From an uncultured Actinomycetes bacterium (lineage in GTDB: Bacteria > Actinomycetota > Thermoleophilia > Gaiellales > JAICJC01), in the NCBI GenBank assembly GCA_963811675.1, contig CAWESH010000004.1, positions 99,976 to 163,975 of the forward strand: 64,000 bases of DNA. The letters run 5' to 3'. The notes beneath the pieces were generated by a model. That model was given only the letters and a program-made list of their open reading frames with translations. It had not been told where the DNA came from and searched no databases. Below, one piece after another: positions 1 through 64,000 of this stretch. Position 1 is the stretch's first letter. Each line of letters begins with the position of its first letter. The position numbers and the translations under genes are program-made.

Positions 1-192
1 CGACTTGTGGATCGACCCGATCTGGCCGCGGATGTCGGGAGTCCACGGCTGCCCCGCGCGGGCCTCGCCGTAGGCTCGCACCAAAATCGGCCGGTCACGA
101 TCGGTCAGCGCGAGTGACACGCCGGGGGTGTCGCCGGCGGCGATTCGCTCCCGTGCGTAGCGCTCGAGGGCCCGCTCGAGCGGGTCGCTCAC
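1..192 (-). CDS. serine hydrolase / beta-lactamase-family protein, N-terminal fragment (gene runs off the window start)
   Basis: Minus-strand translation from GTG 192..190 reads VSDPLERALERYARERIAAGDTPGVSLALTDRDRPILVRAYGEA...GQIGSIHKS. The IGS-x-x-KS stretch resembles the S-x-x-K region of class C beta-lactamase/esterase folds. The GTG overlaps the rnj stop as GTGA. Confidence 0.4.
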   Translation of the reverse strand, partial: MSDPLERALERYARERIAAGDTPGVSLALTDRDRPILVRAYGEARAGQPWTPDIRGQIGSIHKS

Positions 193-1863
193 ACTTCCAC
201 GACGATGGGCAGCACCATCGGCCGCTTACCCGTCAGCCGCGAGACCATCTCAGCCAGTGCGTCGTGCAACTGCTGCTGGACGAGGTGTACCTCGGTCGTG
301 CGATGCTCCTGGCAGTCCTGCAACACCCGGTCGACCGCCAGCCGCGCCTGTTCCACGAGCAGTTCGTCGTCCTCATCGGGGGCGGCCAGACCACGCAGAA
401 TCACCTCGGGCGGGGCGAGAATCTCGGCGTCCTCGGCCGAGATGGTGGCGACCACGATCACCACGCCGTCGCTGGCCAGATGACGGCGGTCACGCAGCAC
501 CACATCCTGCGGGTCGCCCATGTTGAATCCGTCCACCAGCACGATCCCGGTCTCGACCTGACCCTCGACCGATAACCCGTCGGCGTCCAGTTCGAGCACT
601 GTGCCGTTGTCGGCGATTCGCACTGCGTGCGCCGCCACCCCGGCCTCCTCAGCGATACGGGCGTGCGCCTGCAACATGCGGTACTCGCCGTGCACGGGCA
701 TGAAGCTGCGCGGCTTGACCGTCTCGATCATGGTGCGCAGATCCTCGGCGGAGGCGTGACCAGACACGTTCACATAGTCGGAACTGTCGGTCAGCACCCG
801 AGCGCCCTGGCGGCACAACCGGTTGATGGTCTCGTTGACCTTGCCCTCGTTTCCGGGGATGGCGCGGGCCGAGATCACGACCGTGTCGGTTGAGTGCACC
901 TGAACCGACTGGTGGGTGCCTCCTGCGATCCGGGTCAAGGCCGACATCGGCTCGCCCTGGCTGCCTGTGCAGATGATCACAATCTGGTGGTGCATGAACT
1001 CGTCCAGGCGCCGGGGTTTGATGATCACATCGTCGGCAACCTCGGTGTAGCCCAGGTTGCGCGCGATGTTGAAGTTCCGGTTCATCGAGCGCCCCACGAT
1101 CGCGACCACCCTGCCGTTGGCGGTGGCCGCGTCGACCACCTGTTGCAGACGGTGGATGTGCGAGGAGAAGGTGGTGATGATCACCCGACCGGGTGCAGCT
1201 GCCGATGATCTCGCGCAGCGACGCGCCCACGGTACGTTCAGAGGCGGTCGACCCCGGCACCTCGGCGTTGGTGGAGTCGGCCATCAGCAGTGCCACGCCG
1301 GCGTCACCCAGTGCACCCAGCCGACCCAGCTCAGTCGGCCGGTCGTCGATCGGGGTTGGGTCGAGCTTGAAATCGCCGGTGTGCACGATTGCGCCGAACT
1401 CGGTGTGGAACGCCACCGCCACTGCGTCGGGTACCGAGTGCGTGACCCGCATGAACTCCATCGTGAACGGGCCCACCTGCACCGTTCCGCCTTCAGGCTT
1501 GATCTCGACCAGGTCGACGTGCGGTGACAGGCCGTGCTCGTCCAGCTTTGATTTCACCAGCCCCAGGGTCAGCCGGGTGCCCCAAACCTCGGCGGCGGTG
1601 CCGATCTCCCGCAGCAGGTACGGCAGCGCACCGATGTGATCCTCATGCCCGTGAGTGAGCACGATCGCGTCCAGCTTGTCCACCCGCTCGGCCACGTAGC
1701 TGAAATCGGGCAGCACGATATCGATCCCCAGCATGTCGTCGCGGGGAAAGGTCAGTCCGGTATCCAGCAGCACCATCCGGTCGCGGTACTCGAACACCGT
1801 CATGTTCTTGCCAACCTCACCCAACCCGCCGAGCGGGATGATCCGCACCGGATCTGGCGCCAT
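189..1863 (-). CDS. rnj: ribonuclease J (reading frame broken near 1196)
   Basis: ORF 649..1863 gives the N-terminal metallo-beta-lactamase part (THGHEDHIGALP). ORF 189..1184 gives the colinear C-terminal half. The frames join as REIIGS/APGRVIITTFSS if one extra base near 1196 is ignored. Confidence 0.85.
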
Positions 1864-2759
1864 CAGGTGGTCGCCGCCGGTAGCAAGCCCATGCTGCCAA
1901 GCGCGCGGCTAACCTCGGCGGCCTCGCTCTCGGACGCGTCGACCAGCGGCAGCCTGAGTCCGCCGACTTCGTGCCCGAGCAGATTCAGGGCGCACTTGAG
2001 GGGTATCGGATTGGTGGTCACGGCGAGCGCATCGTAGAGCGGTCGCAGCGATCGGTCGACCACATGGGCGCCGTCGAGGTCGCCAGAGTGCACCAGTTCG
2101 ATCATCCGCCGGATCTGGGGACCGGCGAGATGGGAGGCCACGCAGATGCCGCCGACCGCGCCGATCTCGGTGAACGGCAGCACCAGATCATCGTTTCCGG
2201 CGTACAGGGTGAGGTCGGTCTCGGCCAGGATCCGCTGGGCTTGATCGAGGTCAGGCGTGGCCTGCTTGACCGCCGTCACATTCGGGATCTCGGCGATTTC
2301 GACCAACAGGTCGGGTTCGAGATTCACCACCACCCGCTGGGGGATGTTGTAGATGATCACCGGCCGCCCGTCGGCGGCCTCCGCGATCGCCGAGAAATGG
2401 GCCAGGATGCCTGCCGGCGGTGGCTTGGAGTAGTACGGCGTGACAGCCATCACCGCGTCCACGCCGGTGGCCAGCGCAGACCGCGTGAGCGCGACCGAGT
2501 GATGCGTGTCATAGCTGCCGGTGTTGGCGACCACCGTCGCAGCCCCGCCGACCTCGCTCACAATCGTCTCCAGCAGGTCGAGCTTCTCTCGGTCAGAGAC
2601 GGTCGGGCCTTCGCCGGTGGTACCGCACACGACCACGCCGTCGGAGCCGTTGTCCACCAGGAAACGCGCCAATCGACGGGCACTTCCGTGATCGACAGCG
2701 CCATCGCTGCCAAACGGCGTGACCATCGCGGTCAGCAGTGCTCCCAGGCCCGTACTCAC
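1863..2759 (-). CDS. dapA: 4-hydroxy-tetrahydrodipicolinate synthase
   Basis: Intact 298-aa ORF with the DapA-type N-terminus (LTAMVTPF...DGVVVCGTTGEGPT). Its stop overlaps the rnj start, the usual actinobacterial dapA-rnj arrangement. Confidence 0.93.
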   Translation of the reverse strand: MSTGLGALLTAMVTPFGSDGAVDHGSARRLARFLVDNGSDGVVVCGTTGEGPTVSDREKLDLLETIVSEVGGAATVVANTGSYDTHHSVALTRSALATGVDAVMAVTPYYSKPPPAGILAHFSAIAEAADGRPVIIYNIPQRVVVNLEPDLLVEIAEIPNVTAVKQATPDLDQAQRILAETDLTLYAGNDDLVLPFTEIGAVGGICVASHLAGPQIRRMIELVHSGDLDGAHVVDRSLRPLYDALAVTTNPIPLKCALNLLGHEVGGLRLPLVDASESEAAEVSRALGSMGLLPAATT

Positions 2760-2765
2760 TCGGTC

Positions 2766-2771
2766 ATTCTA
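2766..2771 (-). promoter_or_regulatory. -10-like hexamer TAGAAT, 6 nt upstream of the dapA GTG (leaderless-type promoter)
   Basis: The minus strand reads TAGAAT-GACCGA-GTG. No Shine-Dalgarno sequence lies between the hexamer and the start codon. Confidence 0.35.
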
Positions 2772-2807
2772 GAGGGTTTATTCGGCGATGCCGGTCCCAA
2801 AGCGTCG

Positions 2808-3470
<663 letters not shown>

Positions 3471-3474
<4 letters not shown>

Positions 3475-3855
3475 GGCGACTCCCCGGTCTGGGAGACCGA
3501 CAGGACGTTGCCCGAAGGATCCTGAAACCACGCCACTCGGGCGCCGCTGGGGGCGTCCCACACACCCGACTCGTCCTGGGTCATACCGGGATAGCGCAGC
3601 GCTTCCACCCCAGCCGCCGAAAGCTGCGACACGGCGTCGGTCGACGTCGGCGACGTTCCAGCCAAGCACGGTGTGGGGAGCCGGATCGAGCCGCTCCACC
3701 AGCGTCACTCGCAGCTGCGTGCCGTTGGCGTCGAACACCCGGGCAATCGGCGACTGGCCGACCACCGGCAGGCCAAGCGTGCTTCCATAGAAGTCTCCCG
3801 CCTGCTCGAGGTCGGTGGCCGCGACGAACGCGACCAGGGGTGTGTGTGCCAGCAT
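3471..3855 (-). CDS. VOC (glyoxalase/bleomycin-resistance fold) family protein (frame broken near 3645)
   Basis: MLAHTPLVAFVAATDLEQAGDFYGSTLGL...GWNVADV continues in ORF 3471..3665 (SQLSAAGVEAL...VAWFQDPSGNVLSV). The beta-alpha-beta pattern is VOC-like. This is a family-level call only. Confidence 0.55.
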
Positions 3856-3881
3856 CGCCGGGGAGCCTATCGGCTCGCGGC

Positions 3882-5173
3882 TCAGGTGACGAACTCGAGG
3901 TCGAGCGCGGCCACGGCCTCGTCGAAGCGTTCGCGGCTGGGTCCGATACCTGCGATCGAGAGCCGGGACGGGTCGAACAGCTGACGGGCCAATGCGGCGA
4001 TGGCATCGGGTTCGACCGCGTCGATCTCGGCACACACCCGATCCAGGGACAGCAGCTCGGTGTCGGTCAACACCGACTTTCCCAGCCTGCCGGCACGGTT
4101 CGAGGTCGACTCCATACCCAGCATGATGCGGCCTTTGAGGTTCTCCTTGGCTCGAGTCAGCTCGACTGGGCCGATGTCGCCGCTGCCCACGCGTCGCAGC
4201 TGGTCGTCGATCACCCGCAGGCATTCGGCCAGGTTGTCCTCGCGGGTGCCCACATAGATCCCCACCATGCCGGTGTCGGCGTACTGGGAGGTGAACGAGT
4301 ACACCGAGTAGGCCATGCCGCGCTGCTCGCGAATCTGCTGGAACAGCCGTGACGATGCCGATCCACCCAAGATCGAGTCGAGCAGCGACTCGACAAAGCG
4401 ACGGCGATCGGATCGTGGTAGGCCGACACCACCCAGGCAGACATGGAACTGCTCCTGCTCGCGCTGTTGAAACACCAGCCGCGGCTTGGACTCGGCGATC
4501 CACGGCGAGCGCACCCCCACGGCCGGATCGGGCATCCGCGAGAGCGGCGCAAACCGTGACTGGATGGCGTGCACGAGCGGCTCGTGCTCGAGGTTGCCGG
4601 CGGCGGCCACGACGATATTCGGACCGACGTAGCGGGACTCGTGGTAGGCGCGAACCGCAGCCGGTGGAACGCTGGACACGATCTCGGCCGAGCCGATCAC
4701 CGGCAGCCCCAAAGGATGGTCGGCGAACACGGCCCGCGCGATCAGATCGTGCACCATGTCCTGCGCGGCGTCCTCATACATCGCGATCTCCTCCAGCACC
4801 ACCTCGCGCTCGGAGGCCATGTCGGCGGGATCGAACGTGGGCGCCAAGAGCATGTCGCACATCACGTCCAGCGCCCGCTCCAGATGCGCGTCCAGAATCC
4901 GGGCGTGCAGCACCGTGAATTCCTTGCCGGTGGCGGCGTTCAGCTCCGCTCCCGAGGCCGTCGAAGATCTCCGCGATCTCGACCGCCGAGTACTGGGACG
5001 AGCCCTTGAACAGCATGTGCTCGATGAAGTGCGAGATGCCCGGCCTGGTTGGTGGTCTCATCTCGCGAGCCGGCGCCGATCCAGATGCCGATGGAGATCG
5101 ATCGGACGCTGGCCACACGCTCGGAGACGATGCGCTCGCCGCCGTCGAGCGTTGTGACTGTATAGCGCTGCAT
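3882..5173 (-). CDS. M16 (pitrilysin/insulinase) family zinc peptidase, PepR-like (two frame breaks, ~5038 and ~4946)
   Basis: ISHFIEHMLFKG carries the HxxEH zinc motif. Three ORF pieces (4940..5173, part of 4774..5760, 3882..4913) are colinear with a single M16 protein. Its position between pnp and dapB matches actinobacterial pepR. Confidence 0.8.
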
Positions 5174-5243
5174 GCCCGGCGCATGCTACCAACCAAGGGT
5201 GGGGATCTCGTCCCCCAGAAGGGGTAGTACCCGCCGGCAGCCG

Positions 5244-6161
5244 CTAGCGCCGCTTGCTGAGCGCCAGCGAGCGCTCGAAGCGCTGGGTGGCGCCCTCGTC
5301 CAGGTGCATCACCACCGGGCCGTGCATGATCAGGCCGGCCGGCGCCCGCTCCTTCAAGAGGTCGGGCATGAACTGCTCGGCCAGCCATTCGCGGCCGTAG
5401 GCGACCGATGCACGCACCCGCATTCGCACCAGGCCGTCGGCGAGCTGCTCGGTCTCCTCCACCCACGGTGCGATCACGAACTGGGTGGCGCCCTTGGGCA
5501 CGATCGAGGCCACGTCTTCGATCAGTGCCCGGCCCTTGCCGGCGTCGGAGACGTACATCTCCAGTGCCAGCTCGCGGGCGCCGGTGGGCCGTACGCGAGT
5601 GGCGTAGATGGCCGAGTTGTTGACGCGGATCACCTCGCCGGTGACCGTGCGCAGGCGGGTCGAGCGCAGACCCACCTCCTCCACGATGCCCTCCAGCGCC
5701 CACGGTTCGATGGTGATGTTGTCGCCGACTGCAAACCAGCCCTCGAAGAACATGAAGCATCCCGCCAGGATGTCGGTCAAGAATCGCTGGCCGGAGAAGG
5801 CAATCAGAAGCACGATCAGCGATGCGCCGGCGACCGTGGTGACTCGCCCGGCACCGGGTATCTGCGCCAGCGCGTAGAACAGCGCGATCCCGAACACCGT
5901 GTAGCGAAGCGTGGTTCGCAGCAGCGAGATCGCGGTCTCGCGCCGCTGCAGACCGCGGAAGACGCCGGTGTCGGCCTCGTCGCGGTTGAGGTGCTTACGT
6001 TCGTTGCGGCGGACGATCCAGGTGGCGAGCCGGTTCGACCACCGCGCGACCAGCCACGCCAGCAGGAACGCGAGCAACACCAAGAGCACCGTTCTCCACG
6101 GATCTGAGATCAAGTTATGGGGAAGGTCGTTCCCTTTGTCAGCCCAGATCAAGACAGTCAT
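5244..6161 (-). CDS. mechanosensitive ion channel (MscS) family protein
   Basis: TM helices are followed by an MscS beta-domain-like stretch (RLRTVTGEVIRVNNSAIYATRV). The ORF opens at 6203 inside a hairpin, so the Met at 6161 (MTVLIW) is preferred as the start. Confidence 0.75.
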   Translation of the reverse strand: MTVLIWADKGNDLPHNLISDPWRTVLLVLLAFLLAWLVARWSNRLATWIVRRNERKHLNRDEADTGVFRGLQRRETAISLLRTTLRYTVFGIALFYALAQIPGAGRVTTVAGASLIVLLIAFSGQRFLTDILAGCFMFFEGWFAVGDNITIEPWALEGIVEEVGLRSTRLRTVTGEVIRVNNSAIYATRVRPTGARELALEMYVSDAGKGRALIEDVASIVPKGATQFVIAPWVEETEQLADGLVRMRVRASVAYGREWLAEQFMPDLLKERAPAGLIMHGPVVMHLDEGATQRFERSLALSKRR

Positions 6162-6172
6162 CGCCTCGCGCA

Positions 6173-6203
6173 GTGAATAACGGTGCCTGGCACCGTTATT
6201 CAT
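6173..6203. repeat. copy 1 of the dispersed palindrome GTGAATAACGGTGCCTGGCACCGTTATTCAT
   Basis: Near-perfect 15+1+15 inverted repeat. It is almost identical to the copies at 19547, 26512 and 57028. Confidence 0.9.
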
Positions 6204-6229
6204 GGGGGCGGCTGGGCCGCCCCCATGAA
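6199..6229 (-). terminator. GC-rich 14-bp hairpin 10 nt downstream of the pnp stop (probable terminator)
   Basis: TTCATGGGGGCGGC-TGG-GCCGCCCCCATGAA is a perfect inverted repeat. It directly abuts palindrome copy 1. Confidence 0.55.
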
Positions 6230-6239
6230 TGAGCGTCTG

Positions 6240-8721
<2,482 letters not shown>

Positions 8722-8735
8722 TCTCTGTCTCCTCC

Positions 8736-8756
8736 GGCCCCTCCATTTCGGGGGCC
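8736..8756 (-). promoter_or_regulatory. hairpin in the rpsO-pnp intergenic region (rpsO terminator / pnp leader structure)
   Basis: GGCCCC-TCCATTTCG-GGGGCC has a 6-bp GC stem. It lies between the rpsO stop (8780) and the pnp start (8721). Confidence 0.4.
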
Positions 8757-8779
8757 ATCCTCCGTGAATCGGCCGCGTC

Positions 8780-9049
8780 CTATCGGCGCAGACCGAGTTC
8801 CTTGATGAGGGCGCGATAGCCCTCCAGGTCGTGCCTCTGCATATACGTCAGAAGCCTGCGGCGGCGGCCGACCATCTTGAGCAGGCCGCGTCGCGAGTGA
8901 TGATCGTGCGGGTGGGTCTTCATGTGCTCGGTCAGCTCGGTAATCCGCTGAGTGAGCAATGCCACCTGCACTGTGGTTGAGCCGGTGTCCTGCTGATTTG
9001 CCCCAAACTTGGCAATCAGTTCGCTCTTCTGCTCCTGGGTAAGCGGCAT
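8780..9049 (-). CDS. rpsO: 30S ribosomal protein S15
   Basis: The last 89 aa of ORF 8780..9478 are [16 protein letters not shown]...[21 protein letters not shown], which is canonical S15. A GGAGG RBS lies upstream of the ATG at 9049. Confidence 0.95.
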
Positions 9050-9213
9050 TCGCCTACCACCTCCTTGCCGTTTGTGATCAAGTCGCCGACATCCCAGAAC
9101 CGCGCCGGCAAGAGGCGCAAATCCGCGATGTGGCCGTCCAGGAGGGTAGCAGGGGCTTGCGTCCACCGGCGCAACGGATACCCTTTCGAGGTTCCCTATG
9201 CGAGGGTGTGAAC

Positions 9214-10158
9214 GTGAGCATTGCAGTGGTGACCGGCGGCGCCGGCTTTCTCGGGTCGCATTTCTGTGAATATCTGCTGGAGCGCGATTGGCGGGTGCTG
9301 TGCCTCGACAATCTCGACACCGGGACACTCGAGAACATCGAGGATCTGCGCGGCGACAACTTCGAGTTTCGCTACCACAACTGCGTCGACCACATCGCGG
9401 TCGACGGCCCGGTGGATGCGGTCTTCCACCTCGCCAGCCCAGCCAGCCCGGTCGACTACCTGCGACTCCCCCTGGCAACGCTCAAGGTCGGTTCATACGG
9501 CACCCACAACGCCCTGGGACTGGCCAAGTTCAAGCGCGCCCGGTTCCTTCTGACCTCCACCTCCGAGGTCTACGGCGATCCCGAGATCCATCCTCAGCGC
9601 GAGGAGTACTGGGGCAACGTCAACCCGGTGGGACCGCGCGGCGTGTACGACGAGGCCAAGCGCTATGCCGAGGCGCTGACGATGGCCTATCACCGGCAGC
9701 AGGGCGTGGATACGCACATTGCCAGGATCTTCAACACCTACGGACCGCGCATGCGTGAGAACGACGGTCGCGCAATTCCCACCTTCCTGCGCCAGGCGAT
9801 GGAGGGCACGCCGCTGACCGTGTTCGGGGACGGCAGCCAGACGCGCTCATTCTGCTACGTGGACGATCTGATCGAGGGGCTGTTCCGGTTGACCATGAGC
9901 AGCGAGCACATGCCGGTTAACATCGGAAATCCCAACGAGATGACGCTGCTGGAGCTGGCCGAACGGGTGATCGCGCTGACCGGTGCCGACTCCAAAGTGG
10001 TCTTCGAAGGCCTCCCGGTCGACGACCCCAAGGTACGGCAGCCCGACATCACCAAGGCCAGGCGGCTGCTCGACTGGGAACCGCGGGTGACGCTGGATGA
10101 CGGACTGCGCCGGACGATCGAGAGCCTGGGCCACACTCCCGCCCCGGTCTCGGGCTAG
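9214..10158 (+). CDS. UDP-glucuronate decarboxylase (UXS-type) / NAD-dependent sugar epimerase-dehydratase
   Basis: [12 protein letters not shown] Rossmann motif, a YDEAKR catalytic YxxxK, and [18 protein letters not shown] typical of UXS. The GTG start has GAGGG 7 nt upstream. GTG 9208 is an alternative start. Confidence 0.8.
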
Positions 10159-10167
10159 CCGCCGCGG

Positions 10168-11094
10168 TTACCCGAGCAGCGACCGCGTCTGCTCGACGTC
10201 ACGTCCGAGCTGGTCGATCAGCGCTTCCACTCCCTCGAACCGCTGCTCGTCGCGCAGCCGGTGGACGAACTCCAGGTTGATCGGCGCGCCGTACACCTCG
10301 CTGTCGAAATCGAGCAGATATGCCTCCACCCGCACCGCATCGCGGGCGTCGGTGAACGTGGGGTTGTAGCCAACGCTGATGGCGGCGACGTGCGATCCCT
10401 CCAGCAGATGCGCCCGCCCGGCATAGATCCCCCGGCCGGGAATCACCGAGTGGGCTGCCGACAGCACGTTGGCCGTCGGGAACCCGATCTCGCGCCCGCG
10501 CTTGTCGCCGTGCACGACCTCACCGTCCAGCCACGGCGAGCGGCCCAGCAGACGTTCGGCGCCGGTCACGTCGCCGGCCTCAACCAGTCGGCGGATGCGC
10601 GAGGAGGAGACCGGCTCGCCGTCGATTTCGAGCAACGGCATCACCGTCACGTCAAAGCCGAGCTCCTCGCCGGAGGCGGCCAGCCGATCGGTGGTGCCGG
10701 CAGCCCGGTGGCCGTAGCGGAAATTCTGTCCGACGGTTACCGCTTCGGCACCCAATCGCCCGTGCAAAACCTCGCGGGCGAACGAGTCGGCTGAGACCTG
10801 CGACAGCTCGGCTGTGAACGGCACCACGATCACCTCGTCGGGCTGGATCTCACCGGCAAGCTCGATCCTGCGAGCCAGCGTGGCCAGTTCGGGCGGCGCC
10901 AGCTCGGGCCGAACCACAGCTATCGGGTGGGGATGGAAGGTCACGACCGCCGATCGCAGACTGCTTGACTCGGCCTGGCAGATGGCGGCTTCGATCACCG
11001 CGCGATGGCCGAGATGCACCCCGTCGAAGGTTCCGATCGCCAGTGAACGACGGGCCGGTGGAGCCAGGTCGTGGCTCATGTAGACGTCGGTCAT
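10168..11094 (-). CDS. ribF: bifunctional riboflavin kinase / FMN adenylyltransferase
   Basis: Intact 308-aa ORF. FDGVHLGHRAVI is the adenylyltransferase motif and GFPTANV is the riboflavin-kinase motif. Its start overlaps the truB stop. Confidence 0.9.
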   Translation of the reverse strand: MTDVYMSHDLAPPARRSLAIGTFDGVHLGHRAVIEAAICQAESSSLRSAVVTFHPHPIAVVRPELAPPELATLARRIELAGEIQPDEVIVVPFTAELSQVSADSFAREVLHGRLGAEAVTVGQNFRYGHRAAGTTDRLAASGEELGFDVTVMPLLEIDGEPVSSSRIRRLVEAGDVTGAERLLGRSPWLDGEVVHGDKRGREIGFPTANVLSAAHSVIPGRGIYAGRAHLLEGSHVAAISVGYNPTFTDARDAVRVEAYLLDFDSEVYGAPINLEFVHRLRDEQRFEGVEALIDQLGRDVEQTRSLLG

Positions 11095-11955
11095 GCCAAC
11101 ACCACGATCGGGTGAAGCTGCCCGGCCCGCGGCTCGGCCACCGCCACCAGCCGGCCGTCGTGAGAGAGCCGGATCAGCTCCGCGGCCGCACCCACGGGCT
11201 GTTCGATGGTGCGGCCGTGGATGACCAGATCCCGCTCATCAGCTGACATCTGGTGATCAGGCAGGTGCGACAGGGTTTCCAGCGGGGTGCGAAACCATGG
11301 CCCGGTGGGGTCGGCGCCGATCTCGGCGGGGGTACCGGCATCGGCCACCTGCCACGGTCCGATCGCCACCCGGCGAAGAGTGAGGCAGTACCCACCGGCT
11401 CCGGCGGCCTCGCCGATGTCGGCGGCGATCTGGCGTACATAGGTGCCTTTGGAGCAGGTCACGTCGATCTCCGCGCGCTGCAGATCAGGGTCAAACCCGG
11501 TCACGTCCAGGCGGGAAATCCTGACGTTGCGCGGAGCTGCCAGCACGGTCTCGCCGCGGCGCATGCGGGCATACGAGCGCTGGCCGTCGATCTTGACCGC
11601 AGATGCCGCCGGCACCTGCTGGAGGATGTCGCCGACAAGCTCTGCGGCCGCTGCCCTCACCGGATCGGCGTCGGTGGTCTGCGCCGGTCGGCTCGATCGC
11701 TCCTTCCGGGTCGAGCGTGGTCGAGCGTGCCCCGAACTGGATTACCGCCTGGTAGCGCTTGTCCATGTCGGTCAGAAACCGCGCCAGCCGGGTGGCACGG
11801 CCTGTCACCACCAGTAAGAGACCGGTCGCAAACGGGTCGAGCGTGCCGGTGTGGCCGGTCTTTGAGCCGAGCGCGGGACGGAGCTGGCGTAACACCGCAA
11901 ACGACGAGGGCCCTGCGGGCTTGTCCACGAGGAACATGCCGCTGGGGCCGCTCAT
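11091..11955 (-). CDS. truB: tRNA pseudouridine(55) synthase (frame broken near 11682)
   Basis: N-terminal MSGPSGMFLVDKPAGPSSF...GHTGTLDPFATGLL, with the catalytic Asp motif, lies in the frame of ORF 11491..12720. The C-terminal part is ORF 11091..11660. Confidence 0.85.
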
Positions 11956-11957
11956 AC

Positions 11958-12977
11958 TCAGGCCGCTGGTGCGGCCAGCTGGTCCGACACCTCGGCCACG
12001 ATGAATGCTCGGATCTCGTCGACGGATCCCTCGTGAGAGAAGCCGGCAGCCTGCTTGTGGCCACCGCCGTGGGACTTGCGCGCGATCACCGATACGTCGA
12101 TTCCGCCGCGGGATCGCAGCGACACCCGGTTGGCAGTCACGGATCCGTTGGCCAGCGGCACCTGCTCGCGGATCACCGCCGCCACCTCGACGCCTTCGAT
12201 CGCCCGCAGAGTATCGATCAGACCCTCGGTGGTGGCCTCGTCTCCGGCCACCGAGGCCAGCTCGTCTCGGGTGACGTGCGAGATCACCAGCCGCCCGCTC
12301 TGATACATCTGGGCGTTGGCGATCACCCGGCCGAGCAGCATCAGCTTGCCGAACCCCACCCGTTCGAACACGAGCTCGAACACCTTGTGCACGTCGGCGC
12401 CGGCCTCCACCAGCCGCGCGGCCAGCCGCAGCGCAGTGGGACTGGTGGTGCGGTATTGGAACCGCCCGGTGTCGGTTACCAGCCCGACGTACAGCGCCTC
12501 GGCGATCTTGGGGGTGAGCTCGACGCCCATGCCGTCGAACACCCTGGCCAGCAGCTCGGCCGTGGACGATGCGCTGCCGTCCACCAGGTTGACGGTTCCA
12601 AAGCGACTGTTGTCGTGGTGATGGTCGACGTCGATGACCATCTCGGCCGCCTCCAGAATCCCGGCGTAGCCGGGGCCGATCCGGCGCTCGTTGCCGCAGT
12701 CGACGGCCAGCACCGTCCAACCCTCGACCGAGGCCGGGTCGATCTCCCGCTCAAGCCCTTTGGTCTCCAGGAAGCTGACCTCGTGCGGGATCGTCGAGTC
12801 GGCGTGAATGTAGGTGCGTACCTGGGTGCCGCGGTTGCGCAGCGCCGAGGCGGCGGCCGACATCGACCCGATGGCGTCACCATCGGGGTTCTCGTGGGTG
12901 GCGATCAACACGCGGTCAGCCGCCGCGAGTGCGGCGACCACTTGATCGAGGTCGTTCTGGAGACTGGGATCCGTCAT
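11958..12977 (-). CDS. nrnA: DHH-family phosphoesterase (NrnA-type oligoribonuclease / pAp phosphatase)
   Basis: Intact 339-aa ORF with DHH-family motifs (HENPDGDAIGS, DVDHHHDN, GGGHKQAAG). It sits between rbfA and truB. Confidence 0.8.
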   Translation of the reverse strand: MTDPSLQNDLDQVVAALAAADRVLIATHENPDGDAIGSMSAAASALRNRGTQVRTYIHADSTIPHEVSFLETKGLEREIDPASVEGWTVLAVDCGNERRIGPGYAGILEAAEMVIDVDHHHDNSRFGTVNLVDGSASSTAELLARVFDGMGVELTPKIAEALYVGLVTDTGRFQYRTTSPTALRLAARLVEAGADVHKVFELVFERVGFGKLMLLGRVIANAQMYQSGRLVISHVTRDELASVAGDEATTEGLIDTLRAIEGVEVAAVIREQVPLANGSVTANRVSLRSRGGIDVSVIARKSHGGGHKQAAGFSHEGSVDEIRAFIVAEVSDQLAAPAA

Positions 12978-13315
12978 TGAAGGTCTTCGGCCGCGGGACG
13001 CTCCTGCTCCAGGAGGTCATTCAGTCGCAACGCGCGGTCGAGAGTCTCATCATAGTGGAAGGTCAGCAAGGGAGTGCGTCTGAGCTGGAGCTCGCGAGCG
13101 ATGCGAGATTGCAGCACACCGTGAGCCCGCTCCAGCGACCGCAGCGACCGCTCACGCTTGCGGTCGTTACCCAGCACGCTGACGTACACGGCGGCTTCTG
13201 CGAAGTCGGAAGTAGCGCGTACCCCGGTCACGGTGACGAATCCGATTCCCGGATCGCCGAGCGCTTCGATGCCGTCGGCCAGCACCTCTCTCAAGGCCTC
13301 GTTGACTCGTCGCAT
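12974..13315 (-). CDS. rbfA: ribosome-binding factor A
   Basis: MRRVNEALREVLADGI...VTVTGVRATSDFAEAAVYV is RbfA-like. Starting at the upstream Met 13375 would overlap DUF503 by 40 nt, so 13315 is preferred. Confidence 0.85.
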   Translation of the reverse strand: MRRVNEALREVLADGIEALGDPGIGFVTVTGVRATSDFAEAAVYVSVLGNDRKRERSLRSLERAHGVLQSRIARELQLRRTPLLTFHYDETLDRALRLNDLLEQERPAAEDLQ

Positions 13316-13335
13316 CCGTTCAGTTGGCGGCCGGC

Positions 13336-13641
13336 TCACAGATCCTCCTCGACCGACAGCAGGCTGCGAGTGCAACCGATCAGGTCGTAGTCCTGACCCG
13401 AAAGGTACCGCTCGGCCTCATCCAAAGCGCGCACTGCGTCGCCCGACTCGCGCCGGACCACCACCAGGGTCAGTCGAGCGCGCTGCCACAGATCGTGGAA
13501 GTCGACCTCGGCGATCGACGCTCCCAGCTGCCGTTCCAACTGGGCCTTGGTGTGGCGCAGATGGCTGCGCTTGGCTTTCAGCGAGTGGGATTCGGGGAAG
13601 TGGAGATCGAACGTCAACACGCCGAGATACCCGCTGGCCAT
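13336..13641 (-). CDS. DUF503 (YlxP-like) protein
   Basis: GVLTFDLHFPESHSLKAKRSHLR... follows the typical DUF503 pattern. This family normally sits between infB and rbfA. Confidence 0.7.
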   Translation of the reverse strand: MASGYLGVLTFDLHFPESHSLKAKRSHLRHTKAQLERQLGASIAEVDFHDLWQRARLTLVVVRRESGDAVRALDEAERYLSGQDYDLIGCTRSLLSVEEDL

Positions 13642-13648
13642 ACGATGG

Positions 13649-13654
13649 AGCCTA
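13649..13654 (-). promoter_or_regulatory. -10-like hexamer TAGGCT, 7 nt upstream of the DUF503 ATG
   Basis: The minus strand reads TAGGCT-CCATCGT-ATG with no SD. It lies in the ~60-bp divergent region shared with the antiporter gene. Confidence 0.3.
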
Positions 13655-13701
13655 CCGGCGCCCACGGGACGCCACGACGAAAGGCAAGCGGAGTGAGTGA
13701 G

Positions 13702-14904
13702 GTGTCCGACTTCGGCGAGTTGGTGCTGGTCGTGTCGGTGGCGTTGCTGTTGGCACTGCTCTGCAGCCGCCTCTCAAGTGGCCTGCGGGTGCCCGCGGCA
13801 GCGTTGCTGCTGATCGGGGCGGCGGTCGCGGCGGATATCGCTCCCCGGCTGGGAACGACGGTGTCGATTCACGACGTGACCCGGATCGGGGTGGTCGCCC
13901 TGATCGTGATCCTGTTCGACGGTGGAATGGATCTCGGCTGGCGCTCGGTGCGCCGCTCCATCGGGCCGGTGCTCGGCCTCGGGATCGTGGGCACGTTCGC
14001 CACGGCGGGGATCATGGCCGCCGCTGCTCACTACCTGCTGGGGCTCGACTGGGTGCCGGCGGCGGTGATCGGCACCGCGCTCTCGCCGACCGATCCGGCG
14101 GTGATGTTCTCGGTGCTTGGAGACCACGCCCCCAAGGGGCGCGTGACCACCATCCTGGCGGCGGAGTCGGGCGCCAACGACCCGGTCGGGATTGCGCTCA
14201 TGATCGGAGTGCTGAGCGCCGTCTCGCATCCCGGGCACTCCCACTGGAACGTGGCGGCTGAGGTCGGCTGGCAGATGCTGATCGGAGTGATCGTGGGAGG
14301 CCTGGGCGCGGTGCTCACAACCAAGCTGCTGACGCGCGTCGTGCGGCCCGCAGGCTCGCTTGATCCGATCACCGCCCTGGCCGCTGCCGGCGTGATCTAC
14401 GGCGTGGCGGCGGTGCTGGACGGTTCAGGATTTCTGGCGGTGTTCGTGGCCGGGCTGCTGCTGGGCGACACCGCTGTGGGTGACGACGGATCCGTGCGTG
14501 CGTTTCACTCGCAGCTCGCGTCGGTGGCGGAGTTGGTGGTGTTCGTCGGGCTGGGATTGACCGTCGGGCTGGGAACGCTCGACCTCGGCACGGTGCTGAC
14601 CGACGGACTGGTGCTGGCGGCCATCCTGATCCTGGTGGCACGGCCGGCGGCAGTGGCGGCGCTTCTGTGGCCTGCCAAGCTCAGGCGCGGCGAGAAGGTC
14701 TTCATCGGCTGGCTGGGGCTACGCGGTGCCGTGCCGATCCTGCTGGCCGCATTCGCTGTCGACCAACACGTGCAGCAGGCGCACACCGTCTACGGCATCG
14801 TGTTCGTGGTGGTTACCGTCTCGGTACTGATTCAAGGGTCGCTGATCCGCGCGGTCGCACAGCGGGTCGGAGTGCACCTCGGTCCAGCCGCCGATCAGGC
14901 CTGA
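13702..14904 (+). CDS. cation:proton antiporter (CPA1/NhaP-like)
   Basis: The protein is multi-TM and carries motifs typical of Na+/H+ exchangers (ALSPTDPAV, AESGANDPVGIAL). The first ~120 codons of ORF 13324..14904 are antisense to DUF503 and are discarded. The start is GTG 13702 (GGAG upstream) or GTG 13693. Confidence 0.75.
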   Translation: MSDFGELVLVVSVALLLALLCSRLSSGLRVPAAALLLIGAAVAADIAPRLGTTVSIHDVTRIGVVALIVILFDGGMDLGWRSVRRSIGPVLGLGIVGTFATAGIMAAAAHYLLGLDWVPAAVIGTALSPTDPAVMFSVLGDHAPKGRVTTILAAESGANDPVGIALMIGVLSAVSHPGHSHWNVAAEVGWQMLIGVIVGGLGAVLTTKLLTRVVRPAGSLDPITALAAAGVIYGVAAVLDGSGFLAVFVAGLLLGDTAVGDDGSVRAFHSQLASVAELVVFVGLGLTVGLGTLDLGTVLTDGLVLAAILILVARPAAVAALLWPAKLRRGEKVFIGWLGLRGAVPILLAAFAVDQHVQQAHTVYGIVFVVVTVSVLIQGSLIRAVAQRVGVHLGPAADQA

Positions 14905-16961
14905 CGCGCGACCTCTTTGATCGAATAGGCCTCGAGTACATCGCCCTCTTTGATGTCGTCGAAGTTCTCGAGTGTGAGCCCGCATTCGAATCCCTGAGCG
15001 ACTTCACGGGCGTCGTCGGAGAAGCGCTTGAGGGTCTCGATACGACCGTCGTGGACGATCGCGCCGTCGCGCACGATCCGCACCTGAGCGCCTCGCTGGA
15101 TCACGCCCTGGGTGACCATGCAGCCCGCGATGGTGCCCACCTTCGAGGCCTTGAACGTCTGGCGCACCTCGGCCTCACCCATCACCTCTTCCACCTTCTC
15201 GGGCGAGAGCATTCCGATCAGCGCCTGTTGGATGTCCTCGGTCAGCTTGTAGATCACACGGTAGGTGCGGATGTCGACACCTTCACGCTCGGCCAGGGCC
15301 TTCGCGTCCGCGTTGGGGCGCACGTTGAATCCGATCACGATCGCATTCGAGGCCGCTGCCAGGTTCACGTCCGATGCCACGATGCCACCCACGCCGGAGT
15401 GGATCACGTTGACGGTGACTTCCTCGTGCTGGATCTTGCCGAGTTCGTCGATGGCGGCTTCCACCGAGCCCTGCACGTCGGCCTTGATCACAAGGTTGAG
15501 TTCCTGCACAGCGCCCTCCTGCACGGCGCTGAAGAGATCCTCGAGGCTGACGGACTTGGAGCGCCGGGCCAGCATCTCGGTGCGGAGACGCTGCGCCCGT
15601 TGCTGCGCCATCTGGCGCGCGACCCGCTCGTTGTCGACGACGTGGCAGAACTCGCCCGCCGGCGGCGGGCGATCGAAGCCGAGGATCTCGACCGGGGTGC
15701 CTGGGCCGGCGTCTCGGACGCGCTTGCCGCTGTGATCGTTGAGTGCCTTGACTTTGCCCCAGGCGTCGCCGGCGACCACCGCATCCCCCACGCGCAATGT
15801 GCCGCGTGACACCAGCAGCGTGGCCACCGGGCCGCGGCCGACGTCCAGGCGCGACTCGATGATCACACCGGACGCTTCGGCCTTCGCGTTTGCGTGCAGG
15901 TCGAGCACGTCGGCCTGCAGCAGGATCGAGTCCAGCAGCTTGTCGAGGTTCGTCCCGTTCTTGGCTGAAACGTCCTCAAAGATTGTGTCGCCACCCCACT
16001 CGGACGGCTGCAGACCGTGCGTCGTCAGTTCCTGGCGGGCTCGGTCGGGGTTGGCTCCGGCCTTGTCGATCTTGTTGACCGCCACCACGATCGGGACATC
16101 CGCCGCCCGGGCGTGGTCGATCGCCTCCACCGTCTGGGGCATGACTCCGTCGTCGGCTGCCACCACCAGCACGGCCACGTCGGTGACCTTGGCACCGCGG
16201 GCCCGCATCGCGGTGAAGGCCTCGTGACCGGGGGTGTCGAGGAAGGTGACTTTGCGTCCGTCGGGCACATCCACCTGGTAGGCACCGATGTGCTGGGTGA
16301 TACCTCCGGCCTCAGTTGAGACCACCGAGGCCTCGCGAATCGAGTCCAGCAGCGTCGTCTTGCCGTGATCGACATGGCCCATGATCGTGACCACCGGGGG
16401 GCGAGGGACGAGATCCGCGGGATCGTCGTCGTAGGTGATCTCTTCATCGTCTTCGTCGGCGGCGTGCTGGATCGTGATCTCGCGTTCCAACTCGCCTGCC
16501 AGTATCTCCACGGCGTCGTCGGACAGCGAAACGGTCAGCGTCACCATCTCCCCCAGCCCCATCATCACCGTGATGATGCGGGCGGGCGAGATTCCAAGTG
16601 CCTCGGCCAGGTCTTTGACGGTGATCCCGGACGGGACCTTGACCGGCCCGGTCGGCACCTCGACTTCTTTCTTTGGCTCGGGGCGAGCGCTTCGCTCCCG
16701 TCGCTGCGGCGGCTTGCGACCCGCTTGAGCGTCGATCACGACTCGGCGTTTGCCCTTCGGCGACGCGCCCCGCTGCGGGCGGGGATGGCGGGCCGGCTGA
16801 CCCGGCTGCTGAGCCGGCGCGGCGCCGGCCGTGGCGTCGTCGGCCGGGGGCGTGGCAGGCGCTTCTGTGGCAGGCGCTTCCGCCGCCGCCGCCTCGGGCG
16901 CCTTGGCTGCAGGCGCCTTCTTGGCGGGCGCCTTCTCCTTTGTCGGTGGTCGCTTGGCCAT
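14895..16961 (-). CDS. infB: translation initiation factor IF-2
   Basis: Intact 688-aa ORF. It has an Ala/Pro/Lys-rich N-terminus and a GTPase domain with VTIMGHVDHGKTTLLD, DTPGH and NKID. Confidence 0.95.
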   Translation of the reverse strand: MAKRPPTKEKAPAKKAPAAKAPEAAAAEAPATEAPATPPADDATAGAAPAQQPGQPARHPRPQRGASPKGKRRVVIDAQAGRKPPQRRERSARPEPKKEVEVPTGPVKVPSGITVKDLAEALGISPARIITVMMGLGEMVTLTVSLSDDAVEILAGELEREITIQHAADEDDEEITYDDDPADLVPRPPVVTIMGHVDHGKTTLLDSIREASVVSTEAGGITQHIGAYQVDVPDGRKVTFLDTPGHEAFTAMRARGAKVTDVAVLVVAADDGVMPQTVEAIDHARAADVPIVVAVNKIDKAGANPDRARQELTTHGLQPSEWGGDTIFEDVSAKNGTNLDKLLDSILLQADVLDLHANAKAEASGVIIESRLDVGRGPVATLLVSRGTLRVGDAVVAGDAWGKVKALNDHSGKRVRDAGPGTPVEILGFDRPPPAGEFCHVVDNERVARQMAQQRAQRLRTEMLARRSKSVSLEDLFSAVQEGAVQELNLVIKADVQGSVEAAIDELGKIQHEEVTVNVIHSGVGGIVASDVNLAAASNAIVIGFNVRPNADAKALAEREGVDIRTYRVIYKLTEDIQQALIGMLSPEKVEEVMGEAEVRQTFKASKVGTIAGCMVTQGVIQRGAQVRIVRDGAIVHDGRIETLKRFSDDAREVAQGFECGLTLENFDDIKEGDVLEAYSIKEVARQA

Positions 16962-17245
16962 TACCTCAATCCTTCCATTCCAGGGGCTGCGCGCTCAACC
17001 TCGAGCAGGCGTTCCAGCCCCCCGTAATCCTTGATCGTCTGCCGCAATCGCCGCCCCAGAGAGCCTTTTCCACGGGCGCGCTCGGCACATTCCTGTCCGG
17101 GGCAGAGATAGGTGCCCCGCCCTTCTAAACGTCGATCCACATCGATCACCACCGAGCCTGCATCGGCTGTTACGCGCCACAGCTCGGCCTGGGGCCGGCG
17201 GGTACCGCAGCCTGCGCATTGCCGGGTGGGGATGTGTGCGGTCAC
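16961..17245 (-). CDS. ylxR: YlxR/DUF448 family RNA-binding protein
   Basis: The 94-aa ORF carries RQCAGCG...GRGTYLC, typical of YlxR. It lies between nusA and infB with overlapping start and stop codons. Confidence 0.8.
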   Translation of the reverse strand: MTAHIPTRQCAGCGTRRPQAELWRVTADAGSVVIDVDRRLEGRGTYLCPGQECAERARGKGSLGRRLRQTIKDYGGLERLLEVERAAPGMEGLR

Positions 17246-18522
17246 GACGCCGCCGGCTCTCCCTCCTCCATTGCCGCGAGCTCCCGGTGAGCCGGGATGC
17301 CGCAGTAACGGCTTCCTTCGATCGCCTGGTTGGGACAGCGCTTGCCCGACGATGTCACCGCGACGCAGCGGCCGGGGAACTCGTCGTCCTCGCCGTCAGC
17401 GCCGGTGTACGGAGTGTCGCTCTCGTCGGAGTAGTAGTCGGTCTCCGACACGATGTCGATCCGCCAGCCGGTGAGCCGGTGGGCCAGCCGCGCATTCAGC
17501 CCTTCCTTGCCGATCGCAAGCGACAACTGATCGTCCGGCACAACCACAGTCGCCTGACGTCCGTCGTCATCCACGTACACCTCGCGCACCTTGGCCGGTG
17601 ACAACGCCTTGGCCACGAACCGGGCGGGCTCGTCATTCCACGGGATGATGTCGATCTTCTCTCCGCGAAGCTCCGACACCACCATGCGCACCCGCGATCC
17701 ACGCGGCCCTACGCAGGCACCGACGGGATCCACGCCCTGAACCTTCGACTCGACCGCGATCTTCGCTCGATAGCCCGGTTCTCGGGCGACCGCGCGGATG
17801 GTCACGAGGTTGTCGGCGATCTCTGGCACCTCCAGCTCGAAAAGCTGGCGGATGAGATCGTCGGAGCGGCGCGAGAGCACCACCTGGGGGCCCTTGCCTT
17901 CGCTTCGTACCTCGATGATCACGGCCTTGATCCGACTGCCCTGCTCGTACCGCTCTCCCGGCACCTTCTCCGAGCCGGGCAGGATCGCCTCCATCCGGCC
18001 GAGGTCGACGAACGCGTAGCGGGAGTCGTCCTGCTGGACGATGCCGGTCACGATCTCGCCGACGCGGTCGTGGTACTCCTCGTACATCATTGAGCGCTCG
18101 GCCTCGTTGATGCGCTGCTTCAACACCTGCTTGGCGGTCTGGCCTGCGATCCGGCTGAAGTTCGCCGGAGTGACATCAACCATCACGTCGGGACTGAAGA
18201 ACGTCCACTCGATCTCGGGCTCCGGTTCGGCGTGCTCTTCTCCCTGGTGACCGTCGGTGGTGACCACGTCGGCGGGCGCCAGCGCGAACTCGCGGTGATG
18301 CGGATGGGCTTCGAGGTAGGCCTCCCAGGCGTCCGGCTGCACCGACCACACGGTGTAGTCGCCGGAATCGCGATCGATATCCACGCGCACCGGGTGACGG
18401 GCGTCGGGCATCTTGCGATATGCCGCCTGCAGGGCGTCCTCGATTGCGGGCAGCAGTGTGCCCGGCTCGATGCCCTTTTCCTTTTCCACCAGCTTGACGC
18501 CCTCAAGAATCTCTTTGTTCAC
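17242..18522 (-). CDS. nusA: transcription termination/antitermination factor NusA with an unusual Cys/His-containing C-terminal tail
   Basis: The 426-aa ORF has the NusA N-terminal domain, S1 and two KH domains (GACVGPRGSRV, AIGKEGLNARLA). Acidic residues and C-x9-C-x11-C-x4-H follow. Confidence 0.93.
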   Translation of the reverse strand: MNKEILEGVKLVEKEKGIEPGTLLPAIEDALQAAYRKMPDARHPVRVDIDRDSGDYTVWSVQPDAWEAYLEAHPHHREFALAPADVVTTDGHQGEEHAEPEPEIEWTFFSPDVMVDVTPANFSRIAGQTAKQVLKQRINEAERSMMYEEYHDRVGEIVTGIVQQDDSRYAFVDLGRMEAILPGSEKVPGERYEQGSRIKAVIIEVRSEGKGPQVVLSRRSDDLIRQLFELEVPEIADNLVTIRAVAREPGYRAKIAVESKVQGVDPVGACVGPRGSRVRMVVSELRGEKIDIIPWNDEPARFVAKALSPAKVREVYVDDDGRQATVVVPDDQLSLAIGKEGLNARLAHRLTGWRIDIVSETDYYSDESDTPYTGADGEDDEFPGRCVAVTSSGKRCPNQAIEGSRYCGIPAHRELAAMEEGEPAAS

Positions 18523-18971
18523 CGTCGACCTCCCACTGGGTCGTACACCAGGTGGCTTCGATCGATTTCGGAGTACGCGATGCGTACCGCCGAGCCGTCC
18601 TGGTCAAGCTCAACATGCGTGTCGTCAGCAGCCAAAAGGCGGCCTTTGAACCGGCGCCTGCCCTCGGTCGCCTCCACCAGTTCTATTGCAACTGTCTGTC
18701 CCTGTACTCGCTGGAAGTGCGCCGGCCTGGTCAGCGGCCGGTCGAGTCCCGGTGACGAGACTTCGAGTGCAAACTTCTCACGCACCGTGGCCAGTTCACG
18801 ACTCACACGCTGGCACAGCTCGACGTCGACGCCGCCCTGCTCGCGGTCGATGTAGACGCGCACCACACCAGAGGATGGGCCCTCTGTGAGCACGACTTCG
18901 ACCTCCGGCATCTGAGCCGAGAGGGTTCGTTCGATCTCGCGCTGAAGCTGTTCTGCGCTGGTTGCTGCCAC
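18519..18971 (-). CDS. rimP: ribosome maturation factor RimP
   Basis: The motif in LEVSSPGLDRPL is typical of RimP, and the gene lies directly upstream of nusA. The start is placed at GTG 18971. The ORF itself extends to 19031. Confidence 0.8.
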   Translation of the reverse strand: MAATSAEQLQREIERTLSAQMPEVEVVLTEGPSSGVVRVYIDREQGGVDVELCQRVSRELATVREKFALEVSSPGLDRPLTRPAHFQRVQGQTVAIELVEATEGRRRFKGRLLAADDTHVELDQDGSAVRIAYSEIDRSHLVYDPVGGRR

Positions 18972-19101
18972 TACCCACCACCATCGAGTCGTGGGCGAAA
19001 AAAGAGGCGGGTTCACACCCACCTCGTTCACCGCCTCGAAATCTTCTTACGAAACCCGTACTCTAGCAGGCGATGTATGGACACGACACCGGCCGGACCG
19101 T

Positions 19102-19554
19102 GTGCGCGCGCTGATTCAGCGGGTCACCAACGCCGCTGTGAATGCGGGTGAAGAACGGCTCGGGGCGATCGATTGCGGGCTGCTGGTGTTGGTCGCAGCC
19201 GGCCCCCACGACGGGCCGAAGGAGGCTGCCTGGATGGCGGGCAAGGTGGCCCGCCTGCGGGTCTTCTCAGACGCCGCCGGCAAGATGAACCTGGCGCTGG
19301 CCGACGTCGGCGGGTCGGTCTTGTGCGTGTCCCAGTTCACGCTTTACGGCGATACGAGGCGGGGCAACCGGCCCAGCTTTGTGGGCGCTGCCCCTCCCCA
19401 GCTGGGAGAGCAGCTGGTGGACGCGTTCGTGCGCGAGCTGCGGGCTCTCGGAGTCGAGGTGGAATGCGGCCGGTTCGGCGCCGACATGCAGGTCACACTG
19501 ACCAACGACGGCCCGGTCACGATCTGGATCGACTCCGCCGCCCGTGGTGAATAA
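19102..19554 (+). CDS. dtd: D-aminoacyl-tRNA deacylase
   Basis: VRALIQRV...VSQFTLYGDTRRGNRPSF is the Dtd signature (SQFTL, GxRP). GTG start at 19102. The TAA stop lies inside palindrome copy 2. Confidence 0.88.
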   Translation: MRALIQRVTNAAVNAGEERLGAIDCGLLVLVAAGPHDGPKEAAWMAGKVARLRVFSDAAGKMNLALADVGGSVLCVSQFTLYGDTRRGNRPSFVGAAPPQLGEQLVDAFVRELRALGVEVECGRFGADMQVTLTNDGPVTIWIDSAARGE

Positions 19555-19579
19555 AAGGTGCCTGGCACCTTTTATTCAC
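19547..19579. repeat. copy 2 of the dispersed palindrome (GTGAATAAAAGGTGCCTGGCACCTTTTATTCAC)
   Basis: Perfect 16+1+16 inverted repeat. Compared with the other copies it has a compensated change (C>AA on the left arm, G>TT on the right). It lies between the convergent dtd and TPR genes. Confidence 0.9.
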
Positions 19580-19922
19580 TCAGGTTGTCGAGGGCTTGTT
19601 GGTAGTAGTCGACGGAGGGTCGCAGCAACACCGCCAGCTTGTAGTGCCCCAGGGCAGCCGAGGTGTCCCCCAACCGCTCGAGACAGCGCCCCAGGCAGAA
19701 GTGCGCGTAGTCATTTGCGGGTGCCGACTCGAGGATGAACTCGAACTCGGCGGCCGCTTCGCGATAGCGGTGAATGCGAATGTAGGCCACGCCCAGCGCC
19801 TCGCGGATCGAGGCCTTGTCGGGCTCCCGTCGGCGGGCCTTTTCCAAGGGCACGGTGGCCTGCGCCGGATGGCCCTCGGAGAGGAGTTGACGACCTTGCT
19901 GAAACAGCTCGTAGGTGTCCAA
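19572..19922 (-). CDS. TPR-repeat protein
   Basis: Translation LDTYELFQQGRQLL...ALGVAYIRIHRYREAAAEFEFILE...LGRCLERLGDTSAALGHYKLAV contains TPR-like 34-mers. A putative TTG start lies 5 nt after the upstream stop, so the start is uncertain. Confidence 0.5.
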   Translation of the reverse strand: MDTYELFQQGRQLLSEGHPAQATVPLEKARRREPDKASIREALGVAYIRIHRYREAAAEFEFILESAPANDYAHFCLGRCLERLGDTSAALGHYKLAVLLRPSVDYYQQALDNLSE

Positions 19923-19926
19923 ACCG

Positions 19927-22252
19927 CTAGTCCAGGCTTGTGATTTGCGCCAGTGCCGAGCGCAGGCGCAAGGCACCGGTAAACCGGTCGCGCAGTGACA
20001 GCTGCTTGCGAATCCGGCGCTTGATCGTACGCAGCTCCCGGCGCAACTCCCGGCCGGCCGGCTCGGCCTGCCGAACAGGCGCGTATCGAGCGCGACTGGC
20101 GTTGGCGGCAAAGGCTGAGGCATCCACCCCGAAGACGCTTTTGATCTCACCGGAGAGGTCCTCGAACGTACGCTCGGGTGAGTCCTTGATGCCCTGGTCG
20201 CCGACGAAGGTCGCCAGCTCGCGGTAGGCGGCCGCGGCCTGCGCCCGCGGACCGCGGCGCAGGTACCGCCATCGCACCGCCCCGAACTTGACCATCGCCA
20301 TCCCCACCGATCAGTGCCAGCAGGAGCACCCCTGCCGCCGTGATGAAGCCAAAACTGTGCCCGGAGGAGGTCGTCGCCGTCCCCTTGGTCGCCGGTGCGC
20401 CGCCGCCGTGATGACCGGCGGCTCCAGGCGCCGCCTTGCCGGTGGTTGCCACCCCTTGCTTCAGAATCCCCGCCTTGGGCAGAAACGTGAGTCGCTGTCC
20501 TTTGGGACCGACCGTGTTCGCCTTCTGGAGAGCGAGCAGGAACTTGGTGTTAGAGCTGGACGCTCCGCCGGGCAGGTGCCGGCTGGGAGTGGGCTCGAAC
20601 GGCTGCCATCCGTATCCAGGGAAGTAGGCCTCGACCCACGAGTGGGCGTCGCGATCAGTGACCACGTATGGGTCGGTCACACCGGGGCCCTTGACCCCGG
20701 TGGCGAAGCCGACCGGGACGCGCGCGGGGATGCCGTGCAGGCGCAGAACCAGCGCCATCGCTCCCGAGAACATCTGACAGTAGCCGTGATGCCCGGTCAG
20801 CATGAACTGGGCCAGCACCGGCGAGCTGTCCGAGAACTTGGGGTCAAGGTCATACACGAACGGCTTGGCCCGAAAGTACGCCTCGACGTCGAATGCGGCG
20901 GACCACTCGTTGGTCTCGCTGGCGGCCTGTGAGCGTCTCCACACCTGATCGGCGGCCTTGACCAGGGCCGGGTCGATCCCCGCTGTGTCATCGGGGCCCG
21001 CGGTCTGGGGCCACGAGGGGATCACGTGCCCGCCGATCGAGAGATCGCGCTGCACCAGGCGCGGGAAGGTGTGCCCGGCGTCCTGCAAGTCCTTGCGCGA
21101 CGGGTTGGGGACGTACACAAGTGACGAGTACGTCGTGTTTCGCGCCAGGTCGTGATCGGCTTCGGCGGTGGTATCGGTGTTCAGCGTGAACGGCGTGTTC
21201 GGCCGGCCCCGACCATCGCAGCGGCTGGGCGGCGCTGACCAGGTGGCTGTCGGCCAGCGCGAGCACCTTCACCCGCACGATCATGGTGTGTTGACCGGGA
21301 TGAGCCGCGTCGGGCGGAAGCGCCGAGCGGCGGCACGGTGACCGATCCGTCGTGGACGGGAGAAGGCCCCTGTGGTGATCGGATAGGAACTCGCCGTCCA
21401 GGCGCCGTGGCTGAAGTTCTCGAGCGTCGCGACCTTCCAGTAGGTCGCATGTGGAGCCCAGACGTTCAGGACAGCCGTCGGCTTACCTCTCCAGTGCAGT
21501 GGCTTGTAGGACTGATCCCACACGTAGCTGAGATCGCGGGGCGGCGCGCTCGACGCCAGCGGGTTCCACGTGTGCCAGCTCATGAATGCGGCTTTGTTCA
21601 CGCCTGGCAGCGCAGAGACGATCAGACCGAGCACGACCACGGCGGTGCCCACCGCCCAGGCCTGGCTCGACCCACCGCCGCTCAGCGGTCGTCGCGGCAC
21701 CAGGCGCAGCGTGATCAGCGCCGCGGCCAGGAACCAGGCCGCTCGCAGCCAGCGGGTGGTCGAGGTTGAGCACTGTGGAGGGAAACGCGAACAGCACCAG
21801 GGCAAGGGCGATCGAGATCAACGTCAGGCGGCGCAGTACGACCGTCCAGGCGAGCGTGGCGACCAGCGCCATGAACAGCAGCCGAGCGTCACTGTCGACC
21901 GCGCGGAACCGCCCGTAGTCGAACGGGGTGGTGGCGTTGAACCAGTCGTGGACGCCGTGGTTGATCCAGATCACTGCGGCGGCTGGGTAGCGAGTGAGGG
22001 CCGGAATCGCCCGGCCAGAGACTGGTGGTCATGCCGACTGCTGCGACCAGACAGACGGCCAGGGTGGCCAGCCCCGCCGCGCGGCCGAACAGCTGCGCCG
22101 CCAGCGTCGGGGCGACGGCGATCGCAATCATTAGCCAGCATCTCGAGCAGCGGTATCTGCGGCGACTCGATTCGCGCCCAGTGCCACGCGCCCACCGACA
22201 CCAGCGCTGTCAGTGCCAGCCAGGGGCCGTATGCCGGAGCGCGGTCACGCAT
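19927..22252 (-). pseudogene. transglutaminase-domain membrane protein (TgpA-like), heavily frameshifted
   Basis: At least seven colinear ORF pieces (21971..22303, 21889..22131, 21483..21974, 21281..21805, 20988..21284, 20147..21118, 19927..20307) make up the gene. They contain N-terminal TM helices and a Cys-His-Asp transglutaminase core (GYCQMFSGAM, DAHSWVEAYF, WQPFEPT). Confidence 0.7.
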
Positions 22253-23471
22253 GGGCGACCGCCCGCTGGGGTGGCGCCGACAGCGCCTGGCCGAGATCGT
22301 CACCCGCGCGGACGCGGATCACCGCCACCCCGGAGGAGCTCAGGCGCAGTGCCGCCGACTCGGCCGATGTGACCATGCCTCCCGCGCCGAATGTGGCCGC
22401 ATCGACCCACACCACCGCGACGTCGCGCCGTGCCCCGGCCAGCTGTAGCAGCCGCTCCGCCAAGGCCGGTGACATGACCGATGTGACCACGTACACGCGG
22501 GCGGCGTCGACTGCGTCGCCGCCGCTGATGGCGTCTCCCAGGGTGACGTGCATCGGCCGTGTGGCGGTTGCCTTGACGACGGCCAGTGCGGCCATGGCGG
22601 TGCCGAGGTCGTCGGAACCCGTGCCCAGTCGCACTCTCAGCCGATCGCTGCCCTGGATCACCAGCGAGCAGCGCTGACCGCCCTCGGCCAGCCGGTGCAG
22701 CACCGATGCGGCGGCCCGCACCTGAACGTCGAAGCTGGTGTTGCCAAGCCGGCCAACCTGGCCGGCCGCGTCGGCGTCGAGCAGTACCGCTGCCTCGTCT
22801 CGCGGGGAATCCTCGAGCTCCTTGACCATCAGCCGCCGGCGGCGTGCGGTTGACCGCCAGTGCACTCGTCTCAGGCTCTCGCCGTGCTGGTAGTCGCGGA
22901 TCGAATGCAGGTCATACCCAGAAGTTCGGTGCAGCAGCATCCGAGCGGCATCCCCCCCGCCCGCGCCGGCATCGGTAAACAGACTGTCAAGCTGGTACAC
23001 GCGGGGATACACCAGTACCGCGTCGGTGCGATCAACAGGGATTGCCGCGCGTGCCAGGCCGAACGGATCCGACAGCACCAGCTGCGCCTTGTGCAATCGG
23101 TAGCGGCCGCGGGGCGCAGCCTCCAGCCGGTGGTTGCCGCGCAGCCGATGGCCGACCCGCACCAGTTCGGCCGTCAGTTCGAGATCATCGCCGAGATGGT
23201 CGATCAGCGTTGCCCGGGCCGGTAGCGGACCGGCTTCGGGGCGGACTTCGAGGCCGATCACCACGGTCGTGCCTTCCACCAGCTCATGCTGGGCGAGGGT
23301 GCGCCGCATCCGCACCGGGCGGGTGAACGTGCGCACCCACACCAACGCCACCAGCGGCGCCACCATCAGCCCGACCGCGATCGGGAACATCACGTCCGTG
23401 CCGAACCCCCAGGCGGCCAGGTACAGCCCGATGGCCGCCACCAGGGTGCGCTTACCGGTGCGAGTCAGCAC
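22245..23471 (-). CDS. DUF58 domain protein (MoxR-associated, vWA-like)
   Basis: Intact 408-aa ORF with two N-terminal TM helices. DYQHGESLRRVHWRSTARRRRLMVKE is the DUF58 signature. Confidence 0.8.
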   Translation of the reverse strand: MLTRTGKRTLVAAIGLYLAAWGFGTDVMFPIAVGLMVAPLVALVWVRTFTRPVRMRRTLAQHELVEGTTVVIGLEVRPEAGPLPARATLIDHLGDDLELTAELVRVGHRLRGNHRLEAAPRGRYRLHKAQLVLSDPFGLARAAIPVDRTDAVLVYPRVYQLDSLFTDAGAGGGDAARMLLHRTSGYDLHSIRDYQHGESLRRVHWRSTARRRRLMVKELEDSPRDEAAVLLDADAAGQVGRLGNTSFDVQVRAAASVLHRLAEGGQRCSLVIQGSDRLRVRLGTGSDDLGTAMAALAVVKATATRPMHVTLGDAISGGDAVDAARVYVVTSVMSPALAERLLQLAGARRDVAVVWVDAATFGAGGMVTSAESAALRLSSSGVAVIRVRAGDDLGQALSAPPQRAVAHA

Positions 23472-23481
23472 GTCGCGAGGC

Positions 23482-24459
23482 TCATACCGGCACCGGTGTG
23501 CGGTCGACCGCCTCCAGCACGATGTCCGCCGCCACCACCCCGGCCGTGCGCGACTCGGCCGCCAGGATCACACGGTGGGAGAGCACGTCGACGGCCACGT
23601 CCTTGACGTCGGAGGGAATCACGTAGTCGCGTCCCCGCAGCGCCGCGTAGGCCTTGGCCACCCGCAGCAGCGAGATGCCGGCGCGGGGGCTGGCGCCCAG
23701 CGCAAGCCGAGCGTCACCGCGGGTGTGGCGCAGGATGGCCACCACGTAGCGATGCAGACTGTCCTCCACGAAGACGTCCTTCACGGCGGCGATGGCGGCC
23801 TCGATCTCAGGGGCGGTGGTGACCGCCTCCAACGCCTCCAGCGGCTCACCGGCAGCGTGCTCGGAGAGCATCGTGGCCTCCTCCGCGGGGCCGGGATATC
23901 CCAGCGTCAGAAGCATGGTGAAACGGTCGAGCTGGGCTTCGGGCAGTGGGAACGTGCCCTCGTACTCGATCGGGTTTTGGGTGGCGATCACCATGAACGG
24001 ACGGGCCAGCGGATGGGTGTGGCCGTCCACCGTCACCTGCGCCTCCTGCATGCACTCCAAAAGCGCCGACTGGGTCTTGGGTGACGCGCGATTGATCTCG
24101 TCGACCAGCACCAGGTTTGCGAATACCGGGCCGGGTTTGAACTCAAACTCATCGCCCTGGAGGTTGAAGACGCTCACGCCGGTGATATCCGACGGCAGCA
24201 GATCCGGCGTGGCCTGGACGCGGGCGAACTCGCAGTCGAGTGAGCGCGCAATCGACTTGGCCAGCATCGTCTTGCCGACTCCGGGGAAGTCCTCGATGAT
24301 GATGTGCCCCTCGCACAGGAGCGCCAGCACGCAGCGTTCCAGCAGCGCTGCGGGGGCGTGGATGACCTGCGAGACGTTCTCGATCACGCGCCGCGCGGTG
24401 TCACCGGCGGCTGTGATCGCCGCCGCCGAGCCCTCACGATTGACTTCCGGTGCATCCAC
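23482..24459 (-). CDS. MoxR-family AAA+ ATPase
   Basis: Walker A EDFPGVGKT and Walker B LVDEINRA, plus ATQNPIEYEGTFPLPEAQLDRF typical of MoxR. The start is placed at GTG 24459 with AGGAAGGA 6 nt upstream. Confidence 0.88.
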   Translation of the reverse strand: MDAPEVNREGSAAAITAAGDTARRVIENVSQVIHAPAALLERCVLALLCEGHIIIEDFPGVGKTMLAKSIARSLDCEFARVQATPDLLPSDITGVSVFNLQGDEFEFKPGPVFANLVLVDEINRASPKTQSALLECMQEAQVTVDGHTHPLARPFMVIATQNPIEYEGTFPLPEAQLDRFTMLLTLGYPGPAEEATMLSEHAAGEPLEALEAVTTAPEIEAAIAAVKDVFVEDSLHRYVVAILRHTRGDARLALGASPRAGISLLRVAKAYAALRGRDYVIPSDVKDVAVDVLSHRVILAAESRTAGVVAADIVLEAVDRTPVPV

Positions 24460-24488
24460 GATTCGTCCTTCCTGGAAGGTGTCGTCGG

Positions 24489-25692
24489 TTATACGGCCGC
24501 ACCCATGCTTCTGGATCGCGCGAGCGCGTCCCAGATTGCACAAGCACATGCCTGCTTGGAGCGCCGGCTGACGTGCTGCTCGCCGTCGGCGGTGACCAGT
24601 GTGACCTCGTTGGTGTCCACGTCAAAGCCGATGTCGCTGCGGCTGACATCGTTCATAACGATCATGTCCGCGCCCTTGCGGTCGAGCTTGGCGCGCGCTC
24701 GATCCACTCCTCCGGGGCCGTGCTCGGCCGCGAATCCGACCACCATCCGGCCAGGCCGGCGAGCCTCGCCCAGCCGTGCCAGGATGTCGGTGGTGGGTTC
24801 CAGCTCAACCGTCCAACGCTCTCCGCTCTTTGTGCGCTTGCCCTCCGCCGGCGCCACCGGGCGGTAATCGGCAACGGCCGCGGCCATCACCACGATGTCG
24901 GCCGAAGCCGCCTCGGCGAGCGTTATCTGCTCCAACTCAGACGCCGATTCGGCGTGTAACACGCGGATCGGGGCGGCGGGCGCAATCGCGCCGCCGCTAC
25001 GGATCAGCGTCACGTCTGCTCCCCGGCGGGCGGCCTCATCAGCCACCGCCGCGCCCATGCGACCGCTGGAGCGGTTGCCCAGGTAGCGGACCGCGTCGAG
25101 CGCCTCCCGCGTGCCGCCGGCGGTCACCAGCACGCGGACGCCGGCAAGACTCGAGCCGGCTTCAAGCCGATTCTGCACCGCCATCGCGATCTGGTCGGGC
25201 TCGGCCATGCGGCCGACACCGATCTCGCCCTCGGCGGTATCACCATGCTCAGGCCCGACGAACTCCACACCGCGCTGCACGAGCGTGGCACGATTCTGCT
25301 GGGAAGCGTCAGCCGTCCACATGCGGGGATTCATCGCCGGCGCCGCCACCACCGGGCCGGCAAAGGCGAGCGCGGTGGCGGTCAGCACGTTGGAGGCCTC
25401 GCCGTGGGCGAGCCGAGCCATCGTGGTGGCTGTCAGCGGGGCGATGCAGAGCAGCTCGGCCTCACCGGACGCGTCGCAGATGCGGGAAGACGGCGTCGGC
25501 GTCGTCGGTCAGAACCGTCCGGCGAGACAGCGCCGCAAACGTGGTCGGTCCGACGAACCGCCGCGATTCGGGCGTCTGAATCACCTGCACCTCGTGGCCG
25601 GACCCCACCAGCAGTCGCACCAGCTCACAGGTCTTATAGGCCGCGATGCCGCCGCACACCCCCACGATGATCATGCACGTAGTGTGCATCAA
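24489..25692 (-). CDS. coaBC: bifunctional phosphopantothenoylcysteine decarboxylase / phosphopantothenate-cysteine ligase (frame broken near 25482)
   Basis: ORF 25462..25692 is the flavoprotein N-terminus (GVCGGIAAYK). ORF 24489..25421 holds the rest of CoaC plus CoaB (NRSSGRMG, AAVADYRP). Confidence 0.88.
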
Positions 25693-25736
25693 CCCGTCGC
25701 CGGGCGCGAGTCAGATCACAGACACGCCGGCTGCGG

Positions 25737-25742
25737 TAGCGT
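25737..25742 (+). promoter_or_regulatory. -10-like hexamer TAGCGT, 6 nt upstream of the phosphoesterase ATG
   Basis: The sequence reads TAGCGT-GCGCCG-ATG with no SD. It lies in the divergent region shared with coaBC. Confidence 0.3.
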
Positions 25743-25748
25743 GCGCCG

Positions 25749-26511
25749 ATGCTGATCGCCCAGCTCACCGACCTGCACATCGCCGACGGCCCTCAGGGTG
25801 AGTTGGCGGCCTGGGGAGCAGCCCGCGCGGTCGAACGGGTCAACGCGCTGCGGCCGGCACCGGCGGCGGTGGTTATCACCGGCGACGTCACCGACGACGG
25901 TTCGCCCGGAGTCATACCGGCTGGCGGCCGCCATCCTGGCCGACTTGACCGCGCCGGTCTACGTGATTCCCGGAAATCACGACGATCGAGCCGGCCTGCG
26001 CGCCGCCTTCGGTGCGAACGGTGGCGGGGCCTATTGCCAGCAGGTGGTCGACCTGGGAACGGTGGCCGTGGTGATGTGTGACTCGGTGCTTCTGGGCACC
26101 GACGCCGGCGCGCTCGATGACGGCCGGCTGGAATGGATCGACGACCGGCTCACGGAGCTCGGCCAGACTCCCACCGTGGTTGCGATCCACCATCCCCCGA
26201 TCATGACCGGAATCGCGCTGATGGACGAGATCGGGCTGGCTGACATTCCCAGCTTCGCCGAGATGGTGGCGCGCCACGGGCATGTGCGCGGCGTGATCGC
26301 CGGCCACGTCCACCGCAGCATCACCGGACGGGTGGCGCACGCGCCGGTGGTCGTGTGCCCCAGCACGCTGGCCCAGCTGCGGCTGGATCTCAACGGCCGT
26401 GACACGCTGGCGTTCGTCGACGAGCCGCAGGCGATCGCGATCCATCGCATCGACGCGGATGGCGGGCTGGTGTCCCACATCCAGCCGACCGCGCCCTCAC
26501 ACGTGATCTAG
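25749..26511 (+). CDS. metallophosphoesterase (CpdA-like 3',5'-cyclic-nucleotide phosphodiesterase) (frame broken near 25906)
   Basis: The calcineurin-like motif series is present: QLTDLH, TGDVTDDG, PGNHD, HHPP and GHVH. ORFs 25749..26081 and 25798..26511 are colinear. The break falls in a CCC run. Confidence 0.75.
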
Positions 26512-26542
26512 GTGAATAACGGTGCCAGGCACCGTTATTCAC
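26512..26542. repeat. copy 3 of the dispersed palindrome (GTGAATAACGGTGCCAGGCACCGTTATTCAC)
   Basis: Perfect 15+1+15 inverted repeat. It lies between the phosphoesterase stop (26511) and the rpoZ stop (26547). Confidence 0.9.
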
Positions 26543-26546
26543 GCCG

Positions 26547-26780
26547 TCAGATCTGGGACTTGCCGACGATCAGCTTGCCCTCGGCGATCTCCTCGAGGGC
26601 CATCGTCAGGAAGTTCTTGGAGCGCGACTCGACCAGCGGCGGCGGGAAGTTCTCGAAGCTGCCCTCGCCCAGCTGGTGGTGGTAGTCGTTGATCTGGCGG
26701 GTACGTTTGGCCGCGGCAATCACGAGCGCATATTTCGAGTCGGCGTGCTCGAGCAAGGTGTCAATCTTCGGGTAGATCAT
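26547..26780 (-). CDS. rpoZ: DNA-directed RNA polymerase subunit omega
   Basis: The 77-aa ORF contains SKYALVIAAAKRTRQI, the RpoZ core. It lies downstream of gmk. Confidence 0.9.
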   Translation of the reverse strand: MIYPKIDTLLEHADSKYALVIAAAKRTRQINDYHHQLGEGSFENFPPPLVESRSKNFLTMALEEIAEGKLIVGKSQI

Positions 26781-27352
26781 GTTTGGCGCTCCTCGGTTGC
26801 AATCTCGGTCCGCATGATGGAGACAAGCTCCTGAGCGGCGGTGTCAGCGTCACTGTTGACGATCACGTGGTCGAACATCGATTGTGATTCAAGTTCGTGC
26901 CGCGCGATCTCAAGCCTTGATCGAATCGTCTCCGGCGAGTCGGTGTTGCGACCGGCCAGACGGCGTTCGAGCTCCTCCATGCTCGGCGGTGCAACAAAGA
27001 CGGTGACCGCATCCGGCATCTGGCGTTTGATCTCCCGCGCTCCCACGACCTCGATCTCGAGCACAACGCTCTGACCGTTCGCGAGTCGCCGTTCGACCTC
27101 GCTGCGCAGCGTGCCATAACGATTCCCTACATAGGTTACATGCTCGAGGAACTCGCCGGCGTCAACCCGAGCCTGAAACTCGGAGTCGGACAGGAAGTGG
27201 TACTCCACCCCATCCTGTTCCGACGCTCGTCGCGGCCGCGTGGTGGCAGAGGTTGCCACGGCGAACTCGGGCAGCTGCTTCAGCGCTCGGGCGATCAGCG
27301 TGCCCTTGCCGACGCCGGACGGGCCGGCGATCACGAACAGCCGAGAACTCAC
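26777..27352 (-). CDS. gmk: guanylate kinase
   Basis: The 191-aa ORF has the P-loop GPSGVGKGT and SATTRPRR...GVEYHF. Confidence 0.92.
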   Translation of the reverse strand: MSSRLFVIAGPSGVGKGTLIARALKQLPEFAVATSATTRPRRASEQDGVEYHFLSDSEFQARVDAGEFLEHVTYVGNRYGTLRSEVERRLANGQSVVLEIEVVGAREIKRQMPDAVTVFVAPPSMEELERRLAGRNTDSPETIRSRLEIARHELESQSMFDHVIVNSDADTAAQELVSIMRTEIATEERQT

Positions 27353-27371
27353 CGACCCACCGAAGCGTCGG

Positions 27372-27701
27372 TCAGTTCTGCCGGAACATGTCCAGCAGCT
27401 CGGTGCGCTGACGCTCCGAGAGACCGCCCACGGTCTTGGACTGGCTGATGCGGCATTGCGTCAACAGACGACCGACTTTGACCCGGCCCAGTCGCGGCAC
27501 CGCGACCAGCATGTCGTACACCTTGGCGGTGAGCACGTACTCGGGAGGATCTGCGATCACCTGCTCGATGCGGATTCGGCGTTCCTTGAGGTCGCGCTTC
27601 AACTGGGCGCGGGCAACGCGGATTTCGTTGGCCCGAGTGAGTGCCTCCATGCGCTGATCGAGTGAGCGGGAGGGGGCCTGGGTCAGAGTTTCGAGCATCA
27701 T
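27372..27701 (-). CDS. mihF: actinobacterial integration host factor (mIHF)
   Basis: The 109-aa ORF reads RMEALTRANEIRVARAQLKRDLK...VPRLGRVKVGRLL...SERQR and resembles MihF. It sits in the conserved mihF-gmk-rpoZ position. Confidence 0.85.
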   Translation of the reverse strand: MMLETLTQAPSRSLDQRMEALTRANEIRVARAQLKRDLKERRIRIEQVIADPPEYVLTAKVYDMLVAVPRLGRVKVGRLLTQCRISQSKTVGGLSERQRTELLDMFRQN

Positions 27702-27712
27702 CGTGATGAGCG

Positions 27713-27740
27713 ATTATACAGCCCTTAGCGCCCCGTGCAA
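27713..27740 (-). promoter_or_regulatory. sigma-70-type promoter of mihF: TTGCAC-16 nt-TATAAT, 11 nt upstream of the ATG
   Basis: The minus strand reads TTGCACGGGGCGCTAAGGGCTGTATAAT-CGCTCATCACG-ATG. The -10 is a perfect TATAAT and there is no SD. Confidence 0.5.
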
Positions 27741-27778
27741 CCGGGTGCAAACGGCTTGAATACGCCAAATCCCGGTTC

Positions 27779-27807
27779 CTAAAGCTCAAGCTCTAGTAGA
27801 GCTTTAG
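27779..27807 (-). terminator. palindrome overlapping the last 9 codons of pyrD (possible pyr-operon terminator)
   Basis: CTAAAGCTC-11 nt-GAGCTTTAG forms a 9-bp stem. An alternative inner 8+1+8 palindrome is AAGCTCTA-G-TAGAGCTT. No clear U-tract follows. Confidence 0.35.
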
Positions 27808-28728
27808 ATTCCGGGTTATGGGCTCTTCCAACAAGCTCTGACACGGTTGTCAGTTTACGTCGTGCCAGCTCGAGGGGGATCTGCCCCAGGATCTCGAGTG
27901 GCAGGAAGGGGTTTCCAAACAGCGCCGTGCCGACGCCCACAATGGTCGCCCCTGCAGCGAGATATTCGACCACGTCGGCAGTTGACGCGACGCCTCCCAT
28001 GCCCGCGACGGGAAGTCCGGTGCACTCGAAAACGCGATGAACCGCGTGCAGCCCGACCGGTTTGATCGCCGGTCCGGACAGCCCACCCCCGCCGCCGCCG
28101 AGTAAAGGTTGCAATGTCTCGCGGTCGAGGGCGATTCCGCGCAAGGTGTTCACGACCACAACACCCGCCGCCCCGCCGTCGGCAGCGGCTTCGGCGATCG
28201 CGCCGATGTCGGCCACGTTCGGGGAGAGCTTGACGAGCACCGGCAGGTCGGTCTCGCCGCGGCAACGTTCGACCAGCGCCCGGGTCTCTGCGGCGTCCGT
28301 CCCGATCGAGATGCATCCACTCTCCACGTTGGGGCAGGAGACGTTCAGCTCGATCGCCCGGACGCTCGGATTCTCAGCGATGCGGGCGACCGCCACCGCG
28401 TACTCGTGGGGCGACCACCCGCCCACGCTGACGATCAACGGCAGCCCGAGCTCGGCCAGACGCGGCAGAGTGTGGTCGCAGAAGCCCTCCACTCCGGGAT
28501 TCGCCAGGCCGATCGAGTTGATCATCCCACTGGGGGTCTCGGCGATCCGGGGCGGCGGGTTGCCCTCGCGCGGGTTGAGCGTGACCGTCTTTGACACGAA
28601 GGCACCCAGCCCGAGCGTGCCTGCAAGCAGAGCGTCCAGCGTGCCGGAGCCATTGATCAGCGGATTGTCCAGCTGGATCCCGCAGAACTCAGTAGCCAGC
28701 CCGACTGCGGAGGAGTCAGGCGAGGACA
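27779..28728 (-). CDS. pyrD: dihydroorotate dehydrogenase, class 1B catalytic subunit
   Basis: NPLINGSGT, GLANPG, NVSCPN and GGLSGPAIKP are class 1 DHODH motifs. The gene follows pyrK. The GTG start at 28728 has a GGAGG upstream and overlaps the end of pyrK. Confidence 0.9.
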
Positions 28729-29429
28729 CGGCCGGCCTCCAGCACGGGACCTTCGACGCACAACCGCTTGAGTTCTCCATCGATACGTACGGCACACCCG
28801 TAGCAGGCCCCGAACCCACACGCCATCGGGGCCTCCATCGCCAGCCGGCAGTCGGCCCCGCGCTCGGCGCACATGCGCGCCACCGCGTGGAGCATCGGGT
28901 CAGGGCCGCAGGCGTACACGGTTGCCGCGGGGTCGAGCAGGGCGGCCAGCGGCTCGGTCACCGGTGTGGGATCGAGCACCACCGTGGCAGCCGGGTCGAC
29001 CAGGGCGGCGCACACGGCGTGTGCCTCGGATCGAAATCCCAAGACGGTGGTCACCGAACTGTCGCCCCCCAACTGGAGGCGCAACCATGGCAGTACCGCC
29101 GCTCCAATGCCGCCACCGACCAGGATCGCCGGCCCGGGGGCGGGATCGAAGCCGTGTCCCAGCGGCCCCAGCATCGACACCTCAGTGGTCGCCGCCAGCG
29201 CTCGGGTACCCGCGCCTCGGACATCGAGCAGAAAGGCGAGCTCGTTTGCGTTCGCCCACGCCGGCGACAGCGCTCTGGGCAGGTACACCGTCGCGGGCTG
29301 CGGCACGGCCGTGAGCATGAAAAACTGCCCTGGCCCGCCAAGGTCGCCGCCGTCGGGCACGAGCCGCAGCAGCGTGTAGGCGCCGACTGCCTCGACGCTC
29401 GAGACCGCCAGCCTACGCGGTTGCAACAT
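28716..29429 (-). CDS. pyrK: dihydroorotate dehydrogenase electron-transfer subunit
   Basis: Translation begins [13 protein letters not shown] and ends with the Fe-S cluster motif C-x5-CYGC...C ([13 protein letters not shown]...LC). The ATG at 29429 overlaps the end of carB. Confidence 0.85.
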
Positions 29430-32400
29430 CCGTGACCCTGGCGTGGATGTCCTGCAGCGCCAGCGGCGTGACATCTGCGCGGGCCTGCGAGATCGCCTGC
29501 ACCGCCGCCGAGGCGCCCGCCATGGTGGTGATGCACGGGATTCCATGTGCGATCGCCGCCGCCCGGATCTCATACCCATCAACGCGCGCCCCGCGACCGG
29601 CCGGGGTGTTGATCACCAGGCTGATCTCGCGGGCAAGGATCAGATCCACCACGTTGGGCGAGCCCTCGGTCACCTTCTGCACTGTGCGCACAGGGATGCC
29701 GATGCGCTGGAGCGAGCGGGCTGTACCCGAGGTGGCGACCAGCTCGAAGCCGAGCGACTGGAGCAGTGCGCCCAGCATGGTCGATGCCGGCTTGTCGCGG
29801 TCACATACCGACAGGAACACCACACCTGATTCCGGCAGTGGTCTGCCCGCGGCCCGTTCGGCTTTCGAGAACGCTGTGGGGAAGTCGGGGCCGATGCCCA
29901 TCACCTCGCCGGTCGATCGCATCTCCGGGCCGAGGGTGGGATCGGCGCCCGAGAACCGCTGGAAGGGCAGCACTGCCGCCTTCACGCTGACGTGGTTTCC
30001 GCTCACCGGCTGCAACGTCACCTCGAGCCCCAGGGCGGCCCGGCAGGCGGCGTCCACCACGCTCTGGCCGGTTGCCTTGGAGACGAACGGCACCGTGCGT
30101 GACGCGCGGGGATTGGCCTCCAGCACGTACACATCCGGCCCCTGCACTGCGAACTGGACATTGATCAAACCGCGCACGCCCAGCGCCTGGGCGATGGCGG
30201 CGGTCTGGCGCTCGATCTCGTGCTCGACCTGCTCGCCCAGAGACAGCGTGGGGATCACACAGGTGGAGTCGCCCGAGTGCACACCCGCCTCCTCGACATG
30301 CTGCATAACCGCCGCCACGATCGTGTGTGTGCCATCGCAGACGGCGTCCACGTCGACCTCGATTGCGTCCTCCACGAAGCGGTCGATCAGAGAACCGGGC
30401 TGCACCGCGCGCGACAGCAGCGAGTCGCGGTCGTAACAGATGCGCATCTCGCGTCCCCCGAGCACGTAGGACGGGCGCACGAGCACCGGATAGCCGATGC
30501 CGTCGGCGAGATCGGCGGCGTGCTCTGCATCGCGGGCGATGCCCCAGGCCGGCGCGCGCAGGCCGAGCTCGGCCAGTACTCCTCCGAACCGCTCCCGGTC
30601 CTCAGCTATGTCGATCGCCGAGAACGGCGTTCCCAAGATCGGGACGCCGGCCTGTTCCAGTCGGCTCGCCAGCCGCAGCGGAGTCTGCCCGCCGAACATC
30701 ACCACCACGCCCACCGGCCGCTCGCGTTCGACCACTTCGAGCACATCCTCGACGGTGAGCGGCTCGAAGAACAGCCGGTCGGAGGTCTCGGCGTCGGTCG
30801 AGACCGTTTCCGGGTTGCAGTTGATCATGAGCGCGTCGTAGCCGAGTTCGCGGAAGGTCGCGACGGCCTGGACGCAGCAGTAGTCGAACTCGATTCCCTG
30901 CCCGATCCGGTTGGGTCCGGCGCCCAGGATGATCACGCTTTGCCGCTCAGGTGTCGGCAGCTCGTCCTCGACCTCGTAGGTCGAGTAGAAGTACGGAGCC
31001 TGAGCCTCGACTTCGGCAGCACACGAGTCGACGGCCTTGTACACCGGTCGCACACCTGCCGCGATGCGGGCGTCGCGCACGTCCGGCTCGCGGCTTCCGA
31101 CCAGCTCGGCGATCCGGGCATCGGCCAGCCCCAGGCGTTTCAGCACCAGCCAGCGGGCGGGTGAGATGTCACTCAGCGCGGTGCCGGTGAGTTCGCGCTC
31201 AGCGTCTGCGATCGTCGACCACTCGTCCACGAACCAGCGGTGCACCGACGACTCGTCTGCCAGCGCCTCGGCCGACTCTCCGGCCAGCAGTCGCCCCTGG
31301 ATGCGGTCGAACCGATCCCACTCGCCCGCGTCCACCGGGCCCTCGCGACGGGGCTTTTGATCGAGTTCCCGGGAGCGCATGGCCTTGCCCCAGGCCTCGG
31401 CGAAGGTGCGTCCGATCCCCATCGCCTCACCCACCGACTTCATCTGGGTGGTGAGGTGCATGTCGGCCCCGGGGAACTTTTCGAAGGCGAACCGGGGCAG
31501 CTTCACCACCGCGTAGTCGAGCGTGGGCTCAAACGCGGCCGGCGTGGTTTTGGTGATGTCGTTTGGGATTTCATCGAGCGTGTATCCGACCGCCAGCTTG
31601 GTGGCGACCTTTGCGATCGGGTAGCCGGTGGCCTTCGAGGCCAGCGCAGAGGAGCGTGACACGCGCGGATTCATCTCGATCACGACCAGCTCACCGGTTT
31701 CGCGGTTGAGTGCGAACTGCACGTTCGAACCGCCGGTCTCGACGCCCACTGCCCGAATCACGGTGGCCGATGCGTCACGCAGCGTCTGGTACTCGCGGTC
31801 GGTCAGCGTCTGCGCGGGCGCGACGGTGGCCGAGTCGCCGGTGTGGACACCCATGGGATCGATGTTCTCAATCGAGCAGATGATCACCACGTTGTCGTTT
31901 CGGTCGCGGATCACCTCCAGCTCGAACTCGCCCCAGCCCGCCACCGAGCGCTCCAGCAGCACCTGGGAGATCGGACTCTCGCGGACTCCGCGGGTGACCG
32001 CATCGTCGAGCTCCTGCGGCGTGGTGGCAAAGCCGCCGCCGTGGCCCCCGAGCGTAAATGCCGGGCGAATCACGACCGGCAGTTGCAGCGCTCCCGAGGC
32101 GAGCGCGGTGCGTGCTTCGTCCACCGATGTCGCGATCACGCTGGCGGGTACGTTGAGGCCCACCGAGGCCATCGTCTCGGCGAAGATCTCGCGGTCCTCG
32201 GCGCATTGGATGGCCTTGTAGGACGCCCCGATCAGCTCGATCCCGAGCTCCTCGAGCACCCCGGCCTCCTCCAGCTGGGATGCGAGGTTGAGAGCGGTCT
32301 GACCGCCCAGTGTGGGCAGCAGCGCGTCGGGTCGTTCCCGTTCGAGCACCGAGCGCACCCCGTCCAGGTCGAGCGGCTCCAGGTAGGTGCGGTCGGCCCA

Positions 32401-32577
32401 GCCCGGGTCGGTCATGATCGTGGCCGGGTTGGAGTTGATCAAGACCGTGCGGTAGCCCTCGTCGCGCAGCACCCGCAGCGCCTGGGTGCCGGAGTAGTCG
32501 AACTCGCAGGCCTGACCGATCACGATCGGCCCGGAGCCGATCAGCGCGATTGTCTCGATGTCGTCGCGCCTAGGCAA
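29413..32577 (-). CDS. carB: carbamoyl-phosphate synthase large subunit
   Basis: About 1054 aa, uninterrupted, with duplicated ATP-grasp halves ([18 protein letters not shown] and [18 protein letters not shown]). The start is TTG 32577 ([10 protein letters not shown]), overlapping the carA stop. Confidence 0.95.
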
Positions 32578-33679
32578 CGGCGTGCTCCGAGACCGCGACC
32601 CTGGTGACGAACTGGGTGAGCGCGTGGCGGGCATCGTGGGGGCCGGGGCTGGCCTCGGGGTGGAACTGCATCGAGCTGACATCGACGTCGTGCAGTTGGA
32701 GTCCCTCGACGGTGCCGTCGTAGAGGGACACGTGGGTGATCTGCCCGGCCCCGAAGTCGCAGCTGAAGGCGGTGCCCTGGTCGGGGCCGCGGACGGCAAA
32801 GCCATGGTTTTGTGCGGTCACCAGCACCTTCCCGGTCTGGAGCGCCAGCACCGGATGGTTGGCACCGCGATGGCCGAAGCGAAGCTTGAAGGTCTCGAGT
32901 CCCAGCGCCTGTCCCAGCAACTGGTGGCCCAGGCAGATGCCGAATACCGGCACCGCACCGATCAGGCCGCGCACCTCAGACACGCATCCACTCAGCGCCG
33001 CGGGGTCGCCGGGGCCGTTCCCGAGCAGGACGCCGTCGGCCTCGAGTGCGAGCACCTGGTCGGTGGTGGAGTCCCAGGGCAGCACCGTGACCCGGGCTCC
33101 GGCGCTGCGCAGCAGGTTCACGATCGATGACTTCACCCCGTAGTCGAGCACCACCACGTGCGCGCGCTCGGTCGCGGTCGCCTCCAGGGTGATCGCATCC
33201 GGCCTGGACACCGAGCCGGCCAGGGCCTGGCCGGCCATCTCCGGCGCCGCGCGGATCACCTCGAGCACCTGCGCCGGGTCGTGATCACCGTTTGCGACAG
33301 CCGCTCGCACCGCCCCGCCGTCGCGAAGCCGCCTGGTGATCGCCCGGGTGTCGATTCCTTGCACGCCGACCACTCCATGGCTCTGCAGCCAGTCCGAGAA
33401 TCCGGGTCGGTTGTTGGGCGTGGCGTTTCTGCCCTCTCGGATGACCACACCCCGGGCATGTGGGCGGGTTGATTCGGAGACGTCCTGCTCCACGCCGTAG
33501 TTGCCGATCATGGGCTGGGTAAACGTCACCAGCTGGCCGGCGAAGGACGGGTCGGTGACGACCTCCTGGTAGCCGGTCATGGAGGTGGTGAACACCAGCT
33601 CACCGACCGCCACACCCTCGGCCGCGTAGGCCGCCCCATGGTGGATGGTGCCGTCCTCCAGCATCAAGAACGAGGTCAT
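32570..33679 (-). CDS. carA: carbamoyl-phosphate synthase small (glutaminase) subunit
   Basis: The 369-aa ORF carries the GATase triad region GICLGHQLL and HRGANHPV. Confidence 0.95.
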
Positions 33680-35007
33680 GAGGCCACCACCGCGTCGATG
33701 GTGCGGTGAGCGACGCTACCGCCGACGATGGTGAGCGAGCACACGCCTCTGAGGCGTTGCCCGGCGAAGGCGCAGTTGAGCGAGCGTGACCGATAGGGCG
33801 GTTCGACCACGAACTCGCTACCGAAATCCCACACCGCCAGGTTCGCGGGTGATCCCACGCGAATCGTCGGGGTTTCCAGCCCGAATGCCGCGGCTGGACC
33901 CGAGGTCATCCGCTCGATCGCGGTCGAGAGGCCGATCAGACCGGGCTCGACCAGGTGGGTGTACACCGCCGGGAGCGCAGTCTCCAGGCCGATCACGCCG
34001 TTGGGCGCCTGCTCCCACGGCACGTCCTTCTCCAGTGTCAGGTGTGGGGCGTGATCGGTAGCAATGCAGTCGAGCGTGCCGTCCTGGAGCGCCTCGATCA
34101 GGGCCGCGCGGTCGGCCGCGGATCGAAGCGGCGGGTTCATCTTGGCCGCTGCCGGGTCGAGTTGCCGAACCGCCTCGTCGGTGAGGCACAGGTGGTGCGG
34201 CGAGACCTCCGCGGTAATCTCGATACCGGAGGCCTTGGCCCGCCGGATCTCGGCAACCGATTCGGCCGCAGATACGTGGCAGATATGGAGCCCTGTGCCT
34301 TCGTAGGCTGCGATCTGAATGTCTCGCCCGATCATGATGCTCTCGGCGATCGACGGATGGCCCTGCAGACCGAGTTCCGCCGATACCTCGCCTTCGTGCA
34401 TCTGCCCGCCGTCTGCCAGCGACATGTCCTCCTCGTGCAATGTCAGCCGCAGGTCGGTGATACGGCTGTACTGGAGCGCGCGCCGGAGCAGCGCCGCGCG
34501 TTCCACCGGCCGGCCATCGTCAGAGAAGGCCGCTGCCCCGGCGTCGGCGAGCGCGCCCATGTCGGTCAGCTCGCGGCCTTCGAGGCCGCGGCTGATGGCC
34601 ACGATGAAGCCGGTGGCGACGGTCGCCTGCGACCGTGCGCGGGCGATCAATCCCTCTAGAATCGGCACCGAGTCGACCACCGGGACGGTGTTGGGCATGG
34701 CCAGGATGGCCACGAATCCGCCGGCGGCTGCGGCTTGCGTTCCCGACGCGACGTCCTCCTTGGCTTCCTGACCTGGAGTGCGCAGGTGCACGTGAGGATC
34801 GATCAGGCCGGGGAGTACGGTCAGGTTGCGTGCGTCGATCACCTCCGGGCCGTCCAAGCTCTGGCCGATCTCGGCGATCACACCGTTTTGGATCCGCAGG
34901 TCGATGGCGTCGCCGTCCAGGCCCGAGCCGGGATCGACCACTCGTGCTCCCGAGATCACCAGGTCGGCCGGCTCCGTTTGTGCGTGAAACAGGCGCTCGA
35001 CGGTCAT
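33676..35007 (-). CDS. pyrC: dihydroorotase
   Basis: The 443-aa ORF has amidohydrolase motifs (DPHVHLR, CIATDHAPH). It lies between pyrB and carA. Confidence 0.92.
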   Translation of the reverse strand: MTVERLFHAQTEPADLVISGARVVDPGSGLDGDAIDLRIQNGVIAEIGQSLDGPEVIDARNLTVLPGLIDPHVHLRTPGQEAKEDVASGTQAAAAGGFVAILAMPNTVPVVDSVPILEGLIARARSQATVATGFIVAISRGLEGRELTDMGALADAGAAAFSDDGRPVERAALLRRALQYSRITDLRLTLHEEDMSLADGGQMHEGEVSAELGLQGHPSIAESIMIGRDIQIAAYEGTGLHICHVSAAESVAEIRRAKASGIEITAEVSPHHLCLTDEAVRQLDPAAAKMNPPLRSAADRAALIEALQDGTLDCIATDHAPHLTLEKDVPWEQAPNGVIGLETALPAVYTHLVEPGLIGLSTAIERMTSGPAAAFGLETPTIRVGSPANLAVWDFGSEFVVEPPYRSRSLNCAFAGQRLRGVCSLTIVGGSVAHRTIDAVVAS

Positions 35008-36020
35008 GCCACCTCCTGCTTCTCGGGGGTGGGTGCAGCGTCCTCGACGATCCGAAGGGCCGACTCGGCCGGGCTTTGGGTGGGGCCGTTGAGCAGGTCG
35101 TACAGCACTGCCATGCGGACCACCAGGCCGGATCGCACCTGGTCGACGATCGCTGATCCGGGACCGTCTGCGACCGCCGAATCGATCTCGACGCCGCGAT
35201 TCATGGGGCCGGGGTGCATCACCAGCTGGCCGGGGCGCACGCGCCCGGCGGTCACACCCCAGCGCGCGGTGTACTCGGTCAGCGACGGAACGTAGTTGGC
35301 TCCCTCCTGCATCCGCTCGCGCTGCATCCGCAGCACGTACACCACGTCGGCTGTGCCGATGTCGGCGATGTCATGCGAGATCTCGACTCCCATGGCTGCG
35401 ATTCCGCGTGGGATCAGCGGCGGCGGGCCGATCACGGTCACCCTTGCCCCCAGCATCCGTAGTCCCTGGATGTTGGAGCGGGCCACACGCGAGTGCAACA
35501 CGTCCCCGACGATGGCGACGTGCAGGCCCTCGATCTTTCCCAGGGCCCGCTTGATCGTGTAGAGGTCGAGCAGACACTGGGTGGGATGCTGGTGCTTGCC
35601 GTCGCCGGCGTTGACGACGTGCGCCTCGGTGTAGGCGGTGATGATGCGCGGCGCGCCGATGCGCGGATGCCGGATCACGATCACGTCCGGGTCGTAGGCC
35701 GAGAGCGTGGTCACGGTGTCCTTGAGCGACTCGCCCTTGTCCACGCTCGACCCGGAGGCTTTGAGCGACATGGTGTCGGCCGACAGACGCTTGGCGGCCA
35801 GCTCGAATGACGAGCTGGTGCGCGTCGACGACTCGAAGAAGATGTTCATGACGGTGCGGCCGCGCAGCGTCGGCACCTTCTTGACGTCGCGTTGCATCAC
35901 GCTCTCGAACCCGTGGGCGGTCTCCAGGATCCGCTCGATCGCGGTGCGATCCAGGTCGGTCACCGAGAGCAGGTGCCGGCGGCCGTCCGAGTTGTGAGGC
36001 GGGTACAGGTCGAAGGGCAT
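35004..36020 (-). CDS. pyrB: aspartate carbamoyltransferase catalytic subunit
   Basis: The 338-aa ORF carries ESSTRTSSSFE (the STRT motif), HPTQ and HPGP. It has a C-terminal extension of about 25 aa. Confidence 0.93.
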   Translation of the reverse strand: MPFDLYPPHNSDGRRHLLSVTDLDRTAIERILETAHGFESVMQRDVKKVPTLRGRTVMNIFFESSTRTSSSFELAAKRLSADTMSLKASGSSVDKGESLKDTVTTLSAYDPDVIVIRHPRIGAPRIITAYTEAHVVNAGDGKHQHPTQCLLDLYTIKRALGKIEGLHVAIVGDVLHSRVARSNIQGLRMLGARVTVIGPPPLIPRGIAAMGVEISHDIADIGTADVVYVLRMQRERMQEGANYVPSLTEYTARWGVTAGRVRPGQLVMHPGPMNRGVEIDSAVADGPGSAIVDQVRSGLVVRMAVLYDLLNGPTQSPAESALRIVEDAAPTPEKQEVA

Positions 36021-36023
36021 CCG

Positions 36024-36593
36024 CTACTCCCCGGTTTGAAGGACGATTTGGTCGACCTCGTCGACCTCCAGCAGTTGCACCTTGACGCGCTCGGTGCGGG
36101 CGGTCGGCATGTTCTTGCCGACGTAGTCCGGCCGTATCGGCAGCTCACGGTGGCCACGGTCGACCATCACTGCGAGCTGGACCCGCTGGGGCCGGCCGTA
36201 GTCGAACACCGCGTCGATCGCTGCCCGGATGGTGCGACCGGTGTAGAGCACGTCGTCGACCAGCACGACCGACATGCCTTCCAGCGGGAAATCGAGCCGG
36301 GTGGCCTTGACCACCGGCTGGGGGTGGAGCGGCTGGTCACCCGCGCGCATGGTCATGTCGTCGCGGTAGAAGGTGATGTCCAGCGCTCCGGTGGGCACCG
36401 CCACCCCGGTGAACTCCTCGATCAGGGTGCGGAGCCGCTGTGCCAGCGGCACCCCGCGGGTGTAGATGCCGACCAGAGCCAGCTTGGTGGGATCGTCGTG
36501 CTTCTCGGCGATCTCATGCGCGATCCGCCGAAGGGTTCGCTGCATGTGATCCTCGTCGAGCAGCACTCGCTCGGCGGGCGCAGACACGCTCAT
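36024..36593 (-). CDS. pyrR: bifunctional pyr operon regulator / uracil phosphoribosyltransferase
   Basis: The 189-aa ORF has the PRPP-binding motif VVLVDDVLYTGRT. It is the first gene of the pyr operon. An AAAGGAG RBS lies upstream of the ATG at 36593. Confidence 0.92.
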   Translation of the reverse strand: MSVSAPAERVLLDEDHMQRTLRRIAHEIAEKHDDPTKLALVGIYTRGVPLAQRLRTLIEEFTGVAVPTGALDITFYRDDMTMRAGDQPLHPQPVVKATRLDFPLEGMSVVLVDDVLYTGRTIRAAIDAVFDYGRPQRVQLAVMVDRGHRELPIRPDYVGKNMPTARTERVKVQLLEVDEVDQIVLQTGE

Positions 36594-36720
36594 TCATGCT
36601 CCTTTCCGGCCTCACCGGGCACGGTTAAAAGTTGCAGAGGTGGTGGGCTGCTCTCCAACTGCAGCCATCAACATGCTACCAGCGGCGACGGATGTGGCGC
36701 CGATCGGTCAAGCTTTTGGC

Positions 36721-37348
36721 ATGGAATCTCTGCTGGCCGATCTCGCACAGGCGCGCATCGGCTCGACCTTCAACCAGTATCGCGACCGCGGCCCGGACGA
36801 TGTGGCGGAGGCCGGGGCGATCCGGGTGGACGAATCTGCGTGCCTATCTGGCGGCGCGTGACACCGCCGAGGTGGTGGCGCTGGGTGAGGCTGCGGGCTA
36901 CCAGGGCATGCGCTGGTCGGGAATCGCCTTCACCAGCGAGCGTGACCTGGCCCGTTGGGGTGCCCCGTTTCGGCCCACCTCGACCGCCCGCAAGAACGGC
37001 TGGAGCGAGCCGTCGGGGACGATCGTCCACCGCGTGTTGGGCGAGCTCGCCGCCGAGCATCGCGTGATTGTCTGGAACACGGTGCCGACCCATCCCGCAC
37101 AAGCCCGGGCAGCCGCTCTCCAACAGACGCCCGACGGTGGGTGAGATCGAGGCCGGAGCGGTGTATGCCGAGCGCCTCTTGGAGTGGTCAAGCCACGGGT
37201 GATCGTCGCCGTGGGACGAGTGGCCGAGCAGATCCTGGGATTCCCGCGCGACCTACGTGCGCCACCCCGCCAACGGCGGCGCCACGGCATTCTGCCAGCC
37301 GGCATGCGCTCGATCCGTCACTCGAACATCGACGGCGCTGACGAGTAA
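36721..37348 (+). pseudogene. uracil-DNA glycosylase superfamily protein, multiply frameshifted
   Basis: The pieces MESLLADLAQARIGSTFNQYR..., ...VALGEAAGYQGMRWSGIAFTSE..., ...WNTVPTHPHKPGQPLSNRRPT... and ...VAVGRVAEQIL... lie in three frames. GEAPGY-like and HP-x motifs fit the UDG fold. Confidence 0.55.
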
Positions 37349-37449
37349 TCTGGCGCCATGGCACCGAATTACTTCAGGGTCGTGGGGGTGAATGAAGCGG
37401 TCCCGCCTGGTCGAGCCGTCGAGTAGGTTCAGCGGCGTGGCGGTCGAGT

Positions 37450-38205
37450 TCAGCCGGCCGATCGGCGATCGAGCCTGCAGATGGCCAGTCGAAGGTGGTG
37501 GCGGCCGGTGCCGCGGCGACGTCGCGTTCCAGCCGGGCAAGGCCGTCGCGGTACTCGTCGCCGGGCACATGTGCGGCGAGCTGTGGAGATGTAGCGCCCA
37601 CGCACCGCTCGATGCAGCTCGGGCCCGTGGGAGTTGCCTGCAACCGAGATGCGTTCGACCGCCGCGCCGGCGAAGCCGCCGGAGTTCAGCTCGCCGATCA
37701 CCGCCTGCGGGTCGGGGAAGCGAGCGAGGTCGATCGCGGGGATCGACGGAAAGTACTGGTTGAGGTAGAACGTCTCGAAGTGGTCGAGGTGGAAGCTGAC
37801 GATGGCCAGCCGGGCGCCGGCAGCGGTGACGCGCGCCAGCTGCGCGATCGCCGCCGACCGATCGGCGATCAGATGCAGCACCAGGTGCATGTGGGCTGCA
37901 TCGAACCACCCATCCTTGAACGGCAGCGTCTCAATCGAGGCCTGTCGCCAGCCGACCCGTTCACCACCGGCTCGCGCCCGCGCCTGATCGAGCATCTGAG
38001 CCGACGGGTCGACCGCCCACACTCGTGCACCGAGTTGCTCGGCCGCATAGACGGCAAACCGGCCGGTGCCGCAGCCGACGTCGAGCAGTCGCCGGGGTGA
38101 GCCCAGCGCTGCCAGTGTCTGATCGGCGAGCTCCCTCCACTGTGCCCCTCCGGAACGCAGCCGGTCGTAGTCTTCGGCGAGTGCGTCGAAGTGTGGGTCA
38201 GCCAT
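37450..38205 (-). CDS. class I SAM-dependent methyltransferase (C-terminal third possibly disturbed by two compensating frame shifts)
   Basis: LLDVGCGTGRF is SAM motif I, followed by FDAAHMHLVLHL. A more protein-like continuation between ~37605 and ~37495 lies in another frame (PGDEYRDGLARLERDV...TTFDW). Confidence 0.7.
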   Translation of the reverse strand: MADPHFDALAEDYDRLRSGGAQWRELADQTLAALGSPRRLLDVGCGTGRFAVYAAEQLGARVWAVDPSAQMLDQARARAGGERVGWRQASIETLPFKDGWFDAAHMHLVLHLIADRSAAIAQLARVTAAGARLAIVSFHLDHFETFYLNQYFPSIPAIDLARFPDPQAVIGELNSGGFAGAAVERISVAGNSHGPELHRAVRGRYISTARRTCARRRVPRRPCPAGTRRRRGTGRHHLRLAICRLDRRSAG

Positions 38206-39142
38206 CGGCGCGGATCAGTTGCGGCTCGCCCCGCTCCGGCAGCGGCAGGTCGATCGTGTCGAAGTCGCGGGGCACCACGGTGTTGGGAAACTCGGCGCGA
38301 GCCTCGTCGCGGATCTCTCGCGGCAGGTAACGGGTGGAGAGATGGGTCAGCGCGAGCATCGAGACCTGGGCATCACGACCGATGCGAGCGGCTTGAAGCG
38401 CGGTGGTGTGCCCGGTTTGGCGGGCGCGCTCGGCCTCGGCCTCGAGAAAGGTGGCCTCGTGGATCAGAACGTCAGCGGCAGCTGCGGCCTCGATCATGCC
38501 TGGGCACGGACGCGTGTCGCCGGAGAACACCACCCGACGGCCCCGGCGGGGCGCGCCGAGCACCTGATCGGCGGTCACCTCCACCCCGCTCGCCGACTGC
38601 ACCGGCTCACCTCGCTGCAGCGCTCCAAACGCCGGCCCCTCGGGAACGCCCAGTTCGCGGGCTTTGTCGAGGTCGAATCGCCCGGGTCGCTCGTCCTCGA
38701 CCAGCGCGTAGCCGAGACTTGGGAGATCGTGGGACGTGAGGAACGCCTCGATCCGAAAGCCATCGTGTCCGATCCAGTCGGCAGGATCGAGCTCGATCAC
38801 CTCGAGGTCATATGGCACGCGGCCGAGCACGGGATGCAGCGTCTGCATCAATGCCGTCAGGCCGACCGGCCCATACAGCCGCAGCGGGGCGTCACGGCCG
38901 CGCAGAGCAAACGTCTTGAGCATGCCGGGCAGACCGAGAAAATGGTCGGCGTGGCAGTGCGTGATCAGGATCTCGTCCACATCGACGAGACCCGCGCCCG
39001 ATCGGAGCAGCTGTCGCTGAGTACCTTCGCCGCAGTCGATCAGCAGCGACACGCCACTGCGCCGAACCAGGAACGCGGGTAGGCCGCGCTGAGCGGTGGG
39101 CGCGGCACCCGCCGTCCCGAGGAAAAGCACATTGAGATCCAC
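38198..39142 (-). CDS. rnz: ribonuclease Z
   Basis: Intact 314-aa ORF with FLGTAGAAPT and ITHCHADH (the HxHxDH motif). GTG start at 39142. Confidence 0.9.
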   Translation of the reverse strand: MDLNVLFLGTAGAAPTAQRGLPAFLVRRSGVSLLIDCGEGTQRQLLRSGAGLVDVDEILITHCHADHFLGLPGMLKTFALRGRDAPLRLYGPVGLTALMQTLHPVLGRVPYDLEVIELDPADWIGHDGFRIEAFLTSHDLPSLGYALVEDERPGRFDLDKARELGVPEGPAFGALQRGEPVQSASGVEVTADQVLGAPRRGRRVVFSGDTRPCPGMIEAAAAADVLIHEATFLEAEAERARQTGHTTALQAARIGRDAQVSMLALTHLSTRYLPREIRDEARAEFPNTVVPRDFDTIDLPLPERGEPQLIRADG

Positions 39143-39365
39143 GGCGCCACTCTAGATGGTGTATTCCGGATGGCGGCGCCTGGGCGAGCGATGCAACCGG
39201 CGGGCAGCACCAGGTGGGCACCGAAACTGCGGCTCAGGCAGATGCCGGACCGCGTGCAGTGGGATCAGCGGCGCCGCCGGGGCGGCAGGATCCTGAGGTG
39301 GCGCGGCCATCACGATCATGGCGCGGCGCAGGAACACCTCGAGGCCGAACGGCTCCGACGGAGTG

Positions 39366-39494
39366 TCAGAACCGGGGATCAGCCTGAGATCGGGACGGGA
39401 TGGCCGCGGCAGCTCGAGCGGCTCGTAGGAGTACTCGGATCAGGTTGTGCCGGTAGTCGTCCAGCACGATGACATTGTCGGGATACGCGCTCAT
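39366..39494 (-). CDS. short hypothetical ORF translationally coupled to the LysM gene (possibly longer; frame uncertain)
   Basis: Translation MSAYPDNVIVLDDYRHNLIRVLLRAARAAAAIPSRSQADPRF. Its ATG overlaps the LysM stop as ATGA. A possible continuation lies in another frame down to ~39152. I recognise no family. Confidence 0.2.
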   Translation of the reverse strand: MSAYPDNVIVLDDYRHNLIRVLLRAARAAAAIPSRSQADPRF

Positions 39495-39757
39495 GGGAGA
39501 AGAATCACCTGGCCTGGAAGGATGGTTGCGTCGTTGATGTCGTTGGCCTGTTCGATCTGGAACACGGCCTGGCGGGGATCGTCGGTGCGGTAGTGGGACG
39601 ATGCGATCGACCACAGCGTCTCTCCCGACTTCACCAGGTGGTGAGTCGGGCGCGAGGCGCCGGATGAGGCCGGTGCAACGGCCAGCATCAGCAGGGCGAT
39701 CACGACAAAGAGTGCAAGGACGGACGGGATGTGACGATATGTGGGTGAGGCGAACAT
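39491..39757 (-). CDS. small membrane-anchored LysM-domain protein (YneA/ChiZ-like candidate SOS cell-division inhibitor)
   Basis: The 88-aa protein is MFASPTYRHIPSVLALFVVIALLMLAVAP (a TM helix) followed by HHLVKSGETLWSIASSHY...ILPGQVILLP (LysM). Its ATG lies inside a LexA box. Confidence 0.7.
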   Translation of the reverse strand: MFASPTYRHIPSVLALFVVIALLMLAVAPASSGASRPTHHLVKSGETLWSIASSHYRTDDPRQAVFQIEQANDINDATILPGQVILLP

Positions 39758-39764
39758 GTGTTCG
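39751..39764. promoter_or_regulatory. LexA (SOS) box 1: CGAACATGTGTTCG
   Basis: Perfect match to the Gram-positive/actinobacterial operator CGAAC-N4-GTTCG. It overlaps the LysM start codon. Coordinates are derived from the ORF frames (+/-1). Confidence 0.7.
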
Positions 39765-39767
39765 GGG

Positions 39768-39773
39768 AGTGTA
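39768..39773 (-). promoter_or_regulatory. -10-like hexamer TACACT between the two SOS boxes, 10 nt upstream of the LysM ATG
   Basis: The minus strand reads CGAACACGTGTTCG-CC-TACACT-CCC-CGAACACATGTTCG. Confidence 0.35.
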
Positions 39774-39775
39774 GG

Positions 39776-39789
39776 CGAACACGTGTTCG
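39776..39789. promoter_or_regulatory. LexA (SOS) box 2: CGAACACGTGTTCG
   Basis: Perfect CGAAC-N4-GTTCG palindrome 11 nt from box 1. It overlaps the -35 region of the divergent DHPS-like gene. Confidence 0.7.
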
Positions 39790-39803
39790 GTGTCAAGCGC
39801 AAG

Positions 39804-39809
39804 TAGGAT
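39804..39809 (+). promoter_or_regulatory. -10-like hexamer TAGGAT, 9 nt upstream of the DHPS-like GTG
   Basis: The sequence reads TAGGAT-TTCCCGCTT-GTG with no SD. Confidence 0.3.
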
Positions 39810-39818
39810 TTCCCGCTT

Positions 39819-40656
39819 GTGACCATCGAATTCGCACATCGATCCCTCCCCCGCGGAGGGCCTCCGACGGTGATGGGGATCGTCAACGTGACCCCGGACT
39901 CGTTCTACGACCAGGGCGCCACCGCTGCGGCCGCCGACGCCGTCGCGCATGGGTTGGCGCTGCTCCAACGCGGCGCGGGTGCACTCGACGTTGGCGGCAT
40001 GACCGCCCAGCCCGGTGGCGAGCTGGATCCGTCGATCGAAATAGCGCGGGTGGTGCCGGTGATCGAGCAGCTGCGCGCGCACACCGACGCAGTGATCGCG
40101 GTCGACACCTACCGTGCCCCGGTGGCCGCCGCAGCGCTCCAGGCAGGCGCCGACCTGGTCAACGATCACACCGGGCTGAGCGATCCCGAGATGGCGGCGG
40201 CGGTCGCCGCGGCCGGCGCCGGACTGGTGATCACCCATCTCGGCCTGCAACCCAAGCAGGCCCGCACCGGCTCCTACTCGATCTCGGTCGCCAGAGATCG
40301 CCGAGTTCCTGACGGCCCGCGTCGAGACGGCGGTGGCGGCCGGCGTGCGACCGGCGGGGATTCTGATCGACCCCGGCCTTGGATTTGGGAAGGACATCGA
40401 CACCGACCTCGACACCCTGCGGCACCTGCCAACGCTGATCGGGCTCGGGCATCCCGTGCTACTGGCGTGCTCCCACAAGGAGGTGACGGCCGCTCCGCTG
40501 GGGCTGCCAGAGTCTGCACTCGAGGGTACGGCGGCGGTCACGGCGGTGGCTGCCTACCTGGGCGTGGCGGTGCTGCGCCTGCACGATCTGCCGTTTATGG
40601 CACACGCCGCTCATATGGCCTGGCTGATGCGCCCTGCCGACGCGATCAGCCAGTAG
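39819..40656 (+). CDS. folP: dihydropteroate synthase homologue (frame broken near 40285)
   Basis: VMGIVNVTPDSF, DVGG, VDTY and IDPGLGFGK are pterin-binding DHPS motifs. ORFs 39819..40733 (N-terminal part) and 40333..40656 are colinear. I cannot tell whether this is the primary folP or a folP2-like paralogue. Confidence 0.8.
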
Positions 40657-41788
40657 TCGGCGGCGCCAGCGACGGCGCGAAGAACGACTCGAGGAACATC
40701 CCGTCGCGGTGGATCAGCTCACCGTCGGCGTAGATCTCGCCGCCCGATCGCAGATCCCGCACCATGTCCCAGTGAAGTGCCGAGCGGTTCACGCTGCCCG
40801 TATCCGGATAGCCCACGCCCAGGGCCATGTGGCAGGTGCCCCCGATCTTCTCGTCGAACAGGATTTGCTTGGTGAACCGGCTGATCCCGTAGTTGGTGCC
40901 GATGGCGAGCTCTCCCAGCACCGAAGCCCCGTCGTCCATCGAGAGCATCTGGTGCAGGTAGCTCTGGCCGCTTCTGGCCTCGCTGTGGACGACTCGGCCG
41001 TTCTCGAAGACAAGCCTCACCCCTTCGACCTCGCGACCGCCGATGATGGCGGGGAAGGAGAACCGGATCTCGCCGTTGGTCTCGTCCTCCACCGGCCCGG
41101 TGAAGACCTCGCCGTCGGGGAAGTTGCGCAGCCCCTGCGACGCGATCCAGGTGCGGCCCTCAACACCCAGGGTGAGGTCGGTATCCTCGGCCACCAATCG
41201 GATCGTCGATACCTGTTCGAGCTTTTGGGTCAGCAGCTCGAGCTTCTGCCCGAACTCGCGCCACGCCGCCACCGGATCTTCGAGCTGCAGCCAGCCTGCG
41301 CCGAACACGAAATCCTCATAGGCCGGCAGCGACATCTCGGAGTCCTGGGCAAATGCGTGGCAGGGAAAGGCGGTCACGCACCAGCGCAGGTCGCCGTCTG
41401 CCGATCGTCGCATGAACCTGTCGGTCACCGGCCGCACCGCGGCCGCGCGGCGGGCCAGCAATGATGGGTCGATACCCGACAGCTCGCGGGTGTTCCAGCT
41501 CGCGTGGATGCTGATGCGAGCGTCGATCGTGTTCATCTCCTCCAACGCCGACGGTGGGAGCCAGTCGAGCTGATGGTCGCCGGCTTCGGACAGGAATGCG
41601 TGGTCGATGCCTTCCAGGGTCACCCGCACGGTCGGGAGGCCGCCTCGGTCGATGACCGCCTTGGTCAACTCGGCCAAGAGCGGCTCAGCCAGCGAGGGGC
41701 CGTTGATCATCACCAGGTCGCCCTCGCGGACGTCCACCGAGTACTCGGCGATCAGCTTGGCCAGCCGGGCGACGCGAGGATCGTTCAC
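40646..41788 (-). CDS. M29-family aminopeptidase (AmpS/PepS-like), paralogue A
   Basis: The NFPDGEVFTGP, FDEKIGGTCHMALG and HWDMV motifs are shared with paralogue B. The GTG start overlaps the stop of paralogue B as GTGA. Confidence 0.8.
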   Translation of the reverse strand: MNDPRVARLAKLIAEYSVDVREGDLVMINGPSLAEPLLAELTKAVIDRGGLPTVRVTLEGIDHAFLSEAGDHQLDWLPPSALEEMNTIDARISIHASWNTRELSGIDPSLLARRAAAVRPVTDRFMRRSADGDLRWCVTAFPCHAFAQDSEMSLPAYEDFVFGAGWLQLEDPVAAWREFGQKLELLTQKLEQVSTIRLVAEDTDLTLGVEGRTWIASQGLRNFPDGEVFTGPVEDETNGEIRFSFPAIIGGREVEGVRLVFENGRVVHSEARSGQSYLHQMLSMDDGASVLGELAIGTNYGISRFTKQILFDEKIGGTCHMALGVGYPDTGSVNRSALHWDMVRDLRSGGEIYADGELIHRDGMFLESFFAPSLAPPTTG

Positions 41789-42897
41789 AGAAACCGGCCG
41801 TTCTCGTAGATCAGCTGGCCGTCGCCGAACACCTGCGATTGCGGGCGCAGATCGCACACCAGATCCCAGTGGACGCCGGAGGCATTGGTGCCGCCGGCCT
41901 CCGGGAATGCCATACCGAGGGCAACGTGGCAGGTGCCGCCGATCTTCTCGTCAAACAGGGTCTCGCCGGTTGCCACCTGGATCTCGTCGTTGAGGCCGAA
42001 GGCGACCTCGCCCAGGAATCTGGCTCCCTCGTCGGTGTCCAGGATGCTTTCCAGGTGCTCCTGCCCGTGGTCGGCATGGGCTTTGACCACTCTCCCCTGT
42101 TCGAACCACAGTCGCACGCCCTCGACCCGCTTGCCGCCGTAGGGGCTTGGGAAGGGAAAGGCGATGGTGCCTTCGGTCGCGGTGTGGATCGGGCTGGTAT
42201 ACACCTCTCCGTCGGGGAAGTTCTCGCGGCCGTGGGCGTTCGACCACAGTCGGCCGCCGACGTTGACCGTGAGGTCGGTGTCCGGGGCGACGATCCGCAG
42301 CTGCTCGAGCCGGCCGAGACGGTCGGCCACCACCTGCTGCGTCTCGTACTGGTTGCGCCAATGCGCGATCGGATCGGGGTCGTTCAGGTGGCCCGCGGCG
42401 AAAACGAACTCCTGCCACTCTGTGAGCGACATACCCGCCTCCTGGGCGGAAGCGTGCGAGGGGTACAAGGTGCCGCACCAGCGGCTCTCACCGTCGGCCT
42501 GGCGTTGGCCGAACCGCCGGTCGAGCGGCTCGGTGGCGGCCGCTCGCTGCGCCAGGCGGCGAGACGACACCTGAGCCTTGTAGGCCAGGTTCTCGTTGGC
42601 CCAGATGGACAGGATCTTGTCCGGCAGCTCGACGTCCAGGTGATCGAGCGGCGTGAGCGCCGTCAACTGGGCCTCAGAGGCCTGTTCGAGTCTGGCCGCC
42701 TCGACCGATTCCAAGTGTGCCCGCAGGATCACGTGTCCTCCCAGCCGGGTCACCGACCTGACCACTTCGACCACCAGCGGTTGGGCGACCGCAGGGCTGT
42801 AGACCATCACCAGCTCCTGCGGTTGCACGTCGAGGGAGTACCGGCACAGCAGGTCGGCGAGGGTTTGAAGGCGGGCGTCGGACAACTGCCGCGGCAT
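41785..42897 (-). CDS. M29-family aminopeptidase (AmpS/PepS-like), paralogue B
   Basis: Translation starts MPRQLSDARLQTLADLL and contains NFPDGEVYTSP, FDEKIGGTCHVALG and HWDLV. ATG at 42897. Confidence 0.8.
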   Translation of the reverse strand: MPRQLSDARLQTLADLLCRYSLDVQPQELVMVYSPAVAQPLVVEVVRSVTRLGGHVILRAHLESVEAARLEQASEAQLTALTPLDHLDVELPDKILSIWANENLAYKAQVSSRRLAQRAAATEPLDRRFGQRQADGESRWCGTLYPSHASAQEAGMSLTEWQEFVFAAGHLNDPDPIAHWRNQYETQQVVADRLGRLEQLRIVAPDTDLTVNVGGRLWSNAHGRENFPDGEVYTSPIHTATEGTIAFPFPSPYGGKRVEGVRLWFEQGRVVKAHADHGQEHLESILDTDEGARFLGEVAFGLNDEIQVATGETLFDEKIGGTCHVALGMAFPEAGGTNASGVHWDLVCDLRPQSQVFGDGQLIYENGRFL

Positions 42898-42905
42898 ATT
42901 ACCGG

Positions 42906-43346
42906 TCACACCGGGCGGCTGAAGAACACCCGCGCAAAGCCGTGTTCGCGGCGTCGCTCGACCTGCTGGAATCCGAGGCCGCGGTAGAACGCGATGTTCT
43001 CGGCCATCAGCTCGTGTGTGTACAGTCGAATCTCTGGCAACCCACGCTCCCGCGCGTACCCGTCCGCGAACGTCAAAAGGCGCGTGCCGAGGCCGTGTCC
43101 CTGGCATGAGGGTTCAACGGCGACGTTCTCGATCATCAGGTGGTCGTCGCCGATCACCAACACGATCACCCCGGCCAGGGTGTGGTTTTGGTCGATCACG
43201 AACGCCTCACCACGAGCGATCTCCGCGGCGTGGTCGGCGTCCATCGGCGCCGGCCGCAATCCGATTCGAGGGACGTACACCGAGTAGGCCCGCTCGACCA
43301 GAGCAGTGATCGCGGCGGCCTCGGCGGTCACGGCCGCGCGGATCAT
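42906..43346 (-). CDS. GNAT-family N-acetyltransferase
   Basis: The 146-aa protein carries the acetyl-CoA-binding motif VAVEPSCQGHGLGTRLL. Its ATG overlaps the DUF1611 stop as ATGA. Confidence 0.75.
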   Translation of the reverse strand: MIRAAVTAEAAAITALVERAYSVYVPRIGLRPAPMDADHAAEIARGEAFVIDQNHTLAGVIVLVIGDDHLMIENVAVEPSCQGHGLGTRLLTFADGYARERGLPEIRLYTHELMAENIAFYRGLGFQQVERRREHGFARVFFSRPV

Positions 43347-44389
43347 CCGCCGGTCGCGCTGACCACTGCGTCGAGTAGGCGTCCGGCGCCGAACCGCACC
43401 GGGTCGTCGGTGACCAGGCCGGTGCGCTCGGAGTACTCGGCGATCGCGTCGCGGGCGCTGGACTCGGACATCCGGTTGGTCTTGAGTGCCAGGGCGACGA
43501 CCGGCGCAGGCCGCAGGTACCCCGCCACTCGCTCGTTGTCGGCGATTAGCTGCTCGATCGGTGGGATCGGCATGCGTAGATCGCCGTCGATCACCGTCCG
43601 TCCGGGTTCGTGTACGAACAGCAACGCGTGCGGGGCGCTGCCGTGGATCAGGCCGGTGGTCACGCCGGAGTAGAAAGGGTGGTTGATGGAGCCCTGGCCC
43701 TCGATCCACAAAAGCGCGTCATCGCCGGCTCGCTGATGGCCCTCCAGCACCAACCGCTCCGCCGCCCCAGCGATGTAGTCGGAGACGACCTCGTCGACCG
43801 CGATCCCCCAGCCGGCGATGGCGATCCCGGTCTGCCCGGTCGGCACGAACTGCGAGGCCAGGCCCCGCCGGCGAGCTTCACGGTCGAGCTCCAGACACAC
43901 CGTCATCTTGCCCAGTGCGCAATCGGAACCCACCGTCAGCACCGTCCGCGCCGCGATGTCAAGGTTCGCCAGCGTGGGTACGTCCAGGTCAGCCGGGGGC
44001 TGTCGCAGGTCGCGGATCTCCGCACCCCCCTGCACAGCTGCGGCCGCGAGTTCGGCGTCACCTCCGAGAAAGTCGTGCAGGCCGTTTTCGACGTCCAGGC
44101 CACGCTCCAGCGCTTCCTTCACCACCGAGCGAAACGCGAGTGGCAGCTTGCCGCCGGCCGGCGCCACCCCGATCAGGAGCGTGTCGGGGCGCTCGGCGAG
44201 CGTCTCGGCCAGCGTGGCCACGATCGGGATGCCCTCCGCCAGTCCAGGCACCTCGGCGTCGGCTGTGGAGCCGGCGCGGGTCGAGTCGATCACCGCCACG
44301 GTGACCGCGTCGGCATAGCGCAGCACACCGGTCGCGGTCTTTGCGTCCTCGTCAAACGCGCCCTCACACAGCATCACGTAGCGCTTCAC
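43343..44389 (-). CDS. DUF1611-family protein (DgcN-like putative D-glutamate N-acetyltransferase)
   Basis: Intact 348-aa ORF containing TVGSDCALGKM and IEGQGSINHP, typical of DUF1611. It is always read together with the adjacent enolase-superfamily gene. Confidence 0.75.
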   Translation of the reverse strand: MKRYVMLCEGAFDEDAKTATGVLRYADAVTVAVIDSTRAGSTADAEVPGLAEGIPIVATLAETLAERPDTLLIGVAPAGGKLPLAFRSVVKEALERGLDVENGLHDFLGGDAELAAAAVQGGAEIRDLRQPPADLDVPTLANLDIAARTVLTVGSDCALGKMTVCLELDREARRRGLASQFVPTGQTGIAIAGWGIAVDEVVSDYIAGAAERLVLEGHQRAGDDALLWIEGQGSINHPFYSGVTTGLIHGSAPHALLFVHEPGRTVIDGDLRMPIPPIEQLIADNERVAGYLRPAPVVALALKTNRMSESSARDAIAEYSERTGLVTDDPVRFGAGRLLDAVVSATGG

Positions 44390-45408
44390 GCCCAGGGCTC
44401 CAGCGGGGTCACTCCCAGTCCCGGTCCCGGCCCGGGGATGACGCGGCCGTCGTCGAACTCGAGGCCTTCGAAGAAGTCATTGGCGTTCAGCAGGTGGCCG
44501 TCCAGATCGACGACGTCGACCAGCGGTGAGATGGCAGCCGCCTGGGCGATACCCAGCGACGACTCGTTCATGCACCCCAGCATGATCACCAGGTTGAGTG
44601 CGCGGGCGGCGTGGATCATGCGGATTGCCTCGCGGATCCCGCCGGTCTTGGTGAGCTTGATGTTGACCCCGTCGGCGTGTCCGGCGGCCGGGGCGATGTC
44701 GGCCAAGGTGTGACAACTCTCGTCCAAGACGATCGGGATCGGCAGCTTGGCGGCGTGCAGCTGGGCGTATCCGGTGCGGTCGGAGGCGTGCAGCGGCTGT
44801 TCGATCAGCTCGATACCGAGTCCGACCAGGTCGTCCATCAGTGCTTGGGTCGAGTCCACCGTCCAGGCCTCGTTGGCATCCACTCGGATCAGGGCATCGG
44901 GCGCCTCGCGGCGCACCACCCGCACGCGATCGAGATCGTCCGGGCCGCCCACCTTGATCTTCAGGGCGTGATACCCGGCCGCCCGGCGAGCTCGATCGGC
45001 GGTGCCCTCCACCGTGTCGATCGAGATCGTGTACGAGGTCGGCGGAGGCACCGGGTCGAGTCCCAAGATGCGATAGAGCGGCTGCCCGCAGATCTTCCCC
45101 AGCAGATCGTGCAGCGCCCCATCCAGCGCGCACTTGGCACCCATCTCTCCCGGCAACTCCCCCACCCGGCCGAGAATCGCCTCGATCGCCAAGGGGTCAT
45201 CGCCGAGCAGGGGCTCCAAACGGTTGAGGAACTCCAGCGCCGACTCCACGCTTTCGTCGTAGCGCTCATCCGGAGCGCCCTCCCCGTACCCCGTGATGCC
45301 GTCGTGAGTAAGCGCCGCCTGCACCACCACCGACTCGGTGCTGGCACTGCGAGAGATCACGAACGGCTCGTGATGAACAAGGGTCGCAGAGCGGGCATGG
45401 ATCTCCAT
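44386..45408 (-). CDS. enolase-superfamily dipeptide epimerase / N-acyl-amino-acid racemase (L-Ala-D/L-Glu epimerase-like)
   Basis: The 340-aa ORF shows the KIKVG, VDANEAW, IEQP and LDES metal-ligand/catalytic pattern of the MLE subgroup. Confidence 0.8.
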   Translation of the reverse strand: MEIHARSATLVHHEPFVISRSASTESVVVQAALTHDGITGYGEGAPDERYDESVESALEFLNRLEPLLGDDPLAIEAILGRVGELPGEMGAKCALDGALHDLLGKICGQPLYRILGLDPVPPPTSYTISIDTVEGTADRARRAAGYHALKIKVGGPDDLDRVRVVRREAPDALIRVDANEAWTVDSTQALMDDLVGLGIELIEQPLHASDRTGYAQLHAAKLPIPIVLDESCHTLADIAPAAGHADGVNIKLTKTGGIREAIRMIHAARALNLVIMLGCMNESSLGIAQAAAISPLVDVVDLDGHLLNANDFFEGLEFDDGRVIPGPGPGLGVTPLEPWA

Positions 45409-45500
45409 CGCGACGCGAGCCTAGCGCGCTCATCCGGCAGATGCCCGCGGAGGGTACGGGCGGCAAGGGCAAGTAGACTCCCTGAGTCCCAGTGACCCCC

Positions 45501-45573
45501 GCGCCTGTAGCTCAGGGGATAGAGCGTGCGCCTCCGGAGCGCAAGGTCGTAGGTTCGATTCCTACCAGGCGCA
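45501..45573 (+). tRNA. tRNA-Arg (anticodon CCG)
   Basis: Folded by hand into a cloverleaf. Acceptor stem GCGCCTG/CAGGCGC, D stem GCTC/GAGC, anticodon stem TGCGC/GCGCA with loop CTCCGGA, T arm GTAGG-TTCGATT-CCTAC. The discriminator is A and CCA is not encoded. Confidence 0.9.
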
Positions 45574-45600
45574 CTTTCACCATCGGCCTTGCGCCATCGC

Positions 45601-46041
45601 CTACCCCGCGCGCGTGCTGACCCCGATTTCGAGTCCGTGGTGATAGCCGTTGTCGAGGTTGATTGAGATAGTCGTGTGGCCGCGGGTGTAGTTGTCGACG
45701 GGGCCCGCGGAGTGGTTCGCCGTCCCGGCGAGGTGCTCGCGGAGCTTCCACCCGCGGGCCGTCAGCCGCTCATGGTAGAACCGTTCGACCTCGCGAATCG
45801 TGGCTATCTTGGGAAGCTTGAAGTTGCCCAGGGCATCCCCGATGTCGGCGGGGCCGCTCTCGCTGCTGTGCCCGATGCTTGTGCTGGTGTCGAGCACCGT
45901 TGCCCCTGGATAGACGGGGATTGTCGTGTAGACCGTCTGCGACCGTTTTACGAGTCCCGAGCCCTCGGCGCGGTCGAGCAGCGTGCATCCGGTTGCTGCT
46001 ACGAGCATCCCCGCGGTGAGGAGAGTCAAGAGTATTCTCAT
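45601..46041 (-). CDS. hypothetical lipoprotein
   Basis: MRILLTLLTAGMLVAATGC is a signal peptide with a lipobox. The mature part has no motif I recognise. An AT-rich promoter region lies upstream. Confidence 0.6.
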   Translation of the reverse strand: MRILLTLLTAGMLVAATGCTLLDRAEGSGLVKRSQTVYTTIPVYPGATVLDTSTSIGHSSESGPADIGDALGNFKLPKIATIREVERFYHERLTARGWKLREHLAGTANHSAGPVDNYTRGHTTISINLDNGYHHGLEIGVSTRAG

Positions 46042-46218
46042 AGCACCTATGATATATCGAGTGTGCTTCGCGTTCAACCCTACCTCCCGCCACGCCGCTG
46101 AACGTAGGGATCGTTGGTGCGGGTTTGGTGAGGCGGGTTGTCCGGCCGGTGGGAAAGTCGTATCGTGGGCGCGACGCCGCCTGGACGTGGCGGCTTCCCG
46201 CCACGGAAGGGGTGTGGG

Positions 46219-46968
46219 ATGAGAGGACTACGACGGGTCGCGCTCGTCGCGGGGGTTCTCGTTGGTGCGCTGGTTGTGACCGGCACTGCCGATGCCACCG
46301 CGCACCATGGAAACGCGACGTGCCACAGCGGGGTCGTCACAGCGGGGACGTATCGTTCGTTGACGATCGCCGGGTCATGCACCTTGACCAGCACCGGCAC
46401 TGTGACCGTCCGCCACGATCTGGTGGTGAAACGACACGCGCTGTTTAACGCCGATACGCCAGGCGTGCTGAACGTGTGGGGCGACGTTTGGATCAAGAAC
46501 GACGCCGTGGCCGCAATCGGCTGTACCGATGACTGCAAGGTGAGCCCCGACGATCATATCGGCGGCGATCTGACAGCTCTCGGTGCATGGGCAACCATTG
46601 TTCACGGACTCACCATCGGCGGCGACGTGTCGTTCCTTGGTGGTGGCGGCAGCGAGAACTGCGCGATCACCCCAATCCTGGGAGTCGCGCCGTATTACTC
46701 GACCGTGCATGACAGCACCATCGGTGGAGACTTCACCGCGCGCCGGCTGCATACGTGTTGGTTCGGCCTGATCCGTACCAACGTTGCCGGGGACGCCAGG
46801 ATTATCGGTAACCGCTTTGGCGACCCCGATGCCAACGAGGACGTTACCAACGTCATCGGTGGCAACCTGGCCTGCTTCAACAACGTGCCCAAAGCACAGG
46901 TTGGCGACTCGATGGGCGCACCGAACGTTGTCGCTGGACACAAGCGCGGAGAGTGCGCAACCCTGTAG
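46219..46968 (+). CDS. secreted Cys-rich repeat protein (predicted beta-helix-like), unknown function
   Basis: MRGLRRVALVAGVLVGALVVTGTADA is a signal peptide. The motif [IV]GG[DN][LVF] (IGGDL, IGGDV, IGGDF, IGGNL) recurs about every 20-45 aa, and the mature part contains 9 Cys. Confidence 0.6.
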   Translation: MRGLRRVALVAGVLVGALVVTGTADATAHHGNATCHSGVVTAGTYRSLTIAGSCTLTSTGTVTVRHDLVVKRHALFNADTPGVLNVWGDVWIKNDAVAAIGCTDDCKVSPDDHIGGDLTALGAWATIVHGLTIGGDVSFLGGGGSENCAITPILGVAPYYSTVHDSTIGGDFTARRLHTCWFGLIRTNVAGDARIIGNRFGDPDANEDVTNVIGGNLACFNNVPKAQVGDSMGAPNVVAGHKRGECATL

Positions 46969-46991
46969 ACATCGATCAGAACTCAAAGCAT

Positions 46992-47022
46992 CGGGGGAGG
47001 CCTGACCTGCGGGCCTCCCCCG
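46992..47022 (+). terminator. 11-bp GC-rich hairpin downstream of the secreted repeat protein gene
   Basis: CGGGGGAGGCC-TGACCTGCG-GGCCTCCCCCG is a perfect stem 24 nt after the stop. No U-tract follows. Confidence 0.5.
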
Positions 47023-47109
47023 AGCTTGAGCCCAGCCGCGGACAAATTCGCAGGCCAAAATCGATCCGTGTCCGCGACGATGACTCGGCCGGCCGTAGGA
47101 GGTCGTCAG

Positions 47110-47553
47110 ATGAAGGAGCTTCGTCGCGAAGTGGAGATCGCCGCCCCACCCGAGCGGGTGTGGAGTGTGCTTTTGGACTTCGACTCCTACCCCGACTGGA
47201 ACCCGTTCATACGATCGATCCAGGGCAGATGTGAGCCCGGGGCCAAGCTGACTGTCCGGATCGAGCCACCCGGCGCTCGGGGGATGACGTTCAAGCCGAC
47301 GGTACGCCGTGTCGAGCATGCCCGTGAGTTTGCCTGGCTGGGCCGCGTTCTGATACCGGGGGTGTTCGACGGGGAGCACAGGTTCACGATCGAGCAGCTC
47401 GATGGTGGGCATTCGCGGCTCGTTCAGAGCGAGCGCTTTCGTGGTGTGCTCGTCCCGGTGTTCGCGAAGACGCTCACGGCGACGGATCACGGCTTTGAAG
47501 CGATGAATCAAGCGTTGAAGGAGCGGGCTGAGGCCGTCGAGCCAAGCGTTTAG
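47110..47553 (+). CDS. SRPBCC (START/polyketide-cyclase-like) family protein
   Basis: MKELRREVEIAAPPERVWSVLLDFDSYPDWNPF is a typical SRPBCC N-terminus. AGGAGG lies 7 nt upstream of the ATG. Confidence 0.75.
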   Translation: MKELRREVEIAAPPERVWSVLLDFDSYPDWNPFIRSIQGRCEPGAKLTVRIEPPGARGMTFKPTVRRVEHAREFAWLGRVLIPGVFDGEHRFTIEQLDGGHSRLVQSERFRGVLVPVFAKTLTATDHGFEAMNQALKERAEAVEPSV

Positions 47554-47706
47554 CAGATGGTCGAGGCTTGCGTCCCAAACCGGGATGAGGGTGCCTGTGG
47601 TCGTCCTCCAGGTCTTGCGCTGCCGAACGCGTCGCCCTCGGTCTCCATTCGATTAGCCCATTCGGTACCCCCCAAGCGACTGTTTGGCCACCTGTACTGT
47701 CCCGGC

Positions 47707-48561
47707 ATGGTTGCCGTCGTGCTCGCATTCGGTGCCGCGTTTCTGTTCGCGCTCGGCACCGTGTGCCAGCAGAAAGGCACGTTGGAGGAGTCATCCGACT
47801 CGAGCCTTCGCGCCGACTTCCTCGCCAGGCTTGCCCGGCAGCCGGTGTGGCTGGTGGGCGTGGCGGTGGTGATCGTCGGCTTTGGCCTGCAGGCCTGGGC
47901 ACTCAGCCTCGGCCGGCTGATCGTGGTGCAACCGATCCAGGTAACCAGCGTCGTGTTCGCACTGCCGCTGGGGATGTGGCTGACGGCGCAGGTGGTGTCT
48001 CGCCGCGAGGTGGCCGGGGCGGTGATGGTCACCGGAGGGCTGATCGCGTTCGTGGCGCTGGCCAACACCACCGGCGGTAACGATGACGCCTCCATCGGTG
48101 CGTGGGCGATCGCGGGAGCGATCTGCGCGGGAGTCTCGGCGGTGCTCGTGCTGGGCACGCTGCGATCCAGCCCGTCGGTCAGAGCCACGGCCGTGGGAAG
48201 CGCCTCGGGCATCCTTTTCGGACTCAGCGCGGCACTGACCGTGTCGGCGGTGGACGACTGGGGAGACAGCGTGGCTTCGATCATCGCCGACTGGCACCTG
48301 TACGCCCTCGCCGTGGTTGCGATTGCGGCCTTCTGGCTCACTCAGATCGCGCTCCAAAACAGCCTCGAGCTTGCGATCGCCACCAACCAGGCGCTGACCT
48401 CGGCAGTGGCTGTTGCACTGGCCATCTTCCTGTTCGATGAGGCCCTGCGCGGCTCCGCACTGGAAGCGGTCGCAGCCGCGCTCGCGCTCGCCGTCTCAGC
48501 GGCCGGACTCTACGTGCTGCTGCTCTCCGATCCCGAGGAGAGAAGCCCCCTCAGTTCGTGA
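47707..48561 (+). CDS. DMT-superfamily-like integral membrane protein
   Basis: About 9-10 predicted TM helices with a two-halves organisation. The start is placed at the Met at 47707 (MVAVVLAFGAAFLFALG). The family assignment is tentative. Confidence 0.55.
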   Translation: MVAVVLAFGAAFLFALGTVCQQKGTLEESSDSSLRADFLARLARQPVWLVGVAVVIVGFGLQAWALSLGRLIVVQPIQVTSVVFALPLGMWLTAQVVSRREVAGAVMVTGGLIAFVALANTTGGNDDASIGAWAIAGAICAGVSAVLVLGTLRSSPSVRATAVGSASGILFGLSAALTVSAVDDWGDSVASIIADWHLYALAVVAIAAFWLTQIALQNSLELAIATNQALTSAVAVALAIFLFDEALRGSALEAVAAALALAVSAAGLYVLLLSDPEERSPLSS

Positions 48562-48720
48562 CTCTAAACGGCTTCCAGGCAGACGTTGCGCCCAGGTTGC
48601 TCGGCGTCTTTCCGACGCTGAACCGCGCGCCCTTCAGGATCGCCGCCCATCCGAGGCCCCTGCACCTCACCATTCAGGGGGATCGCCGGCCGACGCGAAA
48701 AGTCCTGCGTCGTTTTGGGC

Positions 48721-49182
48721 CTACCCGAGCTGGAGTTCCAGCAACACCTCGTCGTCGAACACGAGGTCGCCGGTCTGGCGAAAGCCGTACAGCTCGTAGA
48801 AGTCGATCGGGCTCCCCTCCCCCTCTCCGGCGCTGGTCGACAGCACATCCACCTTGACTCCAGGCCGCGTGCGGAAGTAGTCGACGATCAGGTCGAGCGT
48901 GGCCCTGCCGTAGCCCTTACCCTGGTGGCGCTCGTCGATCAGAAGCTTCCACAGGTAGTGCGGGATGTATCCGGGGCCGTCCACGTCGTCGCTGATCATC
49001 ACGAACCCGACCGGCGTCTCGTCGGCGTAGATCGCCCAGTAGATCGCCCGCCCGCCGACGTCCTCCACCGCCTCGAGCAGCGAGTCGGTGACGCTGCTGA
49101 CGAACTGCTGCTGCCGCTCGGAGACGCTCAGTGCCTCCACTTGCGCGCGGTTGGCGTCGGTGATCGGACGCAGGCTCACCAT
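48721..49182 (-). CDS. GNAT-family N-acetyltransferase
   Basis: The 153-aa ORF has the acetyl-CoA motif IDERHQGKGYGRATL and the C-terminal FYELYGF. Confidence 0.8.
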   Translation of the reverse strand: MVSLRPITDANRAQVEALSVSERQQQFVSSVTDSLLEAVEDVGGRAIYWAIYADETPVGFVMISDDVDGPGYIPHYLWKLLIDERHQGKGYGRATLDLIVDYFRTRPGVKVDVLSTSAGEGEGSPIDFYELYGFRQTGDLVFDDEVLLELQLG

Positions 49183-49211
49183 GCCCCGGTTCTATCACAA
49201 ACGCTTTTGCT

Positions 49212-50444
49212 TCAGGCGTTCGCGAGCGCTTCCCGACGCCGTTGCAGGAACACCCGCTCGGTCTCGTTATCGCTCAGCTCGATCGCGGCGGCGTAGGCCT
49301 CGGCCGCCTCGGCAGGCCGGCCGGCTCGCCGCAGCAGATCGGCCCGCACCGCGTGGAACAGGTAGTAGTCGCCCAGGTCGAGCTCATCGACCACCGTCAG
49401 CGCCACCCCCGGCCCGTCCACCTCGGCCACCGCCACCGCCCGGTTGAGCGCCACCACCGGCGTCGGTGCGATCGCCAGCAGTTGGTCGTACAGCCGCAGA
49501 ATCTGCCACCAGTCGGTCTGCTCCGCGTCGGCGGCCTCGCTGTGGACGGCGTTGATGGCCGCCTGGATCTGATATGAGCCGGGCCGATCGAGCTCCAGGC
49601 AGCGCTTGACGATGGCCTGCCCCTCGGCGATCAGCTCGGCGTTCCACAGGCTGCGATCCTGGTCGGCGAGCAGCACCAGATCTCCGTTTGGGGCGGTGCG
49701 GGCGACGCGGCGCGACTCGACCAGCAGCATCAACGCGAGCAACCCCATCACCTCCGGCTCGTCGGGCATCAGCTCATCCAGCAGACGACCCAGCCGAATC
49801 GCCTCGGCGCACAGCTCCTCGCGCACCAGCCGATCGCCGGAGCTGGCCGTGTGGCCCTCGGTGAAGATCAGGTAGACGACACTGAGTACCGCATCGATCC
49901 GTTCGGGTAGGTCGGCCCGGCCGGGAACCCGAAACGGGATGCCGGCATCGCGAATCTTGCCCTTCGCACGCACCAGCCGCTGGGCCATCGTCGGCTCGGG
50001 CACCAGGAAGGCACGGGCGATCTCGGGAGTCGTCAGTCCACCGATCAGCCGCAGCGTCAGTGCCACCTGAGCGCCCTGGGAGAGCGCCGGGTGGCAACAG
50101 GTGAAGATCAGCCGCAACTGATCGTCGTCCACCACCCCCTGCTCCATCGGCTCGAGGGGTTCACCGTCGATCTGCATCAGGGTTGCCTGCGCGTGGCGGT
50201 CGTCGCGGGAGGCCTCCCGCCGCAGTCGGTCGATGGCGCGGTTGCGGGCGGTGGTGATGATCCACCCCGCCGCGCTGGGAGGCTGGCCTTCGGACGGCCA
50301 GCGCTCCAACGCGACGGTGAATGCGTCCTGGACGGCCTCCTCGGCGAGGTCGATATCGCCGAACGAGCGCACCAACACGGCCACGGCGCGACCGTACTGC
50401 TCGCGAAACACCCGCTCGATCGAGGTGGCATCAGCGAGCTGCAT
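49212..50444 (-). CDS. ECF sigma factor with long C-terminal TPR-like extension (ECF42-like)
   Basis: Sigma region 2 ([13 protein letters not shown]...[16 protein letters not shown]) and region 4 ([25 protein letters not shown]) are followed by a helical extension of about 230 aa. The ATG at 50444 overlaps the end of the YCII gene. Confidence 0.8.
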
Positions 50445-50796
50445 CGCCGTGGGACTCCCCCTGGAACGGCCGCACCTCGATCGGCAGCGTGGTTGCCCGA
50501 GCGAGCTTTCGCCCCCACTCCAGAGCGGCGTCGAGGTCAGGGGCGGCAACGATCGACAAACCGCCCAGATGCTCCTTGCCCTCCACGTACGGCCCGTCGG
50601 TGGTGATCACGTCATTCTGCTCGAGCCGCACCACGGTGGCGGTGCTGGGCTGGTGCAGGCCATCGGAGAAGACCCAGGCGCCGGCCGCCTTCATCTCGTC
50701 GTTCACGGCATTCACGTCACGCATGATCTTCTCCAGATCGACGCTTGCCGGAGGGTCGCCATCGGGCTGATAGACGCTGAGTAGGTACCGCTTCAT
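50431..50796 (-). CDS. YCII-related (DGPF-type) domain protein
   Basis: [13 protein letters not shown]...[17 protein letters not shown]... follows the YCII/DGPF pattern and lies directly upstream of the sigma gene. Confidence 0.8.
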
Positions 50797-50843
50797 CGTG
50801 TCCTCCTTGACGTTACCCCGGCCACATGCCGGGTCTCACCCAC

Positions 50844-50871
50844 TACACGAACGGGCGGCGCCAAATCGACA
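50844..50871 (-). promoter_or_regulatory. candidate ECF-type promoter upstream of the YCII-sigma operon (TGTCGA-16 nt-CGTGTA)
   Basis: The minus strand reads TGTCGATTTGGCGCCGCCCGTTCGTGTA about 50 nt upstream of the YCII ATG. It resembles the -35 TGTCGA / -10 CGT-type motif I recall for ECF42. This is unverified. Confidence 0.3.
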
Positions 50872-51723
50872 TCAAGCGGCGGGGACGACATGTCGCGCAG
50901 CCAGCGGGTGGTGCATCAGCCAAAGCGAAGCCAGTCCCTGCCATTCACCGTAGGGGGCCAGTAGGCGCTCGGTGTCCGAGGTATCCGCCTTCCGGCCGAG
51001 CAGCCGAGTGGCCAGGCGAACCAGCGCGAGGTCTCCGGCGAGGCCTCGATCGAGCCGGCCGTAGCCGTGCATCAGCACGTGGCCCGACGTCCACGCCCCC
51101 AACCCTCGTAGCGCCTGCAGGCGAGCCTCGACCCGATCGCTCGGCTGGGCGGCGAACTCGTCCCAGGGTTGCAGCGATGCGCGACTGAGCAGCGCTGCCC
51201 GTTGTGGTGAGAGACCGGCGCGCTCGAACCGGGCCGGGTGTTCGTGGGCGATGGCGGCGGCGGTCGGCGGCAGTCGTAGGCTGCGATACCGAGGGCTCAG
51301 GATGGCCACGATCCGGCGCTCGATCGCGAGCGCCTCACTGGAACGGATCAGCTGGCCACAGACCCCGCGCATGAGCGCGTGCGCCACCGAGCCCAAAAGC
51401 AGCGGCCGCATCCCGGTGAGATGTGAGCGCAGCGGGGCCAGCATCCGGTCACTCTCCGCCATCCGCAAAAACGGCCGGTGGTCGACGTCAACTCTCAGCA
51501 GTTGGCGCAGCCGATCATGGGCGGGTGCGATGTCGGTGGCATCGATGCGCGCCCGCAGCCGACCGTCAGAGGTCTGCCAAGCACGCGCGTAAACGGGCTC
51601 GCCGGCCGCTTCGAAGGCCAGCTCGAGCCCACCCGGAAATCTCCGCCGGGTCAGGTCCGGCGCCCCCAGACAGGATCGCAAGAGGTACGGGGCGACCGGC
51701 GAAAACTCAACCTCGGCGGTCAT
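50872..51723 (-). CDS. HhH-GPD DNA glycosylase (AlkA-like 3-methyladenine DNA glycosylase II)
   Basis: The 283-aa ORF has the helix-hairpin-helix region LQALRGLGAWTSGHVLM followed by a conserved Asp (LAGDLAL). Confidence 0.7.
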   Translation of the reverse strand: MTAEVEFSPVAPYLLRSCLGAPDLTRRRFPGGLELAFEAAGEPVYARAWQTSDGRLRARIDATDIAPAHDRLRQLLRVDVDHRPFLRMAESDRMLAPLRSHLTGMRPLLLGSVAHALMRGVCGQLIRSSEALAIERRIVAILSPRYRSLRLPPTAAAIAHEHPARFERAGLSPQRAALLSRASLQPWDEFAAQPSDRVEARLQALRGLGAWTSGHVLMHGYGRLDRGLAGDLALVRLATRLLGRKADTSDTERLLAPYGEWQGLASLWLMHHPLAARHVVPAA

Positions 51724-52436
51724 CGAGTGGTGTGCTGGTGCGCCGGGTGGTCACAGGTGCCGGTGTTGCACGCCACCACCATGGCGACCGCCTCCTCGGG
51801 GCTGTCGGCGACCATCGTCAGGTCGAGATCAGCCGCCGAGACGTTGCCCTCTTCCAGCATCGTCGAGCGGATCCAGTCCAGCAGCCCACCCCAGTATTCG
51901 CTGCCGTAGAGCACCGCGGGGAAGCGGTGCACCTTGCCAGTCTGGATCAGTGTCAGTGCCTCGAACAGCTCGTCCATGGTGCCGAACCCGCCGGGAAAGA
52001 CGACGAACCCCTCGGAGTACTTCACGAACATCGTCTTTCGCACGAAGAAGTAGCGGAAGTCGAGCGAGATGTCCTGGTACGGGTTGGCATGCTGCTCGTG
52101 TGGGAGTTCGATGTTGGCGCCGATCGAGACTCCGCCGGCGTCCCGTGCGCCGCGGTTGGCGGCCTCCATGATCCCGGGGCCGCCGCCGGTCAGGACGGCA
52201 TATCCCGCCTTCACCAATTGCTGAGATGTCTCCCTTGCGGCCTTGTACATGCGATCGCGAGGGTCGGTACGGGCCGATCCGAACACCGCCACCGTCTGGC
52301 CGATCTCGGCGAGTGCGTCGAATCCCTCGACGAACTCGGACTGAATCCGCAGGATCCTCCACGGATCGGTATGGAGAAAGGCCGTATCCCGGCGGTTCAG
52401 AAGGTTTTCGTCCGCCGTTGGTCGTCGCGTGCTCAC
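51720..52436 (-). CDS. LOG-family (TIGR00730) nucleotide 5'-monophosphate nucleosidase
   Basis: VFGSAR, TGGGPGIMEAANRGA and PGGFGTMDELFE are the LOG signature motifs. The start is placed at GTG 52436. The upstream part of ORF 51720..52919 is antisense to corA. Confidence 0.8.
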   Translation of the reverse strand: MSTRRPTADENLLNRRDTAFLHTDPWRILRIQSEFVEGFDALAEIGQTVAVFGSARTDPRDRMYKAARETSQQLVKAGYAVLTGGGPGIMEAANRGARDAGGVSIGANIELPHEQHANPYQDISLDFRYFFVRKTMFVKYSEGFVVFPGGFGTMDELFEALTLIQTGKVHRFPAVLYGSEYWGGLLDWIRSTMLEEGNVSAADLDLTMVADSPEEAVAMVVACNTGTCDHPAHQHTTR

Positions 52437-52529
52437 TGGGACTACGGTATCCGATGCGAGGGGTCGATACTGTCGTGTCGAATCAGTACACTTCAAGGAT
52501 GCCCACGCTGTTGACCCCTGCGAGCAACG

Positions 52530-53525
52530 ATGCCGAACCTGCCACGGATCCCGAGGACAGTACGCAGGCGCGATCGTGCGCCGCAAGGAACGGTCGAACG
52601 CGTCGAGCCCCATGTCGCTGAGCTCGAAGCTCTCGGCACGCGCTGGCTGAACCTCGAAGCGCCGACCGCGACCGAAACCGCCTACCTCGCGGAACAATTC
52701 GACTTCCACCCCCTCGACCTCGAGGATGTGCTGTCGACGCGCCAGCGGCCGAAGATCGATGAGTACGACGAGTACATGTTCATCGTGCTGCACGTGCCGT
52801 ACTTCAACAAGATCAAGCGCCGCCTGGACGCCGCCGAGCTGAACGTGTTCGTGCAGGAGGGCCTGATCGTGACCCTCCCCAACGTTCCCCTGAAGCCGCT
52901 CGGACGGCTGTTCGGGCAACTCGAGAGCAACACCGAGCGGCGCGAGGAGTACTTCGCGAAGGGCTCCGGGTACCTGCTGTACGAGGTGCTGTCGGAGATG
53001 TTCGACTACTGCTTCCCGATTCTGGACAAGATCGGCTTCAAGCTCGACCGGCTGGGAGAGGCGATCTTCACCGAGCGCCGCTCAGAGGAAGTCGTGCGCG
53101 ACATCTCCGACGTCAAGCAGGAGATCGTCGCCTACCGCAAGGTGATCAAGCCCGAGCGCAGCACCCTGCGGCTGCTCGAACGCGCCCGCACCCGGTATCT
53201 GCCGGAGGATCTCGAGGTGTACTTCGACGACATCGTGGACAAGGCCGAGCGCATCTGGGACCAGCTCGACAACTACAAAGAGGTGGTCGAGGCGCTGGAG
53301 CAGACCAACGAGTCGGTGATCGCCCACAAGCAGAACGACATCCTGCGGGTGCTGACGCTGTTCAGCGTGGTGCTTTTGCCGTTGACACTGATCTCGGGCA
53401 TCTACGGCATGAACGTGGGCCTGCCCCGGGAGCACACCGCCGATTCGTTCTGGGTGATCGTCGGCGGCATGCTGCTGATCTCGACCGGCATGCTGCTGTA
53501 CTTCCGCCACAAGGACTGGCTGTGA
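52530..53525 (+). CDS. corA: CorA-family magnesium/cobalt transporter
   Basis: The C-terminal two TM helices carry the YGMN motif (GIYGMNVGLP), preceded by DFHPLDLEDV...QRPK. The exact start is uncertain. Confidence 0.85.
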   Translation: MPNLPRIPRTVRRRDRAPQGTVERVEPHVAELEALGTRWLNLEAPTATETAYLAEQFDFHPLDLEDVLSTRQRPKIDEYDEYMFIVLHVPYFNKIKRRLDAAELNVFVQEGLIVTLPNVPLKPLGRLFGQLESNTERREEYFAKGSGYLLYEVLSEMFDYCFPILDKIGFKLDRLGEAIFTERRSEEVVRDISDVKQEIVAYRKVIKPERSTLRLLERARTRYLPEDLEVYFDDIVDKAERIWDQLDNYKEVVEALEQTNESVIAHKQNDILRVLTLFSVVLLPLTLISGIYGMNVGLPREHTADSFWVIVGGMLLISTGMLLYFRHKDWL

Positions 53526-54001
53526 CCGAACGGCTGTGGGCGCCTTGGCGCCTGCAGTACGTGCAGGACGGATCCAGCGGCGAGTGCATCTTCTGCGCGA
53601 AGCAGGCCGGCGACGACGACGCCAACCTGGTGGTGCACCGCGGCACCCACGCCTATGTGCTGCTGAACCTCTACCCCTACTCCAACGGCCACCTGATGGT
53701 TGCGCCCTACCGGCATCTGGCGATGCCGGGCGAGCTCACCGCCGAGGAGCGCGCCGAGGTGTGGGAGCTGCTCGACCAGGGCATCACGGCGTTGACCGCG
53801 GTGATGTCGCCGGAGGGCTTCAACTCAGGGCTCAACCTGGGTCGCGTGGCAGGAGCCGGCGTCGTGGGTCATCTGCACCTGCACCTGGTGCCACGCTGGG
53901 GCGGCGACACCAACTTCATGCCGGTGCTCGCCGACGTGCGGGTGATGCCCGAGCACCTCAGCCGCACGCTGGAGCAGGTGCGGGCGGCGTGGCCGGTGTA
54001 A
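53522..54001 (+). CDS. HIT-family protein (Ap4A phosphorylase Rv2613c-like)
   Basis: APWRLQYV...CIFC...NLYPYSNGHLMV together with the histidine triad GHLHLHLVPRW. The GTG overlaps the corA stop as GTGA. Confidence 0.8.
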   Translation: MTERLWAPWRLQYVQDGSSGECIFCAKQAGDDDANLVVHRGTHAYVLLNLYPYSNGHLMVAPYRHLAMPGELTAEERAEVWELLDQGITALTAVMSPEGFNSGLNLGRVAGAGVVGHLHLHLVPRWGGDTNFMPVLADVRVMPEHLSRTLEQVRAAWPV

Positions 54002-54013
54002 CGGCCGAGTCTC

Positions 54014-54568
54014 TCAGTCTTCGACGGTGCGGGCGAACAGGATGTGGTCGCGCCACTCGCCGGCGATTCTGAGATACCGCGGGCTGAGGCCGATGCGGGA
54101 AAAGCGGTTTCGCTCGAGCACTCGCTGCGAGGCGAGGTTGTCGACCAAAGTGCCCGCCTCCAGCCGATGCAGCCCCCGCTGGTCGAACGCCCAGCGGGCC
54201 GCCAGCTGCACCGCCTGGGTCGCGATCCCGCGCCGGTTGTGATCCTCTGCCACCCAGTAGCCGAGGTTGGCACTGCGAAAGGCGCCCTCGACGATATTCG
54301 AGACGCCGAGCACTCCCACCGGCTCGGATTCGGCCTCGATCACGAACCGCTGCGACGCTCCCGCGAGTCCCGCCTCGACCGACACCGCGACCTCTCGGGC
54401 CTGGCCCTGCTCGGTCAGAAAGTCGGCGGCTCGGGGAGGGTCGAACGGCGCCAGGAACTCGCGGTTGGCGCTGTACAACCCGAGCAGTACCGCGCTGTCT
54501 GCGAGCTGCAACGGCCGCAGTCCCACCCTCACTAGACTCTTGCTGATGCTCTCACCTTCGGTGTTCAA
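54014..54568 (-). CDS. GNAT N-acetyltransferase (RimJ/RimL-type)
   Basis: LRPLQLADSAVLL...NLGYWVAEDHNRRGIATQAV...LHRLEAGTLVDNLASQRVLERNRF follows the RimJ-like pattern. The start may be GTG 54532, which would avoid overlapping the divergent gene. Confidence 0.75.
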   Translation of the reverse strand: MNTEGESISKSLVRVGLRPLQLADSAVLLGLYSANREFLAPFDPPRAADFLTEQGQAREVAVSVEAGLAGASQRFVIEAESEPVGVLGVSNIVEGAFRSANLGYWVAEDHNRRGIATQAVQLAARWAFDQRGLHRLEAGTLVDNLASQRVLERNRFSRIGLSPRYLRIAGEWRDHILFARTVED

Positions 54569-55891
54569 GGCCTATGACGTACGTGGCATCGTGCCAGATG
54601 AGCTTGATGCTGCGGGAGCCGAACGCCTGGCGGCAGCGTATGTCGGTGCGTTCGAGCCAGAGGTGATGGCCATCGGCCACGACATGCGCCTGTCCTCGCC
54701 GGATATCGCCGCGGCGGCGATCCGGGGAGCCACCGCGGCCGGGGCGGACGTCGTCGACCTCGGTCAGATCGGCACCGAGATGCTCTACTTTGCGGTCGGC
54801 GAATACGGCTACCACGGCGGCATCATGGTGACCGCATCGCACAACCCCGCCGCCTACAACGGTATGAAGATCGTGCGCCGCGGCGCCCAGCCGGTGGGTG
54901 GCGACACCGGCCTCGACAAGATCAAGGCCCTCGCCCTGGGAGAGCTACCCACTCCGAGTGCGGCAGGCAGCGTCACCCAGCGCGACGTCTACGGCGGCTT
55001 CGTCGACCGCGTCCTGCAGTTCATCGACCCCGAGGCGATCAGCCCGCTGAACGTGGTGCTGGACGGCGCCAACGGCATGGCCGGGCCGATGATCACCCCA
55101 GTGCTGGAACGACTGCCGCTGGTGACCCACAGCTACTCGCTCGACCCCGACGGGTCGTTTCCCAACCACGAGCCGAACCCGCTGCTGGAGGAAAATCGCC
55201 AGTTCATCATGGCCAAGGTGCTCGAGCACGGCGCCGATCTCGGCATCGCCTGGGACGGCGACGCCGACCGCTGCTTTTTCATCGACGACACCGGCGAGTT
55301 CGTTCCCGGAGACCTGATCACCGCGCTGATCGCGCGATCGATGCTCGCACAGCATCCCCGCAGCCACCATCGTGTACGACTTGCGGGCGTCGTGGGCAGT
55401 GCGCGACACCGTCGAAGCCGCGGGTGGCACGGCGCTGGAAAACCGCGTCGGCCACGCCTTCATCAAGGCCCGCATTCGCAAGGAGGACGCCGTCTTCGCC
55501 GGCGAAGTGTCGGGGCACTACTACTTCAAGGACTTCTATTACTGCGACACCGGGATCGTGCCCGCGCTGGTGCTACTCGAGCTGGTATCTCGATCAGGCA
55601 AGAAGCTGTCGGAGCTGCTGGCGCCGTTTCGGGAGCGGTACTTCATCTCTGGCGAGATCAACTCGACGGTGGACGACGTGCCCGTGCGCTTGCAGACGCT
55701 CAAGGACACGTTCGGTCCCAAGGCAAAGCGGGTGTCGCACCTGGACGGCGTGTCGTTCGAGTTCGACGACTGGCACTTCAACGTGCAGGCCGTCGAACAC
55801 CGAGCCGCTGCTTCGGCTCAACCTGGAAGCGTTGTCTGAGGCCAAGATGGAGTCATGCCGGGATGAGGTGCTCGGGCTGATCCGATCGTGA
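54546..55891 (+). CDS. phosphomannomutase/phosphoglucomutase (two frame breaks, ~55358 and ~55786)
   Basis: FKAYDVRG, the active-site TASHNPAAYNG, the metal site WDGDADR, and GEVSGHYYF are all present. Pieces of ORFs 54267..55880, 55372..55839 and 55424..55891 are colinear. Confidence 0.85.
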
Positions 55892-56329
55892 CCGTCACCG
55901 ATCGCCGCCCGCCATTTCGATTCTCGTTCGTCACCCGCGTTGGTTTCGACGAGACCGACGCCCAGGGAGTCGTCTACTACGGCCGCTACATGCCGTACTT
56001 CGACCGCGCCCGGGTCGAGTACCTGCGACACCTCGACCTGCTGGCAGACGGTCAGGGGCTGACCGAGTTCGTGATGCGCGCCCAGCACGTCGAGTACCAC
56101 GCCCCCGCCAAGTTCGACGATCAGCTGGAAGTGTTCGTGCGGGTCGCCAGGATCGGGCAGACCAGCGTGCGGTGGCAGTTCGAAGCCGTCGACGTGACCA
56201 CCGGCGCACACCTGGTGACCGCTGACCAGACGGTCGTCCAGATCGATCATGCCGCGCGTCGCTCTGTACCGGTGAGCGAGCATCTGCGCACGATCGTGAG
56301 CGGCGTTCGATACCGACGTGGAGCTGTGA
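55888..56329 (+). CDS. acyl-CoA thioesterase (4HBT/YbgC-like hotdog fold); C-terminus uncertain
   Basis: VGFDETDAQGVVYYGRYMPYFDRARVEYLR is the 4HBT signature. As given, the frame reads through into the GAF gene. A TGA at 56327 in the +1 frame (with the GAF GTG, as GTGA) would be a natural end if one base near 56298 is spurious. Confidence 0.6.
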
Positions 56330-56791
56330 ACAGCACCCAGCTGGGCGCGCTGGAGGCGATCGAGCGCGTCGTCAACCGGGAACCGGATGCTGCCGCGGTC
56401 GTGCGCGACACCGTCGAAGCTGCTGCACGACCGGCTCGACCACTACTCCTGGATCGGCATCTACTTCGTCGAGGGCAGCGACCTGGTGCTGGGTCCCTGG
56501 CTGGGGCCCGAGCCGACCGAGCACACCCGCATCCCGATCGGTGCCGGCATCTGCGGCGCGGCCGCGGCATCGGGCCAAACAGAGATCGTCGACGACGTCA
56601 ACGCCGACGATCGCTACATCGCCTGCTTTGTCTCGACTCGGGCCGAGATCGTGGTGCCCGTGATCGCCGCGGGGCGGGTGGTCGCCGAGATCGACGTCGA
56701 CTCCGACACGCCGGCCGCGTTCACCGACGACGACCGAACATTCCTGGAGCGGGTGGCGGTGCTGATCTCCCCGTTCTGCGAGAGGGCGTAA
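56326..56791 (+). CDS. GAF-domain protein (free methionine-R-sulfoxide reductase/YebR-like) (frame broken near 56414)
   Basis: YSWIGIYFVEG...LVLGPWLG...RIPIGAGICGAAA...IACFVSTRAEIVVPV parallels the YebR-type GAF. The N-terminal 29 codons lie in the preceding frame. Confidence 0.7.
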
Positions 56792-56875
56792 GTCACACTC
56801 CCTTCCCCCGTTCGAGGGACTGCGATCACCCGGTTTCAGGTAGACACTGAGATCGTGACCCTTGTTCGAAACATC

Positions 56876-57013
56876 ATGTCGGTGGGCGCGGTCGTGGCCG
56901 CGTTCTTCGTCTGGGGAGTGCCTGCCCTGCTCGTCGCCGCGGCTGTGTGCGTGGTGTTTGAGTTCTCGATGCGCGCGTTCGAATCGCACGATCGCAAGCG
57001 CACCACCAGCTAG
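56876..57013 (+). CDS. possible 45-aa single-TM peptide
   Basis: Translation MSVGAVVAAFFVWGVPALLVAAAVCVVFEFSMRAFESHDRKRTTS, read from the sequence and below the ORF-track cutoff. The third codon position is strongly G/C-biased. There is no homology evidence. Confidence 0.2.
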   Translation: MSVGAVVAAFFVWGVPALLVAAAVCVVFEFSMRAFESHDRKRTTS

Positions 57014-57027
57014 CCCCAACGCCCCCC

Positions 57028-57058
57028 GTGAATAACGGTGCCTGGCACCGTTATTCAG
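57028..57058. repeat. copy 4 of the dispersed palindrome (GTGAATAACGGTGCCTGGCACCGTTATTCAG)
   Basis: 15+1+15 inverted repeat with a mismatch at the outermost base. It lies between the small ORF (+) and the 3' end of yjbR (-). Confidence 0.9.
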
Positions 57059-57399
57059 CCCAGGCTGCTTCGCGGATGTCGGCCGGCGCCTTCAGCCAGT
57101 AGCTCTCGCGGATCCACTCGAGCGTGGCGTCGAGGGCATGTTCGTCCTCGATCGACGGCGGTGATCCAGCCGTACCTGCCGACGTACCGGGCCTCCCTGA
57201 CGTACGGCATCTCGAGCGCGACCTGGCGCTCCTCCTTGGTCAGCTTGACGGTCACCTTCACCGGCGGGCCGTCGGACAGGATCACGAACATGCTCTTGCC
57301 ACCCACCTTGAAGACGTGGGTATCGGGACCAAACGGATGATCCTCGAACGCCTTCGGGAACGCGAGGGCGAACTCACGGATGGCACTGCTCTCGCTCAC
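57051..57399 (-). CDS. MmcQ/YjbR-family protein (frame broken near 57152)
   Basis: N-terminal FALAFPKAFEDHPFGPDTHVFKVGGKSMFVIL is YjbR-like. After removing one base the C-terminus reads ITAVIEDEHALDATLEWIRESYWLKAPADIREAAWAE-TAA, ending inside palindrome copy 4. Confidence 0.6.
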
Positions 57400-57416
57400 C
57401 CGCGCAGTCTAGATGT

Positions 57417-57629
57417 CTAGGCAGGCTGGGCGGTGCGAGGGCGCGCCAGCGCCACCACGAGCAATCCGATGGAAGCAGCCGGCATCGCCAGGAGCAGCCA
57501 GTTCGTCCACGCCGGAGGCACCCCGCCGCCGGTGAGAATCACCGTCAACTCGAGCGCCGACAGCAGCACGCACAGCGTCCCCACGGCCATAGCGGCCTGG
57601 AACCAGCGGTTATGTCGATCGATCTGCAT
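57417..57629 (-). CDS. small two-TM membrane protein, hypothetical
   Basis: The 70-aa ORF has two hydrophobic helices (AAMAVGTLCVLLSALELTVIL and WLLLAMPAASIGLLVVAL). I recognise no family. Confidence 0.35.
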   Translation of the reverse strand: MQIDRHNRWFQAAMAVGTLCVLLSALELTVILTGGGVPPAWTNWLLLAMPAASIGLLVVALARPRTAQPA

Positions 57630-57674
57630 AGTCTGAGCCTACGCTCGTACCAACTTGCAGTCAATCGCGCGTGA

Positions 57675-58175
57675 TCAGGTGGGGAGGCTCAGCTCGGGAG
57701 CGCCCGGTGAGTGGTACTGATCGACCAGGTGCACCAGCTGGGACGGATCGTCGATGCCGCGAAAGGTGAAATCCGCGTCGTTCTCAGTCGTGCCGGCGGT
57801 ATCCCAGTCGACATCGCCGATCCCCATCAGCCGCTGAACCACGCCCTGACGCATCGAGACGTTCTGGACGCGGTTGAGGTGGGTGGTGCGCTCGTTGCGC
57901 GACACGATCCCGGTGCGGATGCCGATGCGGCGATCAGAGACGACGTAGCGGATCGTCTGCCTCCGGATCCAGCCTCCGACCAGGGTGACCACCATCCCGA
58001 TCACGGTCACGAGCGAGAACCACCACGCCCCGGTATGGCCGCCGCCGGCGTGAATCCCCACCCAGATCGCGAGCGGGATCAGCGAGATCAGGATCCACTT
58101 GACATAGAAGACGATCATCGCCTTCCAGCTGGGGTGGCCTTGCCACACGATCGTCTCGCCGTCGAGCGTCTTCAT
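57675..58175 (-). CDS. bacterial PH-domain (bPH_2/YdbS-like) membrane protein
   Basis: Two TM helices are followed by RYVVSDRRIGIRTGIVSRNERTTHLNRVQNVSMRQG...GIGDV, typical of Pfam bPH_2. Confidence 0.7.
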   Translation of the reverse strand: MKTLDGETIVWQGHPSWKAMIVFYVKWILISLIPLAIWVGIHAGGGHTGAWWFSLVTVIGMVVTLVGGWIRRQTIRYVVSDRRIGIRTGIVSRNERTTHLNRVQNVSMRQGVVQRLMGIGDVDWDTAGTTENDADFTFRGIDDPSQLVHLVDQYHSPGAPELSLPT

Positions 58176-58203
58176 TGCGGCGTGAGTCTACCCACCGGTT
58201 CGG

Positions 58204-60422
58204 TCATCCTCCGGGCGTCACGCGGTACGCGTCGAACACCGCGTCCACGTTGCGAAGCGCCGTCAAGAGCGCGCGCAGCTCCTTGACGTCGCCGACCTCG
58301 ACCGTGTACCAGTTGCGCGCCATCTGGTCGGAGACGTGGCCGCCGTATTCGACGATGTTGGCTCCGTGCTCGGCGAACGTGCGGGCGACATCTTCAAGCA
58401 GGCGAGGCCGGTCCAAGACTGCAGCGCGATCGTGACCCGAAACGAGCTGGTGGCGGTCTCGCCCTCGTCCCAGTGCACCGGCGTGAACCGCTCGGGGTTG
58501 CGCTTGAGGGCGCGCACGTTGGGGCAGTCGTCGCGATGGATCGTGACTCCGCGTCCCAGCGAGATGTACCCGCAGATGTCGTCCCCCGGCACTGGGGTGC
58601 AGCACTTGGCCATCCGCACCAGCACGCCTGCGCCCGCCGCGCCCTCCACCACGATCCCGTAGTCGGCGGATGCGGTCGGCCGCTTGGCCGGTCGGCGTGG
58701 CAGCTGCTCATGCTCAGGCGACACCACCTCGGCGGTCTTCAACCGGCCGAGCAGCTTGGTGACGACCTGGCCAACCTGCACCTTGCCGGCTCCGATGGCG
58801 ACGTAGAAGTCGTCGGCCTTCTTGAACCCCATGTCGCGGATGATCCCCGCCAGCAGCGGCGACGCCGTCACCTTCTGATGCGGCAGGCCATGCGACTTGA
58901 GCGCCTGCTGCAGCGAGTCGCGGCCCTTCTGCTCGAGATCCTCTCGGCGCTGCTGTGAGAACCACTGCCGGATCTTGTTGCGGGCGCGCGAGGTCTTGAC
59001 GACGTTCAGCCAGTCGCGGGACGGGCCGCGCTCCTGCTTGGACGTCAGCACCTCGACGAAGTCACCCGACTTGAGCGTGTAGTGCAGCGGAACGATCCTG
59101 CCGTTGACCTTGGCTCCGACACAGCGATGTCCGACGTCGGTATGCACGCTATATGCGAAGTCGAGCGGAGTGGAGCCTGCCGCCAGGCTCTTGACGTCGC
59201 CCTTGGGCGTGAACACGTACACCTCGTCGGAGAACAGGTCGACTCGCAGAGTCTCCATGAACTCGCCGGGATCGGCAGCTTCCTTCTGCCAATCGGCCAG
59301 CTGTGAGAGCCATGCCTGACCGGCTTCGACGGGACGCGCTGGTGCCTTCTCCTTGTACAGCCAGTGAGCGGCGATCCCGTACTCGGCGGTCTGGTGCATC
59401 TCCTGGGTGCGCACCTGGATCTCCAAGGGTTTGCCCTGCGGCCCGATCACCGTCGTGTGCAACGACTGGTACATGTTCACCTTGGGCATGGCGATGTAGT
59501 CCTTGAACCGGCCGGGCATCGGCTTCCACAGAGAATGGATGATGCCGATGGTGCCGTAGCAGTCCTTCAGCTCGTCGACCAGCACGCGCATCGCGGTCAG
59601 GTCGTAGATCTCATTGAACTCCTTGCCGCCCAGCGCCATCTTGGTGTAGATCGAGTAGAGATGCTTTGCGCGGCCGGCGATGTCGGCCTCGATGTGGGCG
59701 TCGTCGAGCTCGCGTGACAGGATCGTGCCGGCCTGCTCGGCAAACCGCTCCCGCTCGTCGCGACTCTGATTGACCATCGCCTCGATCTCGGCAAACCGGC
59801 GGGGATGCAGCGTCTGGAAGGCGCGATCCTCGAGCTCCCACTTGAGCGTGTGGATACCGAGCCGGTGGGCCAGCGGCGCGTAGATCTCGAGCGTCTCCTT
59901 GGCTGTCTGCACCTGCTTCTGCTTGCCCAAAGCGGAGATCGTGCGCATGTTGTGGGTGCGATCGGCGAGCTTGATCAGCACCACCCTCAGATCCTGGGCC
60001 ATGGCCACGATCATCTTGCGGTAGTTCTCGACCTGGGCCTGCTCACGGCTGGCGAAGCTGATCCGGGTGAGCTTGGTGACACCGTCGACCAGCAGCGCGA
60101 CATCGGGACCGAACAGTTCGCGGACGTGATCCAGCTCGGCCTGGGTGTCCTCCACCACGTCGTGCAGGAGCGCGGCGGAGATGGTGGCGGTGTCGAGCTT
60201 CAGCTCGCTGCAGATGACCGCAACCGACCACGGATGGTTGATGAAGTCCTCGCCGCTCTTGCGCAGCTGACCGGAATGGTGGTCACAGGCGTAGTCGAAG
60301 GCACGGCGAATCAGCCCGGCATCGGCATCCGGGTTGTATTCGGTGACGTGGCCAAGCAGCTCGGCCAAGAGGTGGTCGTGCCGTTCGGCCTCGGGGTTGC
60401 GAGGCACGGTCGCCATGGTCAC
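58204..60422 (-). CDS. relA: bifunctional (p)ppGpp synthetase/hydrolase RelA/SpoT homologue (frame broken near 58417 in the ACT domain)
   Basis: The protein has an HD hydrolase domain (HDVVEDT), a synthetase domain (DYIAMPKVNMYQSLHT), and TGS. The C-terminal ACT domain continues in ORF 58204..58605 (LDRPRLLEDVARTFAEHGANI). Confidence 0.92.
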
Positions 60423-60435
60423 ATTCTAGTGGCTC

Positions 60436-62788
60436 TCAAACGGCAACCTGATCTGACGCCAAGAAGCGGTTAACGGCCGCGATCCGGGCGATCGCTTCAC
60501 GGTAGGTGGGGGACTCCTCGAGGTCGACCTTGGTCGCGACACTCGCGCCCGACACCAGCCCCACCTCACCCAGCACCGCGCGGCAACGCTCCACCGTTTC
60601 CGGGGCGAGTGCGAGCTCGGTGGCACCGTTGCGCTCGGCCATCCATACCTGCTTGAGCGTCTCGCGCAGCGGCTCGCGGCTCTCGGCCACCGACCGGGCA
60701 AACGCGATCTCGGCAGCTCCCCACACCAGGTGCAACGTGGTGGTCGAGCCCAGTTCCGCCAGCAGCCCGCCGGCGTCGGAACTCGCCGGTGGGTCGAGCG
60801 CCACGACTCGTGCATAGCGGGCGGCCAGATCGTCGATGGCGGCCGCCTGGGCGTAGTCGGCCAGGGTGATGGTGCCCTCGCCGAACCGAGACGGGGCGAG
60901 TGGGCCGGCCAGCATCGCGGTCCGCCGGGCGACGTCGGCGACCAGCACCAGCACCGGCTCGTCTCCGGCTGCCAGGCGGGCGATGGTCGTGATTTGGACA
61001 CCGTGCCCGCGCTCGTCGATCACCCGCGCCCGGCCCAGGCCGCGCCCTTCGACCGACAGCGGGTCGTGGCTGCCCGCTTCGAGTCCCATCGGAGTGGCCA
61101 CCACGCCCCGCAGCACCATCTGGGGGGTGACCGAGCCGTTCCATTCGTTTCGCTGGATCCGATACGCCACGTCGAATCGGCCGGGCTGAGACAGCTCGTC
61201 AGCCATCTCCCCCATGCCGAATCCCACCGCACGGCAGCGGTACCCGCCCAGCTCGACGGTGCACCGCAGGTGCTTGCCCTCTCCCATGGGCTCGACCGAC
61301 TGCAGCGTGGCGGCCGGAGCCAGCAACGTCACCCCAGGGTTGCCCAGACCGAACGGCTCGAGTGCCGACAGCTCTTCGATCAGCTCGAGCGACACCTCAG
61401 AGGGCGCCAGCACCGCATCGACGTGCCGCTGGAGCGATCGCGGACGGGAGCCAAGCACACCGTCGGCGTGAGCCGCCAGCGCCTCGGCAAAGGCCGAGAT
61501 CTGGGCGGGGTCGATGGTCAGCCCGGCGGCCGCCTTGTGGCCGCCGAAGCGCAGCAGATGTGGCGCGGCCGACGTAAGGCCGGCGTGCAGGTCGTACCCG
61601 GGCACGCTGCGGCCCGAACCCTTGGCGTCATCGTCGCCGATCGCGATCAGCACCACCGGCCGTCGGTATCGCTCGACCAGGCGGGATGCGACGATCCCGA
61701 TCACGCCCTCGTGCCAGTCCTGTGATGCGATCACGTATGCATGCCGCTCGCGCCACTCCGGGGAGGCCACGTCCACCAAAGCGACGGCCTCCTGCAGGAT
61801 CGTGTCTTCCACCGCCTGGCGTTCGCGGTTGAGCTGCTCCAGCCGGGCTGCCAGCTCACGCGCCCGCCGCTCGTCGGTTGTGAGCATCAGTTCGAGCGCC
61901 TCACCAGGGTGGCGCAGGCGGCCGGCGGCGTTGATCCGCGGGGCCAGCCGAAAGCCGATGTCCGACGCCGAGACGTTGACGCGGTCGACCCGGGCGGACA
62001 CCATCAACGCCCGCAACCCGATCTTGCTGGTGCGCGCGAGCCGTCGCAGGCCCTGGCGCACCAGCGCACGATTCTCGTCCACCAGCGGCACCACATCGGC
62101 CACGGTGGCGATGGCCACCAGGTCGAGGTGCTGATCGAGCTCTGCCGGATCCCTACCGGCGGCCGCGAACACCGCTCGTGAAAGCTTGTATGCAACCCCG
62201 GTGCCGCACAGATCGGGGAAGGCGTACTGGGATGGACGCGTGCACACTCGCGGGCAGTCAGGCAACACCTCGCCGGGCTGGTGGTGATCGGTGATGATCA
62301 CGTCCATGCCCAGCTCACCGGCACGCGCCACCTGGGTCGACGGCGGTGATGCCGCAGTCGACTGTGACCAGCAGACCGACTCCCGAGGCCGCCAACCGCT
62401 CGACCGTGTCCGCGCCAAGACCGTAGCCCTCCTCGAAGCGGCTGGGCAGGTGCCACTCCACGTTGGCGCCGAGCTCTCGCAGCGCCAGCACCATCACTGC
62501 GGTTGCGCAGATGCCGTCGGCGTCGTAGTCGCCGTGGATGCAGATCCGCGTGTTGGCGGAGATCGCCGCCAGGATCCGCTCGCAGGCCACGGCCATGTCC
62601 CCGAGCGAGAGCGGGTCGTGTCCGGGGTCGGCGCCGTCCAGAAACGACCGGGCGGTGTCGGCATGGTCATGGCCGCGCCGGATCAGCGCCTCGGCGGTGA
62701 CGCGGTGGACGTCCAGCTCGGCCGCCAGATCATCGGCCGCCGCCGGTGGGCAGGCGGAAAAGATCCACCCCGGTTCGGTTACATCCAT
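60436..62788 (-). CDS. recJ: single-stranded-DNA-specific exonuclease RecJ (frame broken near 62337)
   Basis: The DHH motifs ICIHGDYDADG, VTVDCG and IITDHH, plus DHHA1 (GGHKAAAG), are present. ORFs 62315..62788 and 60436..62418 are colinear. A C-terminal extension of about 200 aa follows. Confidence 0.88.
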
Positions 62789-62828
62789 CGACTCATGCTA
62801 GGGAGCGGCCCGGACGGCCCTGGCTCGG

Positions 62829-64000
62829 CTACAACCGACCGCTGCGAGCGATCGAGATGATCTCCCACACGCCCAGCACGAAGGCGATCACGAACCCCGT
62901 CAGGGCGAGGATGTGCACGCCGAAGATGTGGACACCGCCGCGGGCGGAGATGCCGATCAGCGAGGAACCCACCAGGGCTCCCGAGATCACGATCGCGACC
63001 ACCAGCCGATTGAACATGACGTCGCTTGCTGCCAGTAGCCGGTCGAGGCCCTTGTAATGCACCTGGACGTCGATCTCACCGTCTCGGAAGGCCTCCAGGA
63101 TGTCGTGAATCTGGTAGGGCAGATCGAGCGCCACACCGCCGTACTGGGCCAGCTCGGTGCGGCTGCGGCGGGCCAGCGCTTCGGGTGAGTAACGGCGCGC
63201 CACCAACTCGGTGGCATACGGCTCCGCCACCTCGAAGACGTTGAAGTCGGGATACAGCTCCGTGCCCACAGAGCCCAGCGTGGCCAGGGTCTTGTCCAGC
63301 AGCGCGAAGCGCGACGGCAGCTGCACCTGCATGCGGTAGATCAGCGTGAACGACTCTCGGATCACCTGCAGCGGATCGATCTCGCCGAGCGCAGCGCCCT
63401 GGTAGCGGTAGAAGACCTCGCGCAGCTCGATCCGAAACTCTTCTTCCTGCTCCTTGTCGAAACGCACGCCGAGTTCGTACAGGCGGCGCGGTAGGGCATC
63501 CACGTTTTCGTTGACGCAGTCGAGCAGGAGCCGGGTGAGGCGGTTCATATCGCCGGCCGAGAGGCTTCCGATCTGCCCGAAATCGACCAGCCCGAGGCGG
63601 CCGTCGGGCAGCACGAACAGGTTGGACGGGTGCGGGTCGCCGTGGAACACCCCGTGGCGGAAGATCATCTCCAGCCACGCGTCGGCGATCAGTAGCGCCA
63701 GTCGCCGGCGCTCGTCCATCGGGGTGGTGGCAAGATCGACTTCGCGCAGCTTGCGCCCCTCCAGCCACTCCAGCGTCAGCACGCGCTCGCTGGAGTACGT
63801 CCAGTACACGCGCGGGATCTCGATCCGCTTGTCCTCGGCGAAGTTCCGCCGGAACAGCTCGGCATTGCGGCCCTCGATGCGGTAGTCCAGCTCGCGCCTG
63901 ATCGAGCGCGCGAACTCGTCCACCACTCCCGACCGTGTCCATGAACTGGAGTCGCTTGACGCGCTTTCGCACTCGCCGGGCAATCTGATAGAGCAGCGCC
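62829..64000 (-). CDS. ABC1/UbiB-family atypical kinase, partial (N-terminus beyond the window end; frame break near 63928)
   Basis: ELDYRIEGRNAELF, VLTLEWLEG and HGDPHPSNLFV...LVDFGQIG are ABC1-kinase motifs. Two C-terminal TM helices follow. Confidence 0.8.
   Translation of the reverse strand, partial: RCSIRLPGECESASSDSSSWTRSGVVDEFARSIRRELDYRIEGRNAELFRRNFAEDKRIEIPRVYWTYSSERVLTLEWLEGRKLREVDLATTPMDERRRLALLIADAWLEMIFRHGVFHGDPHPSNLFVLPDGRLGLVDFGQIGSLSAGDMNRLTRLLLDCVNENVDALPRRLYELGVRFDKEQEEEFRIELREVFYRYQGAALGEIDPLQVIRESFTLIYRMQVQLPSRFALLDKTLATLGSVGTELYPDFNVFEVAEPYATELVARRYSPEALARRSRTELAQYGGVALDLPYQIHDILEAFRDGEIDVQVHYKGLDRLLAASDVMFNRLVVAIVISGALVGSSLIGISARGGVHIFGVHILALTGFVIAFVLGVWEIISIARSGRL

Follow-up and report, generated by a model that had tools for sequence, protein, structure and literature searches.

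Within the window, by which we mean the whole 64,000 nt stretch of DNA that was analysed, a gene for an 88-aa YneA-like protein occupies positions 39491..39757 of the minus strand and ends with a TGA stop codon at 39493-39491. The stop codon is overlapped, in the form ATGA, by a translationally coupled small ORF on the same strand (39234..39494), beyond which lies rnz, the gene for RNase Z (38198..39142, minus strand; TIGR02651, 318.7 bits). On the other side, across an intergenic region of 61 bp, folP (dihydropteroate synthase; 39819..40656, plus strand) is transcribed divergently. Pfam Pterin_bind matches both halves of folP, which a 1-nt insertion at 40291, mapped against locus L005, has split; the intact orthologue in locus L006 scores 222 bits with TIGR01496 (cut-off of 162.6).

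The 88-aa protein consists of a transmembrane (TM) helix at approximately residues 5-28 (nt 39745-39674, minus strand) and a C-terminal LysM domain at residues 38-88 (nt 39646-39494, minus strand). In particular, Pfam LysM (PF01476) matches residues 40-88 with 35.8 bits against a cut-off of 20.9 (E = 7.6e-9), hydropathy in a 19-residue window reaches its maximum of 2.86 at residues 10-28, and the AlphaFold2 model has a helix at residues 5-27, a short linker and the LysM beta-alpha-alpha-beta fold at residues 38-87, where the pLDDT is about 90. The cytoplasmic N-terminus has a length of about 4-10 residues, with the TM helix starting from about residue 5-10. An earlier reading of the sequence alone had described one TM helix plus a C-terminal LysM domain and had proposed an HMM search with Pfam LysM; the search returned a match above the gathering threshold, and Pfam, hydropathy and AlphaFold2 all agree with that description. 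They also give the protein the size and layout of YneA, which are about 80-110 aa, one TM helix near the N-terminus and an extracytoplasmic LysM domain at the C-terminus. Moreover, its best NCBIfam match is NF010723, 'cell division suppressor protein YneA' (E = 1.5e-12), where residues 13-88 align with positions 7-85 of the 87-position profile at 47.3 bits, below the 60-bit cut-off. As judged from its sequence, the protein has the architecture of YneA and YneA as its best family, yet it is no equivalog by the NCBI threshold.

Two LexA-type operators accompany the start of the gene. The proximal operator, CGAACATGTGTTCG at 39751-39764 (the gene strand reads CGAACACATGTTCG), and the distal operator, CGAACACGTGTTCG at 39776-39789, are both perfect instances of CGAAC-N4-GTTCG. 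A promoter scan places a -35 hexamer TTGACA at 39791..39796 and a -10 hexamer TACACT at 39768..39773, both on the minus strand and separated by 17 nt; the pair matches the consensus at 10 of 12 positions and is the sole sigma-70-like site between 38900 and 40000. The distal operator is therefore located inside the -35/-10 spacer, and the proximal operator overlies the expected transcription start and the ATG start codon (39757-39755). Read along the minus strand, the order is TTGACA, C, a box, CC, TACACT, CC and the second box with the ATG (39757); both boxes fit inside 39 bp, in register with the promoter. The sequence-only reading had reported the two perfect boxes, a TACACT between them (39773-39768 on the minus strand) and the ATG of the 88-aa ORF within the proximal box, and all three were recovered.

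The CGAAC-N4-GTTCG pattern occurs twice in the 64 kb window, where 0.12 occurrences are expected, and nowhere else in it; two or more occurrences were reached in 2 of 100 shuffles of the 64 kb. The looser pattern GAAC-N4-GTTC finds the same two sites and no more. The similarity between the two boxes widens to 18 nt, AGGCGAACAYGTGTTCGG, with the copies 25 nt apart. CGAAC/GTTCG half-sites with a 4-nt spacing match the Cheo/mycobacterial SOS box (Davis et al. 2002, cited within PMC2897130). As a sequence match, the sites have the identity of LexA operators, with perfect half-sites and 4-nt spacing around an N4 core that varies together with the flanks. An Rfam search at the locus gave no match.

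In the window, TACACT is followed after 10 nt by the ATG, with no purine-rich tract between them and no room for a Shine-Dalgarno sequence. Further, rnz has an apparent leaderless-type promoter of its own, where TAGAGT (39154-39149) is followed after 6 nt by a GTG start codon at 39142. Because the corresponding distance is 10 nt at the LysM gene and 6 nt at the rnz promoter, a leader of 2-4 nt is likelier than a strictly leaderless message. It is plausible from this geometry that the mRNA of the LysM gene is leaderless or nearly so, with a leader of roughly 0-4 nt. The gene had initially been called leaderless; the placement of the -10 hexamer relative to the start codon and the lack of Shine-Dalgarno room fit that description, though in its strict form it is the less likely one. 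A precedent within the Actinobacteria is M. tuberculosis lexA, a leaderless SOS gene (PMC2897130).

The arrangement was compared across 44 loci of the clade, comprising the window, L001, L003 and L004-L044, that were collected through protein relatives and a genome scan. The sources are uncultured MAGs, labelled Actinomycetes, Gaiellales, Gaiellaceae or Thermoleophilia where they are named; Gaiellales is an order within the class Thermoleophilia. The closest relative, L004, shares 97% identity and comes from a 'Microflora Danica' (MFD) assembly. In all 44 loci, an in-frame start codon (ATG in 35, GTG in 9) is located at positions 8-10 of a perfect proximal box, and the protein consequently always begins with MF[A/G/V/D]. 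A second perfect box is present in 37 of the 44 loci, 22-26 nt upstream (start to start) and within the promoter spacer, while the seven loci with the proximal box alone form context group D. The exact hexamer TTGACA is found in 36 loci, and a -10 hexamer of the form [T/C]ANNNT ends 7-11 nt before the start codon in every locus, with modes at 8 and 10 nt. Across the same 44 loci, and down to a protein identity of 40%, the CGAAC/GTTCG half-sites and their 4-nt spacing are invariant, whereas N4 core and flanks differ between loci. The recurrence of the box and gene arrangement in 44 related loci is far beyond chance, and the proposal that the boxes match the Gram-positive/actinobacterial LexA operator gains from their being kept with the gene throughout. 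A third CGAAC-N4-GTTCG match in L036 was dismissed as a chance occurrence; it lies inside a coding region that was assigned by eye as thiamine-diphosphate-enzyme-like.

The small ORF that overlaps the LysM stop codon is longer than it appears in the window. In intact relatives it begins at the same start and encodes 77-89 aa (for example, 85 aa in L005, 86 aa in L001 and 85 aa in L003). Alignment to L005 reveals that the copy in the window is broken by an additional nucleotide (G) near 39436 and by two additional nucleotides (GG) at 39250-51, and the true small gene thus extends from 39494 to 39234. The 42-aa ORF at 39494-39366, which had first been described as a short ORF, is a 5′ (N-terminal) fragment of this conserved gene of about 85 aa; the ATGA overlap noticed with it stands, whereas its length of 42 aa is that of a truncated copy. 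The small ORF of the near-identical L004 is likewise frameshifted. The indels in the window, both in the small ORF and in folP, are most likely errors of long-read assembly.

Several observations bear on the nature of the small ORF. Its codons carry a coding signature (GC3 > GC1 > GC2), and substitutions at third positions are about twice those at positions 1 and 2. The 4-nt overlap, as ATGA or GTGA, is kept in context groups A, B and E. The ORF is missing from groups C and D, making it accessory and not essential to the system. Its protein family comprises at least 206 clusters at 90% identity, all annotated as hypothetical and some labelled Gaiellales. A profile search with the downstream peptide, as the sequence-only reading had suggested, was carried out exhaustively against 1.84 billion proteins and returned only 30 short representatives; a match to a 1334-aa low-complexity protein was rejected as spurious. 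In agreement with the earlier remark that the ORF belongs to no recognised family, the protein has no NCBIfam match, only scattered noise in Pfam (E > 0.01) and no PDB sequence at E <= 10. Conserved motifs are (N)VV.L(D/E).(W/Y)R, LRL(V/I) and PF.L(E/D)VFLRRA..VM, and the C-terminal residue is nearly always alanine. Overall, the sequence comparisons indicate that the small ORF is a real gene and a clade-restricted orphan. AlphaFold2 models its product with a mean pLDDT of 65 and a single helix at residues 51-63, over the FLRRA motif; the protein is probably cytoplasmic and, by this model, largely disordered.

The genes surrounding the LysM gene differ between sub-lineages. At least five upstream contexts are found: folP, an unknown gene of 349 aa, a 473-aa gene running in the same direction, a different gene in group D and, in L021, the Lon protease gene. 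Context groups C, D and E have no folP, and the boxes are still present there. The boxes follow the LysM gene through all of these contexts, which argues that they belong to it. The divergent DHPS gene that the sequence-only reading had named as the partner is therefore a partner in the window and specific to some sub-lineages; as a general neighbour it is replaced by rnz, which follows the LysM gene in most related loci and in every context group. Neither a terminator-like site between the small ORF and rnz nor significant RNA structure in their spacer (z = -0.03) was detected. Moreover, several context groups share rnz, M29 peptidases and pyrR as neighbours of the LysM gene. The neighbours folP, rnz, the M29 peptidases and pyrR are core genes, and a prophage origin was rejected on these grounds. 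A possible -10 hexamer for folP, TAGGAT, occurs at 39804-39809, in which case the distal box would occupy the -35 region of folP.

The LysM gene is not paired with lexA in any of the 44 clade loci. An S24-motif regular expression and tblastn with three LexA queries found no lexA in the 64 kb window, and none was found in L001-L044 within flanks of up to about 8 kb per side (up to about 16 kb each); the best tblastn match overall had E = 0.7. By comparison, lexA is immediately upstream on the opposite strand in 31 of the 39 more distant relatives recovered by the same genome scan. These lexA-linked outgroup relatives come from Acidimicrobiia, Microbacterium, Agrococcus, Cellulomonas, Paenibacillus and other Firmicutes, and in many of them nrdR is downstream of the LysM gene. 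The lack of pairing with lexA had been suspected from the window, and the comparison of 0 of 44 clade loci with 31 of 39 outgroup loci bears it out. The divergent lexA layout is known for yneA and chiZ (PMC6851548; PMC3989709), and synteny with lexA is a hallmark of Gram-positive SOS division inhibitors (PMC6851548).

The same type of box adjoins lexA in the outgroup relatives, and the nearest relatives outside the clade are LysM genes divergent from lexA. In the outgroup, 100-300 nt separate the boxes from the tblastn match to the LysM protein downstream of them, with no consistent in-frame start codon within a box, and in several outgroup loci, mainly of the Microbacterium type, the encoded cytoplasmic N-terminus is longer and rich in Arg. 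Compared as profiles with hhalign, the Gaiellales and lexA-linked families gave a probability of 99.7% (E = 2.6e-27), in an alignment that covers the LysM domain only. The best reading of these sequence data is that a YneA-type gene was relocated away from lexA in the clade.

It had further been proposed to locate lexA elsewhere in the genome. A LexA profile search yielded Acidimicrobiia-like LexA only among the 120 matches listed, and no lexA of the clade was among them. One long contig from this search (P0196, locus L084) has the classical layout of lexA, a LysM gene and an ATP-cone (nrdR-like) gene, with recA near. The genome paper of Gaiella occulta makes no mention of lexA or SOS, and Rubrobacter radiotolerans RSPS-4, a deep-branching actinobacterium, is reported to be without lexA (PMC4148983). 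The invariance of the LexA-type half-sites is a strong argument for the existence of a LexA in the clade.

We consider it probable that the locus is a LexA-repressed, two-gene SOS operon of uncultured Gaiellales (Thermoleophilia), whose first product is a minimal division inhibitor of the YneA type. From homology and regulatory logic, we infer LexA binding, induction by damage, leaderless translation, inhibition of division and a role for the small protein. In the undamaged cell, two LexA dimers would sit on the two operators and keep the near-consensus TTGACA-17-TACACT promoter shut, one of them filling the -35/-10 spacer and the other covering the transcription start and the start codon. DNA damage would lead to RecA-stimulated cleavage of LexA and a burst of transcription, and the bicistronic mRNA, with a 5′ UTR of about 0-4 nt, would be read by ribosomes as a leaderless message. 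The 88-aa protein would then be inserted into the membrane with its N-terminus inside and its C-terminus outside. On the model of YneA in B. subtilis, its TM helix may dock on the septal peptidoglycan synthase (FtsW/FtsI) while its LysM domain binds peptidoglycan, stalling the synthesis of septal wall until repair is complete. In YneA, the TM helix binds TM7 of FtsW, and binding of the LysM domain to peptidoglycan is required to stop septal synthesis (PMC13396833).

Through the AUGA overlap, the disordered orphan of about 85 aa would be made at a fixed ratio to the LysM protein. We lean towards a modulatory role in the checkpoint for this small protein, whether as a partner in the cytoplasm or as an antagonist or timer; the leaning is weak and rests on the circumstances of its coupling, its disorder, the conserved C-terminal alanine and the neighbouring Lon gene in one sub-lineage. 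A more specific proposal, that the Gaiellales re-engineered their SOS checkpoint around a minimal inhibitor of the YneA type unlinked from lexA, with a start codon inside the operator and the clade-restricted, disordered protein of about 85 aa serving as a second cytoplasmic arm or as an antagonist or timer, is put forward tentatively and is possible rather than probable. The first codons of the gene (AUG/GUG-UUC-G..) are at the same time half of a LexA-type operator, such that a single 14-bp element would combine the repressor site, the transcription start, the leaderless translation start and the invariant MF N-terminus.

Other explanations share some of this evidence. The operon could be regulated by LexA while the LysM protein acts as a general, damage-induced factor of the cell wall or envelope, in remodelling, anchoring or signalling, instead of inhibiting division. 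LysM modules, which bind peptidoglycan, are ubiquitous, the score stays below the cut-off of the YneA equivalog, homology to the lexA-linked relatives is demonstrable in the LysM domain only and no division gene is nearby. However, the full-length architecture, the size and the regulation all fit YneA, the relatives outside the clade fill the exact lexA-adjacent slot of experimentally proven inhibitors (PMC6851548), and the repression of a strong promoter by a double operator suggests a toxic product; we regard the envelope function as unlikely. It is more unlikely still, and would take the locus out of the SOS response altogether, that the palindromes serve a regulator other than LexA, or that LexA was lost and another dimeric repressor took over its site. 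In its favour, lexA is reported to be absent from R. radiotolerans RSPS-4 (PMC4148983), and a lexA of the clade was found neither in the window nor in the 43 further loci nor among the listed LexA profile matches. Against this, the half-sites and the 4-nt spacing are invariant in 44 loci and identical to those of the boxes beside lexA in the outgroup. They also match the Cheo/mycobacterial SOS box.

The short intergenic region of 61 bp, with the distal box where a putative folP promoter (TAGGAT, 39804-39809) would have its -35 region, raises the question of whether the boxes mainly control the divergent folP and overlap the start codon of the LysM gene incidentally. The consensus promoter points to the LysM gene, however, and groups C, D and E, without folP upstream, keep the boxes in register with the LysM start, making control of folP a highly improbable purpose. 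The idea that GC-rich DNA produced the two palindromes by chance, and that the small ORFs are spurious, has next to no probability: spurious ORFs do abound in high-GC DNA and two or more box matches were reached in 2 of 100 shuffles of the 64 kb, but the boxes fall within 39 bp, in promoter register, and persist across 44 loci whose proteins are as little as 40% identical, while the LysM domain is significant and both ORFs are conserved as proteins. The comparative data refute chance. The LexA-repressed operon with a YneA-type inhibitor accordingly remains the preferred reading of the locus.

The Gram-positive SOS division inhibitors listed in the literature consulted were all recognised partly through their adjacency to lexA (PMC6851548). 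The Gaiellales locus suggests that a LysM-type inhibitor can leave lexA throughout an order of abundant soil bacteria while retaining its LexA-type operators, and searches based on synteny would miss such inhibitors when the gene is far from lexA. The overlap between operator and start codon would place one DNA element under four constraints, from the repressor, the transcription start, the translation start and the protein sequence, and the coupled orphan protein is a candidate for a new component of the checkpoint. The locus appears to be of a known kind, that of the SOS-induced, LysM-type division inhibitors, with three features peculiar to the clade: the lost linkage to lexA, the start codon embedded in the operator and the orphan coupled partner. 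It does not overturn current understanding.

The closest counterpart is YneA of Bacillus subtilis and Listeria (NF010723), which is likewise a small bitopic protein, with one TM helix at its N-terminus and a LysM domain at its C-terminus, outside the cytoplasm. The yneA promoter also has multiple LexA (Cheo) boxes, which in the Gaiellales are known as sequence matches, and the mechanism of YneA, with FtsW targeted by the TM helix and peptidoglycan bound by the LysM domain, is likely to be transferable by analogy (PMC13396833). Unlike yneA, the Gaiellales gene is not divergent from lexA, its start codon is embedded in an operator on an mRNA of the apparent leaderless type, and its protein has no C-terminal tail past the LysM domain. 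The B. subtilis yneA operon has yneB and ynzC as partners, whereas the Gaiellales operon partner is the orphan disordered protein of about 85 aa.

The sequence-only reading had compared the architecture with both YneA and ChiZ, and the two comparisons fared differently. The likeness to YneA holds, with YneA as the best NCBIfam match at a score below its cut-off. ChiZ (Rv2719c) of Mycobacterium tuberculosis resembles the Gaiellales protein in being an actinobacterial, DNA-damage-associated protein with a TM helix and a LysM domain. In ChiZ, a long, disordered, Arg-rich cytoplasmic N-terminal region precedes the TM helix; the Gaiellales protein has no long N-terminal cytoplasmic tail, and ChiZ is therefore a poorer analogue than YneA. 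The lexA-linked actinobacterial relatives (Microbacterium and others) have an Arg-rich cytoplasmic N-terminus of 20-60 residues, which the Gaiellales protein also lacks. Further, homologous LysM genes are located between lexA and nrdR in the examined loci of Acidimicrobiia, Microbacterium, Agrococcus and Cellulomonas; in contrast to this lexA-LysM-nrdR arrangement, the Gaiellales gene is flanked by neither lexA nor nrdR, and its operator and start codon overlap.

SosA of S. aureus, DivS of C. glutamicum and SidA of Caulobacter resemble the Gaiellales protein in being small, single-TM proteins with control of the LexA type, and they act late in division (PMC6851548, PMC3989709). Unlike the Gaiellales protein, all three are without a LysM domain. 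SosA and DivS adjoin lexA, whereas the Gaiellales gene does not, and none of the three has a conserved, translationally coupled cytoplasmic partner of the kind predicted in the Gaiellales.

In the window, a TAGGAT hexamer in the 39804-39821 region, 9 nt 5′ of the folP GTG start, is a candidate folP promoter, and an equivalent TANNNT motif lies upstream of folP in the three relatives that were checked by eye (L003, L006 and L008). The distal LexA box of the divergent LysM gene would occupy the -35 region of this putative promoter. On the basis of this arrangement, folP could be partly under SOS control in the window's sub-lineage.

Compared with the intact close relative L005, the window contains three small insertions inside 1.1 kb (at 40291, at about 39436 and at 39250-39251), which divide folP into two ORFs and disrupt the small ORF coupled to the LysM gene. 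The small ORF is also frameshifted in L004, which is 97% identical. Faulty long-read assembly, not pseudogene formation, is the probable source of these changes.

The genes that surround the LysM gene differ between related loci. In all Gaiellales context groups, the sole neighbour that is kept on its 3′ side is rnz, encoding RNase Z, whose conserved promoter and start (window 39140-39154, reverse strand) consist of a TAGAGT hexamer, 6 nt and a GTG start codon; judged from its sequence, this is a textbook leaderless-type promoter. The loci of context group D (L018, L023, L024, L027, L030, L032 and L042) retain a single LexA box, the proximal one containing the start codon, and have neither the TTGACA -35 hexamer nor the coupled small ORF; their LysM protein is 84 aa long and ends in PP or PQ. 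In the 79-aa lineage (group C), the orphan small ORF is replaced by a SnoaL-like 148-aa gene located 35-50 nt after the LysM gene (for example, L037 8207-8653, and likewise in other group C loci). In one further sub-lineage (L021, also L044), the divergent upstream neighbour is a Lon protease gene (L021 5589-8000), and the coupled downstream ORF (L021 8264-8539) encodes a 91-aa protein that aligns weakly to the main small-ORF family. Separately, locus L036 carries a third perfect CGAAC-N4-GTTCG match at 8849-8862; it falls within a coding sequence taken by eye to be that of a thiamine-diphosphate-enzyme-like protein and was dismissed as a chance occurrence.

Farther out in the window, two tandem M29 (AmpS-type) aminopeptidase genes (40646-41857 and 41785-43107, reverse strand) adjoin folP. 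The pair was seen again in each related locus that was checked: L003 and, judging from similar sequence, L009, L012 and L024. On the other side, a pyrR-like gene (36024-36593, reverse strand) is followed by large ORFs extending to about 29400, one of them 1130 aa long, in an order reminiscent of a pyr/car operon, an assignment made in the window by resemblance alone; the equivalent position in L003 has Pfam matches of pyrR, pyrB and pyrC type. An Rfam scan of the whole window returned a single match at the gathering threshold, a tRNA at 45501-45573 on the forward strand.
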